A stretch of 64,000 nucleotides of DNA, from the sequence record DRR723986_4205; one strand, given 5' to 3'. Positions 1 to 64,000 of this stretch are shown piece by piece (the stretch's first letter is position 1; each line of letters begins with the position of its first letter). A model generated the notes under the pieces. The model saw nothing but the letters and a program-made list of their open reading frames with translations. It was not told where the DNA came from and did not search any database. The translations under genes and the position numbers were made by a program.

Positions 1-380
1 TCGAGGTAGACATGCGGGTTCAGCCAGGTAAACGCGAGGCAGATCAGCAAGGTCTGCACCAGGGTGCCGCTGGCATCACCCTCTGGCTCAAGCGAATGAC
101 GGGTGCGGAAGGCGGTGATCAGGCTTCTCACACCATAGGCGGTGAGGAAGGCGGCACCACCCCATCGGGCAACCGGTACAACTGCCGGGTAGGCCTCAAC
201 AATCGCGCCAAAGCCCGCCACGCCCGCGGCGATCAACAGTGCATCTGACAGGGCACACACCGAACAGACCAGGAAAACATAGTGCTTACGCAAGCCCTGC
301 TTAAGCACAAAGGCATTCTGCGCACCGATGGCGACAATGAGTGATAGACCGAGCAGAAAGCCGGCGAGCAAGGATTCCAT
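1..380 (-). CDS. argO: LysE/ArgO family amino-acid exporter (runs off the left edge)
   Basis: Not in the ORF track. My translation from the ATG at 380 gives MESLLAGFLLGLSLIVAIGAQNAFVLKQGLRKHYVFLVCSVCALSDALLI, the typical LysE/ArgO N-terminus. Confidence 0.85.
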   Translation of the reverse strand, partial: MESLLAGFLLGLSLIVAIGAQNAFVLKQGLRKHYVFLVCSVCALSDALLIAAGVAGFGAIVEAYPAVVPVARWGGAAFLTAYGVRSLITAFRTRHSLEPEGDASGTLVQTLLICLAFTWLNPHVYL

Positions 381-574
381 CAGAATGCGTCTACAAGGCC
401 GACGGCCGGCTTCAGGACAAGCGTGATCGCCCTCGACTCGCTACAGCAACCCAACAATGACACCGGCCCACTCCCTACCCTGCTCGACAAGGACGGCAGC
501 TTAGCGCCTCCGGCCACGCCTGTCAGGTTACAGGTGACCAACATCGCCAGCCGAATACCTGTAAAATAATTGCC

Positions 575-1603
575 TTGTCACTGACTAATGCTGCCAGACA
601 CTTGCACAACCAACACACATTCTGCATCGCCCCGATGATGGATTGGTCTGACCATCATTGCCGCTACTTCTGGCGCCTGCTGACCCGGCAGGCACTGCTG
701 TATACCGAGATGGTAACCACCGGTGCGCTGATCCATGGCGACCGCGAGCGCTTCCTGCACTTCAACCGGGAGGAGCACCCCGTTGCACTGCAACTGGGGG
801 GCTCCGACCCGACGGACCTGGCTCGCTGTGCCCGCTGGGCCGAGGAATGGGGCTACGACGAGGTCAACGTGAACTGCGGCTGTCCCTCTGATCGGGTACA
901 GTCCGGCATGTTCGGCGCCTGCCTGATGGCACATCCGCAGTTGGTGGCGGATTGCGTGAAGGCAATGCGTGATGCCTGCGCAATTCCGGTGACGGTCAAG
1001 CATCGCATCGGTATTGATGCGATGGACAGCTACGACCAGATGGCGGACTTCGTGGCACCGATCCGTGAGGCCGGTTGCGATGTGTTTATCGTGCATGCAC
1101 GCAAGGCTTGGCTGCAGGGCCTGTCGCCCAAGGAAAACCGGGAGATACCGCCGCTGGTTTACCCCTGGGTCTATCGACTGAAGCAGGACTTTCCCGATCT
1201 GACGGTAGTGATCAATGGCGGCATCCGGACACTGGAAGAGTGCCAGGAGCACCTGCGGCATGTCGACGGAGTCATGCTCGGACGCGAAGCCTACCAGAAC
1301 CCCTGGCTGCTGGCGGAGGTGGATACGGCGCTGTTCGGGATGGACAAAGTGGCGACGAGTCGGGATGATGTTGTTGCTGCCCTGCTGCCTTATGTGGAGC
1401 AGCAACTCGCCAGCGGTGCCAACCTGAATCACATCACGCGCCACATCCTGGGCCTATACCAGAATGTCCCCGGGGCGCGTAAATTTCGGCGGCACCTCAG
1501 TGAAAATGCCTACAAGGCGGAGGCCGGTATCGATGTCCTGGTAGAGGCCCACCGGCTGGTCAGCGACCTCGCCAGCCAGGCACGCACGAAACCCGCGGCC
1601 TAA
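575..1603 (+). CDS. dusA: tRNA dihydrouridine(20/20a) synthase DusA
   Basis: Motifs [50 protein letters not shown]. Start codon uncertain. Confidence 0.95.
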
Positions 1604-1620
1604 GACACAGAGTGATAGCG

Positions 1621-2574
1621 ATGACGAACAAACTGGACCAACTCAAGTCGATGACCGATGTGGTCGCGGATACCGGTGACATTCAGGCCATAGCGCGGTT
1701 TGAGCCATTGGATGCCACTACCAACCCGTCGCTGTTGCTCAAGGCTGCTGCGCTGCCCCATTATGCGGAGCTGCTGGCATCGGCAAAGACCTGGGCCAGC
1801 GCCAGGGCCGGCAGCGATGCGGAACAGCTGGCCGACTGCTGCGACCGCTTCGCAGTGGACGTCGGCAAGGAAATCCTCGCAATCATCCCCGGCCGCATTT
1901 CCACCGAGGTAGATGCCCGCCTGTCCTTCGATAAGCAGGGCACCATGGAACGGGCCCGCAAACTGATTGGCATGTACGAAGACGCCGGTATCGCGCGGGA
2001 ACGCATCCTGATCAAGACCGCCTCCACCTGGGAAGGCATCCAGGCAGCGCGGCAACTGGAGCGGGAAAACATCAACTGCAACCTGACCCTCTTGTTCGGT
2101 TTCGACCAGGCCGCCGCCTGCGCGGATGCGGGAGTGTTCCTGATTTCACCCTTCGTCGGCAGGATTCTGGACTGGTACAAGGCGAACACGGATCTGGCCA
2201 TCGCATCGCCGCAGGATGATCCCGGCGTCCAGTCCGTCACCCGGATCTACAACTATTACAAGCAGCACGGCTATGAAACGGTGGTGATGGGCGCCAGCTT
2301 TCGCAACACCGGCGAAATCGAGGCACTGGCCGGCTGCGACCGCCTGACCATCAGCCCACAGCTGCTCGAAGAATTGTCTGCTGACACCGGCGAGCTACCG
2401 CAGCGCCTGGGTGCCGGCAGCGACGCTACTGGCGAGGCCCTCGCAGCGCCCGCCGAAGCGCAGTTTCGTTACGGACTCAACAGTGATGCCATGGCCACCG
2501 AGAAACTGGCCGAGGGCATTCGCAATTTCGTCACCGACCAGGTGAAACTGGAAAAATTGATAAGCGCACAATGA
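1621..2574 (+). CDS. tal: Transaldolase
   Basis: Motifs [53 protein letters not shown]. Confidence 0.96.
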
Positions 2575-3017
2575 TCAAGGCATTTCTTTCCCTGTTCGAA
2601 CTTCCGGAAGCGCAGTCCGAGGATGACACCCGGCACCAGGTACGGCTGGCCGCGGCGGCGCTGCTGATCGAGACAGCAAGGGCCGACTTCAGCCAGACAG
2701 AGGACGAGGAGCAGGCACTGGAGCAGCTGCTGGCAGACGCCCTCAAGCTGTCAGCGACAGACGTCCATGAACTCGTAAAACTGGCCGGCGACCGGGTCGA
2801 TGAGTCAACCTCCCTGTACGAATTCACCCGGGTGATCAACGACCACTACACGCCCCAGCAAAAGCTCCAGCTCATTTCAGCCATGTGGCGGGTGGCCTAC
2901 GCTGATAAGCGGATCGACAAATACGAGGAGCACCTGATTCGGCGAGTCGCGGAACTGACCTATGTGGCTCACGAGGATTATATTCGCGCCAAGCTGAATG
3001 CCCAGCAGGAGGATTGA
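2571..3017 (+). CDS. TerB family (tellurite-resistance-like) protein
   Basis: Helical TerB pattern [12 protein letters not shown] ... [10 protein letters not shown] ... [27 protein letters not shown] overlap with tal. Confidence 0.8.
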
Positions 3018-3019
3018 GC

Positions 3020-3502
3020 CTAGCTGTGTTCCAGGGCGGTCATCAGGTCCCTGAACCGGACCCGGTTCTCATCTGACAAGCCCATCAGGATGCGGTGGGC
3101 TTCTATCACTTTCTCCTTCACCGCGTCTTCGCTGCCCTCCACCACCGGGATCTCGTTAACGTCGGTCGGGCTGCAGCACACCTCCTCGCGCAGCTCGAAC
3201 AGGCGCTGGAAGCCCATGCTCTTGAGCAGGCGATTGATACCGGGGTCGCAGGAATAGATCGCAGGCCGGAAACCAAAACGTTCCTCCACCTGCAGCGCTA
3301 ACTTGGCCAACAGGCCCAGGGTGGTGCTGTCGATACCCTCGGCCTCGCACAGGTCGACCCAGACGCTGGCAAACTCGGGATCTTCGAACATGTGCTGGAA
3401 GTAGTCGTCAATTCGGGTGCACAGGGTGAGGCGAACATCACCGGTCATGCGGATTACGTAAGCGCCATGGTGGCTTGCGGCGAGTACGCGTCCGTCGCTC
3501 AT
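3020..3502 (-). CDS. rssC: STAS-domain anti-sigma factor antagonist (RssC-like)
   Basis: GDVRLTLC and VDLCEAEGIDSTTLGLLAK (STAS D-S-T motif). Lies directly after the RssB-like gene; start set at MSDGRV. Confidence 0.85.
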   Translation of the reverse strand: MSDGRVLAASHHGAYVIRMTGDVRLTLCTRIDDYFQHMFEDPEFASVWVDLCEAEGIDSTTLGLLAKLALQVEERFGFRPAIYSCDPGINRLLKSMGFQRLFELREEVCCSPTDVNEIPVVEGSEDAVKEKVIEAHRILMGLSDENRVRFRDLMTALEHS

Positions 3503-3503
3503 C

Positions 3504-4688
3504 TCAGCCACGCTTGCTGATAAACAGCGCGGCAATATCGTCCGGAGCGGTTTCCACCGAATCCAGACCAAGGCGGGTTGCCAGCTCTTCCGGCGAGTCG
3601 GCGGTTTGCTCGAAAACTTCCAGGAAGTACTTCTCTTTGTCGATCAGGTTTCTTGGCGGCAGTATCTCCAGGATGCCGTCGGAGAACAGCGCCAGCATGA
3701 AGCTCTGCGGCAGCTCGATCATATGCTCTTCGTATTGCGGTTCGTCCATGAGGCCCACCGCTGAGCCCTCGCCCCGCAGGTAGCGCGCGCCCTGCTGGGA
3801 CACCAGCACCGGCTGTGGCAGATGCCCGGCCACGCTGTAGCGCAGGGTGTTGGCTTCCATATCCAGCAAACCCACGACCATGGTGGCGAATTTGCCCACG
3901 TCCAGCTCCATCAACTCCTTGTTGGCGCGCTTGAGCATCGCCACCGGACTGGTGATGGTGTCGTCATTGCGGCGCAGGAAATCGGAGCGCTTGCGGGCGA
4001 ACAGGTTCTTCAGCAGGACGGTGGCAAAGGCCGAGGAACTGCCATGGCCGGACACATCGGCCATAAAAAAGGTCACGTACTTGCTGCCGACGGTGAAGTA
4101 ATCGGTGAAGTCGCCGCTGAGGTAGAGCGAGGGAATAACCGTGTGACTGAACACGTAATCACCCTGCACCATGGGTGAGACGGGCAGCATGGCCAGCTGC
4201 ACCTGGCGCCCGGCCTGCTGGTCCTGTTCCAGCATTTTCACCGTGCCCCGCAGCTCGACGTTGGTCGCTTCCAGCCGTTTGCGGGATTCTTCGAGCTCCC
4301 GGCGCATCTGCCGCTGGCGCACACAGCGCTCAATGGACTTGTACAGGGCCGCGGGGTCCTCGACCGGACGCAGGAAGAAATCGCTCGCGCCGAGGCGCAG
4401 CGCGGTCATCATACGCTCGGTCTCAACGACATCGCTGAACATGATCGCCGGCACCTGGATGTCCATTTCCCGCAGGGTGCGCCTGGCCTCACCCCAGGAC
4501 ACGCCCTTGAGATCAAGTTCACAGAGAATCACATCCAGGTCGCTGCTGGACGCCAGCGAATAGTGGGAATTGTTTACGTCGGTGACCACTTCGGTGTGGA
4601 ATCCCCCGGCGCGCACCAGCTCTGCCAGTTGTTCCGCGCGGGTGGAATCGTCATCGATGACCAGGACATTGCCAGTGGGCGTCATCAT
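3504..4688 (-). CDS. rssB: Receiver domain + PP2C/SpoIIE phosphatase protein (Pseudomonas-type RssB-like)
   Basis: N-terminal REC, coiled coil, then PSLYLSGDFTDYF, ADVSGHGSSSAF, FSDGILE and PDDIA PP2C motifs. Confidence 0.85.
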   Translation of the reverse strand: MMTPTGNVLVIDDDSTRAEQLAELVRAGGFHTEVVTDVNNSHYSLASSSDLDVILCELDLKGVSWGEARRTLREMDIQVPAIMFSDVVETERMMTALRLGASDFFLRPVEDPAALYKSIERCVRQRQMRRELEESRKRLEATNVELRGTVKMLEQDQQAGRQVQLAMLPVSPMVQGDYVFSHTVIPSLYLSGDFTDYFTVGSKYVTFFMADVSGHGSSSAFATVLLKNLFARKRSDFLRRNDDTITSPVAMLKRANKELMELDVGKFATMVVGLLDMEANTLRYSVAGHLPQPVLVSQQGARYLRGEGSAVGLMDEPQYEEHMIELPQSFMLALFSDGILEILPPRNLIDKEKYFLEVFEQTADSPEELATRLGLDSVETAPDDIAALFISKRG

Positions 4689-4826
4689 GCAGGTTCTACG
4701 TCGAGATTGGGCGTGACAGTACGCCCATCCCGGGGGGTGAACAACCGCCGCAGTGCAGAATTGGGTAGGATTTCACAATTTTGCCCAGTTACCGCCGCAG
4801 ATCACTCCCGGTGCCCGGAATCAGGC

Positions 4827-5552
4827 TCAGAAGTCCTCACCCCATTCATCGTCGAAATTGGAAAAATCATCCACTACCGCCCCGTCATTGACGAAAGCTT
4901 CCCGCTGCTGGAGGTAGGCATCGCGCACGAAGATATAGCGGTCGCCGCTGATCAGCTCATCCGCACTCAGCAGACGTGAGCGCCCATCGACCAGTTCCAG
5001 ACCCCAGATCGAGTTACGCAGGCGCACATTATCGATATAGGTCGGCACCGAGGTATAGGTATCCACAATGGTTCCGGTGCCGCTGCGGAAGGTCCGCGGG
5101 CCAAACAGGGGAACCATCACGTAGGGGCCGCGGGGTACACCCCAGATCGCCAGGGTATGGCCAAAATCGGTGCGGTAGGGCCGGATTCCCAGTTCGGTGG
5201 CCACGTCGAACAGGCCAAACACGCCCAGCGTGGAGTTGACCAGGAAACGCCCGCCCCCCTGGGCTGCGCCGCTGAAGCGGCCTTGCAGCACCGCGTTGAT
5301 CGTGGCGTTGAAGTCGTACAGGTTGGCGAAGAAGTTGCCAACACCCCGCTTCACTTCAGTCGGGGTGACGAAGTCATAACTGGCGGCAACCGGGCGCAAC
5401 AGGAAGCGATCGACGCCATCGTTGAAGGCAAACATCGGCCGATTGATGAATTCCAGGGGATCCACGTTGTTTTCGGGAGGCAGTACGTCCTGGGCGGCGG
5501 CGCTCAGGGGCGCCAGGAGCACAAGCGTGAGGAGAATACGTTGAAAGTTCAT
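4827..5552 (-). CDS. mlaA: MlaA/VacJ outer-membrane lipid asymmetry protein
   Basis: DPLEFINRPMFAFN, RFLVNSTLGVFGLFDVA, DFGHTLAIWGV..GPYVMVPLFGP, DRYIFVRDAYLQ. Confidence 0.92.
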   Translation of the reverse strand: MNFQRILLTLVLLAPLSAAAQDVLPPENNVDPLEFINRPMFAFNDGVDRFLLRPVAASYDFVTPTEVKRGVGNFFANLYDFNATINAVLQGRFSGAAQGGGRFLVNSTLGVFGLFDVATELGIRPYRTDFGHTLAIWGVPRGPYVMVPLFGPRTFRSGTGTIVDTYTSVPTYIDNVRLRNSIWGLELVDGRSRLLSADELISGDRYIFVRDAYLQQREAFVNDGAVVDDFSNFDDEWGEDF

Positions 5553-5625
5553 TAGGCCCGTTTCCGGTTCTTTTCCGCGCTAGTTTAGGTGTCTGTATGG
5601 TACGCGGCAACTGCCAGTGATGGAT

Positions 5626-6375
5626 TCAGGCAGCGACGCCATACAGGACCGATAGCTGCCGCAGCCGGTCCAGCTCAGGTACCGCGAAGGCGGCCACGGC
5701 TTCAGGCGTCATTGCCATCTCCTGGGCCAGGGTGACCAGCAGCTCCCGGGCAGTCTGGTCCTGGTTATCCCGCACCAGCTCCAGCAAGCGAGCCAGCGGC
5801 GCGCTGAGGGCCAGGAAGCGGACCTTATCATCCCGGTTGCGATAGACCGTGAGGTAGGTCGGCTCGCCGACGGATTCGGGCGCAAACCCCGGTCCGATAC
5901 GGTGCACCGGGAACCGGTAGCTCAACACCCAGGCCAGGGGGGACAGGCGGAGGACACCGTCCAGTGTATCGCAGGCCTCATCGTCATCGGGCACCTCCTC
6001 CTCAGCGACGTCCAGGGCAAGTTCCACCCATTCGTAATGGGCCAGCTCTGCAAGAAATGGGGGGTCGCAAGGTTGCGGCTCAAAACCTTCCATGACGAAA
6101 CGCAGGAACTCCTGGCTGATCTCCAGGAAATACGGCGTGTGGCAGCGATGGGTATCGATAAACCGCCGGACCAGGCCGTGCCAGGCCTCATCGCCATACA
6201 GGCTGCGCAGCACCGGGAAGCCACCGCGGATAAACCCCTCGATATTGTTGTAGATAAGGTCCTGGTAGATCTGCAGTCGGCGGGGTTCGACCCCTTCCGG
6301 AGCGGGCTGGCCCTGGGGGTCGCGCAGGTACCGGGCCATACGCAGCTGGCTTTCAAGCAGTGCGGAGCGGCTCAC
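5626..6375 (-). CDS. DUF2063 RiPP maturation partner protein (HvfC/BufC-like)
   Basis: RRLQIYQDLIYNN..FPVLR, CHTPYFLEISQEFL, ELAHYEWVEL. Overlaps the DUF692 gene. Confidence 0.85.
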   Translation of the reverse strand: MSRSALLESQLRMARYLRDPQGQPAPEGVEPRRLQIYQDLIYNNIEGFIRGGFPVLRSLYGDEAWHGLVRRFIDTHRCHTPYFLEISQEFLRFVMEGFEPQPCDPPFLAELAHYEWVELALDVAEEEVPDDDEACDTLDGVLRLSPLAWVLSYRFPVHRIGPGFAPESVGEPTYLTVYRNRDDKVRFLALSAPLARLLELVRDNQDQTARELLVTLAQEMAMTPEAVAAFAVPELDRLRQLSVLYGVAA

Positions 6376-7229
6376 CCGGTAACCGCCCGGCAGTCATCGG
6401 CTGGGGCAGGATCGGTCTGGGCGCGGCGCACACGGGCCACCTCCAGCAGCAACTCAGCCAGAGGCGGCAGGTTGAAGTCGCGCTCGAGCAGCGTCGGCAG
6501 CGGGCCCACCCGCTGGTAGGCTTGGTCCAGCAAAGCCCAAACCGGGTCGATAACATCGGCCCCGTGGGTATCAACCTTCAGATCCTCGGCCTCGTCGTAG
6601 TGGCCTGCAATGTGGATATAGCGCGCCTTCTCTAGGGGAAGCGAATCGAGGAAGTGGACCGGGTCATAGCCGTGATTGATGCTGTTGACGTAGATATTAT
6701 TGACGTCCAGCAGCAACTCGCAACCCGACTCCTCGAGCACGGCGCTGATAAATTGCGCTTCGCTGAGCTCGGTGTGCGGCTGAGCGTAATAAGAGGCGTT
6801 TTCCAGCGCTATCGGCCGGCCGATAATATCCTGCACCTGGCGCACACGCGCGGCCACATGCTGTACGGCCTCACTGGTAAACGGTATTGGCAGCAGGTCG
6901 TAGAGATGGCCCTCTGCCGCGCAATAGGTCAGGTGCTCACTGTAAATCGGTGCATCGATGGTCTCTATCAGGCCGCGCACCGCCTTGACCAACTCCGTAT
7001 CGATCGGATCGGGCCCACCGATATCCAGCGACAGGCCGTGTAAGGCCACAGGATACCTTTCCGCCAGTTGGCGGAACTGACGACCGAAGCGGCCACCTAC
7101 CCCAATCCAGTTCTCCGGTGCGATTTCCAGGAAATCTACCGCATCGGGGTCCATAGACGAAAGCGGGCCCATCAGGGCCCGCCTCAGACCGAGACCCGCA
7201 CCGCGGAAGTCCCGGTTGTTACCACTCAT
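6372..7229 (-). CDS. DUF692 multinuclear non-heme iron-dependent oxidative enzyme (MNIO; HvfB/BufB-like)
   Basis: GLGLRR, EIAPENW, HGLSLDIGG, SEHL, LYDLLP, LENASYY, LLLDVNNIYVN, HIAGH, VDTHG, LLERD. Confidence 0.93.
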   Translation of the reverse strand: MSGNNRDFRGAGLGLRRALMGPLSSMDPDAVDFLEIAPENWIGVGGRFGRQFRQLAERYPVALHGLSLDIGGPDPIDTELVKAVRGLIETIDAPIYSEHLTYCAAEGHLYDLLPIPFTSEAVQHVAARVRQVQDIIGRPIALENASYYAQPHTELSEAQFISAVLEESGCELLLDVNNIYVNSINHGYDPVHFLDSLPLEKARYIHIAGHYDEAEDLKVDTHGADVIDPVWALLDQAYQRVGPLPTLLERDFNLPPLAELLLEVARVRRAQTDPAPADDCRAVTG

Positions 7230-7232
7230 GGA

Positions 7233-7577
7233 TCAGGCGCCGCCGCACTTACCTTCGCCGCATTTGCCTTCACCTTCGGCTTTCTCTTCGCCGCACTTGC
7301 CTTCACCGCACTTGCCTTCGCCGTCGGCTTTCTCTTCACCGCACTTGCCTTCGCCGCACTTGCCTTCGCCGTCGGCTTTGCCCTCACCACACTTGCCTTC
7401 GCCGCACTTGCCTTCACCGTCCCCCTTCTCGTGGTGACCGTAGTTGGCCAGGTCGTAGCCACCGCTCAGCTGCTGGGCGGAAAACGGATTGACTTCGGCC
7501 GATGCCAAAGGCGCGATGGAGCTTGCCAGAAATGCCGCGCCCAGTGCCGCCGCAAGAGGTTTCTTCGATTGAGCCAT
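7233..7577 (-). CDS. HvfA-type RiPP precursor: Sec signal peptide plus eight EGKCG motifs
   Basis: Signal peptide MAQSKKPLAAALGAAFLASSIAPLASA, then NPF..LSGGY and four EGKCGEGKCG pairs. Immediately upstream of DUF692/DUF2063. Confidence 0.92.
   Translation of the reverse strand: MAQSKKPLAAALGAAFLASSIAPLASAEVNPFSAQQLSGGYDLANYGHHEKGDGEGKCGEGKCGEGKADGEGKCGEGKCGEEKADGEGKCGEGKCGEEKAEGEGKCGEGKCGGA
7242..7415 (-). repeat. Coding tandem repeat, about 48-nt (16-aa) period, encoding EGKCGEGKCG-E(G/E)KA(D/E)G
   Basis: Repeated ccgcacttgccttc units on the + strand. Confidence 0.9.
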
Positions 7578-7784
7578 GATAGGTTCCCTGTGTCTCTATA
7601 TGAGTTTGTATTGCTTTCCGACCTGCCCGTGAGGAGAGTCCCCGACGGCAGCGTTCGTGATAGCTACGACAGAGTATTGGCGGAATGGTTTCACATCGCC
7701 CCCCTGGGAAATGGTAATTTTTCACAATTTGACGCAAGAAGTCCTGTTGTCGAGCTTTCGTCCAGCCGTGCCCGGGAGCGTTTT

Positions 7785-10700
7785 CTAGTGCGGATTTGCC
7801 TTGAGCCAGGCGGCGACCTCCTCCCAGCGGGCCTGAATGCGCTTGCTGGATACCGCCTGGCGAGTGCCGAGGTTCTGGGCAAACAGGGACACCCGGAACT
7901 CCTCCAGCAACCAGCGAAAATCTGCCGCCGGCTCACTCACCAGCAGTATTCCCGGTCGGCCGGCAAGCAGCTCGGCCAGGTTTTCCTCAAAGCCGGCGAG
8001 CAGGCCCTGGTTCTTCTGATCTTTGGCGTACTGGCCCGAGAGTCGCTCAATCCGCACCAGCAGCGCTTTCATGTACCGAGGCAGCTGTGCCAGCCAGTCT
8101 GGCGGCGTATCGGTAATAAAGCCGGGCAGCAACAGGCGAGCCAGCTGGGTCTCGATGTCCGCCCGGGTATCCGGGTAGCTCGCCCCCGGTAGCGCCGCCA
8201 GTCGGCGCCGGGCCTCCGCCAATGGTAGCAGCGCATTGCGGAGGATGGACTCCAACTCGGTCGCAATCGTGACCACCTCGCTGCGGCTGCGCGCCATGGC
8301 CGCCTCGAAAGTGGCACGCTCCCGGGGTAGCTGGTCTTCCGGACCCAGGCTATGCAGGAACGCGGCCGTGACCAGATCGTCCAGCAGCACTTCCCGGTCC
8401 AGTTGGGCGCCCGCCAGCGCCAGGTTGAATTCATTGCCGCGCAGCAATTGTTTGCGCAGGTAACGGGCGGCCTGGCTGTTCAGCAGTTGAGCCAGCCGGG
8501 CAAGCCCGCGCCGGTGCGCGATACGGGCATCAGCCGGGTAGTCAAAAAGACGGATCGCCACGCGGTCCTTGCAATCGACCAGGGCCGGGTAAGAGACGAT
8601 TTCGACCCCCGCCTGGCGGAAACGCCACTCGACCGGGATCTTATCGAAATCCCAGGCAGTGATGTCCTCCCTCGCCGGCCCGGTTTGCGGCGCAGTGCTG
8701 ATCTGTTCAGCGGTGTCATCCCGGAAGCGACGTATCAGCTCATCCAGATCGCGGCCCTGGGCGAGCAAGCGACCATCGGCATCCACCACTCGGACATTCA
8801 TCCGGTAATACTCGTCCAGCGCAGCGCTAGTGAAATCAGCGGCACGCAATCGCACGCCGCCCCGGCGCCCCAACACGAGGGCCAGCGCCTCGAGCAGGTC
8901 GACATTGTCCGGCTCGAGTTCGCGCAATGCTTCATCTACCCGATCCGGCACCGGGACCAGGTTTTTGCGCAGCGCCTTGGGCAGGCCCTTAACCAGCTGA
9001 ATACACTTTTCGCGCAGCATCCCCGGCACCAGCCAATCGAAGCGGTAGCGCGGCACCCGGTTGAGCAAGGCAACCGGCACGGTCACCGACACGCCGTCCG
9101 TATTCCCGCCGGGTTCGAACTGGTAGCTCAGGCGATACTGGGTGCCCTCCCAGACAAGCTGGTCCGGAAACTGAGCACCCAGGTCCGCGTCCGGGTTGCG
9201 GGCCATGAGGACGTCGCGACTGCAGTACAACCCGCGCTCCGCCTCCGGGTTCTGCTTCAGCCAGGACTGCAGCCGCCGGGCGGTGTAGGCATCCTCGGGC
9301 AGGCGCTCATCGTAAAATTCAAACAATACCTGCTCATCGGCCAGGATATCGCGACGCCGGGTGCGAGATTCGAGGTCCTCCAGCTCCCGCACCAGGCGCT
9401 GGTTATGCTTCAGAAAAGCCGGGAACTGGCGATAGCGGCCGGCGACCAGGCCCTCGCGGATCAGGATCTCCCGGGACGTTACCGGATCGATCCCGCCGTA
9501 ATGCACGCTGCGCTTGTCTGCCACCGTCAGGCCGAACAGCGCGACCCGCTCCCAGGCCATCACCCGGCCGCTGCGCGGTTGCCAGCGCGGCTCGTAATAG
9601 TGATGCTTGAGCAGGTCCGGATTGATATCCAGCACCCACTCCGGCTCTATTGCCGCCACCATGCGGGCAAAGACCTTGCTGGTCTCAACGATCTCGGCGG
9701 CCACAATCCACCGGGGCGGCTTGCGGTACTGGGACGACCCCGGAAAAATCTGCAGCTTGCGATTACGGGCACCGAGAAACTCCCGGCCCTGCTCCTGCAG
9801 GGCAATGTTGCCCAGCAAGCCCGCCAGCAGCGCGCAATGAACCCCGTTGTAGTTCTCCTGTTCCGCCAGCACCGGCTTGGGCCGCAGCTTCTGCTGCCGG
9901 CAGGCAATACTGAGCTGGGCGTGTACATCCCGCCATTCCCGCATACGCAGGAAGGAGAGGTATTCCCGCTTGCACAGCTTGCGCAACTGGTTCTGGCTCA
10001 GGGACTGGCGCTGCTCCTCGTAGTACCGCCAGAGCTGAAGCCAGGCCATGAAATCCGAGCGGGGATGGCGAAAGCGGGCATGCTGCTGATCCGCCTGGGA
10101 CTGCTTGTCCGCCGGACGCTCCCGGGGGTCCTGGATTGACAGCGCGCTGGCAATGACCAGGATTTCCTCCAGGCAGCCCTGCCCCTGGGCCGCAAGGATC
10201 ATGCGCGCCAGGCTGGGGTCGATCGGCAGGCGCGCCATGCGCCGGCCGAGCCCGGTGAGCTTACCCTTGGCGTTTACCGCGCCGAGTTCCTCCAGCAGGC
10301 GAAACCCGTCGCGGACCATACGCCCGTCGGGCGGGTCGATAAACGGGAAGCGCTCGATATCCCCCAGACCCAGCTGCAGCATTTGTAATATGACCGCAGC
10401 GAGATTGGTCCGCCGAATTTCCGGGTCAGTGAATTCCGGGCGGGCGGTAAAGTCCTCTTCGCTGTAGAGGCGAAGGCAGACCCCGGCAGCAACCCGACCG
10501 CAGCGCCCCTGGCGCTGGTTGGCGCTGGCCTGGGAGATGGGCTCGATCGGCAGGCGCTGCAGGCGGCTGCGATAACTGTAGCGACTGATTCGCGCCTCAC
10601 CCGGATCAATCACGTAGCGGATACCGGGCACGGTGATAGAGGTCTCTGCCACGTTGGTCGCCAGTACCACCCGGATACCCCGGCGGCGCCCTGTCTCAAA

Positions 10701-11528
10701 CACCCGGGACTGCTCCGCCTGGCTGAGCCGGGCATACAGCGGCAACACATCCAGGCCCTCGGTACCACGCAGACGTCGCGACAGCTCCCGAATTTCACGC
10801 TCCCCCGGCAGGAACACCAGGGTGTCGCCGCGCTGTCCAAAGTCCCCGGCGAGAATGCCCTGCACCGCGGCCTCCGCCTGCGCATACAGGCCCTCGTCGC
10901 GGTCTTCTGGATCACCAAGATATACCGTCTGCACCGGGTAGGTACGGCCTGACACCTCGATCACCGGCGCATCATCGAAGTGGCGGGAGAAACTCGCGAC
11001 GTCGATGGTGGCGGAGGTCACAATAAGCTTCAGGTCGGGGCGCCGGGGTAACAGGCGTTTGAGATAACCGAGAATGAAATCGATGTTGAGGCTGCGCTCA
11101 TGCGCCTCGTCGATGATCAGCGTGTCGTACTGGCGCAGGTCCCGGTCGCGTTGCATCTCGTTGAGCAGGATGCCGTCGGTCATGAGTTTGACCGCCGTGC
11201 TGTCGGACACCTGGTCGTGGAAGCGCACCTGGTAACCCACAGTCTCACCGAGGGGCGAATTCAACTCGGCAGCGATGCGCTGGGCAACGGTGCGCGCGGC
11301 GAGTCGACGGGGCTGGGTGTGGCCGATTCGCGCCTCCCGACCGCGACCCAGTTCCAGGCAGATTTTTGGCAGCTGGGTGGTCTTGCCGGAGCCGGTTTCG
11401 CCGGCGAGGATCACCACCTGGTGCTGAGCGATGGCCGCAGCAATCTCCTCCCGGCGCTCGGCGACCGGCAGTTCTTCCGGATAGGTAATTGCAGGGACCT
11501 GCCGGGCAGGCCCCGCGGTATCGTTCAT
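7785..11528 (-). CDS. hrpA: ATP-dependent RNA helicase HrpA
   Basis: GETGSGKTTQLPK, TQPRRLAAR, DEAH, SAT, ATNVAETS, QRQGRCGR, C-terminal EEFRVSLFAQ. 1247 aa. Confidence 0.96.
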   Translation of the reverse strand: MNDTAGPARQVPAITYPEELPVAERREEIAAAIAQHQVVILAGETGSGKTTQLPKICLELGRGREARIGHTQPRRLAARTVAQRIAAELNSPLGETVGYQVRFHDQVSDSTAVKLMTDGILLNEMQRDRDLRQYDTLIIDEAHERSLNIDFILGYLKRLLPRRPDLKLIVTSATIDVASFSRHFDDAPVIEVSGRTYPVQTVYLGDPEDRDEGLYAQAEAAVQGILAGDFGQRGDTLVFLPGEREIRELSRRLRGTEGLDVLPLYARLSQAEQSRVFETGRRRGIRVVLATNVAETSITVPGIRYVIDPGEARISRYSYRSRLQRLPIEPISQASANQRQGRCGRVAAGVCLRLYSEEDFTARPEFTDPEIRRTNLAAVILQMLQLGLGDIERFPFIDPPDGRMVRDGFRLLEELGAVNAKGKLTGLGRRMARLPIDPSLARMILAAQGQGCLEEILVIASALSIQDPRERPADKQSQADQQHARFRHPRSDFMAWLQLWRYYEEQRQSLSQNQLRKLCKREYLSFLRMREWRDVHAQLSIACRQQKLRPKPVLAEQENYNGVHCALLAGLLGNIALQEQGREFLGARNRKLQIFPGSSQYRKPPRWIVAAEIVETSKVFARMVAAIEPEWVLDINPDLLKHHYYEPRWQPRSGRVMAWERVALFGLTVADKRSVHYGGIDPVTSREILIREGLVAGRYRQFPAFLKHNQRLVRELEDLESRTRRRDILADEQVLFEFYDERLPEDAYTARRLQSWLKQNPEAERGLYCSRDVLMARNPDADLGAQFPDQLVWEGTQYRLSYQFEPGGNTDGVSVTVPVALLNRVPRYRFDWLVPGMLREKCIQLVKGLPKALRKNLVPVPDRVDEALRELEPDNVDLLEALALVLGRRGGVRLRAADFTSAALDEYYRMNVRVVDADGRLLAQGRDLDELIRRFRDDTAEQISTAPQTGPAREDITAWDFDKIPVEWRFRQAGVEIVSYPALVDCKDRVAIRLFDYPADARIAHRRGLARLAQLLNSQAARYLRKQLLRGNEFNLALAGAQLDREVLLDDLVTAAFLHSLGPEDQLPRERATFEAAMARSRSEVVTIATELESILRNALLPLAEARRRLAALPGASYPDTRADIETQLARLLLPGFITDTPPDWLAQLPRYMKALLVRIERLSGQYAKDQKNQGLLAGFEENLAELLAGRPGILLVSEPAADFRWLLEEFRVSLFAQNLGTRQAVSSKRIQARWEEVAAWLKANPH

Positions 11529-11544
11529 GGTAATCGCCGGTTTG

Positions 11545-13233
11545 TCAGGGGTTATCGCGCAGTTCCCGGCGCAGGATTTTACCCACGTTGGTCTTCGGCA
11601 GCTCAGAACGGAATTCTACCAGCCTGGGCACCTTATAGGCCGTCAGACTGCGGCGGCAGAATTCGCGCACGTCCTCGACGGTGAGCGTGCCGGACTTGCT
11701 GACCACGAACATCTTGATCACCTCGCCCGAGGTCTCATCGGGAACGCCGACTGCCGCGCACTCCAACACGTCCTCGTGGGCGTACAACACGTCCTCAAGC
11801 TCATTGGGATACACGTTGAAGCCAGACACTACGATCATGTCTTTCTTGCGGTCGACGATCTGCAGGAAGCCGTCGGGCCTGACCATGGCGATGTCCCCGG
11901 TGCGGAACCAACCCTCACTGTCCATCACCTTGGCGGTCTCATCCGGTCTCTGCCAATAGCCGAGCATTACCTGGGGGCCACGGACACAAAGCTCCCCGGA
12001 TTCTCCCACCGCGAGGCGCTGATCGTCATCACCGACCACCCGGATCTCGGTCCCTGGAACCGGAATACCTATGGTACCCAGGATTTTGCGGTTGCCGGGG
12101 TTACTGGAGACCACCGGCGAGGTCTCGGTCAGGCCATAGCCCTCCGATACCTCACAGCCAGTCACCTCCTGCCAGCGCTGGGCCGCCGCATGGGTCAGCG
12201 CCATGCCCCCGGACAGGGTGACTTTGAGCGCTGAAAAATCCAGTGCCCGGAAGCCGGGGTCATTGCACAGGGTAACGAACAAGGTGTTGAGCCCGCAGAA
12301 CACCGTCGGGCGATAGGCCTTGAGGACCTGCACCACCGAAGCCGTGTCGCGGGGATTGGGGATGAACACCACGTGGCTGCCGCGGAGCATGGCGTACACC
12401 GAGGTCATGAACGCATAGATATGGTAAACCGGCAGGGGCTGGGCAATCACCTGCGGGGCGTCACCGAGACCGAAGGTCTCAAACAGGGCATCCACCTGCA
12501 ACACATTGGAAACCAGGTTGCCGTGGGAGAGCATGGCCCCTTTGGCAACGCCGGTGGTGCCGCCGGTGTACTGCAGCATGGCAAGGGCATTGCGCTCGGT
12601 GCTAACCGACTGGAAAGGCTTGCCCGCACCCAGCGCCAGGGCGCCATTGAGCGTGCCGGCGCCGGAAATCTCGAAGGGCGGCACTATTTTTTTAACGTAC
12701 CTGGCGACCAGGTTGATAAACAGGCGTTTGGGTAAGGGGTGGAGATCCGCCAGCTCCGTCACCAGCACATGCTTGATCGGCAGTTTGCGCAGCACCGCCG
12801 CCGCTGTTTGCGCGACATTGGCCTGCACCACCAGGGCTTTGACACCGGCATCGCGGAACTGGTGCTCGATCTCGCGCTCACTGTACAGGGGATTGGTGTT
12901 GACGATGACCATGCCTGCGCGCATCGCGCCAAACAGGACGACCGGGTACTGGATGAGATTGGGCATCTGCACCGCAATGCGATCCCCGGGCTCGAGATCG
13001 GTATGGTGCTGCAACCAGGAGGCAAACTGGCCTGACAAGCGATCGACATCCCGGTAGCTCAGGGTGTGGCCGAGACTGCTGAAAGCCGGCCGCTCGGGGT
13101 AGCGCTCGAAGGCATCCTCGATCATGGCCACGACATTGGCATAGCGCGCCACATCAAGGTCAAACGGCACCCCGAGCTCGTCCAGCACCTGGTGAATCAG
13201 GGTGCGGATGTCGTCTGTGACATCGTCCTGCAT
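11545..13233 (-). CDS. fadD: Long-chain fatty-acid--CoA ligase (FadD-like)
   Basis: LQYTGGTTGVAKGAML, EGYGLTETSP, GPQVMLGYW, RTGDI, VDRKKDMIVVSGFNVYPNE, PKTNVGKILRRELR. Confidence 0.9.
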   Translation of the reverse strand: MQDDVTDDIRTLIHQVLDELGVPFDLDVARYANVVAMIEDAFERYPERPAFSSLGHTLSYRDVDRLSGQFASWLQHHTDLEPGDRIAVQMPNLIQYPVVLFGAMRAGMVIVNTNPLYSEREIEHQFRDAGVKALVVQANVAQTAAAVLRKLPIKHVLVTELADLHPLPKRLFINLVARYVKKIVPPFEISGAGTLNGALALGAGKPFQSVSTERNALAMLQYTGGTTGVAKGAMLSHGNLVSNVLQVDALFETFGLGDAPQVIAQPLPVYHIYAFMTSVYAMLRGSHVVFIPNPRDTASVVQVLKAYRPTVFCGLNTLFVTLCNDPGFRALDFSALKVTLSGGMALTHAAAQRWQEVTGCEVSEGYGLTETSPVVSSNPGNRKILGTIGIPVPGTEIRVVGDDDQRLAVGESGELCVRGPQVMLGYWQRPDETAKVMDSEGWFRTGDIAMVRPDGFLQIVDRKKDMIVVSGFNVYPNELEDVLYAHEDVLECAAVGVPDETSGEVIKMFVVSKSGTLTVEDVREFCRRSLTAYKVPRLVEFRSELPKTNVGKILRRELRDNP

Positions 13234-13344
13234 GCTCTAGCTCCTGCCGTTGGCGATGATCGGGCGCGGCCCACCTGGTGCTGCGACCTGAACCGCGAAA
13301 ATACGCTATTATCCGGCTCCCCGCAAAATCAACGGAGCCTGACC

Positions 13345-13833
13345 ATGGCCGACATCCACAGCCGCACATTCGATGAAATCCAGTTGGGCGACAAGGCCAC
13401 CTACACCCGCACCGTGCAGGAACGGGATATTCAACTGTTCGCTGCGGTTTCCGGGGATATCAATCCGCTGCACCTGGATCCGGATTACGCGGCGACCACC
13501 CGCTTTGGCGAGCGCATCGCACACGGGATGCTGACCGGCGCGTTTGTGTCGGCCTGCCTGGCCATCGAATTATTGGGGCCGGGCACGATCTACCTGTCGC
13601 AGACGCTGAACTTCCGCCTGCCGGTCAAGATCGGCGACACGGTAACGGTAACCCTGGAGGTCGTGGAGAAACAGGAACGGCGCAGCCGCCTGACCCTGGA
13701 CTGCAAGGTCCACAACCAGCATGGCAAGCTCGTGGTAAGCGGGCAGTCGGAGGTCATCGCACCCACTGAACCCTGCACGGTGCCGCTACCCGAGTTACCG
13801 CCGATACGGATCGGCGACGAGGTCTCAGGCTGA
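13345..13833 (+). CDS. MaoC/PhaJ family (R)-specific enoyl-CoA hydratase
   Basis: Hydratase-2 motif FAAVSGDINPLHLDPDYA..RIAHGML, GPGTIY. GGAG SD upstream of the ATG at 13345. Confidence 0.88.
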   Translation: MADIHSRTFDEIQLGDKATYTRTVQERDIQLFAAVSGDINPLHLDPDYAATTRFGERIAHGMLTGAFVSACLAIELLGPGTIYLSQTLNFRLPVKIGDTVTVTLEVVEKQERRSRLTLDCKVHNQHGKLVVSGQSEVIAPTEPCTVPLPELPPIRIGDEVSG

Positions 13834-14328
13834 GGCCGGACCCGCGCCCTGATCGGTAGTGGCGAACTGCTTGGGGTCGATGTACATCAGGCGCAACACC
13901 ACCAGGGGCTGCCCGCCTGCGGAGTCGCTGCCCAGCACCATGACGTTGGGCTTGCCCTCATCGACAGTAACCGCGGTCACACCGAACATTTTTACATCGC
14001 TGTCATTTTCGGCGCTGAACATCGTGACCGGCTCATTCTCGCGCAGCTTGTCGACCAGATTCTTCAGCAACAGCGCCACGCTGGCCCGAAATCCGCCGAA
14101 GTTGAGCTTGCCATCGTATTCACCGTGGTCCAGCGCGAGGTCAAAGCGCACCAGCGATTTGTCCTCCATCTGGACCTGGGTCAGCGGCAGGCGCCGGCCC
14201 TGGGAGAGCTCCTTGAATAGGTTCTTGGCCTCGGTGCGCCCCGCCTCGAGCAATACCTTGTTGATGAGGTTCACCGCTATGGTCAGGAACTTGTCCTGGG
14301 ACAGGGATTGGGACTGTAGTTGAGCCAT
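13825..14328 (-). CDS. Hypothetical protein
   Basis: 167-aa ORF with ATG start and normal protein-like composition filling the gap between MaoC and mnmC. No motif recognised. Confidence 0.7.
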   Translation of the reverse strand: MAQLQSQSLSQDKFLTIAVNLINKVLLEAGRTEAKNLFKELSQGRRLPLTQVQMEDKSLVRFDLALDHGEYDGKLNFGGFRASVALLLKNLVDKLRENEPVTMFSAENDSDVKMFGVTAVTVDEGKPNVMVLGSDSAGGQPLVVLRLMYIDPKQFATTDQGAGPASA

Positions 14329-14455
14329 GTGAATTCCGTGGGTTGCAGGCGCGCAAGTCTAAAGCCTGCCGCCGGTAAACACCAGATCAGGTGCGCTTGG
14401 GCGATGCTGGCACAGCTTGCTATGATCACCGGTCCACAGCGGCCAACGCCATGCT

Positions 14456-16468
14456 ATGAAACGCGACAACCAGCCCTGGGCCGCCGCAGAAACCGCGGTC
14501 TTGTCCTGGGAGGACAAGGCCCTGCCCCGGGCCCTGGCCTTCGATGACGTTTACTACTCCCGTGAGGACGGGTTGGCGGAAAGCCGGCACATCTTCATCG
14601 ATGGGAACGACATCCCCCGCCGCCTGCAGGAGGACTCACCAGAGCCGTTAGTGATCGGGGAAACGGGGTTCGGCACCGGGCTTAACTTTCTGCTCACCTG
14701 GCAAGCCTGGCGGGCCTGTCAGCCCAGCGGGCGCCGGCTCCACTTCCTGTCCGTCGAACGCTACCCGCTGGCCCCGGAGGACCTGCGCCGTGCCCTCGCC
14801 CCGTGGGCCGAGCTCGCTGAACTCAGCCAACTGCTGGCAGACAGCTATCCGGCGCCCGTCCGCGGCCAGCACCGACTGCTCTTTGATGGCGGACAGGTCA
14901 CCCTGGATCTCTGGTTCGAGGACGCTGGCGAAGCCTATGCCGATCTCGCCAGTCGCGAGCAAGCAGTGGTCGACGCCTGGTACCTGGACGGCTTCGCACC
15001 CGCGCGCAATGCCGGCCTGTGGCAAGCCGATCTCCTGCGTTCCATCGCCGCGCTGAGCCGCGTCGGCGCCACAGCCGCCAGTTTCACCGCCGCCGGCCAG
15101 GTGCGCAGGGACCTCGCCGAGGCTGGGTTCACGGTAACCAAGGTGGCCGGTTTCGGGCGCAAGCGCGAGAGCCTGCGGGCGAGCTTGAAGGAACATCCCG
15201 GCTTTGCCGCGCAGACCGAAACGCCCTGGGATTTACCGCAACCGCCCCTTATCGCATGCGCCCGGGAAGTCCTCGTGATTGGCGCCGGGCTCGCCGGTGC
15301 GACGGCCGCCAATGCCCTGGCTCGCCGGGGTATCCGGGTCAACGTGCTGGACGGCGGCGTGGTGGCCGGCGGGGCATCGGGCAATGACCAGGGCGTGCTC
15401 TACACCCGTCTGTCCAGGCGCCATTCCACCCTCACCGATTTTGCCCTGCAGAGCTACCTGTTCGCCGCCGCGTTCTATCGCCAACTGTTTGCGGACGGAA
15501 GGCTCGTGGAAGGCATGGACGGCAGCCTCTGCGGTTATTTCCAGCAAATCGCGAGCGGCCCCGAACCTGAATACCTCGCCACCGCGCTGCGCAGCGTTCC
15601 GGAACTGGCCCAGGTGCTGCAGGCGGAACAGGCCGACAACTTGCTGGGCATCAAACAGGAGAGCGACGGCTACTGGTTTCCACGGTCGGGCTGGCTGCAC
15701 CCGCCCTCAGTCTGCCGGGCACTGCTGGAGCACCCCAATATCCGCGTCACTGAACACTGCGGCGAGATCGAACTGGTGCAAACTGCAGACGGCTGGCTGG
15801 CCGATAGCGCCAGCGGGGAACTGGCCCGCGGGGATTGCGCGATCATCGCGGCGGGCGTGCACAGCCGCAGCCTGGTGGACCTGGGCTGGCTGCCTTTGCA
15901 GGCCATCCGCGGCCAGACCACGCAACTTGCCTCGGAGACCCCGCTGGACAAGCTGCAGGCCGTTCTGTGCCATGAGGGCTATGTCGCCCCGGCACGCGAT
16001 CGAACGCACTGCATCGGGGCAACATTTGATCCCAATGACAATAGCGAGCAGGTGCGAACAGAAGACCACCGGCGCAACCTGGCGGCGCTGGCCAGGGCGC
16101 TGCCCGCCTGTGCCGAGTGGCTCGACAGCCTGGATGCAGCCGGCCTTGAGGGACGCGGCGGCATACGCTGTGCCACGCCGGACTACCTGCCAATGGTAGG
16201 CCCTGTTCCCGACCGATCCGCCTATTTGCAAGGCTTTGCTGGCCTGCGCCACAATGCGCGCCAGTTCATCGACAGCAGGGGACCGGTCATCACGGGACTG
16301 TTCATTAGCACCGGCCATGGTTCCCGCGGGTTGACCTCCACCCCTGTCGCGGCCGAATTGCTGGCCTCGCAAATTTGCGGCGAGCCTGCGGTCCTGTCCC
16401 GGCACCTGGAACGTGCCCTGCTACCGGCCCGCTTCCTGATCCGGGACCTCAAGCGAGGCGCGGCCTGA
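14456..16468 (+). CDS. mnmC: Bifunctional tRNA mnm5s2U34 methyltransferase / FAD oxidoreductase MnmC
   Basis: FDDVYYS..GLAES, ETGFGTGLNFL, DAWYLDGFAPARN, GFGRKRE, IGAGLAG, ASGN, GHGSRGL. Confidence 0.95.
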   Translation: MKRDNQPWAAAETAVLSWEDKALPRALAFDDVYYSREDGLAESRHIFIDGNDIPRRLQEDSPEPLVIGETGFGTGLNFLLTWQAWRACQPSGRRLHFLSVERYPLAPEDLRRALAPWAELAELSQLLADSYPAPVRGQHRLLFDGGQVTLDLWFEDAGEAYADLASREQAVVDAWYLDGFAPARNAGLWQADLLRSIAALSRVGATAASFTAAGQVRRDLAEAGFTVTKVAGFGRKRESLRASLKEHPGFAAQTETPWDLPQPPLIACAREVLVIGAGLAGATAANALARRGIRVNVLDGGVVAGGASGNDQGVLYTRLSRRHSTLTDFALQSYLFAAAFYRQLFADGRLVEGMDGSLCGYFQQIASGPEPEYLATALRSVPELAQVLQAEQADNLLGIKQESDGYWFPRSGWLHPPSVCRALLEHPNIRVTEHCGEIELVQTADGWLADSASGELARGDCAIIAAGVHSRSLVDLGWLPLQAIRGQTTQLASETPLDKLQAVLCHEGYVAPARDRTHCIGATFDPNDNSEQVRTEDHRRNLAALARALPACAEWLDSLDAAGLEGRGGIRCATPDYLPMVGPVPDRSAYLQGFAGLRHNARQFIDSRGPVITGLFISTGHGSRGLTSTPVAAELLASQICGEPAVLSRHLERALLPARFLIRDLKRGAA

Positions 16469-16469
16469 G

Positions 16470-17300
16470 ATGCGACTGTCTGCCGCGCTCATCGCGCTCA
16501 GCCTTCTTACCCCACCCGTGCTGGCCCAGACCCAGTACGGCTACCGGGTACTGGAGAGTAAAGCCCAGAGCCGGGACAACTTCGTCCAGGGCCTGGAAAT
16601 CGTCGGTGACTATCTCTACCTCAGCTCGGGCAACTACGGTCAGTCACGCCTGCGCCGCTACCATTTCAGCAGCGGCGAGCTGGAAACCGAGCGCAGCGTT
16701 GACCCACGGCTGTTCGCCGAAGGACTGACCGTCTTCGATGGCAAGGTCTACCAGCTCACCTGGCGCGCCGGCCTGGGCATGATCTACACGGAGGAAGACC
16801 TGTCCCCCGCCTACCTGTTTCGGATTCCCGGGCAGGGCTGGGGACTCACCCACAACGGCGAACAGCTGATCTACAGCGACGGCTCCCACCAGCTGCATTT
16901 CCTGGATCCTGAGACCCTGCAGATCCAACGCTCCCTGCCGGTGTCAGAAGATGGCATCCCCGTGTCTCGGCTCAATGAACTGGAGTGGGTCGACGGCCAG
17001 GTCTGGGCGAACGTATGGCAGACCAACCGCATTGTCATTATCGATCCGCAGTCGGGAGTGGTTACCGCCAGCGTCAACCTGGAGGGCCTGCTGCCCGCAC
17101 AGGAGTACCACGCGGATACCGACGTGCTGAACGGTATCGCCCGCAATCCCGCCGATGGGGGCATCTGGGTAACCGGCAAGCGCTGGCCGTTCCTGTACCG
17201 TATCGAGCTGGTGCCGCTTGTCCAGCCGGATACCGCCGGCGCGCAAGCTGCCCCGCGGGCTGAAAACCCCGAGCTCGGGGAGGAAGCGGCCGGCAAATAG
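16470..17300 (+). CDS. Glutaminyl-peptide cyclotransferase (plant/bacterial type QC), exported
   Basis: FVQGL, FAEGLT, YQLTW, GWGLT, SDGS, LNELE, WANVWQ, DVLNGIA, VTGKRWP, with an N-terminal signal peptide. Confidence 0.9.
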   Translation: MRLSAALIALSLLTPPVLAQTQYGYRVLESKAQSRDNFVQGLEIVGDYLYLSSGNYGQSRLRRYHFSSGELETERSVDPRLFAEGLTVFDGKVYQLTWRAGLGMIYTEEDLSPAYLFRIPGQGWGLTHNGEQLIYSDGSHQLHFLDPETLQIQRSLPVSEDGIPVSRLNELEWVDGQVWANVWQTNRIVIIDPQSGVVTASVNLEGLLPAQEYHADTDVLNGIARNPADGGIWVTGKRWPFLYRIELVPLVQPDTAGAQAAPRAENPELGEEAAGK

Positions 17301-17340
17301 CGCTAGAATAGGCGGCTTCCCCGTTCACAACGAGAGCCGC

Positions 17341-20295
17341 ATGAATAACCCCGTTGCCCCTGCAACCCCCCTCGCCCACCCGGCCTTCCAACCCGTCCGG
17401 CAGGAGACCATTGAATCGCTTAATTTGCGGGTGGAGCAGTACGAGCATCGGGCAACAGGCGCAGCCCATTACCACCTGGCCGCCGACAACGCTGAGAACG
17501 TTTTCCTGGTGGCGCTGCGCACCGTGCCCCAGGACTCCACCGGGGTAGCTCATATCCTGGAACACACCGCCCTGTGCGGTAGCGAGCGGTTCCCGGTACG
17601 GGACCCGTTTTTCATGATGCTGCGCCGCTCCCTGAACACCTTCATGAACGCCTTCACCAGCTCCGACTGGACCGCCTACCCTTTCGCCAGCCAGAACCGG
17701 AAGGACTTCAACAACCTGCTCGATGTGTACCTGGACGCGGTGTTTTTCTCGCGCCTTGATCCGCTGGACTTTGCCCAGGAGGGCCACCGGGTGGAGTTTG
17801 CCGAGCCCGGCAATCCGCAAAGCGACCTGGTGTTCAAGGGGGTGGTGTTCAATGAAATGAAGGGCGCCATGAGCTCGGTCAATTCGACCCTGTGGCAAAC
17901 CCTGTGTCATCACCTGTTCCCGTCGAGCACCTATCACTACAACAGCGGTGGTGAGCCGGCCAATATTCCGGATCTCAGCTATGAGCAGCTGCAGGCTTTC
18001 TATCGCAGCCACTACCACCCCAGCAACGCTATCTTCATGACCTTCGGCGATATCCCGGCCTGCGAGCACCAGCAGCTGTTTGAAGACAAGGCCCTGCATC
18101 GCTTTCAGCGCCTGGACCAACGCATTGCAGTTGAGGCAGAACAGCGACTGCCTGCCCCGCTGCGGGTACAGGACAGCTACGCCTACGATGAGAGCGGTGC
18201 CCTCGACAACAAGACCCACATCGTGATCGGCTGGATGCTGGGCGAGAGCACGAATCTCGAGCAGCTGCTGGAGGCCCAGCTGCTGGCCAGCGTGCTGATG
18301 GAAAACAGCGCATCTCCGCTGCAGCACGCACTGGAGACTACCGAGCTCGGGCTGGCGCCCTCGCCGCTCTGCGGTTTGGAAGATTCCATGCGCGAGATGG
18401 TGTTCTGTTGCGGCATCGAGGGAAGCGAGGTGGAGCGCGCCGACCAGCTCGAAGCCCTGGTCACTGACGTTCTTGAAACCGTCGCCCGGGATGGCGTACC
18501 CCACGATCGACTGGAAGCGGTGCTGCACCAGCTGGAGCTGCACCAGCGCGAGATCAGCGGCGACGGCTATCCCTATGGCCTGCAGCTGATCCTCCAGGCG
18601 CTGGGCTGCGCAACCCATTACAGCGACCCTATAGCCGTCCTGAACCTGGAGCCGGTGATCGCCAGCCTGCGCGAGAGAATCGAGGACCCGGACTATATTC
18701 GCCGGCTCACCCGAGAACTGCTGCTCGACAACACGCATCGGGTAACCCTGGTAATGAGCCCGGACAAGACCCTCTCCGAACAGCGGAAAGCCGCGGAGCA
18801 GGAGCGCCTGGCGGCGATGAAAGCGGCCATGGACGAAGCCCAGAGAGCTGCCGTTGTTCGCCTCGCAGCGGAACTCGAACAGCGCCAGAAGCAAGTCGAT
18901 GACGAGAGCATCCTGCCCAAGGTCGAGCTCAGCGACGTGCCCGCATCCGTGCCGGAGCTGTCTTTCAGTGAGCGCTCGATGAACGGCCTGCGGGCCACCG
19001 GCTATGCCCAGGGCACCAATGGCCTGGTATATCAGCAGGTCGTGGCGCCACTGCCGGCGCTCTCGGACGAGGATATGACCCTGCTGCCTTTCTACACCAG
19101 CCTGCTCACCGAGCTCGGACTGGGCGATACCGATTATCTCGCCACCCAGCACCGGCAGTCCGCCAGCGTCGGCTCGATCAATGCCTTCACTTCGATGCGC
19201 GGCACGGTCGACTCCGAACAGGAAGTTACCGCCAACCTGATCCTGTCCTCCAAGGCCCTGGCACGCAACGTCGATCAGCAAACCGCGCTGATGACCGATA
19301 CCTTCAACTCGGTACGCTTTGAAGAGAAGACCCGGATCCGCGACATTGTCAGCCAACAACGCGCGCGCAGGGAGTCTTCGGTAACCGGCAATGGACATGG
19401 CCTGGCCATGGCGGCGGCCAGCGCCGGCATGAGTCCGCTCGCCGCGCTGAACCACCAGCTCTCCGGGCTGGGCGGCATTCGCTCGCTGCGCCGCCTGGAC
19501 GAGGCACTGCGCGAACCCGAGCAGCTCACCAACTTCGCTGAGCGCCTGCAGGGCCTGCACACGCAGCTGTCGGTCGCACCGATACAGCTGCTGGCAATCG
19601 CAGAAGCCGAACGGCTGGACGCGGTGGTCGATAGCGCGCTACAGCAATGGCAATCCAGGGCACAGGGCAGCGCAGACAGCCACTGGCACCCGGCCCCGGT
19701 ACGTGAGCAGCGCGCTGAACTGTGGACCACCAACACCCAGGTAAACTTTTGCGCCCGGGCCTATCCCACCGTGCCCGTGGGTCATCCGGATGCCGCAGCG
19801 CTTGCGGTGCTGGGCGGCTTTCTGCGCAACGGCTTCCTGCACCGGGCAATCCGTGAGCAAGGCGGCGCCTACGGTGGCGGTGCCAGCCAGGACTCCGGGA
19901 TCGCCGCGTTCCGTTTCTATTCCTACCGCGATCCGCGCCTGGGTGAAACCCTGCGTGACTTTGATGCCTCTGTCCGCTGGCTGCTCGATACGCAGCATGA
20001 CTACCGGCCGCTGGAGGAAGCGATCCTGGGAGTCGTTGGCAGCCTCGATAAACCGAGCTCACCTGCGGGCGAGGCCAAGCAGCACTTCCACAATAGCCTG
20101 TTCGGTCGCACCCATGCCCAGCGCGAAGCATTCCGCCAGCAAGTGCTCGAGGTAAGGCTGGAAGATCTGCAGCGCGTGGCCACCACCTACCTGCAACCGG
20201 AGCAGGCCAGCACTGCCGTGATCACAGGGCCCGCAACCCTGGCCGCGAACCAGGATCTGGTAGCGGAACTTGGCTTGCAGGTGGAGGCACTCTGA
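17341..20295 (+). CDS. M16C (PreP/insulinase family) metallopeptidase
   Basis: Inverted zincin HILEH, RDPFFMMLRRSLNTFMNAFT, GVVFNEMKG, REQGGAYG, YSYRDP. Confidence 0.92.
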   Translation: MNNPVAPATPLAHPAFQPVRQETIESLNLRVEQYEHRATGAAHYHLAADNAENVFLVALRTVPQDSTGVAHILEHTALCGSERFPVRDPFFMMLRRSLNTFMNAFTSSDWTAYPFASQNRKDFNNLLDVYLDAVFFSRLDPLDFAQEGHRVEFAEPGNPQSDLVFKGVVFNEMKGAMSSVNSTLWQTLCHHLFPSSTYHYNSGGEPANIPDLSYEQLQAFYRSHYHPSNAIFMTFGDIPACEHQQLFEDKALHRFQRLDQRIAVEAEQRLPAPLRVQDSYAYDESGALDNKTHIVIGWMLGESTNLEQLLEAQLLASVLMENSASPLQHALETTELGLAPSPLCGLEDSMREMVFCCGIEGSEVERADQLEALVTDVLETVARDGVPHDRLEAVLHQLELHQREISGDGYPYGLQLILQALGCATHYSDPIAVLNLEPVIASLRERIEDPDYIRRLTRELLLDNTHRVTLVMSPDKTLSEQRKAAEQERLAAMKAAMDEAQRAAVVRLAAELEQRQKQVDDESILPKVELSDVPASVPELSFSERSMNGLRATGYAQGTNGLVYQQVVAPLPALSDEDMTLLPFYTSLLTELGLGDTDYLATQHRQSASVGSINAFTSMRGTVDSEQEVTANLILSSKALARNVDQQTALMTDTFNSVRFEEKTRIRDIVSQQRARRESSVTGNGHGLAMAAASAGMSPLAALNHQLSGLGGIRSLRRLDEALREPEQLTNFAERLQGLHTQLSVAPIQLLAIAEAERLDAVVDSALQQWQSRAQGSADSHWHPAPVREQRAELWTTNTQVNFCARAYPTVPVGHPDAAALAVLGGFLRNGFLHRAIREQGGAYGGGASQDSGIAAFRFYSYRDPRLGETLRDFDASVRWLLDTQHDYRPLEEAILGVVGSLDKPSSPAGEAKQHFHNSLFGRTHAQREAFRQQVLEVRLEDLQRVATTYLQPEQASTAVITGPATLAANQDLVAELGLQVEAL

Positions 20296-20345
20296 GCACG
20301 GCTCACAGGACGTCGGGCAGGCACTGGCGATCGCCCTGTTACGAG

Positions 20346-20360
20346 GTAAAGAAATGTTAA
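20346..20360 (+). promoter_or_regulatory. CpxR-box-like direct repeat GTAAA-N5-GTTAA
   Basis: GTAAAgaaatGTTAA about 85 nt upstream of a CpxR-like response regulator. One mismatch to the GTAAA-N5-GTAAA consensus. Confidence 0.5.
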
Positions 20361-20443
20361 GAAGCGCGTTGTCGGGTTAAGCGGGGGTGACAGCGCGTCC
20401 GCCTGTGCCCAAACTGCAGGCTGGGATCCGGCCGAGGTGAGGA

Positions 20444-21142
20444 ATGAGCGCTCGCATACTGATAGTCGATGACGACACCGAGCTGTGCGAGCTGATGATC
20501 GACTTTCTCCGCCTGGAGGGCTTCTCAGCCGCAGCTATCCACGATGGCGAAGAGGCTATTGCGCGCCTGCCGCTGGAACCGGTTGACGCTATCGTCCTGG
20601 ATATCATGCTGCCAGGCATGCAGGGCCTGGAGGTATTGCGCAAGCTGCGCCAGTTCAGCGATCTCCCGGTACTGATGCTTACCGCCCGGGGAGAAGATGG
20701 CGACCGCATCCTCGGCCTGGAACTGGGTGCGGACGATTACCTGCCCAAGCCCTGCAACCCCCGAGAGCTGGCAGCGCGCTTACGCGCGATCCTGCGACGC
20801 ACCGCCTCCGGCCAGAATACAGCTGCGGACCTGGAGATCGGTGCAACCCGTCTCAATACCGGTAATCGCAGCGTCACCTACAACGGCCAAGCCCTCGAAC
20901 TCACCAGCGCCGAATTCAATCTCCTGCACGCCCTGCTGACCCGCGCCGGGGAAGTCGTGGACAAGGACACGCTCAGCCGCGAAGCGCTCGGACGCCCGCT
21001 GAACGCCTACGATCGCAGTGTTGATGTGCACATCAGCAAAATCCGCCGCAAGCTTGCGGCCCTTGGTGCCAGCGACCTGATTATCAGCGTGCGCGGGGCC
21101 GGCTACCAGTTTGCGACCGGCAAGCAGAGAGCAGGCGCCTGA
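20444..21142 (+). CDS. OmpR-family response regulator (CpxR-like)
   Basis: ILIVDDD, LDIMLP, LTARG, GLELGADDYLPKP, YDRSVDVHISKIRRKL, VRGAGY. Confidence 0.9.
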   Translation: MSARILIVDDDTELCELMIDFLRLEGFSAAAIHDGEEAIARLPLEPVDAIVLDIMLPGMQGLEVLRKLRQFSDLPVLMLTARGEDGDRILGLELGADDYLPKPCNPRELAARLRAILRRTASGQNTAADLEIGATRLNTGNRSVTYNGQALELTSAEFNLLHALLTRAGEVVDKDTLSREALGRPLNAYDRSVDVHISKIRRKLAALGASDLIISVRGAGYQFATGKQRAGA

Positions 21143-21144
21143 CC

Positions 21145-22494
21145 ATGGGCGGCAATCTGTTTATCAAGATCTTCATCGGCTTCTGGCTGATCACCATTGC
21201 GGTCCTCGGCAGCTGGACCCTTGCATTGCGCTACTTCGACGAGTTGCCGGATCCCGAGCTGCGGGCTGGTGGCACACCGCCGCGCTTCCTGTTGCGCCTG
21301 ACCTATGCGCTGGAAAATGCACCGCAGCGGGAACTGGCGGCGATCGTCAGGCGCGCAAAGGAAGACAAGCGGGTGGATATCTACCTGCTGGACTCTGCAG
21401 GGCGGGAGATTCTCGGGCAGCCGGTGCCGGGGGTTGCCCGGCGTATTGCGGCACAGCTGTCGGGCGAGCGTCGACGCGCTGCGGCGCGCACCGAGCAAGG
21501 CCACTTTATCGGCCAGCAGCTCTATCGGACGGAAGGCGAACCACTGCGCGCGGTAATCCGCATCACGCCGCCACGCCCGGTTGTCGCGGCCCTGGGATCG
21601 AGCCCACTGCTGCGGCTGGGCCTGGCGGTGCTGATCAGCGGCGTACTCTGTTTCCTGCTGTCGCGGCTGCTAACCCGGCGCCTTCGGGCCGTCCAGGAGG
21701 CCAGCCGCAAGCTGGCAGGGGGCGCACTCGATACCCGTATTCCGGTCAGCGCACGAGGCGGCGATGAAACCACCGCGCTGGCCCGCGACTTCAATACCAT
21801 GGCCAGCCAATTGCAGGCGCGCGTGGAGGGCCAGAGACGCCTGCTACAGGATGTGTCCCATGAACTGCGCTCCCCGCTGGCCCGGCTGCGTATCGCCCTG
21901 GCCCTGGCACAGGAACAACCGGCGCAGAGCGCTGCCCATATAGCCCGAATCGAACGGGAGGCGGAGCGGCTCGATGAACTGATCGCCCAACTGCTCTCCA
22001 GTCAGGCGGAAGCGATCGTGCTCGACTCACACATCGACCTGGTAGCGCTGCTGTCGAAGCTGACCGAGGATGCGGATTTCGAAGCCCGGTCGGAGGGCAA
22101 GCGAGTGGGCTTTTTTACCGATCGCGAGGAAGCGGTAGTGACCAGCTCGAGCGACCTGTTACTCAAGTGTTTTGAGAACATCCTGCGCAATGCGGTGAAA
22201 TACACCGGCTCGGGCACCGAAGTCAGCGTGGACTTGCGGGCCACAGACGAAGGCTACAGCGTCTGCATCGATGATCGCGGGCCCGGGGTACCGGAGGCGG
22301 AGCTACAGCGAATATTCGACCCACTCTATCGCATTGATACCGTTCGCACCCGGACCACGGGAGGTTACGGTCTCGGTCTGGCAATCGCCCGGCGCGCCAT
22401 CGAGCAGCATGGCGGTCAGCTGCAGGCGCTCAATACCGGCGAAGGCCTGCGCATCGTTGCCAGCCTGCCGGCGGAGTTCGACGCGGCGAGTTGA
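21145..22494 (+). CDS. HAMP-domain sensor histidine kinase (CpxA-like)
   Basis: Two TM segments, HAMP, H-box DVSHELRSPLARL, ENILRNAVKY, DRGPGV, GYGLGLAI. Confidence 0.9.
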   Translation: MGGNLFIKIFIGFWLITIAVLGSWTLALRYFDELPDPELRAGGTPPRFLLRLTYALENAPQRELAAIVRRAKEDKRVDIYLLDSAGREILGQPVPGVARRIAAQLSGERRRAAARTEQGHFIGQQLYRTEGEPLRAVIRITPPRPVVAALGSSPLLRLGLAVLISGVLCFLLSRLLTRRLRAVQEASRKLAGGALDTRIPVSARGGDETTALARDFNTMASQLQARVEGQRRLLQDVSHELRSPLARLRIALALAQEQPAQSAAHIARIEREAERLDELIAQLLSSQAEAIVLDSHIDLVALLSKLTEDADFEARSEGKRVGFFTDREEAVVTSSSDLLLKCFENILRNAVKYTGSGTEVSVDLRATDEGYSVCIDDRGPGVPEAELQRIFDPLYRIDTVRTRTTGGYGLGLAIARRAIEQHGGQLQALNTGEGLRIVASLPAEFDAAS

Positions 22495-22514
22495 CCGCGC
22501 TCCCCGTCCCAAGG

Positions 22515-23210
22515 CTAGCGCAGGCGGAACCAGCCGCTGACCGCGAGGCGTGGCCGCGGCGCGAAAGGACTGATACAAGTGACCGCGTGCACGTGCTCCA
22601 CATCGAAGAGCGACAGCGTATTGAAATCCGGTGACCAGGCATCGCGGGGAGTGCCATCCTTGCGATAGAACTGCAGCAGGCCGCCCCAATCGGGATGCCA
22701 CTGGGGTGACACATTGATCACAAAAGCCAGCCGTCGCTGCTCTTCGGTCACCACGTCCTGGTGGCGGGTGAGAAAGTCACCGGATTTAAAGCGAGTGGCC
22801 TGGGCGGAAGCACTGCGCAAGTCAGCATCACCGCTTATTCGGGAAATGGCTGCCAAAAGATCCGCGCTGTTCAACCAATGGAACAGGCCACCGAGCACGC
22901 CCGTGTCTTCCTGGTTGATTGCGCGCCGCCCGTACCAGAAGCCAACGCCTCGCGCCGCCTGCTCGAGCACGCCCTGGAGCAGGCGCTCGCGGTCTTCCTG
23001 GGGCAAGGCTCGCAATTCGGTATCCGCAACCTCACCGTAGTTGTTGTCCAGCACGAAAGCGTTCCGGTACAGCGTTTGCTCCGCCAGGGCCTGACTGAGA
23101 GTCCGGCTCTGGTCCTCCGGCAGGAGATTACTTATCCGCACGCGGCGATCCTCGCGAAACTCGCGGCTCAGCTGATCGAGATCCAACTGCGGGTTGAGGT
23201 GAAAATCCAT
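22515..23210 (-). CDS. 2OG-Fe(II) oxygenase (prolyl-hydroxylase-like)
   Basis: GDFLTRHQD (HxD), WHPDWGGLLQF, HAV, RLAVSGW. Confidence 0.85.
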   Translation of the reverse strand: MDFHLNPQLDLDQLSREFREDRRVRISNLLPEDQSRTLSQALAEQTLYRNAFVLDNNYGEVADTELRALPQEDRERLLQGVLEQAARGVGFWYGRRAINQEDTGVLGGLFHWLNSADLLAAISRISGDADLRSASAQATRFKSGDFLTRHQDVVTEEQRRLAFVINVSPQWHPDWGGLLQFYRKDGTPRDAWSPDFNTLSLFDVEHVHAVTCISPFAPRPRLAVSGWFRLR

Positions 23211-23310
23211 GGGAGGCACTTCCTGCTCGGCTGCTATCGGCGCAGATTATACCTGTGCCGCCGCCATCCTGCCCCGCCTGTCGCCCGAGGAGTTGCCCGC
23301 TCATGTGCGG

Positions 23311-23943
23311 TCAGGGTAGTGGCAATCCCCGCTGCGAGCGCAGGGCGGGTTGCGGGCGCGAAACCCCAAACCCCTCACCAGCGGGACCGGTGTCTGGCGC
23401 GGGATAAAACAACAGCAGGCGTCCACGCCCACTTACCGGGTCCAGCCAGAGTTCGCGAAACTGGTGCGCGCTCAAGCGCCTGTTGCCCCAGGCGGGGTCA
23501 GCGAGCTGCACTGCGCCGCCAGGATCGACGCCGGCAATCACCGAGAAATGGCTCCAGCCATCGCGCTGCAAGTGGGCGATCGCCGGGACCCGAAGTCGGG
23601 GGAGTTCTGCAGCGACGAGGGAGACACCCTGGCCCTGCAGCCCGAACTCGGCGGCCAGGACCGCCAGGGTGGCGAAAGACATTCCGGCTGTCTCCCAGTT
23701 TGCGGGCAGGCGCAGACCGGGCGATGGATCAGCCAGCAGGCCTAATACAGCAGCTTCGTCCACCTCCCGTTCATAGTAGGCGCTGAGCAGGGTCGCCAGC
23801 GCTGCAGCGCCGCAGCTGTAATCCCGTGACTGGCGCACAATGCCCAGATCACGAAGAGTGCGCCAGTCCCGGAACGCGGGATTGCCGTTGGCGGCAACAG
23901 CGGCCGCCGAGGCGATCAACAATAAACCGGCGCCAAGGCTCAG
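23311..23943 (-). CDS. Stand-alone C39 family cysteine peptidase with signal-peptide-like N-terminus
   Basis: VRQSRDYSCGAAALATLL (catalytic Cys), HFSV (His), LADPAWGN (Asp). No ABC domain. Start uncertain (CTG 23943 or TTG 23922). Confidence 0.85.
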   Translation of the reverse strand: MSLGAGLLLIASAAAVAANGNPAFRDWRTLRDLGIVRQSRDYSCGAAALATLLSAYYEREVDEAAVLGLLADPSPGLRLPANWETAGMSFATLAVLAAEFGLQGQGVSLVAAELPRLRVPAIAHLQRDGWSHFSVIAGVDPGGAVQLADPAWGNRRLSAHQFRELWLDPVSGRGRLLLFYPAPDTGPAGEGFGVSRPQPALRSQRGLPLP

Positions 23944-24242
23944 TCGAAAGGAAAAGCGCGCGGTGGTTCCCAGCCGGGTTCGATGACGCCCTCGGCGCGC
24001 AGCTCTGCCAGGGTCTTGCGCCTGGCCAGGTACAGGGCAAGCGCGTTGCACACGGCAAAGCCCGCACAACAAATGATCAAGGCCGGTATCACGCTCACGG
24101 TCGGCCAAACGAGCATAACGGGCAGCATGACGCACAGCACCAGTACCGAGAAACTGCCACCGCAGTACTGCGCCCAACGCCGATTGCAGCGCTGCCGGAA
24201 CGCTTCGGTTCTCTCCCGTTGTAGCCAGAGTGGATGCTTCAT
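23940..24242 (-). CDS. Small membrane protein, candidate immunity protein
   Basis: 100 aa, GGAG SD before the ATG, about two hydrophobic segments flanked by basic residues. Lies between the precursor and the C39 gene. Confidence 0.65.
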   Translation of the reverse strand: MKHPLWLQRERTEAFRQRCNRRWAQYCGGSFSVLVLCVMLPVMLVWPTVSVIPALIICCAGFAVCNALALYLARRKTLAELRAEGVIEPGWEPPRAFPFD

Positions 24243-24303
24243 CGTCTCGACTCCAGGACCAGGACAGTTTCACCATAGCAAATCGTAGCGTGATACCGGA
24301 AGC

Positions 24304-24612
24304 TCACGGATTTTCCGGGAGCGCGCCACTGCTGCCGTAATGCGGCACATATACGCCCCAGAACACACCCATCAGAGCGATATCGACGCCGGCGATTGCC
24401 AGGGCGAGTCCCAGCGGCGCAAATCGGCCCTGGGTCGCTGACATCTCAGTCTCGCTCAGCAGCGCCACGCCTGATGACAGCCCCGCGCTGTCGACGAAGG
24501 CAGCACTGACCGCCTCACCGCCGGGGGCGGTAAATTGCGGACCCGCCATTGCCGGCTGGGCGGCCAGGCCGGCAATGGCCAGCGGTAGTATCAATTTCCT
24601 GATTGTTTTCAT
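24304..24612 (-). CDS. Secreted peptide precursor: Sec signal, LSETEMSATQG leader motif, hydrophobic 40-aa core
   Basis: Strong SD AAGGAG 7 nt before the ATG at 24612. 102 aa, MKTIRKLILPLAIAGLAAQPAMA-...LLSETEMSATQG-RFAPLGLALAIAGV... Confidence 0.8.
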   Translation of the reverse strand: MKTIRKLILPLAIAGLAAQPAMAGPQFTAPGGEAVSAAFVDSAGLSSGVALLSETEMSATQGRFAPLGLALAIAGVDIALMGVFWGVYVPHYGSSGALPENP

Positions 24613-24676
24613 GGTATGACTCCTTGTCAGTTGTCGCGACCGGGATCCCTCCCCGCCGCTGCTTGTCCCACTCTCG

Positions 24677-25543
24677 CTAAAAACGGTATATCCAGTCCAC
24701 GGCCAGGCGACTGGACCGCGCTCCACTGGCGGCATAGTCGACTTCGAAAAAAATCGTCGAAGCGGGACCCGGTGCCAGGCCCATACCCAGGCGCAGGCTG
24801 GTGAGCGTGCTGCGCGGCGCGACCTCCCTGCCCCCCAGCGTATCGGCGCCGGTGACAGACAGGCCCGCACCGGCAATCAGGGTAACCTCGGGGTTGACGG
24901 CAAAGTTGAGCTGGGGAGCCAGCCAAACCACATCCCCCGGATCCAGTCGGTCGGCGCTCAAAGCGCGTGGCCGGCGCCACTCGTAACCGGCGGCCAGCGA
25001 CAGGACCACCGGGTCCAATGAGCGATAGGCGGTGGCAGCGGCCCGGTAGGCGGTGCCATAGGCCGTTGCGACACCGGAAAGTGACGAACTGTCTGCCAAA
25101 CGGGTGCCCAGCTGTAACAGCAGGGCCGGGCTGGAGCCCTCGGCAATGGCCAGCCAGTTCAGGCCGAGGTCGAGACTCTGGCGGGTTTCGCGGCGGGTGA
25201 ACGCACCCGGCTGCCGCCAGCGCAGCTGGTTCACCGAGACCCTGGCATTCACTTCCAATGCCCGGCCGACCCCGTAGCGAAGGCTGCTGTTGAACTCCGT
25301 GACTTCCAACTCCTGCCGCAGCAGCAGTTGGGCCCCACCTACCTGCAGGGTTGGTTCGACAAGGGGCAGATGATCCTCACCGTGGCGGAAAGCCGTTCCG
25401 GTTTCCAGCTTGAGTACCGATTCCTCAACCAGCAGCTCCTCAATGTTCAGTGGCATACTGGCGCCGACCGGCCGGGCAGCCAAAAGCAATACCACCAGCA
25501 ACACAAATAGCCCAACAGGCAGCTTGAAACAGTGGCGGTTCAC
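24677..25543 (-). CDS. Outer-membrane beta-barrel (FapF / 'MetA-pathway of phenol degradation'-like transporter family)
   Basis: GGAGG SD with GTG start, signal peptide, SLRYGV..LEV, YRSLDPVVLS, LNFAVNPEVTL, alternating beta-strand pattern, C-terminal WIYRF beta-signal. Confidence 0.75.
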   Translation of the reverse strand: MNRHCFKLPVGLFVLLVVLLLAARPVGASMPLNIEELLVEESVLKLETGTAFRHGEDHLPLVEPTLQVGGAQLLLRQELEVTEFNSSLRYGVGRALEVNARVSVNQLRWRQPGAFTRRETRQSLDLGLNWLAIAEGSSPALLLQLGTRLADSSSLSGVATAYGTAYRAAATAYRSLDPVVLSLAAGYEWRRPRALSADRLDPGDVVWLAPQLNFAVNPEVTLIAGAGLSVTGADTLGGREVAPRSTLTSLRLGMGLAPGPASTIFFEVDYAASGARSSRLAVDWIYRF

Positions 25544-25693
25544 GGTAAGCCCTCCCTGGCATTAACGTAGTCGCTACACCGTCAGCATGGCCCGGCCGGG
25601 TTCAAATAGGTAGCTCCGAAACAAGCAAAATCCATCGCTAGCGATTACTCGCCGATGCTAGAATCTCCGGCGCAAACCACAAGGGATATGGCA

Positions 25694-26518
25694 ATGCTCG
25701 ACATCAAAGCAATGGCAGGTTCACTGGGGGCGGAAATCCACGGTATGGACCTGTCCCGGGACCTGGGCGATGACGACATCTTGCGCCTGCGCAAGCTGCT
25801 GAACGAGTACGAGGTCATTTTTTTCCGCGATCAGGACATCAGCCCCGCACGCCAGAAAGCGCTCGCACTGAGCTTTGGTCCCTTACAGACCCACCCTGCC
25901 TACGCCACCGTCGAGGGCTTCCCGGAGATCACCATTCTGGAGAGCACCCCGGAGAAGCCCACCAAGATCGAGGCATGGCACTCGGATATGACGTTTCGGC
26001 TGCACCCGCCACTGGGCACGGTATTGAAGTCGGTGGTGGTGCCCCCCAAGGGCGGTGACACCCTGTGGTCGAGCATGACCGCCGCCTACAACGGTCTTTC
26101 TCCGCAAATGCAGAAATTCCTGGAAGGCCTGACCGCCGTGCACGATTTCAGCTACGGCTTCAAGGAAAGCCTTGCCGAGCCCGGCGGGCGCGAGCGCCTC
26201 GCGGACGCGGTGGCTGCAAATCCGCCGGTAAAACACCCGGTGATCCGCACCCACCCGGAGACCGGCAAGAAAGTTATCTTTGTGAATTCCCTGTTTACCA
26301 CGCACATCGAGGGCATGCGCGCCACAGAGAGTCGGGCCATCCTCGACTTTCTCTATGAACATATCAAGACGCCGGAATACACCGTGCGTTTCAGCTGGCA
26401 ACCACACAGTATCGCCATCTGGGACAATCGCAGCACCCAGCACAAGCCGGTAAACGACTACTTCCCGCATCACCGGCGCATGGAGCGCATCACCATAGAC
26501 GGTGACAAGCCCTACTAG
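25694..26518 (+). CDS. TauD/TfdA family alpha-ketoglutarate-dependent dioxygenase
   Basis: LGAEIHG, WHSDMTF (HxD), GGDTLW, HPVIRTHPETG, WDNRSTQH. Confidence 0.92.
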   Translation: MLDIKAMAGSLGAEIHGMDLSRDLGDDDILRLRKLLNEYEVIFFRDQDISPARQKALALSFGPLQTHPAYATVEGFPEITILESTPEKPTKIEAWHSDMTFRLHPPLGTVLKSVVVPPKGGDTLWSSMTAAYNGLSPQMQKFLEGLTAVHDFSYGFKESLAEPGGRERLADAVAANPPVKHPVIRTHPETGKKVIFVNSLFTTHIEGMRATESRAILDFLYEHIKTPEYTVRFSWQPHSIAIWDNRSTQHKPVNDYFPHHRRMERITIDGDKPY

Positions 26519-28035
26519 GCCTGGTCGCTGTTGAGGTGCACCTCGCCGGCGCGGATGCGCCGGATGTAGTCGTGTACGTCCCGCTTGACCTCAGGGGCGA
26601 ACAGATACAAGCCGAGGATGTTGGGGATGGCGATCAGGAACACCATGGCATCGGAGAAATCCAGCACTGCTGAGAGCTGGATCATGCAGCCCAGGGCGAT
26701 GAAAGCGCAGAACACCCCCTTGAAGATCATCTGGGTAAATACACCCTCGCCGAACAGGTAGGTCCAGCCTTTGAGCCCGTAGTACGACCAGGAGATACTG
26801 GTCGAGAAGGCGAACAGCAGCGCAGCCACCGCCAGCGGGTACGGCGCCCAGCTGATATGGTGCTCAAAGGCGGCCGAGGTCAGGGCAATACCTTCCAGGC
26901 CGCTGTCGATGATGCCGTAGGGATAGGCCGTGGTCACAATGACCAGCGAGCTCAGGGTGCAGATCACCACCGTATCGATGAACGGCTCCAGCAGGGAGAC
27001 CAGACCTTCCGAGGCCGGATTATTTGTCTGTACCGCCGAGTGGGCAATCGAGGCCGAACCGATACCCGCCTCATTTGAGAACAGGGCCCGCTGGAAACCC
27101 ACGATGATCGCGCCGACCATGCCGCCGGTCACGCTCTCCATACTGAAGGCGCTGGTTACAATGAGCTTTATCGCGCCCGGAACGTGCTGGTAGCTCATGG
27201 CGATAATGATTAACGCGGACACGGTGTAGAGTATGCCCATGAAGGGCACGATGTGCGCCGCCACCCTGGCGATGGAGCGAATACCGCCAATAATCACCAG
27301 GCCGACAGCGCCGGCGATTGCCAGGCCAAACAGCCAGCCCTTGTCGGCAAAGAAACTCTCCTCGCCACCGGTGATCACCACAAACTGCACGTAGGCCTGG
27401 TTGGACTGGAACATATTGCCAATCCCCAGGCAGCCGATCACCAGCGCGAGGCCGTAGAATCCACCAAGCAGTTTACCCAGCCGCGGCAGCTTGCGATCCG
27501 CCAGGTAGCGCTCCAGGTAGTACATGGGTCCGCCGGATACCGAGCCATCCGGGTTGTGGCGCCGGTACTTGACCCCCAGGGTGCACTCCACCAGCTTGGT
27601 GGACATTGACAGGAAACCCGCCACGATCAGCCAGAAGGCCGCGCCCGGGCCACCGATCACAATAGCGACCGCCACCCCGCCGATATTGCCAATGCCGACC
27701 GTACCGGATACCGCGGTGGCCACCGCCTGGAAATGTGAAATCTCTCCCCGGGCCTTCGGGTTGTGGAAATGCCCGCGCACATGCCGCAGCGCCAGGCCAA
27801 AACCCCGGATATTGATAAAGCCCATGTAGAAAGTGAAAAACAGGGCTGCGGATGCCAGCCACAGCACGATCAGTGGAAATGGCTGGCCGAACAGGTCAAT
27901 CGGGAAGAACACGATATCTGCCAGCCCGTTGGCGAACGGCCTGACCAGCGCCTCCACCTGTTGGTCAAAGGTGGCGGCCCGGGCAGAGCCGGTACCCAGC
28001 AGCAGGGCTGGCAGTGCCAGATTGGCAAATTTCAT
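26515..28035 (-). CDS. Alanine/glycine:cation symporter family (AGCS) transporter
   Basis: GEISHFQA..SGTVGIGNIGGVA, GGPGAAFW, GGPMYY, RALFSNEAGIGSA, EPFIDTVVICT. Confidence 0.92.
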   Translation of the reverse strand: MKFANLALPALLLGTGSARAATFDQQVEALVRPFANGLADIVFFPIDLFGQPFPLIVLWLASAALFFTFYMGFINIRGFGLALRHVRGHFHNPKARGEISHFQAVATAVSGTVGIGNIGGVAVAIVIGGPGAAFWLIVAGFLSMSTKLVECTLGVKYRRHNPDGSVSGGPMYYLERYLADRKLPRLGKLLGGFYGLALVIGCLGIGNMFQSNQAYVQFVVITGGEESFFADKGWLFGLAIAGAVGLVIIGGIRSIARVAAHIVPFMGILYTVSALIIIAMSYQHVPGAIKLIVTSAFSMESVTGGMVGAIIVGFQRALFSNEAGIGSASIAHSAVQTNNPASEGLVSLLEPFIDTVVICTLSSLVIVTTAYPYGIIDSGLEGIALTSAAFEHHISWAPYPLAVAALLFAFSTSISWSYYGLKGWTYLFGEGVFTQMIFKGVFCAFIALGCMIQLSAVLDFSDAMVFLIAIPNILGLYLFAPEVKRDVHDYIRRIRAGEVHLNSDQA

Positions 28036-28131
28036 TCGATTCCCGGGGTGCGCAACATTAATCGACCATGCTCGCACAGCCGGTCCGGGCTGCCAAGCGC
28101 ACGCGCCAGCGAAGCGCTGGCACTGCCTGCG

Positions 28132-29043
28132 TCAGGCGGGGACTGCGTGACGTATCAGTTGGCCATAGCCGGTGAAAACGGGCACCTCATCGAGCGCATG
28201 CTGGCGGCGCAGGTGCGCGCGCAGCGCTTTCAGCCGGTAGCACGGTACGCTGGCCATGAAGTGATGCTCCATGTGGTAGTTGACTCCGTTGGGCGCCATC
28301 AGCCAGCGCTGCCACCAGGGCGCGTCCACCGTCCGCGTATTCATGCGCGGATCGAGATCGTATAGATCGGGAACAGCCGCGTGCTCGGCCACCTGGCGCA
28401 GGCGAATAACCAGCATGAAGGTGGTAAGGAAAGCGCCAAGCCAGACCAGATATGTCCAGCCTATGCCGCACAGCCACAAAACCGCGAACAAGCCGAACTG
28501 GACCAGCAGCATCTGCAGCGCCGGCGTGGCACTCTCGCGCTGTTCACGACTGATCGCACCGGACGCCCCGCGGGCAATCGCCGACAGCAGCTTGAACCCG
28601 GTCTGGCCCGTCAGGTCACGGGTTAGCTTGCGCCGGAAGCTCTCGCGGGAGATCGGGTAGGCCTGGTAGTTCGGAAGATCCGGATCCTCGTGCGTCCCGG
28701 CCTTGCGATGGTGTTCCAGGTGACCGCGGGCATAGGACGGCAGATCATTGAATACTGGCAGAGCGCAGAACCACTGACCGATGACATCATTGAGACGGGG
28801 GGTGCGAAACAGCGTCCGGTGACCAGCTTCGTGCATCAGCACCGACAGGCCAAGCTGCCGACCGGCGAGCAGCACCAGCGCCAGCACAATGGTCAGCGGA
28901 TTCGGATAGGCGCCGACCACAGCAAGAATCACGGCGATGGCCAACCAATTGCTGAGAAACAGTCGCCAGGCATGGAAATCGCTCTTGGCGGTAAACCGGG
29001 CGATATCCTGCTTGCTCAGGTAGTCACCGATTTTCATGGCCAT
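28132..29043 (-). CDS. Membrane fatty-acid desaturase family protein
   Basis: Histidine boxes HEAGH, HLEHH, EH, YHMEHH, with TM segments. Confidence 0.88.
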   Translation of the reverse strand: MAMKIGDYLSKQDIARFTAKSDFHAWRLFLSNWLAIAVILAVVGAYPNPLTIVLALVLLAGRQLGLSVLMHEAGHRTLFRTPRLNDVIGQWFCALPVFNDLPSYARGHLEHHRKAGTHEDPDLPNYQAYPISRESFRRKLTRDLTGQTGFKLLSAIARGASGAISREQRESATPALQMLLVQFGLFAVLWLCGIGWTYLVWLGAFLTTFMLVIRLRQVAEHAAVPDLYDLDPRMNTRTVDAPWWQRWLMAPNGVNYHMEHHFMASVPCYRLKALRAHLRRQHALDEVPVFTGYGQLIRHAVPA

Positions 29044-29181
29044 GCTGGGGACGCCTCTTTTCGCCGGATCCCCGATTTTAGCGCGCCCCGGCCGTGAGAG
29101 TAAAACCGCGTCCCGGCCCTGCAATCTTCATCAAAATGCCGGTATGGTAGCTCGCCAGGCCGACGGGGACGCCACCGGACC

Positions 29182-29976
29182 ATGAACAGCCAACTGCAAA
29201 CGCACACCGCGCGACTCCGGGAATGCCGGGACAGCCTGCTGGCCAGCTATGACGCCGACACCCTGCACGACCTGCGGGTGGCCATCCGCCACCTGCGCAG
29301 CCTGCTGAAACCCTTGCCGGGTGCAGCACCTGCAAGGCAGCGTAAGCACTGGGCCAAGGTTGCCGATGCGACCAATGATGCCCGAGACTGGGACGTGTTC
29401 GGTACCTGCCTGAGCAACCGGCTCGACAGCGCCGCACTGGCGGCAGTGCGTCCACACCTGGATCAGCGCAGGGACGCCGCCCGGGCGCAGGCACTGGCCA
29501 TACTCGCGTCCCGGCAATGGGATAAAACCCTGGCCTCCTGGCAGGACTACCTGGAGAGCGCGCCAGATGAACAGCCGGACTCGATAGACCCGAGGCCGCT
29601 GGGTAAGGTCGAGCATCGGCTGGCAAAGACGGGGCGCAGGGCACTGCGCAGTGACTCGCCCGAGGACTGGCACAAGCTGCGAATCGCGGTGAAAGACCTG
29701 CGCTACACGCTGGAGGCCCGCCGCGACGCCGGCAGCAGCAAGCCCCTGTTAGGCGAGCGCATCGACTGGTGCAAGGCGCTGCAGGATGCACTGGGAGACT
29801 GGCACGATTGCGTGGTCCAGCGCGAACTACTGGAACAGCTGCGCACAGACAGCCGTGCAGCAGGGGATGCAACATCCACCGGCTTCATCGACGACATGCT
29901 CGCCTGGGTCAACGCGCACCGCGAGGGTTGCCTGCTGCGCGCAGGCGACCTGCTCGGCAGCGCCGCCGCGCCTTGA
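29182..29976 (+). CDS. CHAD domain protein
   Basis: LHDLRVAIRHLRS, RDWDV, WHKLRIAVKDLRY, LQDALGDWHD. Confidence 0.88.
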   Translation: MNSQLQTHTARLRECRDSLLASYDADTLHDLRVAIRHLRSLLKPLPGAAPARQRKHWAKVADATNDARDWDVFGTCLSNRLDSAALAAVRPHLDQRRDAARAQALAILASRQWDKTLASWQDYLESAPDEQPDSIDPRPLGKVEHRLAKTGRRALRSDSPEDWHKLRIAVKDLRYTLEARRDAGSSKPLLGERIDWCKALQDALGDWHDCVVQRELLEQLRTDSRAAGDATSTGFIDDMLAWVNAHREGCLLRAGDLLGSAAAP

Positions 29977-29992
29977 CACCCGCTAGCCCGAC

Positions 29993-30745
29993 CTAGCCCA
30001 GGAGGGCCTGACCTCCGTCGAGAGCGATGCTCTGGCCATTGACATAGGCACTGGCGTCACTACACAGCATGGCGACAAAGCGGCCAATGTCTTCTTCACA
30101 GTCCCCTACCCGGCGCTGCGGGATCGAGCGGATGAAGGCCTCCGCTTCCTCGGGATTATTCTCGATCCACCAGGCAAGCCCCGGGGACTTGGCGTGGGGC
30201 AGGATGACGTTGGTGCGGATGCCATCAGGACCCCACTCACAGGCGGCGGCCCGGGTCAGGGAGCGAATGGCCTCCTTGGTCGCAGCATAAGCACCGTAAC
30301 CCGACATATCCCACCGCTTTCCGGCAGAACTGGCGAGATTGATGATGCAGCCATCCCCCTTGAGATGGGGATAGCACAGTTTCATCAGGCGGAAAGTCGC
30401 CAGGGGGCCGGACTCCCAGCCCCGGGTGAAACTCTCGTCATCGACCTGGGCCAGGGTGCCCAGCGGCACTTCCTGGGCATTGTTGACCAGGATCTGCAGG
30501 CCACCGAAATGCTCGACCACGGCATCGACGCAGGCCGCCAGGGCGTCAGCGTCCTTGACATCGCAGACCAGGGGCAATGCCTGGCCACCGGCCTCGGCAA
30601 TCATGGCGCAGCTTGCTTCAACCTTGGACAGGGTTCTGCCGGTAACGGCTACGCCGGCGCCTTCCTTCGCCAGTGCCAGCGCAATGCCCTGGCCAACACC
30701 CTGGCCAGCGCCGGTAACCAGTGCTGTTTTTCCAGTCAAATTCAT
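29993..30745 (-). CDS. SDR family oxidoreductase
   Basis: TGAGQGVG, LVNNA, YAATK. Confidence 0.9.
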   Translation of the reverse strand: MNLTGKTALVTGAGQGVGQGIALALAKEGAGVAVTGRTLSKVEASCAMIAEAGGQALPLVCDVKDADALAACVDAVVEHFGGLQILVNNAQEVPLGTLAQVDDESFTRGWESGPLATFRLMKLCYPHLKGDGCIINLASSAGKRWDMSGYGAYAATKEAIRSLTRAAACEWGPDGIRTNVILPHAKSPGLAWWIENNPEEAEAFIRSIPQRRVGDCEEDIGRFVAMLCSDASAYVNGQSIALDGGQALLG

Positions 30746-30919
30746 TGCAGGTCTCCTCAGTCCACATACCAGCCGCCAGTGTGCGCATCCTCGCGGGAAC
30801 AGCCAACTCGCAGCGACCAATAATATTGACCACGCGGCTTTTTGTCTGCTGGAACGTTGTGTTCTGCGCTTGCTGGCTTACAGTGGCTGCTCGCAAACAC
30901 TAATGGGAGAGTCCAGGCT

Positions 30920-31678
30920 ATGGGATTACTAGAAGGTAAAGTCGGCGTGGTAACTGGCGCAGGCCAGGGCATCGGGCGGGCGATCGCCCAGACCTATGCT
31001 CGCGAGGGTGCGCGGGTCATGGTGGCGGATTTCAACGAGGCAGCCGGTCAGGAAACCGTCGAACTTATCCGCGCTGCGGGCGGTGTGGCGAGTTTCCGCC
31101 TGGGAGATGTGAGCAAGGAGGACTCGGTCAGGGAAATGATCGAGGCCACCGTGGCCGAATACGGCGCGCTCAACATTGCCTGCAACAGCGCTGCCATGAG
31201 CCGCGGTTCCGGCCCGATACATGAGTACGAACGGGGCGTGTTCGAGCAAACCCTCGAGATGTGCCTGACCAACACCTGGCTGTGCATGAAGTACGAGATA
31301 CCGGCCATGCTCGCCGCCGGTGGCGGCGCCATCGTCAACATATCATCCAATGCCTCCCTCCGAGGTCAGGCCTACAACACGGCCTATGCCGCTGCCAAGG
31401 GCGGCGTCAACATCCTGACCCGCAGCTCCGCAGCCGAGTACGGTGCCCAGGGCATCCGAATCAATGCAGTCTCACCGGGTGTCATCCGCACCCCGGGCGT
31501 GGAAAAGTACTTCGAAGAACAGCCCAAGATAGCTGAAGGCCTGAAAAAAGCCGCCGTCATGAACCGACTTGGCGAACCCGAGGAGATCGCCGAGGCGGTA
31601 GCGTTCCTGTCCAGTGACCGCGCCTCCTTCATCACTGGCCAGATCCTGTCAGTAGACGGCGGCGGCGCCGTGCGCTGA
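30920..31678 (+). CDS. SDR family oxidoreductase
   Basis: TGAGQGIG, YAAAK, RINAVSPG, ITGQILSVDGG. Confidence 0.9.
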   Translation: MGLLEGKVGVVTGAGQGIGRAIAQTYAREGARVMVADFNEAAGQETVELIRAAGGVASFRLGDVSKEDSVREMIEATVAEYGALNIACNSAAMSRGSGPIHEYERGVFEQTLEMCLTNTWLCMKYEIPAMLAAGGGAIVNISSNASLRGQAYNTAYAAAKGGVNILTRSSAAEYGAQGIRINAVSPGVIRTPGVEKYFEEQPKIAEGLKKAAVMNRLGEPEEIAEAVAFLSSDRASFITGQILSVDGGGAVR

Positions 31679-31704
31679 GGCCTTAACAGGCAAGGAGAGA
31701 GCTC

Positions 31705-32688
31705 GTGATCAACAGCAATCTGCGCCTCAATATGACGGGCACACCGGCAGATCCGGAACAGGCGGCGCAACGTTATTGCGCCGCGCTGGATATGGCCAGC
31801 TACGCAGACCGCATGGGCTTCGCCAGCGTCAACGTCGAAGAGCACCACTGTGCAGAGAACGGCTGGCTGCCCTCCCCGCTGACCATGGCGGCCGCGATCG
31901 CCGCCCGCACCGAACGCTGCTCCGTGGGGGTCATGGCGCTGCTGGTCTCCCTGTACGACCCCATTCGACTGGCGGAGGACCTGGCTGTGATCGACCTGGT
32001 GAGCCGCGGCCGTCTCAACTTCGTCGCCGGGATGGGTTATCGCGAGATCGAGTTCCACGCCATGGACAAACCCTTCGCCACCCGTGGCGCATGGATGGAC
32101 CACGTGCTCGATACCCTGCTGGCGGCCTGGTCCGACGGACCTTTCGAGTACCGGGGGCGGATGATCAACGTGACGCCGAAACCCTACCGCCGGCCCCACC
32201 CCATGTTCCTGGTAGGTGGCATGAGCAAACCCGCCGCGCGCCGCGCGGGCCGTCTCGGCCTGCCTTTCGCACCACCGATCGCAAGCCCGGAGTTGGAGGC
32301 GGTGTATTACGAGACCCTGGCGCAGCACGGTCATAGCGGCGGCTTCGTGTACTCGCCGCCGGCTGACTTCTCGGTCCTGTTTCTGGCTGAAGACCCGGAC
32401 GCGGCCTGGGCCAGGCTGGGCGACTACTTCCTGGTAGAAGCGATAGAGTACAGCGCCTGGCATGAGGAAGGCCTGCAACGGCCGCTGGAGTTCGCCAGCA
32501 GCAGCGTAGAGGCTTTACGGGAAGAGCGGCGCTACGAGATCATTACGCCAGAGGAGTGCCTGGCGAGGCATCGGGCGGATCCGGCATTTTTCGCGACCTT
32601 ACACCCATTGATCGGCGGCGTGCCCCTGGAGGACGCCTGGCGCTGCCTGGAACTGTATGCCGAGAAGGTGCTGCCGCAGCTGGCGTGA
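31705..32688 (+). CDS. LLM-class (luciferase-like) flavin-dependent oxidoreductase
   Basis: EEHH, AAIAART, DPIRLAEDLAVIDLVSRGR, GYREIEF. Confidence 0.88.
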   Translation: MINSNLRLNMTGTPADPEQAAQRYCAALDMASYADRMGFASVNVEEHHCAENGWLPSPLTMAAAIAARTERCSVGVMALLVSLYDPIRLAEDLAVIDLVSRGRLNFVAGMGYREIEFHAMDKPFATRGAWMDHVLDTLLAAWSDGPFEYRGRMINVTPKPYRRPHPMFLVGGMSKPAARRAGRLGLPFAPPIASPELEAVYYETLAQHGHSGGFVYSPPADFSVLFLAEDPDAAWARLGDYFLVEAIEYSAWHEEGLQRPLEFASSSVEALREERRYEIITPEECLARHRADPAFFATLHPLIGGVPLEDAWRCLELYAEKVLPQLA

Positions 32689-32763
32689 TGCGGTAGCAGC
32701 GCTTGCAGCGCAATCGCGGGGCAGTGATAATTCCCCGCGTCCTACCACCGATGGAGTTACCCC

Positions 32764-33453
32764 TTGCGTACGCTGCCGCTTATTCTGATTTCCCTGTCCA
32801 CGCTTTACGGCTGCGCCAGCACAACCAGCACCGAGGATGCGACCGCTGCGCTGGAACGCACCCTGCCCTACCGCCAGTACGTCAGCTACCAGGACGTTAA
32901 ACGCTACCCGGGCGACGTTGTCTGCGGGCAGTACCGGTCCCCGGACCCCTGGGGTGAAAATATGGAATACCGACCCTTCGCCGTGGTGGCGGGCACCCCC
33001 TACAGTAGCGCCAGTGATAAGGACATCGCCATTTTCTGCAGCCGTGATGCAAGCACAGCACTACAGGAGCAACTGGGGATCGGCCCACTGGATGACAGCA
33101 ACCCGGCCCACCTGAAAGTCTACGCCGACCTGCAATTGTTGGTGGCGGCACTGGAAGCCTTCGAGCAAGCCAACGGTCACTACCCATCCAGCAAGGACGG
33201 CCTGGCGATGCTGACTCCGGAAGGAGCGGAAGGCCAGCGCAAGGCGTACCTACCGGAACAGGGCTTCATCAGTGAGATACCCTCCGACCCCTGGGGCCGA
33301 GGCTACCGGTATTACAGTGAGCCGTTTGGCGGCGTCAAGGGATCCTTCAGGCTGTGGACCCTGGGTGCCGATGATGCGGAGGGCGGAACCGGGGAAAATG
33401 CCGACGTTCACCACGAGTACCTGAACTACCTGGACCACGTCAGCGGACTCTAG
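32764..33453 (+). CDS. Lipoprotein with C-terminal GspG-like (T2SS pseudopilin) domain
   Basis: Lipobox LYGC. C-terminal YPS..GL..L, IPSDPWGRGYRY and LWTLGADDAEGGTGENADV match the GspG C-terminal pattern. No prepilin GFTLIE motif. Confidence 0.7.
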   Translation: MRTLPLILISLSTLYGCASTTSTEDATAALERTLPYRQYVSYQDVKRYPGDVVCGQYRSPDPWGENMEYRPFAVVAGTPYSSASDKDIAIFCSRDASTALQEQLGIGPLDDSNPAHLKVYADLQLLVAALEAFEQANGHYPSSKDGLAMLTPEGAEGQRKAYLPEQGFISEIPSDPWGRGYRYYSEPFGGVKGSFRLWTLGADDAEGGTGENADVHHEYLNYLDHVSGL

Positions 33454-33489
33454 CGAAACCAGCTGGCTCCCGCGTCGAGAGCCGCCAAC

Positions 33490-34548
33490 TCAGGCAAGCG
33501 CTGGATAGCTGGTGTAACCCTCGGCGCCCGGCGTGTACAGGGTCCCCATATCAAAGCGGGCGAGCTGCGCACCGCTGCGAAAACGCGCAACCAGGTCAGG
33601 ATTAGCGATAAACGGCCTGCCATAGCTTACCGCGCTGAGTTGCTGCTGGCGCACGGCCTCATCGCCCTCGGCAAAACTGTAGCTCTCATTGCCAATCAGA
33701 CGGTCTGCGAAGAATCGTTGCCCCAGCGCCAGGTTATCCACCCGACCGGCCGGCATACGAATCACGTGCAGGTAGGCCAGATCCAGTTGGGCGGCCCGGC
33801 CCAGCAGCTCTTCGAAGGTCTGCTGCGGATCATCGTCCTGCAAATCGTTAAACGGGTTGTCGGGGCAGATGCGCATCCCCACCTTGCCGGCACCATCTAC
33901 CGAGGCCAGCGCCTGGAGCACGTCCAGCGGAAAGCGGACCCGGTTTTCGACAGAGCCGCCGTACTGGTCCTCGCGCTGATTACTGCCAGTGGACAGGAAC
34001 TGCGCAGGCAGATAGCCGCTGGTGCAATGTAATTCAACGCCGTCAAAACCGGCTTCAAAGGCGTTCACTGCCGCCTGCCGGTATTGGTCAATGACCTCAG
34101 CAATCTCGTCTATAGCCAGGGCCCGGGGCTGTTCCAGCGGCTGCATACCCGCCTGGTCCGTGTAGATTTCCCCGCGGGCTCGAATAGCCGACGGCGCGAC
34201 CGTGGCAGCGTCCGCAGGTTTATTGTATGCACTGGCCACCCGCCCCACGTGCATCAGCTGGGCGACGATCGAGCCACCCTCTGCGTGCACCGCAGCAGTC
34301 ACCTTCCGCCAGCCTTCGATCTGCGCTGCGGAGTAGAGGCCGGGGGTACGGCAATAGCCGAGGCCGTCGGCACTGGGGGCGATGCCTTCTGAAATAATCA
34401 GTCCCGCCGAGGCGCGCTGGCGGTAGTACTCGACCATCAGGTCGCTGGGCACCGCCTCGGCGCCTGCCCGGCTGCGCGTCATCGGCGCCATGACAATGCG
34501 ATTACCCAGGCGCAGGTCGCCCAGTTGTAACGGTGAGAACAGATCCAT
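33490..34548 (-). CDS. Old Yellow Enzyme family alkene reductase (NemA-like)
   Basis: NRIVMAPMTRSRA, YYRQRASAGLI, QLMHVGR, AGFDGVELH..GYL, YGGSVENR, GRPFIANPDL. Confidence 0.9.
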   Translation of the reverse strand: MDLFSPLQLGDLRLGNRIVMAPMTRSRAGAEAVPSDLMVEYYRQRASAGLIISEGIAPSADGLGYCRTPGLYSAAQIEGWRKVTAAVHAEGGSIVAQLMHVGRVASAYNKPADAATVAPSAIRARGEIYTDQAGMQPLEQPRALAIDEIAEVIDQYRQAAVNAFEAGFDGVELHCTSGYLPAQFLSTGSNQREDQYGGSVENRVRFPLDVLQALASVDGAGKVGMRICPDNPFNDLQDDDPQQTFEELLGRAAQLDLAYLHVIRMPAGRVDNLALGQRFFADRLIGNESYSFAEGDEAVRQQQLSAVSYGRPFIANPDLVARFRSGAQLARFDMGTLYTPGAEGYTSYPALA

Positions 34549-35190
34549 TCAGCGCACCCGGATTTTCGGTTCCGCCGCATCGCGGCGCATGGTGTTGAGA
34601 AATTCCTCTAGCGGCGCGGGGGGCGCTACTTCAGGCTCGTCGGTGTCCGGGGGGTTGGCCCAGAACGACTCCCAGCTGGGCCACAGGGCGTGAAAAGCAC
34701 CCTCGTAGGTCTCCCGGTCCGGCCAGCGCATTTTATCCGCGCCCACCGGTGGTTTATTGATATCCGTCGCGTACCAGTAGCAGGGCAGGCGGCGGCGGAA
34801 ATACCAGCGGCCGTCAATACGCTCATAGTTGTCCCAGTACAGCATCTGCATGATCACCCACTCCACCGAGCCATCGGCGCAGGGGGTCTCGTGCTCATTC
34901 TTCGAGTACACCACACCATGGGCGTGGTCGGGATCGTCGAATTCGATAACGTGATTACCGATGTGATGGGAGGTGCCGGTGAACTGCAGGCGCAAGGTAT
35001 CGTCCAGCCAGCGCTTGAGGCTGGCACGGCCGGTTTTCTCCCGGCTGACCCGGATGTCCGCAGCGAACAGGTTTACGTGGGCATCGAGGTCGCGCATGTC
35101 CAGCGACAGGGAATACTTGGCCGCCAACTGGCGGATTTCGTCCAGCGATTCGAGACGATCGATGCGGGCTGCCAGGGATGCGTCCGTCAT
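34549..35190 (-). CDS. SnoaL-like / NTF2 family protein (LinA/BaiE-like fold)
   Basis: RIDRLESLDEIRQLAAKY..D, TSHHIGNHVI, YWDNYERIDGRWYF. Confidence 0.8.
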   Translation of the reverse strand: MTDASLAARIDRLESLDEIRQLAAKYSLSLDMRDLDAHVNLFAADIRVSREKTGRASLKRWLDDTLRLQFTGTSHHIGNHVIEFDDPDHAHGVVYSKNEHETPCADGSVEWVIMQMLYWDNYERIDGRWYFRRRLPCYWYATDINKPPVGADKMRWPDRETYEGAFHALWPSWESFWANPPDTDEPEVAPPAPLEEFLNTMRRDAAEPKIRVR

Positions 35191-35193
35191 AAC

Positions 35194-35967
35194 TCAGTCC
35201 CAGCTCGCCGTGCCGGTGACCAGCTCCACCGTACGACCACCGTCTACCACCAGTTCGGCGCCGGTGACATACGACGCCTCGTCACTGGCCAGGAACAGGA
35301 TCGCGTTGGCGCATTCCACCGGGTCACCGATACGACCGATGGGCACACTGCGCGCCGTGGCGGCCTGGGACTCCGCATCCGGCATCAGGCCCTCGGTCGG
35401 CGGCGTCAGGAAAACGCCGGGAATCACTGAATTGACCCGCACACCCTGTTTGCCCCACTCAATCGCGGCGTTACGGCTCAGGGCCAGCATGCCGGCCTTG
35501 GCGGCGCTATACCCGGCAGTGCCCACTGAGCCGAGCAAGCCGCACACCGAGGCCACATTGACCACCGCGCCGCGGTTGTCACGCAGTTGGGAAAACGCCT
35601 CGCGCATCAGGAACATGGCCCCGTCCAGGGACACGGAAAAATTCTGGCGCCAGGCCCGGGTGTCATGGGAGGCGAGCATACCCGGCACCATCAGCACCGC
35701 GTTGTTGACGATAATATCGATGCGGCCATAGGCTGCCACCGTGCTCGCCACCAGGGCGCGCACCGACTCCTCGTCGCTGATATCGGTGACGCAGGCCATC
35801 GCTGTACCGCCAGCCGCCTCAATCTCGTCCACCACCACCTGCATTTGCTCCAGGCGGCGGGCCGCCAGTACCACCTGGGCACCCTCCTGCGCAAAGCGGC
35901 GGGCAGTTGCCGCGCCAATGCCCTGGCTGGCACCGGTAATAATGGCAACCTTGCTTGCAAGTCGCAT
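35194..35967 (-). CDS. SDR family oxidoreductase
   Basis: TGASQGIG, IVNNA, YSAAK, YVTGAELVVDGG. Confidence 0.9.
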   Translation of the reverse strand: MRLASKVAIITGASQGIGAATARRFAQEGAQVVLAARRLEQMQVVVDEIEAAGGTAMACVTDISDEESVRALVASTVAAYGRIDIIVNNAVLMVPGMLASHDTRAWRQNFSVSLDGAMFLMREAFSQLRDNRGAVVNVASVCGLLGSVGTAGYSAAKAGMLALSRNAAIEWGKQGVRVNSVIPGVFLTPPTEGLMPDAESQAATARSVPIGRIGDPVECANAILFLASDEASYVTGAELVVDGGRTVELVTGTASWD

Positions 35968-36001
35968 GGGAAGACCCTCTTGTTAGTTAGCGATGGTGAT
36001 T

Positions 36002-36886
36002 CTAGGCTGAAAACGGCAGGATCACATGCTCTGCAAATTTTTGCAAAGCAGCGACTTTGTACTCACAGTTCAGGTCAGGTGACGTCGGATTCCAGGGTGT
36101 GACACAGATATCCGTCACTCCCAGGTCAGCGAGGCGCCGGAAATCGTCCGGCGAGCGGGCGTACATATCGAAGGCGTGGATTTCAAAGCCGGGCTTATCC
36201 AGCGTGCCACACTCAGCACGCAGCTCATTGAGCGTGGCAATCATCCCCGCCAGGGATTCATAGTCGCTATTGGCGGAGATCCAGCCGTCACCGACTCGCG
36301 CCGCACGGCGCAGCGCCGGGCGGGAGTGCCCCCCAACCAGAATAGGAACCGGCGCAGACGGCACCGGCGCCAGCTTGAGGCGACCAAAATCGTAGTGCTC
36401 GGAATGGTGCTCGAAATAGGTCCCCGACATCGCGCCGCGGATGATCTCGATACATTCGTCCATCAGCGCGCCACGGCTCTCGAACTCCACCCCGTTGTAG
36501 GTGAAGTCTTCCTTCCACGGGCTCAGCCCGGCACCGAGCGCGATACGGTTGCCGCTGATCACCGCGAGGGACGTCAGGGCTTTAGCCAACACCAGGGGTT
36601 GGCGAACCGGCACTTTCATGACCGCCGGGTAAAAGCGCAGCCGCGAGGTAATCGCGACCAGGCTAGCCATGGCCACCAGGGGATCGAGCACCGGCACCCC
36701 ATCAAGGGCCTGCCGTACTGCCTCGGTTGCCATGTACGGGTAATCGGATTCAGTAACTTCGGGATAGAACAGGCTATCCGGGATAGCCATCCCGGACCAG
36801 CCACTGTCTTCTGCAGCCCGGGCAATGGCGGGGTAATCTTCTACCCCGCCCAGCCCGGTCATCAGGTTGAAGCGCACAGGCGCCAT
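36002..36886 (-). CDS. LLM-class oxidoreductase (resembles the putative F420-dependent subfamily)
   Basis: PDSLFYP, LDPLVAM, RQPLVLAK, GAGLSPWKEDF, PILVGGHS..ALRRAARVGDGW. Confidence 0.8.
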   Translation of the reverse strand: MAPVRFNLMTGLGGVEDYPAIARAAEDSGWSGMAIPDSLFYPEVTESDYPYMATEAVRQALDGVPVLDPLVAMASLVAITSRLRFYPAVMKVPVRQPLVLAKALTSLAVISGNRIALGAGLSPWKEDFTYNGVEFESRGALMDECIEIIRGAMSGTYFEHHSEHYDFGRLKLAPVPSAPVPILVGGHSRPALRRAARVGDGWISANSDYESLAGMIATLNELRAECGTLDKPGFEIHAFDMYARSPDDFRRLADLGVTDICVTPWNPTSPDLNCEYKVAALQKFAEHVILPFSA

Positions 36887-36894
36887 GGTCTCGA

Positions 36895-39270
36895 TTAGAA
36901 CTGGTAGCCGACTGAAACCGCCCAGGTACGGGGCATGTTGTAGCCGGCAGTCACAAACGGTCCCACCACAAAGGTGTTGGTGACAACCCGCTTGTCCTCC
37001 AGGTTCTTGCCCTCAACGGCGAAGCGCCAGCGCTGGTCTGCGGTCGTGAAGGCCGCCAGTGCGTTCCAGATCGCGTGCTCTTCCTGCACCTGCAGCGCAG
37101 CAAAGTCCGAGTTGAGGTCGATCGGTGAGTTGGTGTACGACTGGGCCCGGTAGGACACGTCCGTGCCCAGGGTCACAAAGCCAGCGTTGGCAATGTCAAA
37201 GTCGTAGCCCACACGCGCCTGTACAGTCCACTCGGGTGAGAAGCCAATGGCGGTGCTGTCGGCCAGATCCTCGGTGCCGCTGGCGTACTTCTTCACGTCA
37301 GTGTCAAGGTAGCCGGCGTTAAAGCCGAGCACCAGGCCGCTAACCGGAGGCAACCAGGTGACTTCCAGTTCGACACCGCTGGTTTCCAGCTCACCCACGT
37401 TACCCACGGTTTCCGTCAGGCTGCCGCCGTCGAGCACGATGGTCGAGAGTTGCTTGTCGGTGTAGTCGTTGAGGAAGGCCTCGGCATTGAAGCGCAGGCT
37501 GCCGTCCAGCAATGTGCTCTTCAGGCCCAGGGTCCAGGTTTCCACAGTTTCTGGCTCAAAGGACGTCGCCACGCCGCCGGTCCGCTGGAATCCGCCGGAC
37601 TTGAAGCCCGAGGAGAAGCCGCCGTACAGCATCAGGTCATCGCTGGCAAACCAGGTGATACGGGCGCTGGGCGTGAACTCGTTCCACTCGTCGCTGGCAG
37701 TGGTGTCTTCAGGGAAGCTGATCTGGGCCAATTCCGAATTGAACGCCGGGGGCGCGAACGAGGAAGCCCAGTAGGCAAACAGCGGAGACTGCTGAGCCGC
37801 TGCTTCCTGGCCCGGCGCGACAGAGACGATCGCCTGGGGCGGGAAGCCCGCGAGGCCCGCATACGCGAACAGGTCCTGGCTAACCGTGGCCCGGATGGTT
37901 TCGTCCTTCTCGTCGCGGGTATAACGGCCACCCAGCGAGAGCTGCCAGCTTTCAGACAGGTTCCAGTCGACGTTGGCATAGGCCGAGTAGGATGTGATGT
38001 CACGGTCGTCCTGGTAGGTATCTTTCACCTGGTTCAGGATGGCGCGCAGTCGGGGGTACTGATAGGTGATACCCGGGGACTCCTGGGTGCCATCAAGGTA
38101 GTAAACGCCCATCACCGCGTCCACCGACTCACCGGTGAAGTTGAGCTGGAACTCCTGGCTGAAGTCCTCATTGTCACGGTAGTTGGTGGTGGTGATGAAC
38201 TGCTGCTCGCTGCCGTCGAAGTCGAAAGGCTGCACGTTTTCCATGGTACGCAGCGCCGTTACCGACTTCAGGGTCCAGGCGTCGGACAGTTCCCAGTCCA
38301 CGGTCATCGCCACTGTGGTGGTCTCGATTTCGAACTCGTCAAAACCGTCAACAAACTCGGTAGACACCGTGTCGATGTTAGTCGGCAGGGAAGCGTCGTT
38401 GGGGGTGGATACCAGACCGGTACCCGGGCCGAGGAACAGGTTGGCGCCAGAGATAACGAAATCGATACCGCCCAATAGTGCCGGGTCAACCCCAACGCGA
38501 TTCGGTACCCGCGGGTCGGAACTGTCTTTCATGTAGTCTGCAGCCAGCTTGACGCTGATACTGTCGGTGGCCTTCCACAACAGGCTGCCGCGGAACGCCT
38601 GGACGTCAGATGACCAGAAGTCGCTGCCGTCGAGGGTGTTGGTCTGGATGCCATCGTGCTCCTTGTACAGTGCGCCGACGCTACCGTACAAGACGTTGTC
38701 AATCAGCGGGCCAGAGGCATTCGCCTTAACCTGAACCAGGTCGTATTCGCCCGCCTTGACCTCAACGTCCGCCTCAAACTCGTCACCAGGCGTCTTGGAG
38801 ATATACTTGATCGCACCACCGATCGTGTTGCGGCCGTACAGGTTGCCCTGCGGCCCCTTCAGGATCTCGATCCGCTCAACATCGTAGACTTCCAGCAGCG
38901 CGCCAGTGGTCCGGTTGAGGTACACATCGTCCATGTAGATACCGACACCCTGGTCGAAACCGGGGTCGTTGCCGATACCGCGCATGAATACCGACACCGC
39001 GCCCGCTACCAGGCCACCGGTGTCAGTCAGGGTGATGTTGGGGGTCATCCGTTCCAGGTCGAGAATATTTTCCACCTGGGCCTGCTGCAGTTGCTCTGCC
39101 CCGAAGGCGCTAACCGCCATGGGTACGCGCTGCAGACTTTCTTCCCGCTTACGGGCGGTGACCACGACTTCTTCCAGCATGGTCTGCTGGGCGATAGCCA
39201 GGTCGGTAACCCCAACGGCGGACGCTACAGCGGCTGCCAATACAAGATTTTTGCGGTTTTGCCTGAACAT
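36895..39270 (-). CDS. TonB-dependent receptor
   Basis: Signal peptide, LEEVVVTARKREESLQ, DVERIEILKGPQGNLYGRN, GFKSGGF, C-terminal PRTWAVSVGYQF. Confidence 0.95.
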   Translation of the reverse strand: MFRQNRKNLVLAAAVASAVGVTDLAIAQQTMLEEVVVTARKREESLQRVPMAVSAFGAEQLQQAQVENILDLERMTPNITLTDTGGLVAGAVSVFMRGIGNDPGFDQGVGIYMDDVYLNRTTGALLEVYDVERIEILKGPQGNLYGRNTIGGAIKYISKTPGDEFEADVEVKAGEYDLVQVKANASGPLIDNVLYGSVGALYKEHDGIQTNTLDGSDFWSSDVQAFRGSLLWKATDSISVKLAADYMKDSSDPRVPNRVGVDPALLGGIDFVISGANLFLGPGTGLVSTPNDASLPTNIDTVSTEFVDGFDEFEIETTTVAMTVDWELSDAWTLKSVTALRTMENVQPFDFDGSEQQFITTTNYRDNEDFSQEFQLNFTGESVDAVMGVYYLDGTQESPGITYQYPRLRAILNQVKDTYQDDRDITSYSAYANVDWNLSESWQLSLGGRYTRDEKDETIRATVSQDLFAYAGLAGFPPQAIVSVAPGQEAAAQQSPLFAYWASSFAPPAFNSELAQISFPEDTTASDEWNEFTPSARITWFASDDLMLYGGFSSGFKSGGFQRTGGVATSFEPETVETWTLGLKSTLLDGSLRFNAEAFLNDYTDKQLSTIVLDGGSLTETVGNVGELETSGVELEVTWLPPVSGLVLGFNAGYLDTDVKKYASGTEDLADSTAIGFSPEWTVQARVGYDFDIANAGFVTLGTDVSYRAQSYTNSPIDLNSDFAALQVQEEHAIWNALAAFTTADQRWRFAVEGKNLEDKRVVTNTFVVGPFVTAGYNMPRTWAVSVGYQF

Positions 39271-39393
39271 ACGATGACTCCCTTCCTGCGAATATTGTTA
39301 TTGCGGCGCATGAACTACGGCCACTCTGTCTATTTTGAACACTGCGCCGCAGCAAAGGCATAACGGCTAGCGTCAGTTTTATGAACATTTTCA

Positions 39394-39414
39394 GTCACTG
39401 CGATTACCAGTGAC
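39394..39414. promoter_or_regulatory. Perfect inverted repeat GTCACTG-N7-CAGTGAC in a divergent intergenic region (candidate operator)
   Basis: Read directly between the divergently transcribed TonB receptor and flavin oxidoreductase genes. Confidence 0.4.
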
Positions 39415-39546
39415 GCTTGATGTCTACAAAATCGAACCGTCACGTTCTTTTCCAGGACCCGGCGCTCCCCGATATTAGTCTCACCGGGATCTCCACGAAG
39501 GAGCGCCGGTTAGCCAACCGAATAACAACAGGCACGGGATAAGAAG

Positions 39547-41757
39547 ATGGCAGAGCGCTTCCCCTTACTCACCTCGTCGGCACAACTGGGATCACTCACC
39601 CTGCGCAATCGCATCGTGCTGGCGGCCATGGGCTCCAATTTTGCCGCGCCGGACGGTCACTGCACCGAGCGCCTGATTGCTTACTATGAGGCCCGAGCAC
39701 GCGGGGGCGCCGGCTTGCTGATCCTGGAAACGTCCGCTGCCTGTTGGCCAAACGGCGCTACCATGCCCAATACCCTCGGCTTCTCCAGCGACGACTTCCT
39801 CCCCGGACTGACGGAACTCACCCGCAGGGTCCACGCTCAGGGCGCGCGCATCGTGGCGCAGCTGAATCACGGCGGCAAGATGGCCCAGGAGGATACCGCG
39901 GCCGGCCGGCCGATACCCGTACCCTCCCCCGTCAAAAAATCCGGCAGCGACATGTTCAAGGTGCTGACCCGCCAGGAAATGGGCAACTTTATCAAAGCCG
40001 CGGGACCGGACGGCAAAGGCCCTGTTTACCAGGAGATGAGCGTTGCCGACATCGACCAGATCGTCGATGGCTTTGCAGCCGCGGCCCTGCGCGCGAAGAA
40101 TGCGGGTTTCGACGGGGTGGAAATCCACGCCGGACACGGCTACCTGCTGGCCAACTTCCTGTCACCGGCCACCAACACGCGCCAGGATGCCTACGGAGGT
40201 TCCCGTGAAAACCGGGCCCGCTTCCTGGTCCGGGTTATCCAGGCGATCCGCGCTGAAGCGGGAGAGGATTTCCCCGTACTGGTCAGGCTGGACGCACATG
40301 AATACCGCATCGAAGGCGGTATCGAGATCGATGATTGCGTGACAACCGCAGGCCTGTGCGAACGCGCCGGCGCTACCGCTCTCGACATCAGCGCCTATGG
40401 CAATACCGCCTCGGGCATCGCCTTCACCGAGGCGCCGCTGGTCCACGAGCCCGGAGGTTTCGTCGACTTCGCACGTGCGGTCAAGGCCGCGGTGAGCATT
40501 CCGGTGATTGCGGTGGGCCGGATCGAACCGGCGCAGGCCGAGCGCTCACTGGCCAGACAGGACTACGATTTCCTGGCAATGGGTCGCAAGCTGCTGGCGG
40601 ACCCGGAACTGCCGAACAAACTTACCAATGGACAGGCCGCCAGCATACGGCCCTGTATCTACTGCTACGTCTGCGTCAGCCAGATCTTCGTCAACCAGGC
40701 GATGTGCTGCGCAGTCAATACCACTACCGGGCGCGAATCCGAGGGCGACATCCTGGCTCGAGACAGCGAGCCGGAGAACATCCTGGTCATTGGCGGCGGG
40801 CCTGCCGGGATGGAGGCCGCACGCCTGCTCTCCCTGCGAGGACACCAGGTCAGTCTGTGGGAGAAAAGTCCGGACCTCGGGGGCACTGCACGGGTCGCGG
40901 CGCTCGCTTACGAACCCAACGAACGGCTGATTGACTATCTTGATGCACAAGTTCGCGCCCTGCCGATCGAACTTCGTCTCGGCACGTGCGCCGATCCACA
41001 GTCGATTATCGCGGGGAACTTTGACCGGGTTATCGTCGCTACCGGCGCCCGGCGGATGGCGCCACCGATTCCCGGCAAGGACCTGGACCATGTGTTCGAC
41101 GGGGACGAGCTGCGCGGACTGCTGTTTGGCGACAACCCTGCCGCCCTGAAGAAACTGCCGCGCTGGCAGCGCTATCTGCTTGGTCTCGGCCGGATCAGCC
41201 AATTGCTCAGGCACATCGGGCTTCTGCGTCTGATGAGTCGGGTCTGGATGCCACTAGCCGATGAGGTGGTGATCATCGGCGGCGGGCTGGTCGGACTGGA
41301 GCTGGCGGAATACCTGGCGGAACGCGGCAGGAAACTGACCGTGCTGGAACCAGGCCCCGTGTTCGGCAAGGAACTGGCCATTGTTCGTCGAGCGCGGGTC
41401 CTGCACCTGCTGCGTGAAGCGGGCGTAAACCTGGTGAAGGACGCTGAGGTTCACTCCATCGATCCCGGTGCGGTGACCTACCAGAGCCAGGGTGAGACTC
41501 ACCAGCTGCACACTCGCCAGGTTATCATCGCCCTCGGCGCGCAGCCTGACGACAGTCTGGAGTCAGACCTGGCTGCCAGCGCGGCGCAGGCCACACCGGT
41601 CCACCGCATCGGTGACTGCCTGGAGGTTGGTTATATCGAGGGCGCCATGCTCAGCGCCCGGGAATTGGTTGCCGGTCTTCGGGCAGAGCCCGCGGACATC
41701 GCCGTTGCTCAGCCTGAGCTTGCGGCGCCCGCCAGGGAAGCCATTTCATCCCGATAG
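39547..41757 (+). CDS. NADH:flavin oxidoreductase (OYE barrel + Fe-S + FAD domain; FadH/BaiCD-like)
   Basis: LRNRIVLAAM, EIHAGHGYLL, CIYCYVC..CAVN Fe-S motif, IGGGPAGMEAA, IGGGLVGLE. Confidence 0.9.
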   Translation: MAERFPLLTSSAQLGSLTLRNRIVLAAMGSNFAAPDGHCTERLIAYYEARARGGAGLLILETSAACWPNGATMPNTLGFSSDDFLPGLTELTRRVHAQGARIVAQLNHGGKMAQEDTAAGRPIPVPSPVKKSGSDMFKVLTRQEMGNFIKAAGPDGKGPVYQEMSVADIDQIVDGFAAAALRAKNAGFDGVEIHAGHGYLLANFLSPATNTRQDAYGGSRENRARFLVRVIQAIRAEAGEDFPVLVRLDAHEYRIEGGIEIDDCVTTAGLCERAGATALDISAYGNTASGIAFTEAPLVHEPGGFVDFARAVKAAVSIPVIAVGRIEPAQAERSLARQDYDFLAMGRKLLADPELPNKLTNGQAASIRPCIYCYVCVSQIFVNQAMCCAVNTTTGRESEGDILARDSEPENILVIGGGPAGMEAARLLSLRGHQVSLWEKSPDLGGTARVAALAYEPNERLIDYLDAQVRALPIELRLGTCADPQSIIAGNFDRVIVATGARRMAPPIPGKDLDHVFDGDELRGLLFGDNPAALKKLPRWQRYLLGLGRISQLLRHIGLLRLMSRVWMPLADEVVIIGGGLVGLELAEYLAERGRKLTVLEPGPVFGKELAIVRRARVLHLLREAGVNLVKDAEVHSIDPGAVTYQSQGETHQLHTRQVIIALGAQPDDSLESDLAASAAQATPVHRIGDCLEVGYIEGAMLSARELVAGLRAEPADIAVAQPELAAPAREAISSR

Positions 41758-42806
41758 GCGGTCGGGGTATGGCCTGTCCAGCTCTTGAAGGAACGTACAA
41801 AGGAGCTGGGTTCGGTAAAGCCAAGGTACGCGGCCAGATCGGCGATCTTCGCCTCTTCATAGAGCAGTTTGCTGATCGCCACTTCGCACCGCACCTCATC
41901 TTTCAGCGTCTGGTAGCTGGTATTCTCGCGCTGTAGTCGCCGGCGGAGACTGGACTCTGACATATGCAGAGTACGTGCGAGCTCGGCGAATGAGGGCATA
42001 GCCCCCGGCAACTCGATACTAACCAGTGACTTGATCGCAGAGCTGGTACTGGCGGGTTCCTGCTCCATCTCGATCAGCTGGTAGACGATGTTATCGAGAA
42101 ACTCATGCAGGGAATCCACGGTGTGAACCAGCCGCCGATCAAGGGCTGAACGATCAAAGCTGAAGGTATTTTCCTGCGCCTCAAAGTAGATCGGGCAACG
42201 GAATACCGCGGCCAGGCCTTCGTAGTACTCCTTGCTGATATACGGCGCAGCCACGTGCATCTCACGCGCCTCGATGGCCTGCCCGGTCAACCAACCGCAT
42301 AGCGCGTGCCACACCAACAGCCCCGATGCCCGGGAAACCGTCTCCCCGCTCTCAGAGCGATCCCAATGGGTAGGCAGCAGCGCGGAGCGCTCGAGGCTCT
42401 CGTCGATGCTGTAACTCAGCCTGACCAAGGGATCGCCGGCATCGGACTGCAGGCCAACCCGGTAGCCAACCAGGGGGTAGAGCAAGCTTTCAAAGCGCTG
42501 CGCCAGCTGCAGAGCTTCACCCAGGGTACGGGCACTGATCATGCAGTGGCACATCAGGTCAAACGCCTCGCTGCCCAGGCCAGCCGCCCAGGGAAGGCGA
42601 ATATCGAGGCGCTGCATGCCTGCGACCGATTCACGATAGAGCCGGGAATACTGACGTGCCGGGAGCGATTGTTCCGGATCGAGCTGCTGGAGCAGCCGGG
42701 GGGAGAGGTTAGCCCTGGAGGCGATCGCCTCAACATCCAGGCCAATCCGCTCGATATAATCGAGCAGACGCAGGAACTTTTTCGTCTTTACCGAGATTTC
42801 CCGCAT
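41709..42806 (-). CDS. AraC family transcriptional regulator
   Basis: C-terminal LHMSESSLRRRL and IADLAAYLGFTEPSSFVRSFKSWTGHTP, with an N-terminal ligand-binding domain. Confidence 0.9.
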   Translation of the reverse strand: MREISVKTKKFLRLLDYIERIGLDVEAIASRANLSPRLLQQLDPEQSLPARQYSRLYRESVAGMQRLDIRLPWAAGLGSEAFDLMCHCMISARTLGEALQLAQRFESLLYPLVGYRVGLQSDAGDPLVRLSYSIDESLERSALLPTHWDRSESGETVSRASGLLVWHALCGWLTGQAIEAREMHVAAPYISKEYYEGLAAVFRCPIYFEAQENTFSFDRSALDRRLVHTVDSLHEFLDNIVYQLIEMEQEPASTSSAIKSLVSIELPGAMPSFAELARTLHMSESSLRRRLQRENTSYQTLKDEVRCEVAISKLLYEEAKIADLAAYLGFTEPSSFVRSFKSWTGHTPTAYRDEMASLAGAASSG

Positions 42807-43092
42807 CGAATGACTACCACCTTGCCGGACTGGAACCGGTCGACTCCCCGTGCCTTGCAGAGGCAAGATTACCACAGTGAGCGCCGCGATGGGCCGAGTA
42901 ACAGGCCCGCGAGTTACGGGAGCTGGCGCCTGCCCAAGCCACTGAAACCCGTTTATGCCAAGTTTTTACGACCCGGTATAGCTATTTGCGCGAGTAACAG
43001 CCCGACAGGAAATTACAAGTCATTACATCTCCCTGGCCGATGCTCTACAGTCTCTCCTATCGATTGCACGCGCTTTAACTGGAGGCTTTTTG

Positions 43093-44094
43093 ATGTCCGC
43101 GAGAATCCCGATGCCCATGCCTTTCGGCTGGTTCCAGGTGGCTTATTCCCACGAACTGGCCAATGCAAGCTCAATGCCCTTGCGCTATTTCGATACCGAC
43201 CTGGTGCTGTTTCGCACCGAATCCGGTGAAGCGAAGGTGCTTGATGCCTACTGTCCGCATATGGGAGCCCATCTGGGTTACGGTATCCGCGGCCAGGCCG
43301 GTGGCGGTTCAGAAGTGAAGGGCGACTCCATCGTCTGCCCCTTCCACGGCTGGGCCTATAACGGTGACGGCCTGTGTACCGATGTCCCCTACGCCGGTAA
43401 CCTGCCGCCACGTATTGCCCGCCAGGAACAGGTCATCGGCAGCTGGCACGTACGCGAAATGAACCAGGTGATTTTTGTCTGGTACCACCCGGAAGGAATC
43501 GAACCGCAGTTCGAACCGGAAGAGATCCCCGAGGCGTCCGGTGACCACCCCGACTGGGGAACGCTCAAGATTTTCCACTGGGATATCGAAACCCATATGC
43601 AGGAGATCGGCGAAAATGCCGTTGACCCGGCCCACTTCCTGTACGTGCACGGCACCCAGAATATTCCAACACCGGAAGAGATGGCCTTTGATGGCGTGCA
43701 TCGCTGGGGCAAGCTGGTCAGCAAGATGGCCACACCCAGGGGTGAGATCGTCGGCGTGATCGCCAATCGCAATACCGGTCCCGGACAGGCGACCGTGCGT
43801 TTCAGCGGCATCTGCGACACGATTCTCATGGCCAACCTGACCCCTGTGACCGCAGAACTCAGCCGCGCTTCCTACGCCTTCATTCAGAAGAAAGTGAATG
43901 GTGAAGAGCCTGTGGGTGGCGTAGCTGACGCAATTGTCGCCGACATTCGCAAGCAGATGGATGAGGACCGCATCATCTGGGCTCACAAGAAGTACTTCGA
44001 AAAGCCGATGCTATGCGACAACGACGGACCGTTTGCCAAGTTCCGCAAGTGGTACGGGCAATTCTACGCCGAGGACTGGAAAGCCGCGTCCTGA
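43093..44094 (+). CDS. Rieske non-heme iron oxygenase (KshA/cholesterol-desaturase-like)
   Basis: CPHMGAHL...CPFHGW Rieske ligands, ENAVDPAHFLYVH iron-site motif, D..IWAHK and C.NDGP C-terminus. GGAGG SD. Confidence 0.88.
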   Translation: MSARIPMPMPFGWFQVAYSHELANASSMPLRYFDTDLVLFRTESGEAKVLDAYCPHMGAHLGYGIRGQAGGGSEVKGDSIVCPFHGWAYNGDGLCTDVPYAGNLPPRIARQEQVIGSWHVREMNQVIFVWYHPEGIEPQFEPEEIPEASGDHPDWGTLKIFHWDIETHMQEIGENAVDPAHFLYVHGTQNIPTPEEMAFDGVHRWGKLVSKMATPRGEIVGVIANRNTGPGQATVRFSGICDTILMANLTPVTAELSRASYAFIQKKVNGEEPVGGVADAIVADIRKQMDEDRIIWAHKKYFEKPMLCDNDGPFAKFRKWYGQFYAEDWKAAS

Positions 44095-44116
44095 GCGCGG
44101 CGTTCGCAGCCAGGTC

Positions 44117-45766
44117 CTAGCCGACCACCGGGTCGGCAGCGTCTCCCTGCGCGTCGACAGCCGGCAGATCCGTGTCACGGGATGCGCGCCGCGCGCGGAT
44201 TGCCAGGGCGGTAAAGTTAAGCAGCTTGTCGGTGAGTCGGCGCGAATAGGTGACGAAGTGGGATAATGCGCCTGCGTCCCGCCGATCGGGATGGGCAATC
44301 AGCACCAGCAGTTCCCGATTCGCGTTATCCAACACCCGATGCAGGTTCTTTGCCTCGGCGCTGATATCAAGCTCCTCGCCCTCCTCCAGCGCCCGGTTTA
44401 TTTCATCAAACAATACCAGGGTGTGGCTGGACAACTCCCGGACCAGCAGTAGCACATCGCTCTTCAGCTCGATGTAATGCTTGCTCATGATCCGGCGCGA
44501 TTTGAACAGGTCATCGATCGAGTCGTGAATCTGGAACAGGTAGTCGTACAGGGTAATCAACTCGAGCAATTCCCGGGACTCACTGTCATCGGTAACCTTC
44601 CCCACCGCCCTGGAAAAATAGGCCATATACTCCCGTTCCAGGAAATTCACGTACTCGATGCGCTTCTCCGAGGCTTCAAACACACTGCGGTAGTTTGACT
44701 CGATACTGAGGGTGACCTCGTTGTAGTTTTCCTGGAGGAAGACCAGCAGCGCGCGCAGATTACGCTGCAGCCGCTCCTTGACCAGATCGAAGGACTCGGT
44801 GTCGTCCAGGCGCGGGATATCCTGACGTTCGAAATCCATTTTGCCTTCGCCAAGGATGAGATCGATCGTACGCGTGAACGGTGTTAGCAGGGCGACGAAC
44901 ACCAGGCTGGTACTGACGTTGAACACCAGGTGCACATTAGCCAGCAGCAGCGCCGGATCCATAGCGACTTCCTGCAGGCGCTCGCCCCAGACCAGGTACA
45001 GCGGGAAAAACAGGATCACGCCTCCCAGGTTGAACAGCACATGACTGAGGGCGGTCTTCTTGGCGGCCGTATCCATGCCGAACATTGCGATCAGGGCGGT
45101 CACCGTCGTCCCCAGGTTGGCGCCGATGACGATGGGAATCGCGTTCTCCAGGCCCATGAGACCTTGTTGGGTAAAAATTATCGCAAGGCCGGTGGTTACT
45201 GAACTGGACTGCACCAGCGCGGTAAACAGGCAGCCTGCAGCCAGCGCGACGAAGGGGTTCTGCGGCTCGATGAGAAAAGCAATCAGCCCGGGTTCGCCCT
45301 GCAGCGGCGCCATGGCGCTGGAAATCAGGTTCAGGCTGAAGAATACAAAGCCGAAGTAAAAGATCGACTTGCCAAAGATCGCGATCCTGGACCGGAGCAG
45401 TGAGATGGCAAAGCCGAGGATTATCAGCAGCGGCGCAAACTCGGTCAGTTTGAACGCAACCAGTTGGGCGGTGACCGTGGTACCGATGTTGGACCCAAAA
45501 ATGATGCCAACGCTATTCTTGAACGACAGCACACCCGCGTTTACCAGGCCAATGGCAATGACCGAGGTGGCGGAACTGGATTGAATGACCGCGGTGACCA
45601 GAGCGCCAATCATTACGCCGAACAAAGGAATCCTGGTCGCCCTGGCCAGGGCCCTGCGAAACTGGTCCCCGGTTATCTGCTGAATCTCCGCAGAGAAATT
45701 CTGCAAACCGAAGATGAAAAGAATGACGGCCGTTACACCGGCCATTACGATGGCTAGTTGTTCCAA
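44117..45766 (-). CDS. Na+/Pi cotransporter family protein
   Basis: Two QSSS repeats, G(S/A)N(I/L)GTTVTA twice, PhoU-like helical C-terminus. Confidence 0.9.
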   Translation of the reverse strand: MEQLAIVMAGVTAVILFIFGLQNFSAEIQQITGDQFRRALARATRIPLFGVMIGALVTAVIQSSSATSVIAIGLVNAGVLSFKNSVGIIFGSNIGTTVTAQLVAFKLTEFAPLLIILGFAISLLRSRIAIFGKSIFYFGFVFFSLNLISSAMAPLQGEPGLIAFLIEPQNPFVALAAGCLFTALVQSSSVTTGLAIIFTQQGLMGLENAIPIVIGANLGTTVTALIAMFGMDTAAKKTALSHVLFNLGGVILFFPLYLVWGERLQEVAMDPALLLANVHLVFNVSTSLVFVALLTPFTRTIDLILGEGKMDFERQDIPRLDDTESFDLVKERLQRNLRALLVFLQENYNEVTLSIESNYRSVFEASEKRIEYVNFLEREYMAYFSRAVGKVTDDSESRELLELITLYDYLFQIHDSIDDLFKSRRIMSKHYIELKSDVLLLVRELSSHTLVLFDEINRALEEGEELDISAEAKNLHRVLDNANRELLVLIAHPDRRDAGALSHFVTYSRRLTDKLLNFTALAIRARRASRDTDLPAVDAQGDAADPVVG

Positions 45767-45846
45767 TGCCTCTCCAGGGCGGGGTACCCCCGTGCCACTA
45801 CCTTGTCAATACTAGCGCCGCCTGCGGCGCACCGGATTGACCTGGC

Positions 45847-47406
45847 TCAGTTAACCTGCCGGTCACGGCCTTCCCAGTAGGGTTTTCTCAGCTCCGTCTT
45901 CAAAACCTTACCTGCGCCCGATAACGGCAGCGGCTCATCGCGAAAGACAACGCTCTTGGGCAGCTTATACCCGGCAATGAGTTCCCTGCAGTGACCGATA
46001 ATCTCCGCTTCCGTTGCGGGCTGGCCCGGACGCAAAATGACGATGGCATGCACCGCCTCGCCCCATTCCTCGTGCGGGATGCCGATCACCGATACGTCCT
46101 GTACCGCCGGATGGCTGGCAATGGCATTCTCCACCTCGGTGGTAAACACGTTCTCACCGCCACTGACGACCATATCCTTTACCCGGTCGACGATGAACAG
46201 GTAACCAGCCTCGTCAAAGTAGCCGGCGTCACCGGTGTAGACCCAGCCGTCTCGTAATGCCGCTTCCGACTCCTCAGGCTTGTTCCAGTAACCCATCATC
46301 GTGTGAGGGCCGCGAACAACCACCTCTCCCGAAATACCCTGAGGGCAATCATTGCCGTCCTCGCCAACGATCCGGATCTCATTGATCGGGGTCGGACGAC
46401 CCGCGGACTTCAAGCGGGCTCCTCCTGCCAGGTGATCGTCAATCGACAGGGTGGTGGCGACCGGCGCCAGTTCGGTCTGGCCGTAAGCCTGCACCAGCCC
46501 TACCTCGGGCCACATCGCCATGCACTGCTTCAGCGTTGCCTCAGGCATCGGTGACGCACCGTAGATGATAACTTCCAGACTACTTACATCAGTGTCCGCA
46601 GCATCCGGGTGGTTAAGCACCATCTTCACCATGGAGGGCACCAACAACACGTGACTGATGGCCTCGTCAGCGATGGTCTGGAGAACCCGCTCCGGATCGA
46701 AAGCCGGCAGTACCACGCCGCAGGCACCCCGCAGGGTACGCCCCATAGTTGCAGCAAAATCCGCCATATGGAACATCGGCGCCACGTGCAGGTAGGTACT
46801 GTCCTGGATCATCTGGAAGTCCGGCATTGAGCCCATCGCGCTAGCCCAGATTGCCCGGTGAGACTGCATGACGCCCTTGGGAAAGCCCGTTGTGCCGCCG
46901 GTGTAGAAAATTCCGGCCATCTCATCCCCACCGCGCCGCGAAGCTGCGATCGGCTCGCTGGCGGCGATCAGTTCCTCGTAGGATTCAGCCCATTCCGGAC
47001 ATTCGTTATCCCCGAGGTAAATGGCGACGGCCAGGTCGTCGACCTCGAACAGCAGCTTGCCCGCCTGCTCCATGAAGGCATCGTCAAACAGCAGGACCCG
47101 TGCGCCTGAGTCAGTGAGGGCGTAGCTGTTCTCCGGGAGGGCCCAGCGGGTATTCAGTGGCACCATGCAGAAGCCGGCCCAGGGGATGGCAAAAACACTT
47201 TCGTAGTAGCGATCGCTGTTCAGCGACAAGATAGCGATACGGTCGCCTTTTTCCAGCTCAAAGCCGCGCAGCGCGCTCGCAACACTGGCTACCCGGTGGA
47301 CCACCTCGGCCCAACTGTGCTCCCGGCCCTGAAATCGGGTACAGGGCCAACTGGTATTGAGCCTCGCGGCGCGCTGTAACATACCCTGCAAGCTTATTGA
47401 CTGCAT
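45847..47406 (-). CDS. Acyl-CoA synthetase (long-chain fatty-acid--CoA ligase family)
   Basis: FYTGGTTGFPKG, AYGQTE, YTGD, VDRVKDMVVSGGENV, LSGAGKVLK. Confidence 0.9.
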   Translation of the reverse strand: MQSISLQGMLQRAARLNTSWPCTRFQGREHSWAEVVHRVASVASALRGFELEKGDRIAILSLNSDRYYESVFAIPWAGFCMVPLNTRWALPENSYALTDSGARVLLFDDAFMEQAGKLLFEVDDLAVAIYLGDNECPEWAESYEELIAASEPIAASRRGGDEMAGIFYTGGTTGFPKGVMQSHRAIWASAMGSMPDFQMIQDSTYLHVAPMFHMADFAATMGRTLRGACGVVLPAFDPERVLQTIADEAISHVLLVPSMVKMVLNHPDAADTDVSSLEVIIYGASPMPEATLKQCMAMWPEVGLVQAYGQTELAPVATTLSIDDHLAGGARLKSAGRPTPINEIRIVGEDGNDCPQGISGEVVVRGPHTMMGYWNKPEESEAALRDGWVYTGDAGYFDEAGYLFIVDRVKDMVVSGGENVFTTEVENAIASHPAVQDVSVIGIPHEEWGEAVHAIVILRPGQPATEAEIIGHCRELIAGYKLPKSVVFRDEPLPLSGAGKVLKTELRKPYWEGRDRQVN

Positions 47407-47486
47407 GCGTTTCTCCGATTATCTGCAGTTACTATAGACCAGGATGGCGGGCCAAGTCAGCCGAGTGCGTCGCCGGCAAACACCCG

Positions 47487-49217
47487 CTACAGGGCAAATG
47501 GGAAGACCAGCGGAACCAGTATGAGAACCACGGCGGAATACACCAGGGACAGGGGCAGCCCGGCGCGGAAGTAATCGCCGATGGAATAACTGCCGAGGTT
47601 CTGCACCATCAGGTTCGTAGTGTAGCCGTAGGGCGTCAGGAAGCTGGCGCTGGCGCCGTAGGCCACCGCCATCACGAAGGGCATCGGGTTGAGGCCGTAG
47701 CTCTGCGCCAGGCCATAAGCAATCGGGAAGGCCAGCGCCGCGGCCGCGTTGTTGGTCATGGTCTCAGTCAGCAGCAAAGTGCCGAAATAGACACCGGCGA
47801 GCGCCACCCAGGGTCCATAGGCGGCGAGATTGGCATGTAGTGAACCGGCCAACAGTTCGACCAGACCGGAGTTGTTAAGCGCCTGGGACAGAGTCAGCGC
47901 CGATGCAATGATCAGCCAAAGCTCGAAGGGAAAGCGCCGGCGCAGCTCCGAACCGCCAACCATACCCAGGGCAAGCATGCAGGCCAGCAGAAAAGCCAGC
48001 CCCTTGATCAAGGGCAGGATTTCCAGGGAAGCCAGGACCACAACCAGCACCAGCCCAAGGGTCGCAAAGTAGTTCTGGAACCGGGTGGCACGCCCGCCTT
48101 CGACGCCGTCATCGATCACCACGAAGTTCTTGTCGAGGTTTTTGCGGTTATTGAAATCGGGACCGACAGCGAGCATCAGGTTGTCACCGGCCTGCAGGGC
48201 GATGCTCCCCAACTTGCCCGAGAGGCGCTTACCGCCGCGGCGTATGCCAACCACCGCTGCATCAAACTGGGAACGGAAGGCGCTGTCCTTGATGCTCCGC
48301 CCCTCCACCGTCGCGTTGGGCATGACGATAACCTCGGTCATATTCTCCCGCAGCAAACCCTCATCAACAGCGAACAGCGTCAGGCCTTCCAGTTCATCGA
48401 GCACGCCAACTTGCTTGATGTCACCGGAAAAGATCAGTTTGTCGCCGGCCTGCAGGATTTCCTGCGGTGCCACCGGCGAGATCAGGCGATTGCCGCGCAC
48501 GATTTCCACCAGGAACAGATCGTCAAGGTCCCGTAAACGGTTGGCCATGATGCTCTTGCCAACCAGTGCCGAATCCCGGTCGACCTCGGCTTCGATCAGG
48601 TATTCGTTGACATCGATAGCTTCACCACCGTGATCCGGCAACAGGCGGGAAGTGAGCAGCAGGGTCGCAAGACCAAGTACCGTGGCGCAGCCGCCGACCA
48701 GCAGGAAGTCGAGGAAAGCGAGCCCCTGGCCTGTCGCATCCTCGAGGAAACTGCTGACGATCAGGTTGGTGGAGGTGCCGATCAGGGTCATGGTGCCACC
48801 GAGAATTGCCGCGTAAGACAGCGGTATCAACAAGCGCGATGCAGGATGATGGCGGTTACTGCGCACCGTATGAGCCAGGGTAGCGACCACTGCCGTGTTG
48901 TTGACGAACGCAGAGAAAAAGGCGGTAACCACGCCCAGACGCAACAGACTCACACCGTAGTTCGGGGTAATCAGCTTGCCTGAGAGGCGGGTGAGCCAGG
49001 ACAGTTTTTCCAGACCGATGGAGACCAGCAACAGGAGGATAAGCGTGATCAGGCCCGAGTTGGATGCCTTCTCCAATACCTCGGCGGTATCGACAAGACC
49101 AAGAAAGTAACTCGCCAGCATGGTGGTAACGAAAATCCACGCAGCGGGCCAGTCGGTGAAAATCAGGCTGCCCAGAAGCCACAGAAACAGCACTGAAATC
49201 AGCAGTTGGTCATACAT
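47487..49217 (-). CDS. SLC13 family permease with TrkA-C domains (sulfate/dicarboxylate type)
   Basis: SAFVNNTAVV, GGTMTLIGTSTNLIV, two internal TrkA-C-like domains, TNNAAAAL, ASASFLTPYGYTTNLMV. Confidence 0.9.
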   Translation of the reverse strand: MYDQLLISVLFLWLLGSLIFTDWPAAWIFVTTMLASYFLGLVDTAEVLEKASNSGLITLILLLLVSIGLEKLSWLTRLSGKLITPNYGVSLLRLGVVTAFFSAFVNNTAVVATLAHTVRSNRHHPASRLLIPLSYAAILGGTMTLIGTSTNLIVSSFLEDATGQGLAFLDFLLVGGCATVLGLATLLLTSRLLPDHGGEAIDVNEYLIEAEVDRDSALVGKSIMANRLRDLDDLFLVEIVRGNRLISPVAPQEILQAGDKLIFSGDIKQVGVLDELEGLTLFAVDEGLLRENMTEVIVMPNATVEGRSIKDSAFRSQFDAAVVGIRRGGKRLSGKLGSIALQAGDNLMLAVGPDFNNRKNLDKNFVVIDDGVEGGRATRFQNYFATLGLVLVVVLASLEILPLIKGLAFLLACMLALGMVGGSELRRRFPFELWLIIASALTLSQALNNSGLVELLAGSLHANLAAYGPWVALAGVYFGTLLLTETMTNNAAAALAFPIAYGLAQSYGLNPMPFVMAVAYGASASFLTPYGYTTNLMVQNLGSYSIGDYFRAGLPLSLVYSAVVLILVPLVFPFAL

Positions 49218-49345
49218 GGCAACAGGCGGGCCCGGGTCGGAAAACACAAGCATAAGCGCAACCGTATACAAGCCACAACCGCTCCACGGCATGCCCGCTT
49301 TCCGCTACACTGGCAGCAGCCACCTGCATCGGAGCACGCGACAGC

Positions 49346-49987
49346 ATGAAACGCATCATCATCTTCACGGCCTTCGCGCTGGCAACCGCAATCGTCCTGG
49401 CCTACCTGTTCCGCGCCCCGTTGAAGGAGGCCGCCTATGCACGAATTACCGAGGACATGTTCGTCGCGGCCGATACCGATAGCTTCGACCCTGGGCCCGC
49501 AGCGGGCTCCCGGTTTCCGGGATTGCGAGCGACTTACCAGGGCCGGGTGATCAACCTGATTAACGAGTTCGCCGGGAAGAACGGCACCGTGCTGATTGCC
49601 AGTCGCTCGCTGGACTGGTGTCCCTACTGCATGAAGCAGATGATCCAGTTGCAGGAAGCCAGCGCCGAATACAAGGCGGCGGGCATCGGCCTGGTCGCCA
49701 TCACGTACGACGACCCTGTCCTGCAACAGGCTTTTATCAGGCAACACGACATCACCATCCCCATCCTGTCCGATATCAACGCAATGTCCTTCAAGACTCT
49801 TGGCATTCTCAATGAGCAATACCAGCCGGGGGACATGCAGTACGGCATCCCGCATCCAGGCATGATCGTGATCGCGCCGGACGGCACCGTGGTCGGCAAG
49901 TTGTTTATCGAGGCCTACAGCTCAAGGGTCGATGCCACTGCCGCTCTGCAGTTCGCGCGGGAGGCCCTGGCCGGACATGCCGGCTGA
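49346..49987 (+). CDS. Thioredoxin-fold peroxiredoxin-like (AhpC/TSA) protein with N-terminal anchor
   Basis: RSLDWCPYC (CxxC), AITYD, ILSD, GIPHPG, and a hydrophobic N-terminus. Confidence 0.8.
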   Translation: MKRIIIFTAFALATAIVLAYLFRAPLKEAAYARITEDMFVAADTDSFDPGPAAGSRFPGLRATYQGRVINLINEFAGKNGTVLIASRSLDWCPYCMKQMIQLQEASAEYKAAGIGLVAITYDDPVLQQAFIRQHDITIPILSDINAMSFKTLGILNEQYQPGDMQYGIPHPGMIVIAPDGTVVGKLFIEAYSSRVDATAALQFAREALAGHAG

Positions 49988-50003
49988 GCCAGGCCCGGGC
50001 GAG

Positions 50004-51893
50004 TTAGCTGGCGGGCGGCTGGTACCAGATGGGGGATGACCAGGCGCGCTCCTGAACCACTGGCTGGTGATCCACCGAGCAGCAGGCCTGGAACTCCTCC
50101 GGGACTGTCTCAGGCCGGCTGCAGTCAACCCCGTTGGCAGCACAGATACGCTGGCTCCAACGACAGCTGGGATTCTCCACCGCCCGCGTGTAGTAGAACG
50201 CCGCCTGTGACTGATCGAAATCCTTATCGGTCCACACCGCGCACAACTCGGCGTGCCCCTCCCCGCGAGGTTCGCAAGTCGTCAGGTCGACCGTCGCACC
50301 ATTGTCCGCCGAGCCGGCAATATCCAGCACCTGTTCATGCTGGCGCCCCGCTGTATCTACCCAGCCCTTGACGACCTGCAAGCGCTGCAGTGGAAGGCCG
50401 GGGGCGTCACCGGCTCCGCTATCCTGTACCGCAATGGCCAGAAAGCTGGGAACCGAAGCCTGGGCCGGCGGCAGATCTGAGCCCATGGGAACGCCGCTCG
50501 CATAGGCAGTGCTAATCCGTTCCGGTGACTGGCACAAATCGGCATCGAGGTTCCAGCCGCCGAAAAAGCGACTGGTGATTCGCGGACCGCTGGTCGCGTA
50601 GACTTCGCGGCGGCGCAGGCCATCGAAGATCGCCGCCCGCGTGTTCTCTTCAGCCCAGACCACCGCCAGTCCACCGGGATTGTATTCGAGCTTGTCCGGC
50701 AGGCCCGCAGGCACCTCCTCAGACGCCGGTGTTCCCGCGCCACCGTGACCGAGGAAGCGATCTTCCTCCGTCGCTCCGGGCGTACCCAGGTGGGTATCCG
50801 TGCTGGCGATGAAACCGAACTTGTACGGGTTCGACTGATGCTGCATCTGCAATGCAAGACCGTCGGCCAGCGCCCGGCGCACAAAACCGGTATCCGGTCG
50901 AGGCGGATTGTCATAGCCGGCAATATTGTCCTCCGGCAGCTGCTCGAAACTGCACAACTCATCTTCGGTCACGCCGGCCTGGAAAAAGCACTCGGAAGCG
51001 CCCTTGTGCTGCATGATTTCCACCACTGGCTCCCACTGCGCGCGCCGCGCAAATGCCTCGGGGGATGCCGCGTCAGAGTCCGCCGCCGGTACGGGAAACA
51101 TCGCTCCGGCACTGAGATTGGAATTATGGGGAATGACCAGCGCATCACAGCCAGAGCCGGCCCCGGTGCACTCCCGCTCCAGTCCGGACCAGAGCTGTTC
51201 AGCTGCAGGCCCATCAATATAGCTGACCGGGAGACGCGGGACAGCCGCATCCGCAAACACCACGTTGCGATGCAGGTTACCGCCAGTTTCCGGTGCAACC
51301 CCCGTCCACTCGTAGCCATTGAAGGCGGTGAATTCGCAGGGTGCATTGTGCCGCGCTGCGGCCTGCTGCATTTCCTGCCAGGGTGCCAGCGCCGCCTCGC
51401 GACAGATGGCGCCCTGTTCACCACAGAGGCCCAGGTGCGATGCCCGCATGGAAGAGAAATAATTGAACAGGTAATAGGCACCCCTCGGCCAGTTACGGTA
51501 GAGCCCGCACTGCCAACTGCTATGACCTTCTGCACCGGGGGTATTGCAGATGTGTACCTCGCCAATCAGTTCGGCGTGATCCGAGACCATGGCGAAGTCC
51601 AACGGCCTGCGCAGTTGCAGCGACCGCAGAGCCTCACCATCCTCGGTCCAGGGCTGGATTCCCAGCCGTTCGCCGCGGGCGAAGCGGTAAGCCTCATCCG
51701 GTGTCGTGCGTGTGCCCTGGGTGCTCGCGTCCAGTGAATAACGACTGTGGACATGCAGGTCGCCAAACAACGGGATACGCGAGGCATCCCGGTTGGCACA
51801 GGGTTCCGGGGCGGCTGCTACCGCCGCTGCGCTGCACAGGGCCAGCAGGCCAGCTACAACGCCAACCAAGCGATGAGGGACGCGACTGCTCAT
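50004..51893 (-). CDS. DUF3604 domain protein (exported, PHP-like metal-binding fold)
   Basis: FGDLHVHSRYSLDA, RRPLDFAMVSDHAE, GYEWT, NLHRNV, IPHNSNLS, EIMQHKG, STDTH, QERAWSSPIWY. Confidence 0.85.
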   Translation of the reverse strand: MSSRVPHRLVGVVAGLLALCSAAAVAAAPEPCANRDASRIPLFGDLHVHSRYSLDASTQGTRTTPDEAYRFARGERLGIQPWTEDGEALRSLQLRRPLDFAMVSDHAELIGEVHICNTPGAEGHSSWQCGLYRNWPRGAYYLFNYFSSMRASHLGLCGEQGAICREAALAPWQEMQQAAARHNAPCEFTAFNGYEWTGVAPETGGNLHRNVVFADAAVPRLPVSYIDGPAAEQLWSGLERECTGAGSGCDALVIPHNSNLSAGAMFPVPAADSDAASPEAFARRAQWEPVVEIMQHKGASECFFQAGVTEDELCSFEQLPEDNIAGYDNPPRPDTGFVRRALADGLALQMQHQSNPYKFGFIASTDTHLGTPGATEEDRFLGHGGAGTPASEEVPAGLPDKLEYNPGGLAVVWAEENTRAAIFDGLRRREVYATSGPRITSRFFGGWNLDADLCQSPERISTAYASGVPMGSDLPPAQASVPSFLAIAVQDSGAGDAPGLPLQRLQVVKGWVDTAGRQHEQVLDIAGSADNGATVDLTTCEPRGEGHAELCAVWTDKDFDQSQAAFYYTRAVENPSCRWSQRICAANGVDCSRPETVPEEFQACCSVDHQPVVQERAWSSPIWYQPPAS

Positions 51894-52723
51894 CACGACC
51901 TGCCGCTGGTCGAACCATACCGCTGCGTGTGGGCATCGAGGGCGTCAAGGATGGCGCCATGCCGCATCTCGATGATGTCGCGGTAATCGTCGTGGGTAAT
52001 GATGTAAAAACTGTTGTCGCGCACGGCATCGATAACCTGTTCCCCTATGACCGCGGGGGACAGGCCGCTGGCCACATCCGGAGCGGGCTGGCCGTGGTCG
52101 ATACCGGGATCAAGCTGCGCGGGTCGCACCGCAGTGGACTGGGTGATCAGGTCGGTATTCACCAGCCCCGGGCAGAGCACGGAGACACCTACGCCCTTGT
52201 CCGCCACTTCCAGCAGCAGGGCCTCCGACAGGCCAACTACAGCAAACTTGGTGGTGGTGTAGAGCCCCTCCGGAGGGCCAGAAATAAGGCCGCCCACGGA
52301 CGCGGTATTGACGATATGCCCCTCGCCCTGGGCCAACAGGTCGGGCAGGAAAACCTTCACCCCATGGATGACCCCATAGAGGTTCACGTTGATCAGGTAT
52401 TGCCAGTCCTTGATATCGGCCTGGGCCATCAGGGCGCCAACCCAGACGCCCGCGTTATTGCACACCAGGTGTACCTGGCCGAATGCCTTCAATGCTTCCT
52501 GCCGCAGGGCCTGGACGGATGCGAGGTCGCTGACGTCTACGGCGACGGCGATGGCGTCCCCGCCCTGGGAGATAATGTCCTGTGCCACGGCGGCCGCCCT
52601 GTCCCGATCGATATCGGCGACCACAACCTTCATTCCTGCGCTGCCCGCTGCCCGGGCGATGCCCGCGCCAATCCCTGACCCGGCACCCGTTACAACGGCC
52701 GTCTTACCCTGAAGTTCTTGCAT
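51893..52723 (-). CDS. SDR family oxidoreductase
   Basis: TGAGSGIG, CNNAGV, YTTTK, VLCPGLVNT. Confidence 0.9.
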   Translation of the reverse strand: MQELQGKTAVVTGAGSGIGAGIARAAGSAGMKVVVADIDRDRAAAVAQDIISQGGDAIAVAVDVSDLASVQALRQEALKAFGQVHLVCNNAGVWVGALMAQADIKDWQYLINVNLYGVIHGVKVFLPDLLAQGEGHIVNTASVGGLISGPPEGLYTTTKFAVVGLSEALLLEVADKGVGVSVLCPGLVNTDLITQSTAVRPAQLDPGIDHGQPAPDVASGLSPAVIGEQVIDAVRDNSFYIITHDDYRDIIEMRHGAILDALDAHTQRYGSTSGRS

Positions 52724-52976
52724 CTGGCGGATCCTCGCATCGATTGCCCATGCCGGCAGTGGCATAGAACGACCTTAGGCGGGCACCCGCAGGCGGTCAA
52801 ATCCGGGGAGCGGAATATTAAACCGGCGCATGTAAAAGACGCCGCGCCAATGCCGTCGCGCAAGGCACACGCGTACCGCAGCCCGCCTTGGTCAGGCGCC
52901 GCGTCGATTGCTTGGGAATTAGTCAGCCGAGCCGCTGGTCTAGCTGCGGACTGGAGGAGATCGAAGGGGGGTCATG

Positions 52977-52998
52977 CCGGACCCCCGAAAGGGTCCGG
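52977..52998 (-). terminator. Hairpin downstream of the cold-shock gene (possible terminator)
   Basis: CCGGACCC-N6-GGGTCCGG 11 nt after the stop codon. No clear U-tract. Confidence 0.45.
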
Positions 52999-53009
52999 TT
53001 GAACAAAGC

Positions 53010-53216
53010 TTACAGCGGTACGATGTTGCTCGCCTGGGGACCTTTCTGGCCCTGGGTTACTTCGAACTGGACAGCCTGGCCTTCAGCCAGGGTTTTGAAG
53101 CCCGAGCCCTGGATGGCGCTGAAGTGTGCAAACACATCTGGACCGTTTTCCTGGGAAATAAAACCGAATCCTTTTGACTCGTTAAACCATTTAACGGTGC
53201 CGGTGGTAGTAGACAT
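53010..53216 (-). CDS. Cold-shock protein (CspA family)
   Basis: [15 protein letters not shown] (RNP1), DVFAHFSAI (RNP2), GQKGPQASN. Confidence 0.96.
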
Positions 53217-53518
53217 ACTGATATTCCTGATATTTCAAAAAAGTATTCTGGTTCCGGAGAACCTGTTCCGCCTTTGAGACTAAGAGACTTATGAAAAACA
53301 GTGCGCAGAGAAAAGACGCTACGAGATGGGATGCATAAGAAAAGCTTCGAGGCAAGAGCACTATACAGTCATTGACTAACCGAAGGAAGCGAAACTTGCA
53401 AGGACACAATTGGCAGAAATTCGCATATTTATCGTGACAGGGGTAAGGTGACGACTTCGGCTGCGCGGCCGACCCCGGCAAATCCGGAACGTCTGCGCCG
53501 CTACCCGGGGACAGGTAC

Positions 53519-54169
53519 ATGGCATCGCTTCGCATCAAGTACCAAACCCTCGAACTCGGCGAGTTCGACATCCACCTGCGCACCCTGCGCGACAAGCAAC
53601 AGTATGCTGACCCCTCCGGCAAGGCCGGCAGGCTGGGAATATCCGCTGCCAACTGGCCGCTGTTCGGCGTGGTCTGGCGCTCGGGCCGCGTCCTGGCCGA
53701 GCACATGCTGGATTTTGACGTGACGGACAAGCGCATACTCGAAGTGGGTTGCGGCATCGGCCTGGCCAGCCTGGTACTGAACGCCCGCGAATCGGATATT
53801 ACCGCCACCGACTATCACCCCGAGGTCGAGGCCTACCTGGAAGAAAACGTGGCGCTGAACTGTGGCCGCGCCATCCCCTTCTTCCGCACTGACTGGGCGG
53901 ATACCGACAGTGGCATGGGCCGGTTTGACCTGATCATCGGCAGCGACCTGCTGTATGAGCAGGAACATGCGGACCTGCTGTCGCACTTCATCGCCACCCA
54001 TGCCACGCGGGACTGTGAAGTGGTGATCGTCGACCCGCGCCGCGGGCATCATGCGCGCTTCAGTACGCTGATGCGGGCGCAGGGCTTCACTGACAAGAAG
54101 ACGGTCGTGCACGGCGAAGCCGATGACGGCTCGCCGTACCACGTGGTTATCATCAGTTACCATCGCTAA
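53519..54169 (+). CDS. Class I SAM-dependent methyltransferase (family-16 / protein-lysine MTase-like)
   Basis: WPLFGVVW.SG..LA, ILEVGCGIGL, ATDY, DW, DLIIGSDLLYE. Confidence 0.85.
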   Translation: MASLRIKYQTLELGEFDIHLRTLRDKQQYADPSGKAGRLGISAANWPLFGVVWRSGRVLAEHMLDFDVTDKRILEVGCGIGLASLVLNARESDITATDYHPEVEAYLEENVALNCGRAIPFFRTDWADTDSGMGRFDLIIGSDLLYEQEHADLLSHFIATHATRDCEVVIVDPRRGHHARFSTLMRAQGFTDKKTVVHGEADDGSPYHVVIISYHR

Positions 54170-54289
54170 ATCACGCGCACAACGCGTACCCCCGCCCGAA
54201 ACCCGGAAACAGCCGAACAGAAAGACCATTCTCATACGCTGCTGGCTTGACTAAACTTGGGCCTCCAAAACTAATAACAGGACAGGAAG

Positions 54290-55066
54290 ATGGCAGGTCG
54301 ACTCGAAGGCAAGGTGGCGCTGGTTACCGGGGCCGGATCAGGACTCGGTGAGGCGACTGCCCGCCGCTTCGGCAGTGAAGGAGCGCAGGTGATCCTGACC
54401 GATATCAATGCAGAGCAGGCCGAGCGGGTAGCGCAGGACATCGTCGCCGACGGGGGCCGGGCGGAACATCACTACCAGGATGTCACCGACGAACGCGCCT
54501 GGGACACACTGGTTGAGATGGTGTTGAAAGACCACGGCAAGCTGGATGTGCTGGTCAACAATGCGGGCATCGTGCTCAGGGGTTCCGTAGAGGACACCAC
54601 GCTGGACGACTGGCGTCGCACCCAGGCGGTAAACCTTGACGCCGTGTTCATGGGGACGCGGGCCGCGGTTAAAGCCATGAAAACCGGCGGTGGCTCGATC
54701 ATCAATATTTCCTCCATCGAGGGCATGGTGGGCGAACCGACAGTAGCTGCTTACAACGCGAGCAAGGGTGGCGTCAGGATCTTCACCAAGTCTGCAGCCC
54801 TGCACTGCGCCGCCCAGGGCTACAACATCCGGGTCAATTCAGTGCACCCGGGCTTCATCCTCACACCGATGATCGAAAACTCCATGGCGCTGGCACCGCC
54901 GGAGGAAGCGGAGGCCCTGCTGGAGCGAGTGCATCGGGAGATACCGATGGGCAGTATGGGAGAACCCCTGGACATCGCCAATGGCTGCCTGTTCCTGGCG
55001 TCCGACGAGTCAAAATATATGACCGGGTCGGAACTGGTGATCGACGGGGGCTTTACGGCTCACTGA
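54290..55066 (+). CDS. SDR family oxidoreductase (hydroxysteroid/cyclic alcohol dehydrogenase-like)
   Basis: TGAGSGLG, LVNNAG, YNASKGGVRIFTKSAALHCA, IRVNSVHPG. Confidence 0.9.
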   Translation: MAGRLEGKVALVTGAGSGLGEATARRFGSEGAQVILTDINAEQAERVAQDIVADGGRAEHHYQDVTDERAWDTLVEMVLKDHGKLDVLVNNAGIVLRGSVEDTTLDDWRRTQAVNLDAVFMGTRAAVKAMKTGGGSIINISSIEGMVGEPTVAAYNASKGGVRIFTKSAALHCAAQGYNIRVNSVHPGFILTPMIENSMALAPPEEAEALLERVHREIPMGSMGEPLDIANGCLFLASDESKYMTGSELVIDGGFTAH

Positions 55067-55475
55067 GTCCGGCTGGCAAGCGGCTGCGGGAGTAGACCCG
55101 GTGCGCAATCCGCCACCCCTGTTCGGTGCGCACCACCCGGTCGTAATAGGACCCGTGATACAGCTTGGAGCTGTGGTCATCCGCTGCGGGATCTGGCTCC
55201 GGGAAAATCCCCCGTGAGCGCAGTTCGACGCCGCCCTCGGTTTCGAGGCAGTACACGTTGACGATCAGGTGCGCCTGGGGGTGCTTGTCGCCCGCAGCGT
55301 CCATAAACGACTTGATATCCTCAAGCCCGTTCATGGTGATATTCAGACCGCGCACTTCGAACACGGCGTCCACGGTAAAGATCGTATCGAGCCGCTCCCA
55401 TGCCCGGTCATCGATGGCATCCCCGTAACGCCCGACCATTTCATGTAACTCGATCTTGTCTTCCAGGCTAAGCAT
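55053..55475 (-). CDS. SnoaL-like / NTF2 family protein
   Basis: EDKIELHEMVGRY..AIDDRAW..FTVDA, YYDRVVRTEQGWRI. Confidence 0.8.
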   Translation of the reverse strand: MLSLEDKIELHEMVGRYGDAIDDRAWERLDTIFTVDAVFEVRGLNITMNGLEDIKSFMDAAGDKHPQAHLIVNVYCLETEGGVELRSRGIFPEPDPAADDHSSKLYHGSYYDRVVRTEQGWRIAHRVYSRSRLPAGLSEP

Positions 55476-55511
55476 CCACTACCTCCCCATTACGCTGCGC
55501 AAAATCCCGAA

Positions 55512-56309
55512 TCAACTGTCCCGGTAGTCAGGAGCGCGTTTTTCCAGGAAAGACATCACTGCTTCCTTGCTGTCTTCGGTCATCATCAACAGCGTCTGGT
55601 GCCGGTCTTCCATCGCCAGCGCTGCGTCCAGGCTACCGGCATCAACGGCATAGTTAAGCGCTTCCTTGGTCAGGCGCAAACCCATCGGCGAGGTCCTTAG
55701 CAAATCGTCAATGAACGCGTTCGCCGCCCCTTCCAGACTCGCGTCAGCCACCACTTCCGATACCAGGTTCACCGCCAGCGCCCGGGGCGCATGAATGAAG
55801 CGCCCGGTCATCAGCAATTCCGAGGCAACCGAGGTGCCGACCAGGCGCGGCAGGAAATAACTGCTGCCCATATCCGCCCCGGTCAGCCCGATCTTGATAT
55901 AGGCCGCATTCATCCGCGCGGACTCACCGGCAATACGAATATCCGAGGCCAGCGCGAGACTGAAACCACCGCCGCAGGCCGCCCCCTGAACAAGGGCAAT
56001 GATCGGTTGCGGGCAGCGCCGCATGGCGCGGTAGATATCGCTGATCCGCCGCTGCATACGCCAAACATTGTGCGGCGTCCGGCTGGTATCATCGAAGCCA
56101 CCGGCGGCGAGATCCGCACCAGCGCAGAAATTGCGGCCGTTGGCCCGCAGCACCACGACCCGCACTGCGTGATTGTTGCGCAGCCCTTCAAAGTATCCCA
56201 GCAGCGCGTCTATGAGCGCCTCGTTCAGTGCATTACTGGCATCGGGGCGGTTCATGGTGACCCAGTCGACCTGCCCGCGACTCTCTATCAACAGTACCTC
56301 GTCCGTCAT
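55512..56309 (-). CDS. Enoyl-CoA hydratase/isomerase family protein
   Basis: MNRPDASNAL, FCAGADL, PQPIIALVQGAACGGGFSLALASDIR. Confidence 0.9.
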   Translation of the reverse strand: MTDEVLLIESRGQVDWVTMNRPDASNALNEALIDALLGYFEGLRNNHAVRVVVLRANGRNFCAGADLAAGGFDDTSRTPHNVWRMQRRISDIYRAMRRCPQPIIALVQGAACGGGFSLALASDIRIAGESARMNAAYIKIGLTGADMGSSYFLPRLVGTSVASELLMTGRFIHAPRALAVNLVSEVVADASLEGAANAFIDDLLRTSPMGLRLTKEALNYAVDAGSLDAALAMEDRHQTLLMMTEDSKEAVMSFLEKRAPDYRDS

Positions 56310-56310
56310 C

Positions 56311-56787
56311 TCAGCGTCCTCCCCCCTGCGCGTGCAATTGCTCACAATAACGTTTCAGCCCGTAACCGCAGCGGTTGAAGCCCTCTTCAACCGCCTTACC
56401 AAGCCCCTCAAGCATGGCAGCCATCGCCTCGCCACTGAATTCGTCCACCGACACGTAACGGGTTGTGCTGTCGTCGAGCGCTTGCAGGTATTGGGTACGC
56501 ACGGCGTGAATAGGGTCGCCAGGCGCGGTGTTCATTTTCCACGCTATCGCCTGCGGCGGGTCGATCCGGCAGATGTACTCCACCTGCTCCTGCAGGCCAG
56601 CGCCCAGATCCACCTGCATCTTGATTGGGGAGCCAATCTCCAACCGGGCCTCACAACTGGGGCAGAAACTGTTCCATGCGCTGTAGTTGGCGAAATCCAC
56701 CAACACCTCCCAGACCAGCTCGATTGGCGCCTGGATATCGATCTCGTCCGAACTGACGGTGTCCGCTGTTATCACGTTATTTTTCAC
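56311..56787 (-). CDS. SRPBCC (START/polyketide cyclase-like) domain protein
   Basis: IDIQAPIELVWEVLVDFANYSAWN. Start uncertain (GTG 56787 assumed). Confidence 0.8.
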   Translation of the reverse strand: MKNNVITADTVSSDEIDIQAPIELVWEVLVDFANYSAWNSFCPSCEARLEIGSPIKMQVDLGAGLQEQVEYICRIDPPQAIAWKMNTAPGDPIHAVRTQYLQALDDSTTRYVSVDEFSGEAMAAMLEGLGKAVEEGFNRCGYGLKRYCEQLHAQGGGR

Positions 56788-56903
56788 CCGGGTGACTGAT
56801 TCAGTGCGCAATAATGTACCACCTGAGCTGACAGCACCGCAGCCCGCCTCGCTATAATCGGGATTGGTACACCATATCGACTGGCAAACAGGGGAATCGG
56901 GTG

Positions 56904-58373
56904 ATGGAGAACGATAAACGGGTGGTCGTACTGGGCGCCGGCATGGCCGGAATCCTCGCCGGCATCAAGCTGCTCCAGGCGGGCTACCAGAGCCTGGCCA
57001 TTTATGAAAAGGCCGATCGGGTTGGCGGTACCTGGCGCGAAAACACCTACCCCGGTCTCACCTGTGACGTGCCGTCACACCATTACACCTACAGCTTCGA
57101 ACGCAACCCTGACTGGACCAGGCATCTGCCGCCGGGCCCGGAAGTACAGGCCTACTTCGAGCGTACCGCGGACAAGTACGGGGTCACCGAACGCATTCAG
57201 TTCAACGAGGAGGCGCGTAGCGCCCGCTTTGAAGACGGCCGCTGGCAGCTGGAGTTCAACAGTGGCCACAGCGACGTGGCCGATATCGTAATCGCCGCCA
57301 CCGGTGTGCTGCACCACCCCAGCTACCCGACGATCGCCGGTATGGACAGTTTCAAGGGACACTTGTTTCACAGCGCCCGCTGGGATCACAGCGTCGACCT
57401 GTCCGACAAGCGCATCGGCATCATCGGCAACGGCTCAACGGGTGTGCAGATCATCTCCGCCCTGGCAGGCAAGGTAGCCCATATCACTCATTTCCAACGG
57501 ACGGCCCAGTGGATCATGCCGGTAGAGAACGGCTACTTCAGCGAAGAAGAGCGGGCGGCCTTCCACGACCCTGCGGTCCTGAACGCGGCGATGAGATTCG
57601 AGGAATACGACGCGGCGGTGGAACGTTACACCAGCGCCATTACCGATATCGAATCAGAGGGTGCGCAGGAAATGGCCGCCGCCTGCCTGGCCAATCTGGA
57701 ACAGAGCGTGGCCGACCCGGTGCTGCGTGAGAAGCTGCGCCCCGACCACCGCCCGCTGTGCAAGCGGCTCATTTTCTCGCCGGATTATTACCAGGCGATC
57801 CAGCATCCGGACGCATCCCTGGTCACCGGCGACATACGCGCTATCGAGGCCGGGGGTATCCGCACCGAGGACGGCGTACTGCACGAGCTGGATGTTATCG
57901 TTCTGGCCACCGGATTTCGCAGCGACAGTTTCATGCGCCCGATGGACATTACCGGGCGGGATGGGGCCAGTCTGGAGACACTTTGGGCGGACCACCCCAA
58001 GGCCTATCTCGCGATCAGCATGCCGGGCTTCCCTAACTTTTTCATGCTTAACGGCCCAAACGGCCCGGTCGGGAACTTCTCACTGATTGATATCGCCGAG
58101 CACCAGTGGCGTTACATCGAGCAACTACTGGCCAAACTGGGCAGCGGCGAGCTTAGTGAAATCGAACCCAGTTCTGAAGCACTGCAAGCCTTCGAATCAG
58201 AGCGGGTCGCAGCGGCGAAAAAAACCGTCTGGTACCTTGGTGGCTGCACCAGCTGGTACCTCGATAAGGATGGCATCCCCGCCAGCTGGCCCTGGAATTT
58301 CTCTCGTTTCACCCGCGAAATGAGCGAACCGAAATGGGACTGTTTCGTTACCCGCACCGGATCAACCGTCTGA
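56904..58373 (+). CDS. Baeyer-Villiger type flavin-containing monooxygenase
   Basis: GAGMAG, GGTWRENTYPG..CDVPS, BVMO fingerprint FKGHLFHSARWD, GNGSTG, ATGF. Confidence 0.9.
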   Translation: MENDKRVVVLGAGMAGILAGIKLLQAGYQSLAIYEKADRVGGTWRENTYPGLTCDVPSHHYTYSFERNPDWTRHLPPGPEVQAYFERTADKYGVTERIQFNEEARSARFEDGRWQLEFNSGHSDVADIVIAATGVLHHPSYPTIAGMDSFKGHLFHSARWDHSVDLSDKRIGIIGNGSTGVQIISALAGKVAHITHFQRTAQWIMPVENGYFSEEERAAFHDPAVLNAAMRFEEYDAAVERYTSAITDIESEGAQEMAAACLANLEQSVADPVLREKLRPDHRPLCKRLIFSPDYYQAIQHPDASLVTGDIRAIEAGGIRTEDGVLHELDVIVLATGFRSDSFMRPMDITGRDGASLETLWADHPKAYLAISMPGFPNFFMLNGPNGPVGNFSLIDIAEHQWRYIEQLLAKLGSGELSEIEPSSEALQAFESERVAAAKKTVWYLGGCTSWYLDKDGIPASWPWNFSRFTREMSEPKWDCFVTRTGSTV

Positions 58374-58879
58374 TGTGGCAGTTCCGCGGCGGCGATCGGC
58401 CCGACTTCGCGATCGAACCGGGGCCGGGCCAGGAGTCGGTATGGGACTACCCCCGACCGCCCGCTATTGTGGCCTGTCAGCGACAGGTGCTGGTCATGGC
58501 CCAGGGGCAGATCATCGCCGACAGTCGCCGAGCCTGCCGGGTCCTGGAAACCGCCAGCCCACCGACGTTCTATATTCCCCCAGAAGATGTTGACTTCACC
58601 CTGCTGGCAGACGCTCCGGGCAGCTCATTCTGCGAATGGAAAGGCCGGGCAAACTACTACGCGCTCGCTGGCGGCGGGCCGGTAGTTGGCTGGCAATACC
58701 GTGAGCCAAGCGCAGATTTCAGGGAGCTCGCGGGCTATCTGTCCTTCTACCCCGGCAGGGTGAGCTGCCAGGTCGACGGCGAGCAGGTGCGCCCGCAGGC
58801 AGGCGATTTTTACGGCGGCTGGGTAACTGACGACATCGCAGGCCCGTTCAAGGGCGACCCCGGAACCGGTCACTGGTAA
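58373..58879 (+). CDS. DUF427 domain protein
   Basis: ESVWDYPRPP, RVLETASPPTFYIP, SFCEWKG, FYGGWVT. TGATG coupling to the BVMO gene. Confidence 0.85.
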   Translation: MWQFRGGDRPDFAIEPGPGQESVWDYPRPPAIVACQRQVLVMAQGQIIADSRRACRVLETASPPTFYIPPEDVDFTLLADAPGSSFCEWKGRANYYALAGGGPVVGWQYREPSADFRELAGYLSFYPGRVSCQVDGEQVRPQAGDFYGGWVTDDIAGPFKGDPGTGHW

Positions 58880-58965
58880 AAATTTCCCCAGAGCACGAGC
58901 ATCCGATTTGATTTTCCGCTACGCTCCGGCTCCCCGACAACGCAACAACCCAAGGAGATCTTCCA

Positions 58966-59337
58966 TTGATCGGCTATGTAACAATTGGTGTCAGCGACAT
59001 GGCTAAAGCCAAAACTTTCTACACAGAACTGCTGTCTGAGCTCGGCGCCTCGGTGCTGGTGGACATGGACCGCATCGCCTTCATCGGCAAGAGCATGGAT
59101 GCCCCCATGCTGGCGGTTTGCGTTCCCTACAATGAAGAACCGGCCCACGCCGGCAACGGCAATATGCTGGCGCTCAATCCGGGCTCCAAGGAAGCGGTCG
59201 ATGCCATGTACCACAAGGCGATTGCTCTCGGTGCCAGCTGTGACGGCGAGCCCGGCCAGCGTATACCAGACATGTTCTACGGCGCCTATGTCCGCGATCC
59301 GGACGGGAACAAGATCGCCTTCTACCAGTTCGGCTAA
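58966..59337 (+). CDS. VOC/glyoxalase family protein
   Basis: IGYVTIGVSD..AKTFY, GNGNM, DGEPG, YGAYVRDPDGNK. AAGGAG SD with TTG start. Confidence 0.88.
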   Translation: MIGYVTIGVSDMAKAKTFYTELLSELGASVLVDMDRIAFIGKSMDAPMLAVCVPYNEEPAHAGNGNMLALNPGSKEAVDAMYHKAIALGASCDGEPGQRIPDMFYGAYVRDPDGNKIAFYQFG

Positions 59338-59344
59338 ACACGCC

Positions 59345-59367
59345 GGTGGGGCCTCCCCGGCCCCACC
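59345..59367 (+). terminator. GC hairpin after the VOC gene
   Basis: GGTGGGGCC-tcccc-GGCCCCACC, 9-bp perfect stem, no U-tract. Confidence 0.35.
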
Positions 59368-59493
59368 CACTTCCGCGACCGGCCGATTTTGCGTGGGCAG
59401 TGACGATCCTTGAACCAGGCTGGCCAATCTCTGTTTGTTTCACGACATACCATCCCGTAAGTTGAGTGCTGGAACGAGACAGCGGGTAGGCCT

Positions 59494-60981
59494 ATGACTG
59501 GCTATCGACAAGGTTGGGAACAGCTACTGGCGGAGCTGGCGCAGCGTACGGCGAGCGCCGAAGCCATGGGCGGCGCAGAGAAGATCGCGCGCCAACACCA
59601 GCAGGGGCGGCTCACAGCCCGGGAACGAATCGCCGGCCTCTGCGATACCGGCAGTTTTAATGAGTACGGCGCATTGGCCGGCGGCAATCATCCGGGTGGG
59701 GAGGCGCCGCTGCCAGCGGATGCCCTGGTTGCCGGCGTCGGCCGGATCGATGGACGCCCTGTAGCCCTGCTGGCTGAGGATTTCACGGTCAAAGGCGGGT
59801 CTATAGGTCACCCCAACGCCGCCAAACGCGCCCGACTGGTGCGCCTCGCACTGGAGCAGCAAATCCCCCTCGTCCTGATGCTCGACGGCGCCGGTGAGCG
59901 CGCCGGCAACCAGGCTGAGCGCTATCCCAATGCCCCCGGAGACCTGCAGCTGGTTGCCGACCTCAAGGGACAGGTCCCGGTAGTGACCCTCGTGCTGGGG
60001 ACATCCGCTGGGCATGGGGCCCTGACCGGCATGTTCGCAGACCTGATTATCATGTCGGCCGGCGCCACCCTGTTTACCGCCGGGCCTCCCCTGGTGAAGG
60101 CGGCCCTCGGTATCGAGACGACCCCCGAGGCTCTGGGTAACGCGGTCATGCATACCGGCGCTAGCGGCGTGGCACACCAGCTGGGCCAGACCGAGCAGGA
60201 TTGCCTGGCGATGGCACGCTACTTCTTATCCCTGCTGCCCACGCGCAGCGGCGAAGCGCTGCCCGACTACCGGGGCAGCGCCGACTGCGAGCCGCGAGCG
60301 ATCGACGGCCTGCTGGATATTATTCCCCCGGAAGTAAACCAGCCCTACGACATGCACCGGGTGCTGGCGCTGCTGGTCGACAAGGACAGCCTGTTTGAGT
60401 TGCAGCCGGACTACGGCCGCAATCTGGTCGTGGCCCTGTGCAGGATCGGCGGCCGCCCCTGCCTGCTACTGGCCAATCAACCGGCCCGGCAGGCAGGCGC
60501 TATCACCAGTGAGGCCGCCGAGAAAGCGGCCCATTTCATCGAGGTGGCGCACGCCTTTGGCCTGCCGCTGGTATCGCTGCTGGACAACCCAGGCGTGATG
60601 CCCGGGCCAGATGCGGAACGCGGTGGGGTGTTGAAATCTGCGGCCCGGATGTTCGCTGCCCAGCGCCGCTACCGTGGCACCAAGATCGTGGTGACCTTGC
60701 GCAAGGCTTTCGGCTTTGGCAGTTCGGTGATGGGCATGAACCCATGGGATCGACAGGCTATCAGCCTCGCCCTGCCCACGGTGAGCCTCGGCGGTGTACC
60801 CGCCATTGGCGGCGCCCAGGCCGCCGGGGCCAGTGAAGAAGCGGCCGCTAAAATGCGTGAGCTTCAGTCCGGGGCGTGGATCCCGGCGGATGCGATGGCC
60901 TTCGACAAGGTCATCGATCCGCGCCAACTGCGCAACGAAATCATTCTCGCGCTGCGCCTGACCGAACCCGAATCCGGCTAG
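59494..60981 (+). CDS. Acyl-CoA carboxylase carboxyltransferase subunit
   Basis: GRLTARERI, DFTVKGGS, LDGAGER, LFTAGPPLV, ANQP, DNPGVMPG, RKAFG. Confidence 0.88.
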   Translation: MTGYRQGWEQLLAELAQRTASAEAMGGAEKIARQHQQGRLTARERIAGLCDTGSFNEYGALAGGNHPGGEAPLPADALVAGVGRIDGRPVALLAEDFTVKGGSIGHPNAAKRARLVRLALEQQIPLVLMLDGAGERAGNQAERYPNAPGDLQLVADLKGQVPVVTLVLGTSAGHGALTGMFADLIIMSAGATLFTAGPPLVKAALGIETTPEALGNAVMHTGASGVAHQLGQTEQDCLAMARYFLSLLPTRSGEALPDYRGSADCEPRAIDGLLDIIPPEVNQPYDMHRVLALLVDKDSLFELQPDYGRNLVVALCRIGGRPCLLLANQPARQAGAITSEAAEKAAHFIEVAHAFGLPLVSLLDNPGVMPGPDAERGGVLKSAARMFAAQRRYRGTKIVVTLRKAFGFGSSVMGMNPWDRQAISLALPTVSLGGVPAIGGAQAAGASEEAAAKMRELQSGAWIPADAMAFDKVIDPRQLRNEIILALRLTEPESG

Positions 60982-61184
60982 CGACCGTCCCGGGCGGGCG
61001 TTGCCTTAGGCTTGGCCAGGCTGGGCTGGCCGCTGATCCCGGACTCGATCACATCGATCTTGTTGCCGGACTTGAGAAAGGCCTGGACCTGCTCCTGGAT
61101 GGACTCGGAGGTTTCAACGGCTGCCGGCGCTTTCTTCTTGGAAGTGCGGTGAGTAAGAGGGGAACGCTTGGGTTTCGCTGGCAT
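60978..61184 (-). CDS. Small protein resembling the SutA RNA-polymerase-binding domain
   Basis: 68 aa. IQEQVQAFLKSGNKIDVIESG resembles the SutA core (..EEFLSRGGKVQEI..) as I recall it. AAGGA SD. Confidence 0.55.
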   Translation of the reverse strand: MPAKPKRSPLTHRTSKKKAPAAVETSESIQEQVQAFLKSGNKIDVIESGISGQPSLAKPKATPARDGR

Positions 61185-61353
61185 GAAGTTTCCTTACTGT
61201 GACGGGAAAACCGCCTAGTATACACCAACCGCTCTCCCGATGTGCAATTTGTTGCAGCCTCCGCCCTGTAAACCGTCTGGAAAAGCACTGGCGAGATCCA
61301 TGCAGGCTTAACTACACTGCATCTACGACCAGCCAATGGAAGGCACCTGTCAC

Positions 61354-62637
61354 ATGGATCTGACTCTCTCTCGCAACGCCGCTGCACGCTTTGGCACCGG
61401 CAGTCTGATGTATTTCGCCCAGGGCCTGCCGCGAGGGCTGCTTGGCATCGCGATGCCAACCTGGCTGGCGGCACAGGGAGTGAGCGCCTCCGAGATTGCC
61501 TCCTACCTCGCCATCATAATTCTCCCCTGGGTCTTCAAACTGCTCAGCGGACCACTCATGGACCGCTACCAATTCCTGCCCATGGGTCGCCGCCGCCCAT
61601 GGGTGCTGGGCGCACAGCTGGGCCTGACCCTGAGCCTGCTGGCCCTGCTGCTGATCGACAATCCCGCCGAGCAGATTGGCCTGCTGATGCTGTGCGGCGT
61701 GCTGATCAACATATTTGCCGCCACCCAGGACGTTGCGGTGGACGGCATGGCTATCGAACTGGTCCCCGAGCAGGAACAGGGTCGGCTCAATGCCTTCATG
61801 AGCTTCGGCAAGGCCATCGGCTGGGCTTCGAGCTCCGCAGTATCCGGGGTCATGCTGGTGACCTGGGGGCTGGGCCCTACCGCGATCCTCGCAGCGATCG
61901 TCGCCGGACTGATCCTGCTTGCTGTGCTGTTTGTTCGCGAGCGCGAGGGCGAGCGCCTGCTGCCCTGGTCGCGAGGCGAGGCCGCTACGGTTGCAGCAGA
62001 AGACCGTTCGTTTACCAGCGTATTCCGTGGACTGAACAGCGTGCTTTGGACCCGGGTCAGCATTGTCGTGCTGCTCATCATGTTTTTCGACGGCCTGGTG
62101 GCTGGCTACGGCCATGCCCTGATGCCGATTGCCGCAGTCAAGCTGTTCGGGTTCACCACGCCTGAGTGGTCCCAGCTGGTCGCAAGCATGGGGCTGGTCG
62201 GGGCGGTGCTCTCGCTGGCCATCGGTCCGCTGATCGATCGTTTTGGCGCCAAGCGCATGCTGCTGTTCACTGTCTCATTGGTAGCGGTACACGCCTTCGT
62301 GCTCGCCCAGACCCAGCACCTGTGGCAGGACACAAGCTATGTTCGGGTAATGCTATCGATCTGGGTTTTGATGGAGCCGATAACCATGGTCTGCGCGATA
62401 GCCCTGGCCATGGCCATCTGCTCGGCACAGGTCTCAGCCACCCAGTTCGCCATTTACATGTCGGCAGCCAATTTGGGGGCGTCGGTAGGCTCCAAGGCCT
62501 ATGGCATGGTCGCGGAGCAAACTACCTACGTGGAAAACTACCTGCTGCTGGGCGCCTTCGTCCTGATCAGCCTTGGCGCTGTATTCCTCCACCGCAATCC
62601 GGCACCGGCGGCGCCCGCCAGCGAAGCTGCGCATTAG
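61354..62637 (+). CDS. MFS transporter, AmpG/RhtX-like
   Basis: MYFAQGLP.G, LPWVFKLL.GPLMD, GRRRPW, ATQDVAVDG, ATQFAIYMS..NLG. Confidence 0.85.
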   Translation: MDLTLSRNAAARFGTGSLMYFAQGLPRGLLGIAMPTWLAAQGVSASEIASYLAIIILPWVFKLLSGPLMDRYQFLPMGRRRPWVLGAQLGLTLSLLALLLIDNPAEQIGLLMLCGVLINIFAATQDVAVDGMAIELVPEQEQGRLNAFMSFGKAIGWASSSAVSGVMLVTWGLGPTAILAAIVAGLILLAVLFVREREGERLLPWSRGEAATVAAEDRSFTSVFRGLNSVLWTRVSIVVLLIMFFDGLVAGYGHALMPIAAVKLFGFTTPEWSQLVASMGLVGAVLSLAIGPLIDRFGAKRMLLFTVSLVAVHAFVLAQTQHLWQDTSYVRVMLSIWVLMEPITMVCAIALAMAICSAQVSATQFAIYMSAANLGASVGSKAYGMVAEQTTYVENYLLLGAFVLISLGAVFLHRNPAPAAPASEAAH

Positions 62638-62668
62638 GCGGCAGCTGCCGCCGCCCGGGGACGGGTGC

Positions 62669-63706
62669 TCATCGACCCAGCGGCAGGCCTTCCCAGCCGC
62701 CGGCTGCTAACAGTTCTCGCAACTGCCGGGGCCGGTAACTCGGGTCAAGCTCGTAACGGCGCTGCACGCTCGGGTGGATAAGGGTTGGCTTCCCGGGCAC
62801 CAGCAGCTGCCGGTGCCGCGGCCGTTTGAGCCGGTAGACATGCCGTCGTGACCGATGCAGCGGGGCAAGCACACCGTCACTGAGCCCCGCCCTGAGATGG
62901 GGCTCCAGCTTGAGACCCGCAGCCTCGGCCTCGTCGAGCATCCATGCCAGGGCGGTATCAGACACCTCGGCACCGCTGACCGGGTCCGGGCCATAGCTCC
63001 CGCCAACGTCACCGTGTACACCGGCAAACCAGACCTGCTTCATGTCGATACCGGCCTGCGGCAACCAGACGGTGGGCTCGAAGTCCTCGCGCTGCTCGTC
63101 GATAGCCAGCGCGTGGCGCGCAACGTCGACGTTGCGCCCGGGCTTGGTGTCGTAAAATTCGTCGTGGCTCTCGAGCAGCCCCATCAGGCTGAAGGGAATG
63201 CCAAGCGCACCCACGGTATCCCAGACCCCGACAAAAGCCACACGCCGGCTACGCTGCGCATGCTGCCGCCGGAACTCCCGAGCCGCCTCTCCCCGAGGGC
63301 GGTTGTCATTACTCGGGCTCTTGTAAATCTCCCAGGCGCGCTGCACCAGCCGTGCATCTGGCCGGCGGACAATGCCACAGTTATTGATCAGACCACAGAG
63401 CGCGCGCACGGTATAAGCGCCGCGACTGAAGCCAAACAGGAACAGGCGGTCGCCGGGCGCGAAATTCTGGACGATATAGCGGTAGCCATCGAGGATATTC
63501 TTGTGCAGGCCGACACCGGTTGCGCCAGCGCTGAGTGCATTGTGATAGGAACCCAGGCCCCAATCGTAGAATACGTGCTGTTTGGTCCCGCCTGAACAGG
63601 GCGTTACTGCTCGCGCCAGCTTCAGCACATTGCTCGCATGGTCTTTCGCCAGATCCTCTTCCGGCCGGTTCCAGGTGCCGTCCGCGCAAATAACGATATT
63701 CGCCAA
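62669..63706 (-). CDS. DUF2235 (Tle1-like alpha/beta-hydrolase) domain protein
   Basis: IVICADGTWN, SNV.KL, LFGFSRGAYTVR (GxSxG), GVWDTVG, HALAIDE.R, WFAGVHGDVGG. TTG start after GAGGTG. Confidence 0.88.
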   Translation of the reverse strand: MANIVICADGTWNRPEEDLAKDHASNVLKLARAVTPCSGGTKQHVFYDWGLGSYHNALSAGATGVGLHKNILDGYRYIVQNFAPGDRLFLFGFSRGAYTVRALCGLINNCGIVRRPDARLVQRAWEIYKSPSNDNRPRGEAAREFRRQHAQRSRRVAFVGVWDTVGALGIPFSLMGLLESHDEFYDTKPGRNVDVARHALAIDEQREDFEPTVWLPQAGIDMKQVWFAGVHGDVGGSYGPDPVSGAEVSDTALAWMLDEAEAAGLKLEPHLRAGLSDGVLAPLHRSRRHVYRLKRPRHRQLLVPGKPTLIHPSVQRRYELDPSYRPRQLRELLAAGGWEGLPLGR

Positions 63707-63819
63707 GATATCCACCTCATCCGATATGCTATTGAAAGAGTATAGACAGCAGCCTGCAAACATTATCGAACCTTCAGCCAGACCTGCAGTCAGACCAACA
63801 CTCACTTCCCGGAGGCAAC

Positions 63820-64000
63820 ATGCGATTCTCCCTGATTATTAGCCTGCTTATCCTTGCCCTGGGCCAACCGGCCCGCGCTGCCACGGAACAGGCGATCTTT
63901 GCCGGTGGCTGCTTCTGGTGCATGGAGTCCGCCTACCAGGAAATGACAGGCGTTGTGGACGTGGTATCCGGTTTTACCGGTGGCGAACTGCCCAACCCGA
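63820..64000 (+). CDS. msrA: Peptide-methionine (S)-S-oxide reductase MsrA with signal peptide (runs off the right edge)
   Basis: Not in the ORF track. Translation [45 protein letters not shown] contains the GCFWC motif. GGAGG SD. Confidence 0.9.

What the first reader, a model, noticed from the sequence alone, without database searches (positions are those of the whole stretch)
23311..25543. Candidate undescribed Fap-like peptide/microcin export system: beta-barrel, Sec-plus-leader precursor, immunity-like protein, periplasmic C39 peptidase
Seen: four closely spaced, co-oriented genes. (1) A signal-peptide-bearing beta-barrel ending in YRF. (2) A 102-aa peptide with a Sec signal, an internal LSETEMSATQG motif and a hydrophobic core. 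(3) A 100-aa membrane protein. (4) A stand-alone C39 peptidase with intact Cys-His-Asp and a hydrophobic N-terminus. No ABC transporter, HlyD or TolC gene is nearby. Known: classical class II microcins/bacteriocins are cleaved by a C39 domain fused to an ABC exporter (PCAT); the Pseudomonas Fap amyloid system pairs a periplasmic C39 protein (FapD) with a beta-barrel (FapF). Inference: FapD/FapF-like machinery here serves a non-amyloid, bacteriocin-like cargo by Sec export, periplasmic leader cleavage and exit through a dedicated barrel. I cannot name a characterised system with this cargo.
Basis: partly seen in the sequence, partly recalled or inferred. Interest (0 to 1): 0.92.

Follow-up and report, generated by a model that had tools for sequence, protein, structure and literature searches.

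The report
Barrel-plus-C39 two-step peptide export cassette
A marine bacterium carries a four-gene cassette that most likely sends a small greasy peptide across the inner membrane by the ordinary Sec route, trims a bacteriocin-type tag off it in the periplasm and releases it through its own outer-membrane pore, a little-studied relative of the Pseudomonas amyloid and Neisseria Nap export systems.

Summary
The barrel has no family hit, but its model matches FapF (Z 25.2) and COG4313 (Z 24.3) about equally. The peptidase is a C39 enzyme with invariant Gln/Cys/His/Asp. The 102-aa precursor has a Sec signal, then a tag in the register of the ComA/LahT double-glycine consensus, then a helix as hydrophobic as a membrane span.

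The order barrel, precursor, C39 recurs in all 30 of 32 genome loci that hold enough DNA. A profile of the signal-plus-tag finds 510 cluster representatives with very diverse cargo. FapE of a true fap operon carries the same tag, ending G-R-aromatic as here. The 100-aa membrane protein occurs only with this cargo family, as an immunity or cargo-specific protein would.

A described counterpart exists, the Neisseria nap island (2025). By register, cleavage falls after G-R rather than Q-G.

Nothing is shown experimentally, and the complex prediction failed. I file it as a new variant of a known kind. This scan has noted the same module before on other DNA.

The parts
24677..25543 (-). Outer-membrane 12-strand beta-barrel of 288 aa. 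It has a signal peptide, a conserved N-terminal helix (LPLNIEELL, residues 31-38) and a C-terminal ...YRF. It is a FapF/COG4313-like fold without the FapF coiled coil.
   Evidence: ORF. No Pfam or NCBIfam hit at E<=1. AF2 model with pLDDT 84.5. Foldseek places FapF first at E 3e-12 and TM 0.69-0.70, with COG4313 at 2.1e-10. VIA-align gives FapF Z 25.2 (rmsd 2.7, 242 aligned, model 28-288 on FapF 88-406), COG4313 Z 24.3 and NalP Z 22.6. Alignment of 15 relatives.
24304..24612 (-). Precursor of 102 aa. Sec signal at residues 1-23 (nt 24544-24612). Propeptide at 24-63, holding the invariant Phe39 motif and the double-glycine-type tag LSETEMSATQG-R (tag at nt 24427-24459). Hydrophobic core at 64-102 (nt 24307-24423).
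   Evidence: Five close relatives. Tag statistics over 42 precursors. Alignments A2 and A4. Low-confidence AF2 model (pLDDT 64) with helices at 54-60 and 65-88.
23940..24242 (-). Membrane protein of 100 aa. It looks like a two-helix hairpin with both basic ends on the same, presumably cytoplasmic, side. It is a cargo-specific partner and an immunity candidate.
   Evidence: No family above cutoff. A family HMM finds it in 28 of 32 genome loci, in none of L034-L047 and in 3 of 80 metagenome loci. It therefore occurs only where the WGxYVP-type core occurs.
23311..23964 (-). Stand-alone C39 cysteine peptidase with a hydrophobic N-terminus. The catalytic Cys codon is at 23812-23814, His at 23548-23550 and Asp at 23497-23499. 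The start codon is unresolved: TTG at 23922 or 23919, a GTG about 30 codons upstream of the hydrophobic segment that overlaps gene 3, or CTG.
   Evidence: Pfam PF03412 at E 5.9e-17. NCBIfam FapD 63 bits (cutoff 330) and FilB 54.9 bits (cutoff 475). ComA peptidase domain at E 8e-4. Invariant Q21, C27, H115 and D132 in A3. N-termini compared. No indel at the junction.

Best explanation
The cassette is a self-contained two-step secretion module of the FapD/FapF (Fap) and NapP/NapF (Nap) kind. I infer the following sequence of steps.

Step 1. The 102-aa precursor crosses the inner membrane through Sec, and signal peptidase removes residues 1-23.

Step 2. The remaining propeptide presents a double-glycine-type tag, with Leu at -12, Glu at -8, Met at -7, Thr at -4 and Gly at -2. 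The periplasmic or membrane-tethered stand-alone C39 peptidase recognises this tag. It cuts at the G-R-F junction, most likely after G-R, which would release a 39-aa Gly/Ala-rich hydrophobic helical peptide.

Step 3. The 12-strand barrel is a minimal FapF that keeps the N-terminal helix but lacks the periplasmic coiled coil. It lets the peptide cross the outer membrane.

Step 4. The 100-aa hairpin protein is specific to this cargo family. It most likely protects the producer's inner membrane, as an immunity protein does, or handles the hydrophobic precursor.

The cargo is most likely a membrane-active, microcin-like peptide. It could act on competitors or, as proposed for the Nap peptides, on the producer population. 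No step is shown experimentally here. FapD activity in the periplasm and FapF as a pore are shown for Pseudomonas in PMC5557850.
For: Gene order. Barrel, precursor and C39 occur together in every one of the 30 genome loci that hold enough DNA. The other 2 of the 32 loci, L006 and L032, are cut by contig ends. In 80 metagenome loci anchored on C39 relatives, the barrel profile hits in 41 and the signal-plus-tag profile in 33. Many of those loci are only 1-3 kb long.

Barrel. The fold ranks FapF first. The barrel profile also reaches 376-488-aa barrels at E 3e-8 to 9e-5. Those barrels hit NCBIfam FapF at E 2e-47 to 3e-17 and sit beside FapD/FilB-like C39 genes.

Peptidase. It has the C39 fold family and an invariant catalytic set. 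Relatives have canonical Sec signals.

Tag. In 42 precursors, Leu is at -10 in 41, Met or Leu at -5 in 42, Glu or Asp at -6 in 30 and Thr, Ser or Ala at -2 in 39. The invariant Gly was used to anchor the alignment. This is the spacing of Leu(-12)-X3-Glu(-8)-Leu(-7) plus Val(-4) reported for ComA and LahT (PMC6363468). The profile of signal plus tag finds 510 representatives at E<=1e-3. Of the 149 read, 148 carry the motif at the N-terminus and 143 of those 148 have a signal-like hydrophobic stretch. The residue after the Gly is Ala in 103 of 148, which is the classical Gly-Ala site.

Fap link. FapE of a true fap operon (FapD 423.7 bits, cutoff 330) carries the same tag directly after its signal peptide, and it ends G-R-Y. 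An ORF of 250-290 codons on the same strand as the FapD-like gene, taken as FapE-like, carries a like tag in 7 of the 10 best FapD loci.

Cargo character. Across the family the cores run 26-246 aa, 67 of 130 have at least 15% Gly, and they fall into 35 unrelated groups. Gene 3 co-occurs strictly with one core family. Most Halieaceae cores end in a CxxC tail, which suits an exported, disulfide-forming peptide. No ABC, HlyD or TolC gene lies nearby.
Against: There is no experimental datum for this cassette.

The position after the invariant Gly is Arg, which departs from the Gly/Ala/Ser rule of studied C39 domains, so the scissile bond is uncertain.

The core is hydrophobic enough to stop in the inner membrane (KD19 2.07), which could prevent release.

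The peptidase has no canonical start codon that would give a full signal peptide.

The barrel matches the importer COG4313 as well as it matches FapF (Z 24.3 against 25.2). It fails the FapF equivalog model and lacks the coiled coil that FapF needs for secretion (PMC5557850).

Within Halieaceae the core is more conserved than the tag, which is unusual for a competition toxin.

No cargo matched a bacteriocin family above threshold. Only TIGR03949 appeared, at E about 0.01, on 2 of 10 relatives.
Confidence: 0.6

Rival explanations
1. The route is the same, but the cargo is structural rather than toxic. It would be a self-assembling, Gly/Ala-rich surface or matrix peptide, amyloid-like or a FapE-like primer or anchor. 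Gene 3 would then be a chaperone or anchor rather than an immunity protein.
For: The machinery's best-studied relative exports amyloid subunits (PMC5557850). FapE, which carries the same tag, is a low-abundance fibre component that is needed for secretion. The core is strongly conserved across Halieaceae. A class II microcin of Acinetobacter forms amyloid and builds biofilm through Gly/Ala/Val motifs (PMC13188072).
Against: The 39-40-aa core has no Asn/Gln repeats and is predicted to be one hydrophobic helix (low confidence). A dedicated small membrane protein tracks the cargo family, as immunity genes do. Other members carry one small membrane ORF per peptide (L030).
Confidence: 0.2
2. Nothing is exported. 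The precursor would be a type I inner-membrane peptide whose periplasmic propeptide the C39 enzyme removes, as maturation or regulation of a membrane peptide. The barrel would be a COG4313-like uptake channel for hydrophobic molecules.
For: The core reaches membrane-span hydrophobicity. COG4313 ties with FapF in fold score. The protein-atlas neighbours of the barrel carry PF13557 in 15-26% of their members.
Against: The same tag precedes soluble, Gly-rich and repeat cargo of up to 433 aa that cannot be membrane peptides. Barrel and peptidase stay linked to tagged cargo across distant lineages. CxxC tails suit an oxidising compartment. The C-terminal tail of the window peptide has no basic residue to hold it in the cytoplasm.
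Confidence: 0.12
3. The four genes are neighbours by chance or a decaying remnant, with no joint function.
For: The peptidase start codon is unclear. No RNA data are available.
Against: Gene order is conserved across at least 30 genomes. All frames are intact, and metagenome contigs at 95-100% identity show substitutions only. Catalytic residues are invariant.
Confidence: 0.03

Closest known systems
Neisseria nap island: NapA/B/C peptides, NapP C39 peptidase, NapF FapF homologue (PMC11798529, PLoS Biol 2025; passages read, supplements closed)
   Same: Small bacteriocin-like peptides with a GG-type motif. A stand-alone C39 peptidase. A FapF-type outer-membrane protein. An immunity-like small gene. 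No ABC exporter in the model.
   Different: In the text I read, the Nap peptides are cationic, and how they cross the inner membrane is left open (a holin-like NapH is suggested). Here the precursor has a plain Sec signal and a hydrophobic core. The Nap peptides promote autolysis rather than killing competitors.
Pseudomonas Fap functional-amyloid system: FapD periplasmic C39 and FapF trimeric plugged barrel (PMC5557850)
   Same: Sec-exported substrates, a periplasmic C39 peptidase needed for secretion and a 12-strand barrel with an N-terminal helix. FapE carries the same tag, ending G-R-aromatic.
   Different: The barrel here lacks the coiled coil and linker. Barrel and peptidase both score far below the NCBIfam FapF and FapD cutoffs. 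The cargo is one 39-40-aa hydrophobic helix, not Asn/Gln-rich repeats. There are no FapA, FapB or FapC genes.
Class II microcin and bacteriocin export by peptidase-containing ABC transporters (PCAT, MFP, TolC; PMC12219008, PMC6363468)
   Same: The tag has the Leu(-12)/Glu(-8)/Leu(-7)/Gly(-2) register. It has a C39 catalytic domain, a small Gly-rich cargo and an adjacent small membrane protein.
   Different: The peptidase is not fused to an ABC transporter, and no MFP or TolC gene is nearby. The tag lies behind a Sec signal and a spacer rather than at the extreme N-terminus. Position -1 is Arg. Export would take two steps through the periplasm.
Fil 'putative pilus' system as named by NCBIfam (FilB C39 peptidase NF050078, FilC NF050079)
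   Same: Second-best NCBIfam match of the peptidase. The intermediate long barrels hit FilC. It is again a pairing of C39 with a barrel.
   Different: Scores are far below the cutoffs. I found no paper describing FilB or FilC function. No pilin-like gene is present here.
COG4313 / Phenol_MetA_deg outer-membrane channel (PDB 4rl8)
   Same: A 12-strand barrel with an N-terminal helix. Its fold score ties with FapF.
   Different: It is an importer of hydrophobic compounds, and nothing read here links it to a C39 peptidase or tagged cargo. The window barrel has no PF13557 hit.

Membership tests
Peptidase C39 (Pfam PF03412) | Profile match above the gathering score | tested here: met
   62.2 bits against 22, E 5.9e-17
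Peptidase C39 (Pfam PF03412) | Catalytic Cys, His and Asp, with the oxyanion Gln six residues before the Cys | tested here: met
   Q21, C27, H115 and D132 are invariant in 31 of 31 sequences of A3. The window reads Q-x5-C in VRQSRDYSCG.
FapD (NCBIfam NF058616, equivalog) | Score above the curated cutoff of 330 bits | tested here: not met
   63 bits. A true FapD scores 423.7 bits.
FapD (functional class: periplasmic stand-alone C39) | Not fused to an ABC transporter, and has an N-terminal export signal | tested here: inconclusive
   It stands alone, and its relatives are about 200-230 aa. Relatives have clear signal peptides. In the window, only a short hydrophobic N-terminus follows any canonical start codon.
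FapF (NCBIfam NF058560, equivalog) | Profile match above 700 bits | tested here: not met
   No hit at E<=1. The only sequence link runs through intermediate long barrels.
FapF (structure) | 12-strand barrel with an N-terminal plug helix | tested here: met
   Z 25.2, rmsd 2.7, 242 residues aligned, model 28-288 on FapF 88-406. Helix at 32-37 before strand 1. Whether the helix sits inside the pore could not be read from the output.
FapF (structure) | Periplasmic N-terminal coiled coil and linker, needed for secretion in Pseudomonas | tested here: not met
   The mature protein starts about 3 residues before the helix, so there is no room for a coiled coil. True FapF in L132 has one.
Double-glycine-type leader | Leu(-12)-X3-Glu(-8)-Leu(-7), a hydrophobic residue at -4 and Gly at -2 | tested here: met
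   The window has L52, E56, M57, T60 and G62. The consensus is taken from PMC6363468.
Double-glycine-type leader | Position -1 is Gly, Ala or Ser | tested here: not met
   It is Arg in the window and in 22 of 42 locus precursors. It is Ala in 103 of 148 wider family members. It is Arg in FapE.
Double-glycine-type leader | Leader lies at the extreme N-terminus of a cytoplasmic precursor | tested here: not met
   It is preceded by a Sec signal and a spacer of about 28 residues.
Class II microcin | PCAT and MFP genes encoded nearby | tested here: not met
   None among the 17 ORFs scanned between 7.8 and 39.3 kb.
Class II microcin | Antibacterial activity and a cognate immunity protein | not testable with these tools
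   Gene 3 is only a candidate, on the strength of co-occurrence.
Nap-type system (PMC11798529) | Stand-alone C39, a FapF homologue and GG-motif small peptides in one locus | tested here: met
   The architecture is met.
Nap-type system (PMC11798529) | Sequence homology to NapP, NapF and the Nap peptides | not tested
   No Nap sequences were available, and the paper's S1 Fig is a closed supplement.

The most novel reading that the evidence does not exclude
The Sec signal followed by a Phe motif and a double-glycine-type tag is a portable, two-part address for a widespread and unnamed two-step secretion route: Sec, then a periplasmic C39 peptidase, then a 12-strand FapF-like barrel. This route would carry hundreds of unrelated cargo families, including FapE, and so would answer what FapD-type peptidases cleave. 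The Halieaceae cassette would be its minimal form, exporting a new family of hydrophobic, membrane-active peptides with a dedicated immunity protein.
Probability: 0.5. Interest if true: 0.8.

Novelty: new variant of a known kind. Interest (0 to 1): 0.62.

Why it matters
Double-glycine peptides of Gram-negative bacteria are described in the papers I read as cargo of ABC exporters that carry a fused peptidase.

This cassette and its many relatives point to a second, ABC-free route with a tag that can be recognised from sequence. Such a tag would let cargo be mined from genomes. Here, 510 representative clusters already match it.

The same tag suggests a concrete cleavage site on FapE for FapD. 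The target of FapD was left open in 2017 (PMC5557850), and a 2026 preprint still does not name it.

The cassette is also very small: three machinery or partner genes plus the cargo, and a barrel without a coiled coil. That makes it a convenient system for testing how an unfolded or hydrophobic peptide crosses the outer membrane without ATP.

Tried and rejected
Complex prediction of peptidase with precursor. There is no result.

Expression. No RNA holder is listed. Only DNA contigs were laid.

Promoter and terminator scan. One of each was found, no more than in shuffled sequence.

Whole-genome context. No genome is held for the window.

Barrel profile against PDB sequences. FapF was not found. 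The only hit, a designed protein at E 0.004, is spurious.

Cargo against Pfam and NCBIfam. Nothing scored above threshold.

The co-oriented 2OG-Fe(II) oxygenase (22515-23219) and the upstream TauD gene. Neither is found in any of the 32 related loci, so both were dropped from the module.

Covariation between the residue after the Gly and peptidase columns. Strong-looking columns appeared (Trp/Tyr where that residue is small, Gln/His/Pro where it is Arg or Lys). The classes coincide with clades, so I do not use this as evidence.

AF2 model of the precursor. Mean pLDDT is 64, so I use it only for the helix positions.

Literature on FilB and FilC. No functional description was found. A search for 'periplasmic C39' returned only the FapF paper. 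Searches combining FapF, C39, microcin, double-glycine and Sec signal returned only the nap paper as a report of this architecture. The library holds open-access papers and bioRxiv preprints only.
Full report
**1. What is in the sequence**

- The 288-aa protein (24677-25543) has a signal peptide and ends in YRF.
- The 102-aa protein (24304-24612) starts with a Sec-type signal ending AMA. It carries LSETEMSATQG at residues 52-62. Residues 63-90 are as hydrophobic as a membrane span (Kyte-Doolittle-19 up to 2.07).
- The 100-aa protein (23940-24242) is a hydrophobic hairpin with basic residues at both ends.
- The last gene is a C39 peptidase (Pfam E 5.9e-17). Its best NCBIfam matches are FapD (63 bits, cutoff 330) and FilB (54.9 bits, cutoff 475).

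The barrel, the peptide and the hairpin protein match no Pfam or NCBIfam family above threshold.

Among 17 larger ORFs from 7.8 to 39.3 kb there is no ABC transporter, HlyD-type adaptor or TolC.

One detail stays open. The peptidase frame has no ATG, GTG or TTG upstream of its hydrophobic N-terminal segment unless it overlaps gene 3 by about 100 nt. Called starts of the closest relatives (61-64% identity) fall inside the hydrophobic segment too. Metagenome contigs across the junction show no insertion or deletion.

**2. The barrel**

An AF2 model built on 15 relatives (pLDDT 84.5) is a 12-strand barrel preceded by a short conserved helix (LPLNIEELL).

Foldseek ranks FapF first (E 3e-12, TM 0.69-0.70) and the COG4313 channel next (2.1e-10). 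VIA-align gives FapF Z 25.2, COG4313 Z 24.3 and NalP Z 22.6. FapF and COG4313 are therefore tied. According to the FapF paper, they are each other's closest structures.

At sequence level the window barrel fails the FapF model. Its family profile also does not find FapF among PDB sequences.

There is, however, a chain of matches. In 400 sampled gammaproteobacterial genomes the profile hits 14.
- Eight are strong hits with the same gene architecture.
- Six are weak hits (E 3e-8 to 9e-5) to barrels of 376-488 aa. Those hit NCBIfam FapF at E 2e-47 to 3e-17, and also FilC. In five of the six loci a FapD/FilB-like C39 gene lies beside the barrel, three of them confirmed against NCBIfam. None was seen in the short L044; its longer stretch L130 holds one two genes away.

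Three of the six weak hits (L041-L043) come from genomes flagged unpublished. The chain also holds on L044-L046 alone.

The window barrel lacks the periplasmic coiled coil of FapF.

**3. Conserved gene order**

A scan of one genome per species found 32 loci. Most are in Halieaceae (Haliea, Kineobactrum, Chromatocurvus, Parahaliea, Congregibacter, Pseudohaliea). One is in a Thiosymbion symbiont and one in Halomonas llamarensis.

The peptidase follows the barrel in 30 of the 32. The two exceptions end at contig edges.

A precursor homologue is detected by tblastn in 28 of 32. Reading the ORFs shows that L020, L029 and L030 hold two precursors each with different cores.

The neighbouring 2OG oxygenase and TauD genes are not conserved in these loci.

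Each of five whole genomes checked holds a single barrel match.

**4. The tag**

I anchored 42 precursors on the invariant Gly.

| Position relative to Gly | Residue | Count |
|---|---|---|
| -10 | Leu | 41 of 42 |
| -6 | Glu or Asp | 30 of 42 |
| -5 | Met or Leu | 42 of 42 |
| -2 | Thr, Ser or Ala | 39 of 42 |
| +4 | Pro | 34 of 42 |
| +1 | Arg | 22 |
| +1 | Glu | 9 |
| +1 | Ala | 6 |
| +1 | Lys | 2 |
| +1 | Asp, Ser, Gly | 1 each |

[quoted passage not shown] By that register the cut falls after G-R, not after Q-G.

An invariant Phe (residue 39) marks a second conserved motif upstream.

A profile of signal plus tag (alignment A4) was searched against 1.84 billion representatives. It found 510 proteins at E<=1e-3 and 33 at E<=1e-10. 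I read the 149 listed that were new to the session.
- 148 of the 149 carry the motif near the N-terminus.
- 143 of those 148 have a signal-like hydrophobic stretch.
- The residue after the Gly is Ala in 103, Glu in 25, Arg in 5, Gly in 5 and Lys in 4.
- Cores of at least 25 aa (130 of them) range from 26 to 246 aa, with a median of 72.5.
- 67 of the 130 have at least 15% Gly, and 33 have two or more Cys.
- They fall into 35 groups that BLAST does not link, 27 of them singletons.

A relaxed form of the motif occurs 3 times in 84,222 residues of window ORFs, including the real site.

**5. The peptidase family**

The catalytic Gln, Cys, His and Asp are invariant in 31 of 31 aligned sequences.

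Stand-alone relatives of about 200-230 aa are abundant. 1665 clusters score at E<=1e-10 among 8000 scored candidates. Sources name a few of them 'predicted double-glycine peptidase', and some come from Marinospirillum and Marinobacter. At least 572 relatives were found in metagenome contigs.

In the 80 metagenome loci that were kept, the barrel profile hits in 41 and the signal-plus-tag profile in 33. Many of these loci are too short to hold all the genes.

**6. Gene 3**

An iterated HMM finds this family in 28 of 32 genome loci. The misses are two contig ends, plus L022 and L030, which have other cargo. It finds the family in none of L034-L047 and in 3 of 80 metagenome loci.

These are exactly the loci whose cargo has the conserved core with invariant Asp77, Leu80, Gly86, Tyr88 and Pro90. 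Gene 3 therefore belongs to the cargo and not to the machinery, as an immunity protein or a cargo-specific handler would.

Other members carry different small membrane ORFs next to their peptides.

**7. Link to Fap**

In the same 400-genome sample, 62 genomes have a FapD-model match at E<=1e-10, and one exceeds the cutoff (423.7 bits).

That locus is a fap operon with FapB- and FapC-like Asn/Gln-rich proteins, FapD, FapE and a coiled-coil FapF. Its FapE has a signal peptide followed at once by LKDSEMAELRG-RY. That is the same register, and it ends G-R-aromatic as in the window.

In 7 of the 10 best FapD loci an ORF of 250-290 codons, on the same strand as the FapD-like gene and taken here as FapE-like, carries a tag of this kind ending RG-R-Y/F. 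In the other 3 my pattern found none on a like ORF in the 3.7 kb held.

Rouse et al. found that FapE alone lacks its N-terminal region in cells, and they left the FapD target open. A 2026 preprint still speaks only of 'precursor processing'.

**8. What is already known**

The Neisseria nap island (PMC11798529, passages read) has the same parts list: GG-motif bacteriocin-like peptides, the C39 peptidase NapP, the FapF homologue NapF and an immunity-like NapI. The paper's model has periplasmic cleavage and exit through NapF. That model was not tested, and inner-membrane crossing was left open.

The microcin papers I read treat double-glycine cargo as PCAT cargo only.

My other searches found no further report of this route. 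Subscription journals are not covered.

This scan's own notes list 12 earlier findings of the same module in at least 10 other genomes, one of them a near-identical Halieaceae cassette. I reached the reading before seeing them, and I checked the FapE claim myself.

**9. Mechanism and its weak points**

The most likely course is Sec export, removal of the propeptide by the C39 enzyme at G-R-F, exit of the 39-40-aa helix through the barrel, and protection or handling by gene 3. The evidence for it is the body of results in sections 2-7.

The evidence against is as follows.
- Arg at -1 departs from the Gly/Ala/Ser rule.
- The core could stop in the inner membrane.
- The peptidase signal in this window is uncertain.
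- The barrel resembles an importer as closely as it resembles FapF, and it lacks the FapF coiled coil.
- The core is unusually conserved for a toxin.

CxxC tails on most Halieaceae cores, though not on the window's, suit an exported peptide. The AF2 model of the precursor is weak (pLDDT 64) but places helices on the tag (54-60) and on the core (65-88).

**10. Verdict**

It is a new variant of the Fap/Nap kind with a new cargo family. Its main value is the two-part address, which can be recognised from sequence, and the testable FapE site.

Noticed in passing
L132:2209-2955 (+); also L133, L135, L136, L137, L139, L140: FapE of a true fap operon (its FapD scores above the NCBIfam cutoff) carries, right after its signal peptide, the same Leu-X3-Glu-Met-X2-Leu-X-Gly tag followed by Arg-Tyr. 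In 7 of the 10 best FapD loci an ORF of 250-290 codons, taken as FapE-like, carries a like tag. This gives a candidate cleavage site for FapD.
   Followed up: partly
L022:4468-5766 (+): In a Thiosymbion symbiont genome the same signal plus tag heads a 433-aa Lys/Glu/Tyr-rich repeat protein. It lies upstream of the barrel, with the peptidase directly after the barrel. The route is therefore not limited to small peptides.
   Followed up: no
L030:6848-8352 (+): Halomonas llamarensis has two tagged 100-aa peptides with unrelated cores. Each is followed by one or more small membrane ORFs, like tandem bacteriocin-immunity pairs, ahead of the peptidase.
   Followed up: no
genome G066: One sampled gammaproteobacterial genome holds 6 barrel matches and 7 C39 matches on several contigs, so it has many copies of the module.
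   Followed up: no
window 23917-24066: The peptidase frame overlaps the end of gene 3. It has no canonical start that would give a full signal peptide. A CTG overlaps the gene 3 stop codon (CTGA). Close relatives are also called with very short hydrophobic N-termini.
   Followed up: partly
alignment of 65 C39 sequences, window peptidase positions 100 and 135: Two peptidase columns are Trp or Tyr where the cargo has Ala, Gly or Ser after the invariant Gly. They are Gln, His or Pro where the cargo has Arg or Lys there. This could reflect pocket size but is confounded with phylogeny.
   Followed up: partly
L130:7648-8187 (-) and L129:8009-8779 (+): In loci with long FapF-like barrels, the ORF next to the peptidase has a signal peptide followed by a tag ending in a true Gly-Gly-Phe. 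None of these cargo proteins matches an NCBIfam family.
   Followed up: partly
window 22515-23219 (-): A 2OG-Fe(II) oxygenase lies 92 nt downstream of the peptidase on the same strand. It is absent from all 32 related loci, so it is probably not part of the module.
   Followed up: yes
window 24304-24423 compared with A2: The window and its five closest relatives lack the Gly-rich CxxC tail found on the cores of most other Halieaceae members. Their cores end in PENP or Y-R/Q-I-P instead.
   Followed up: no
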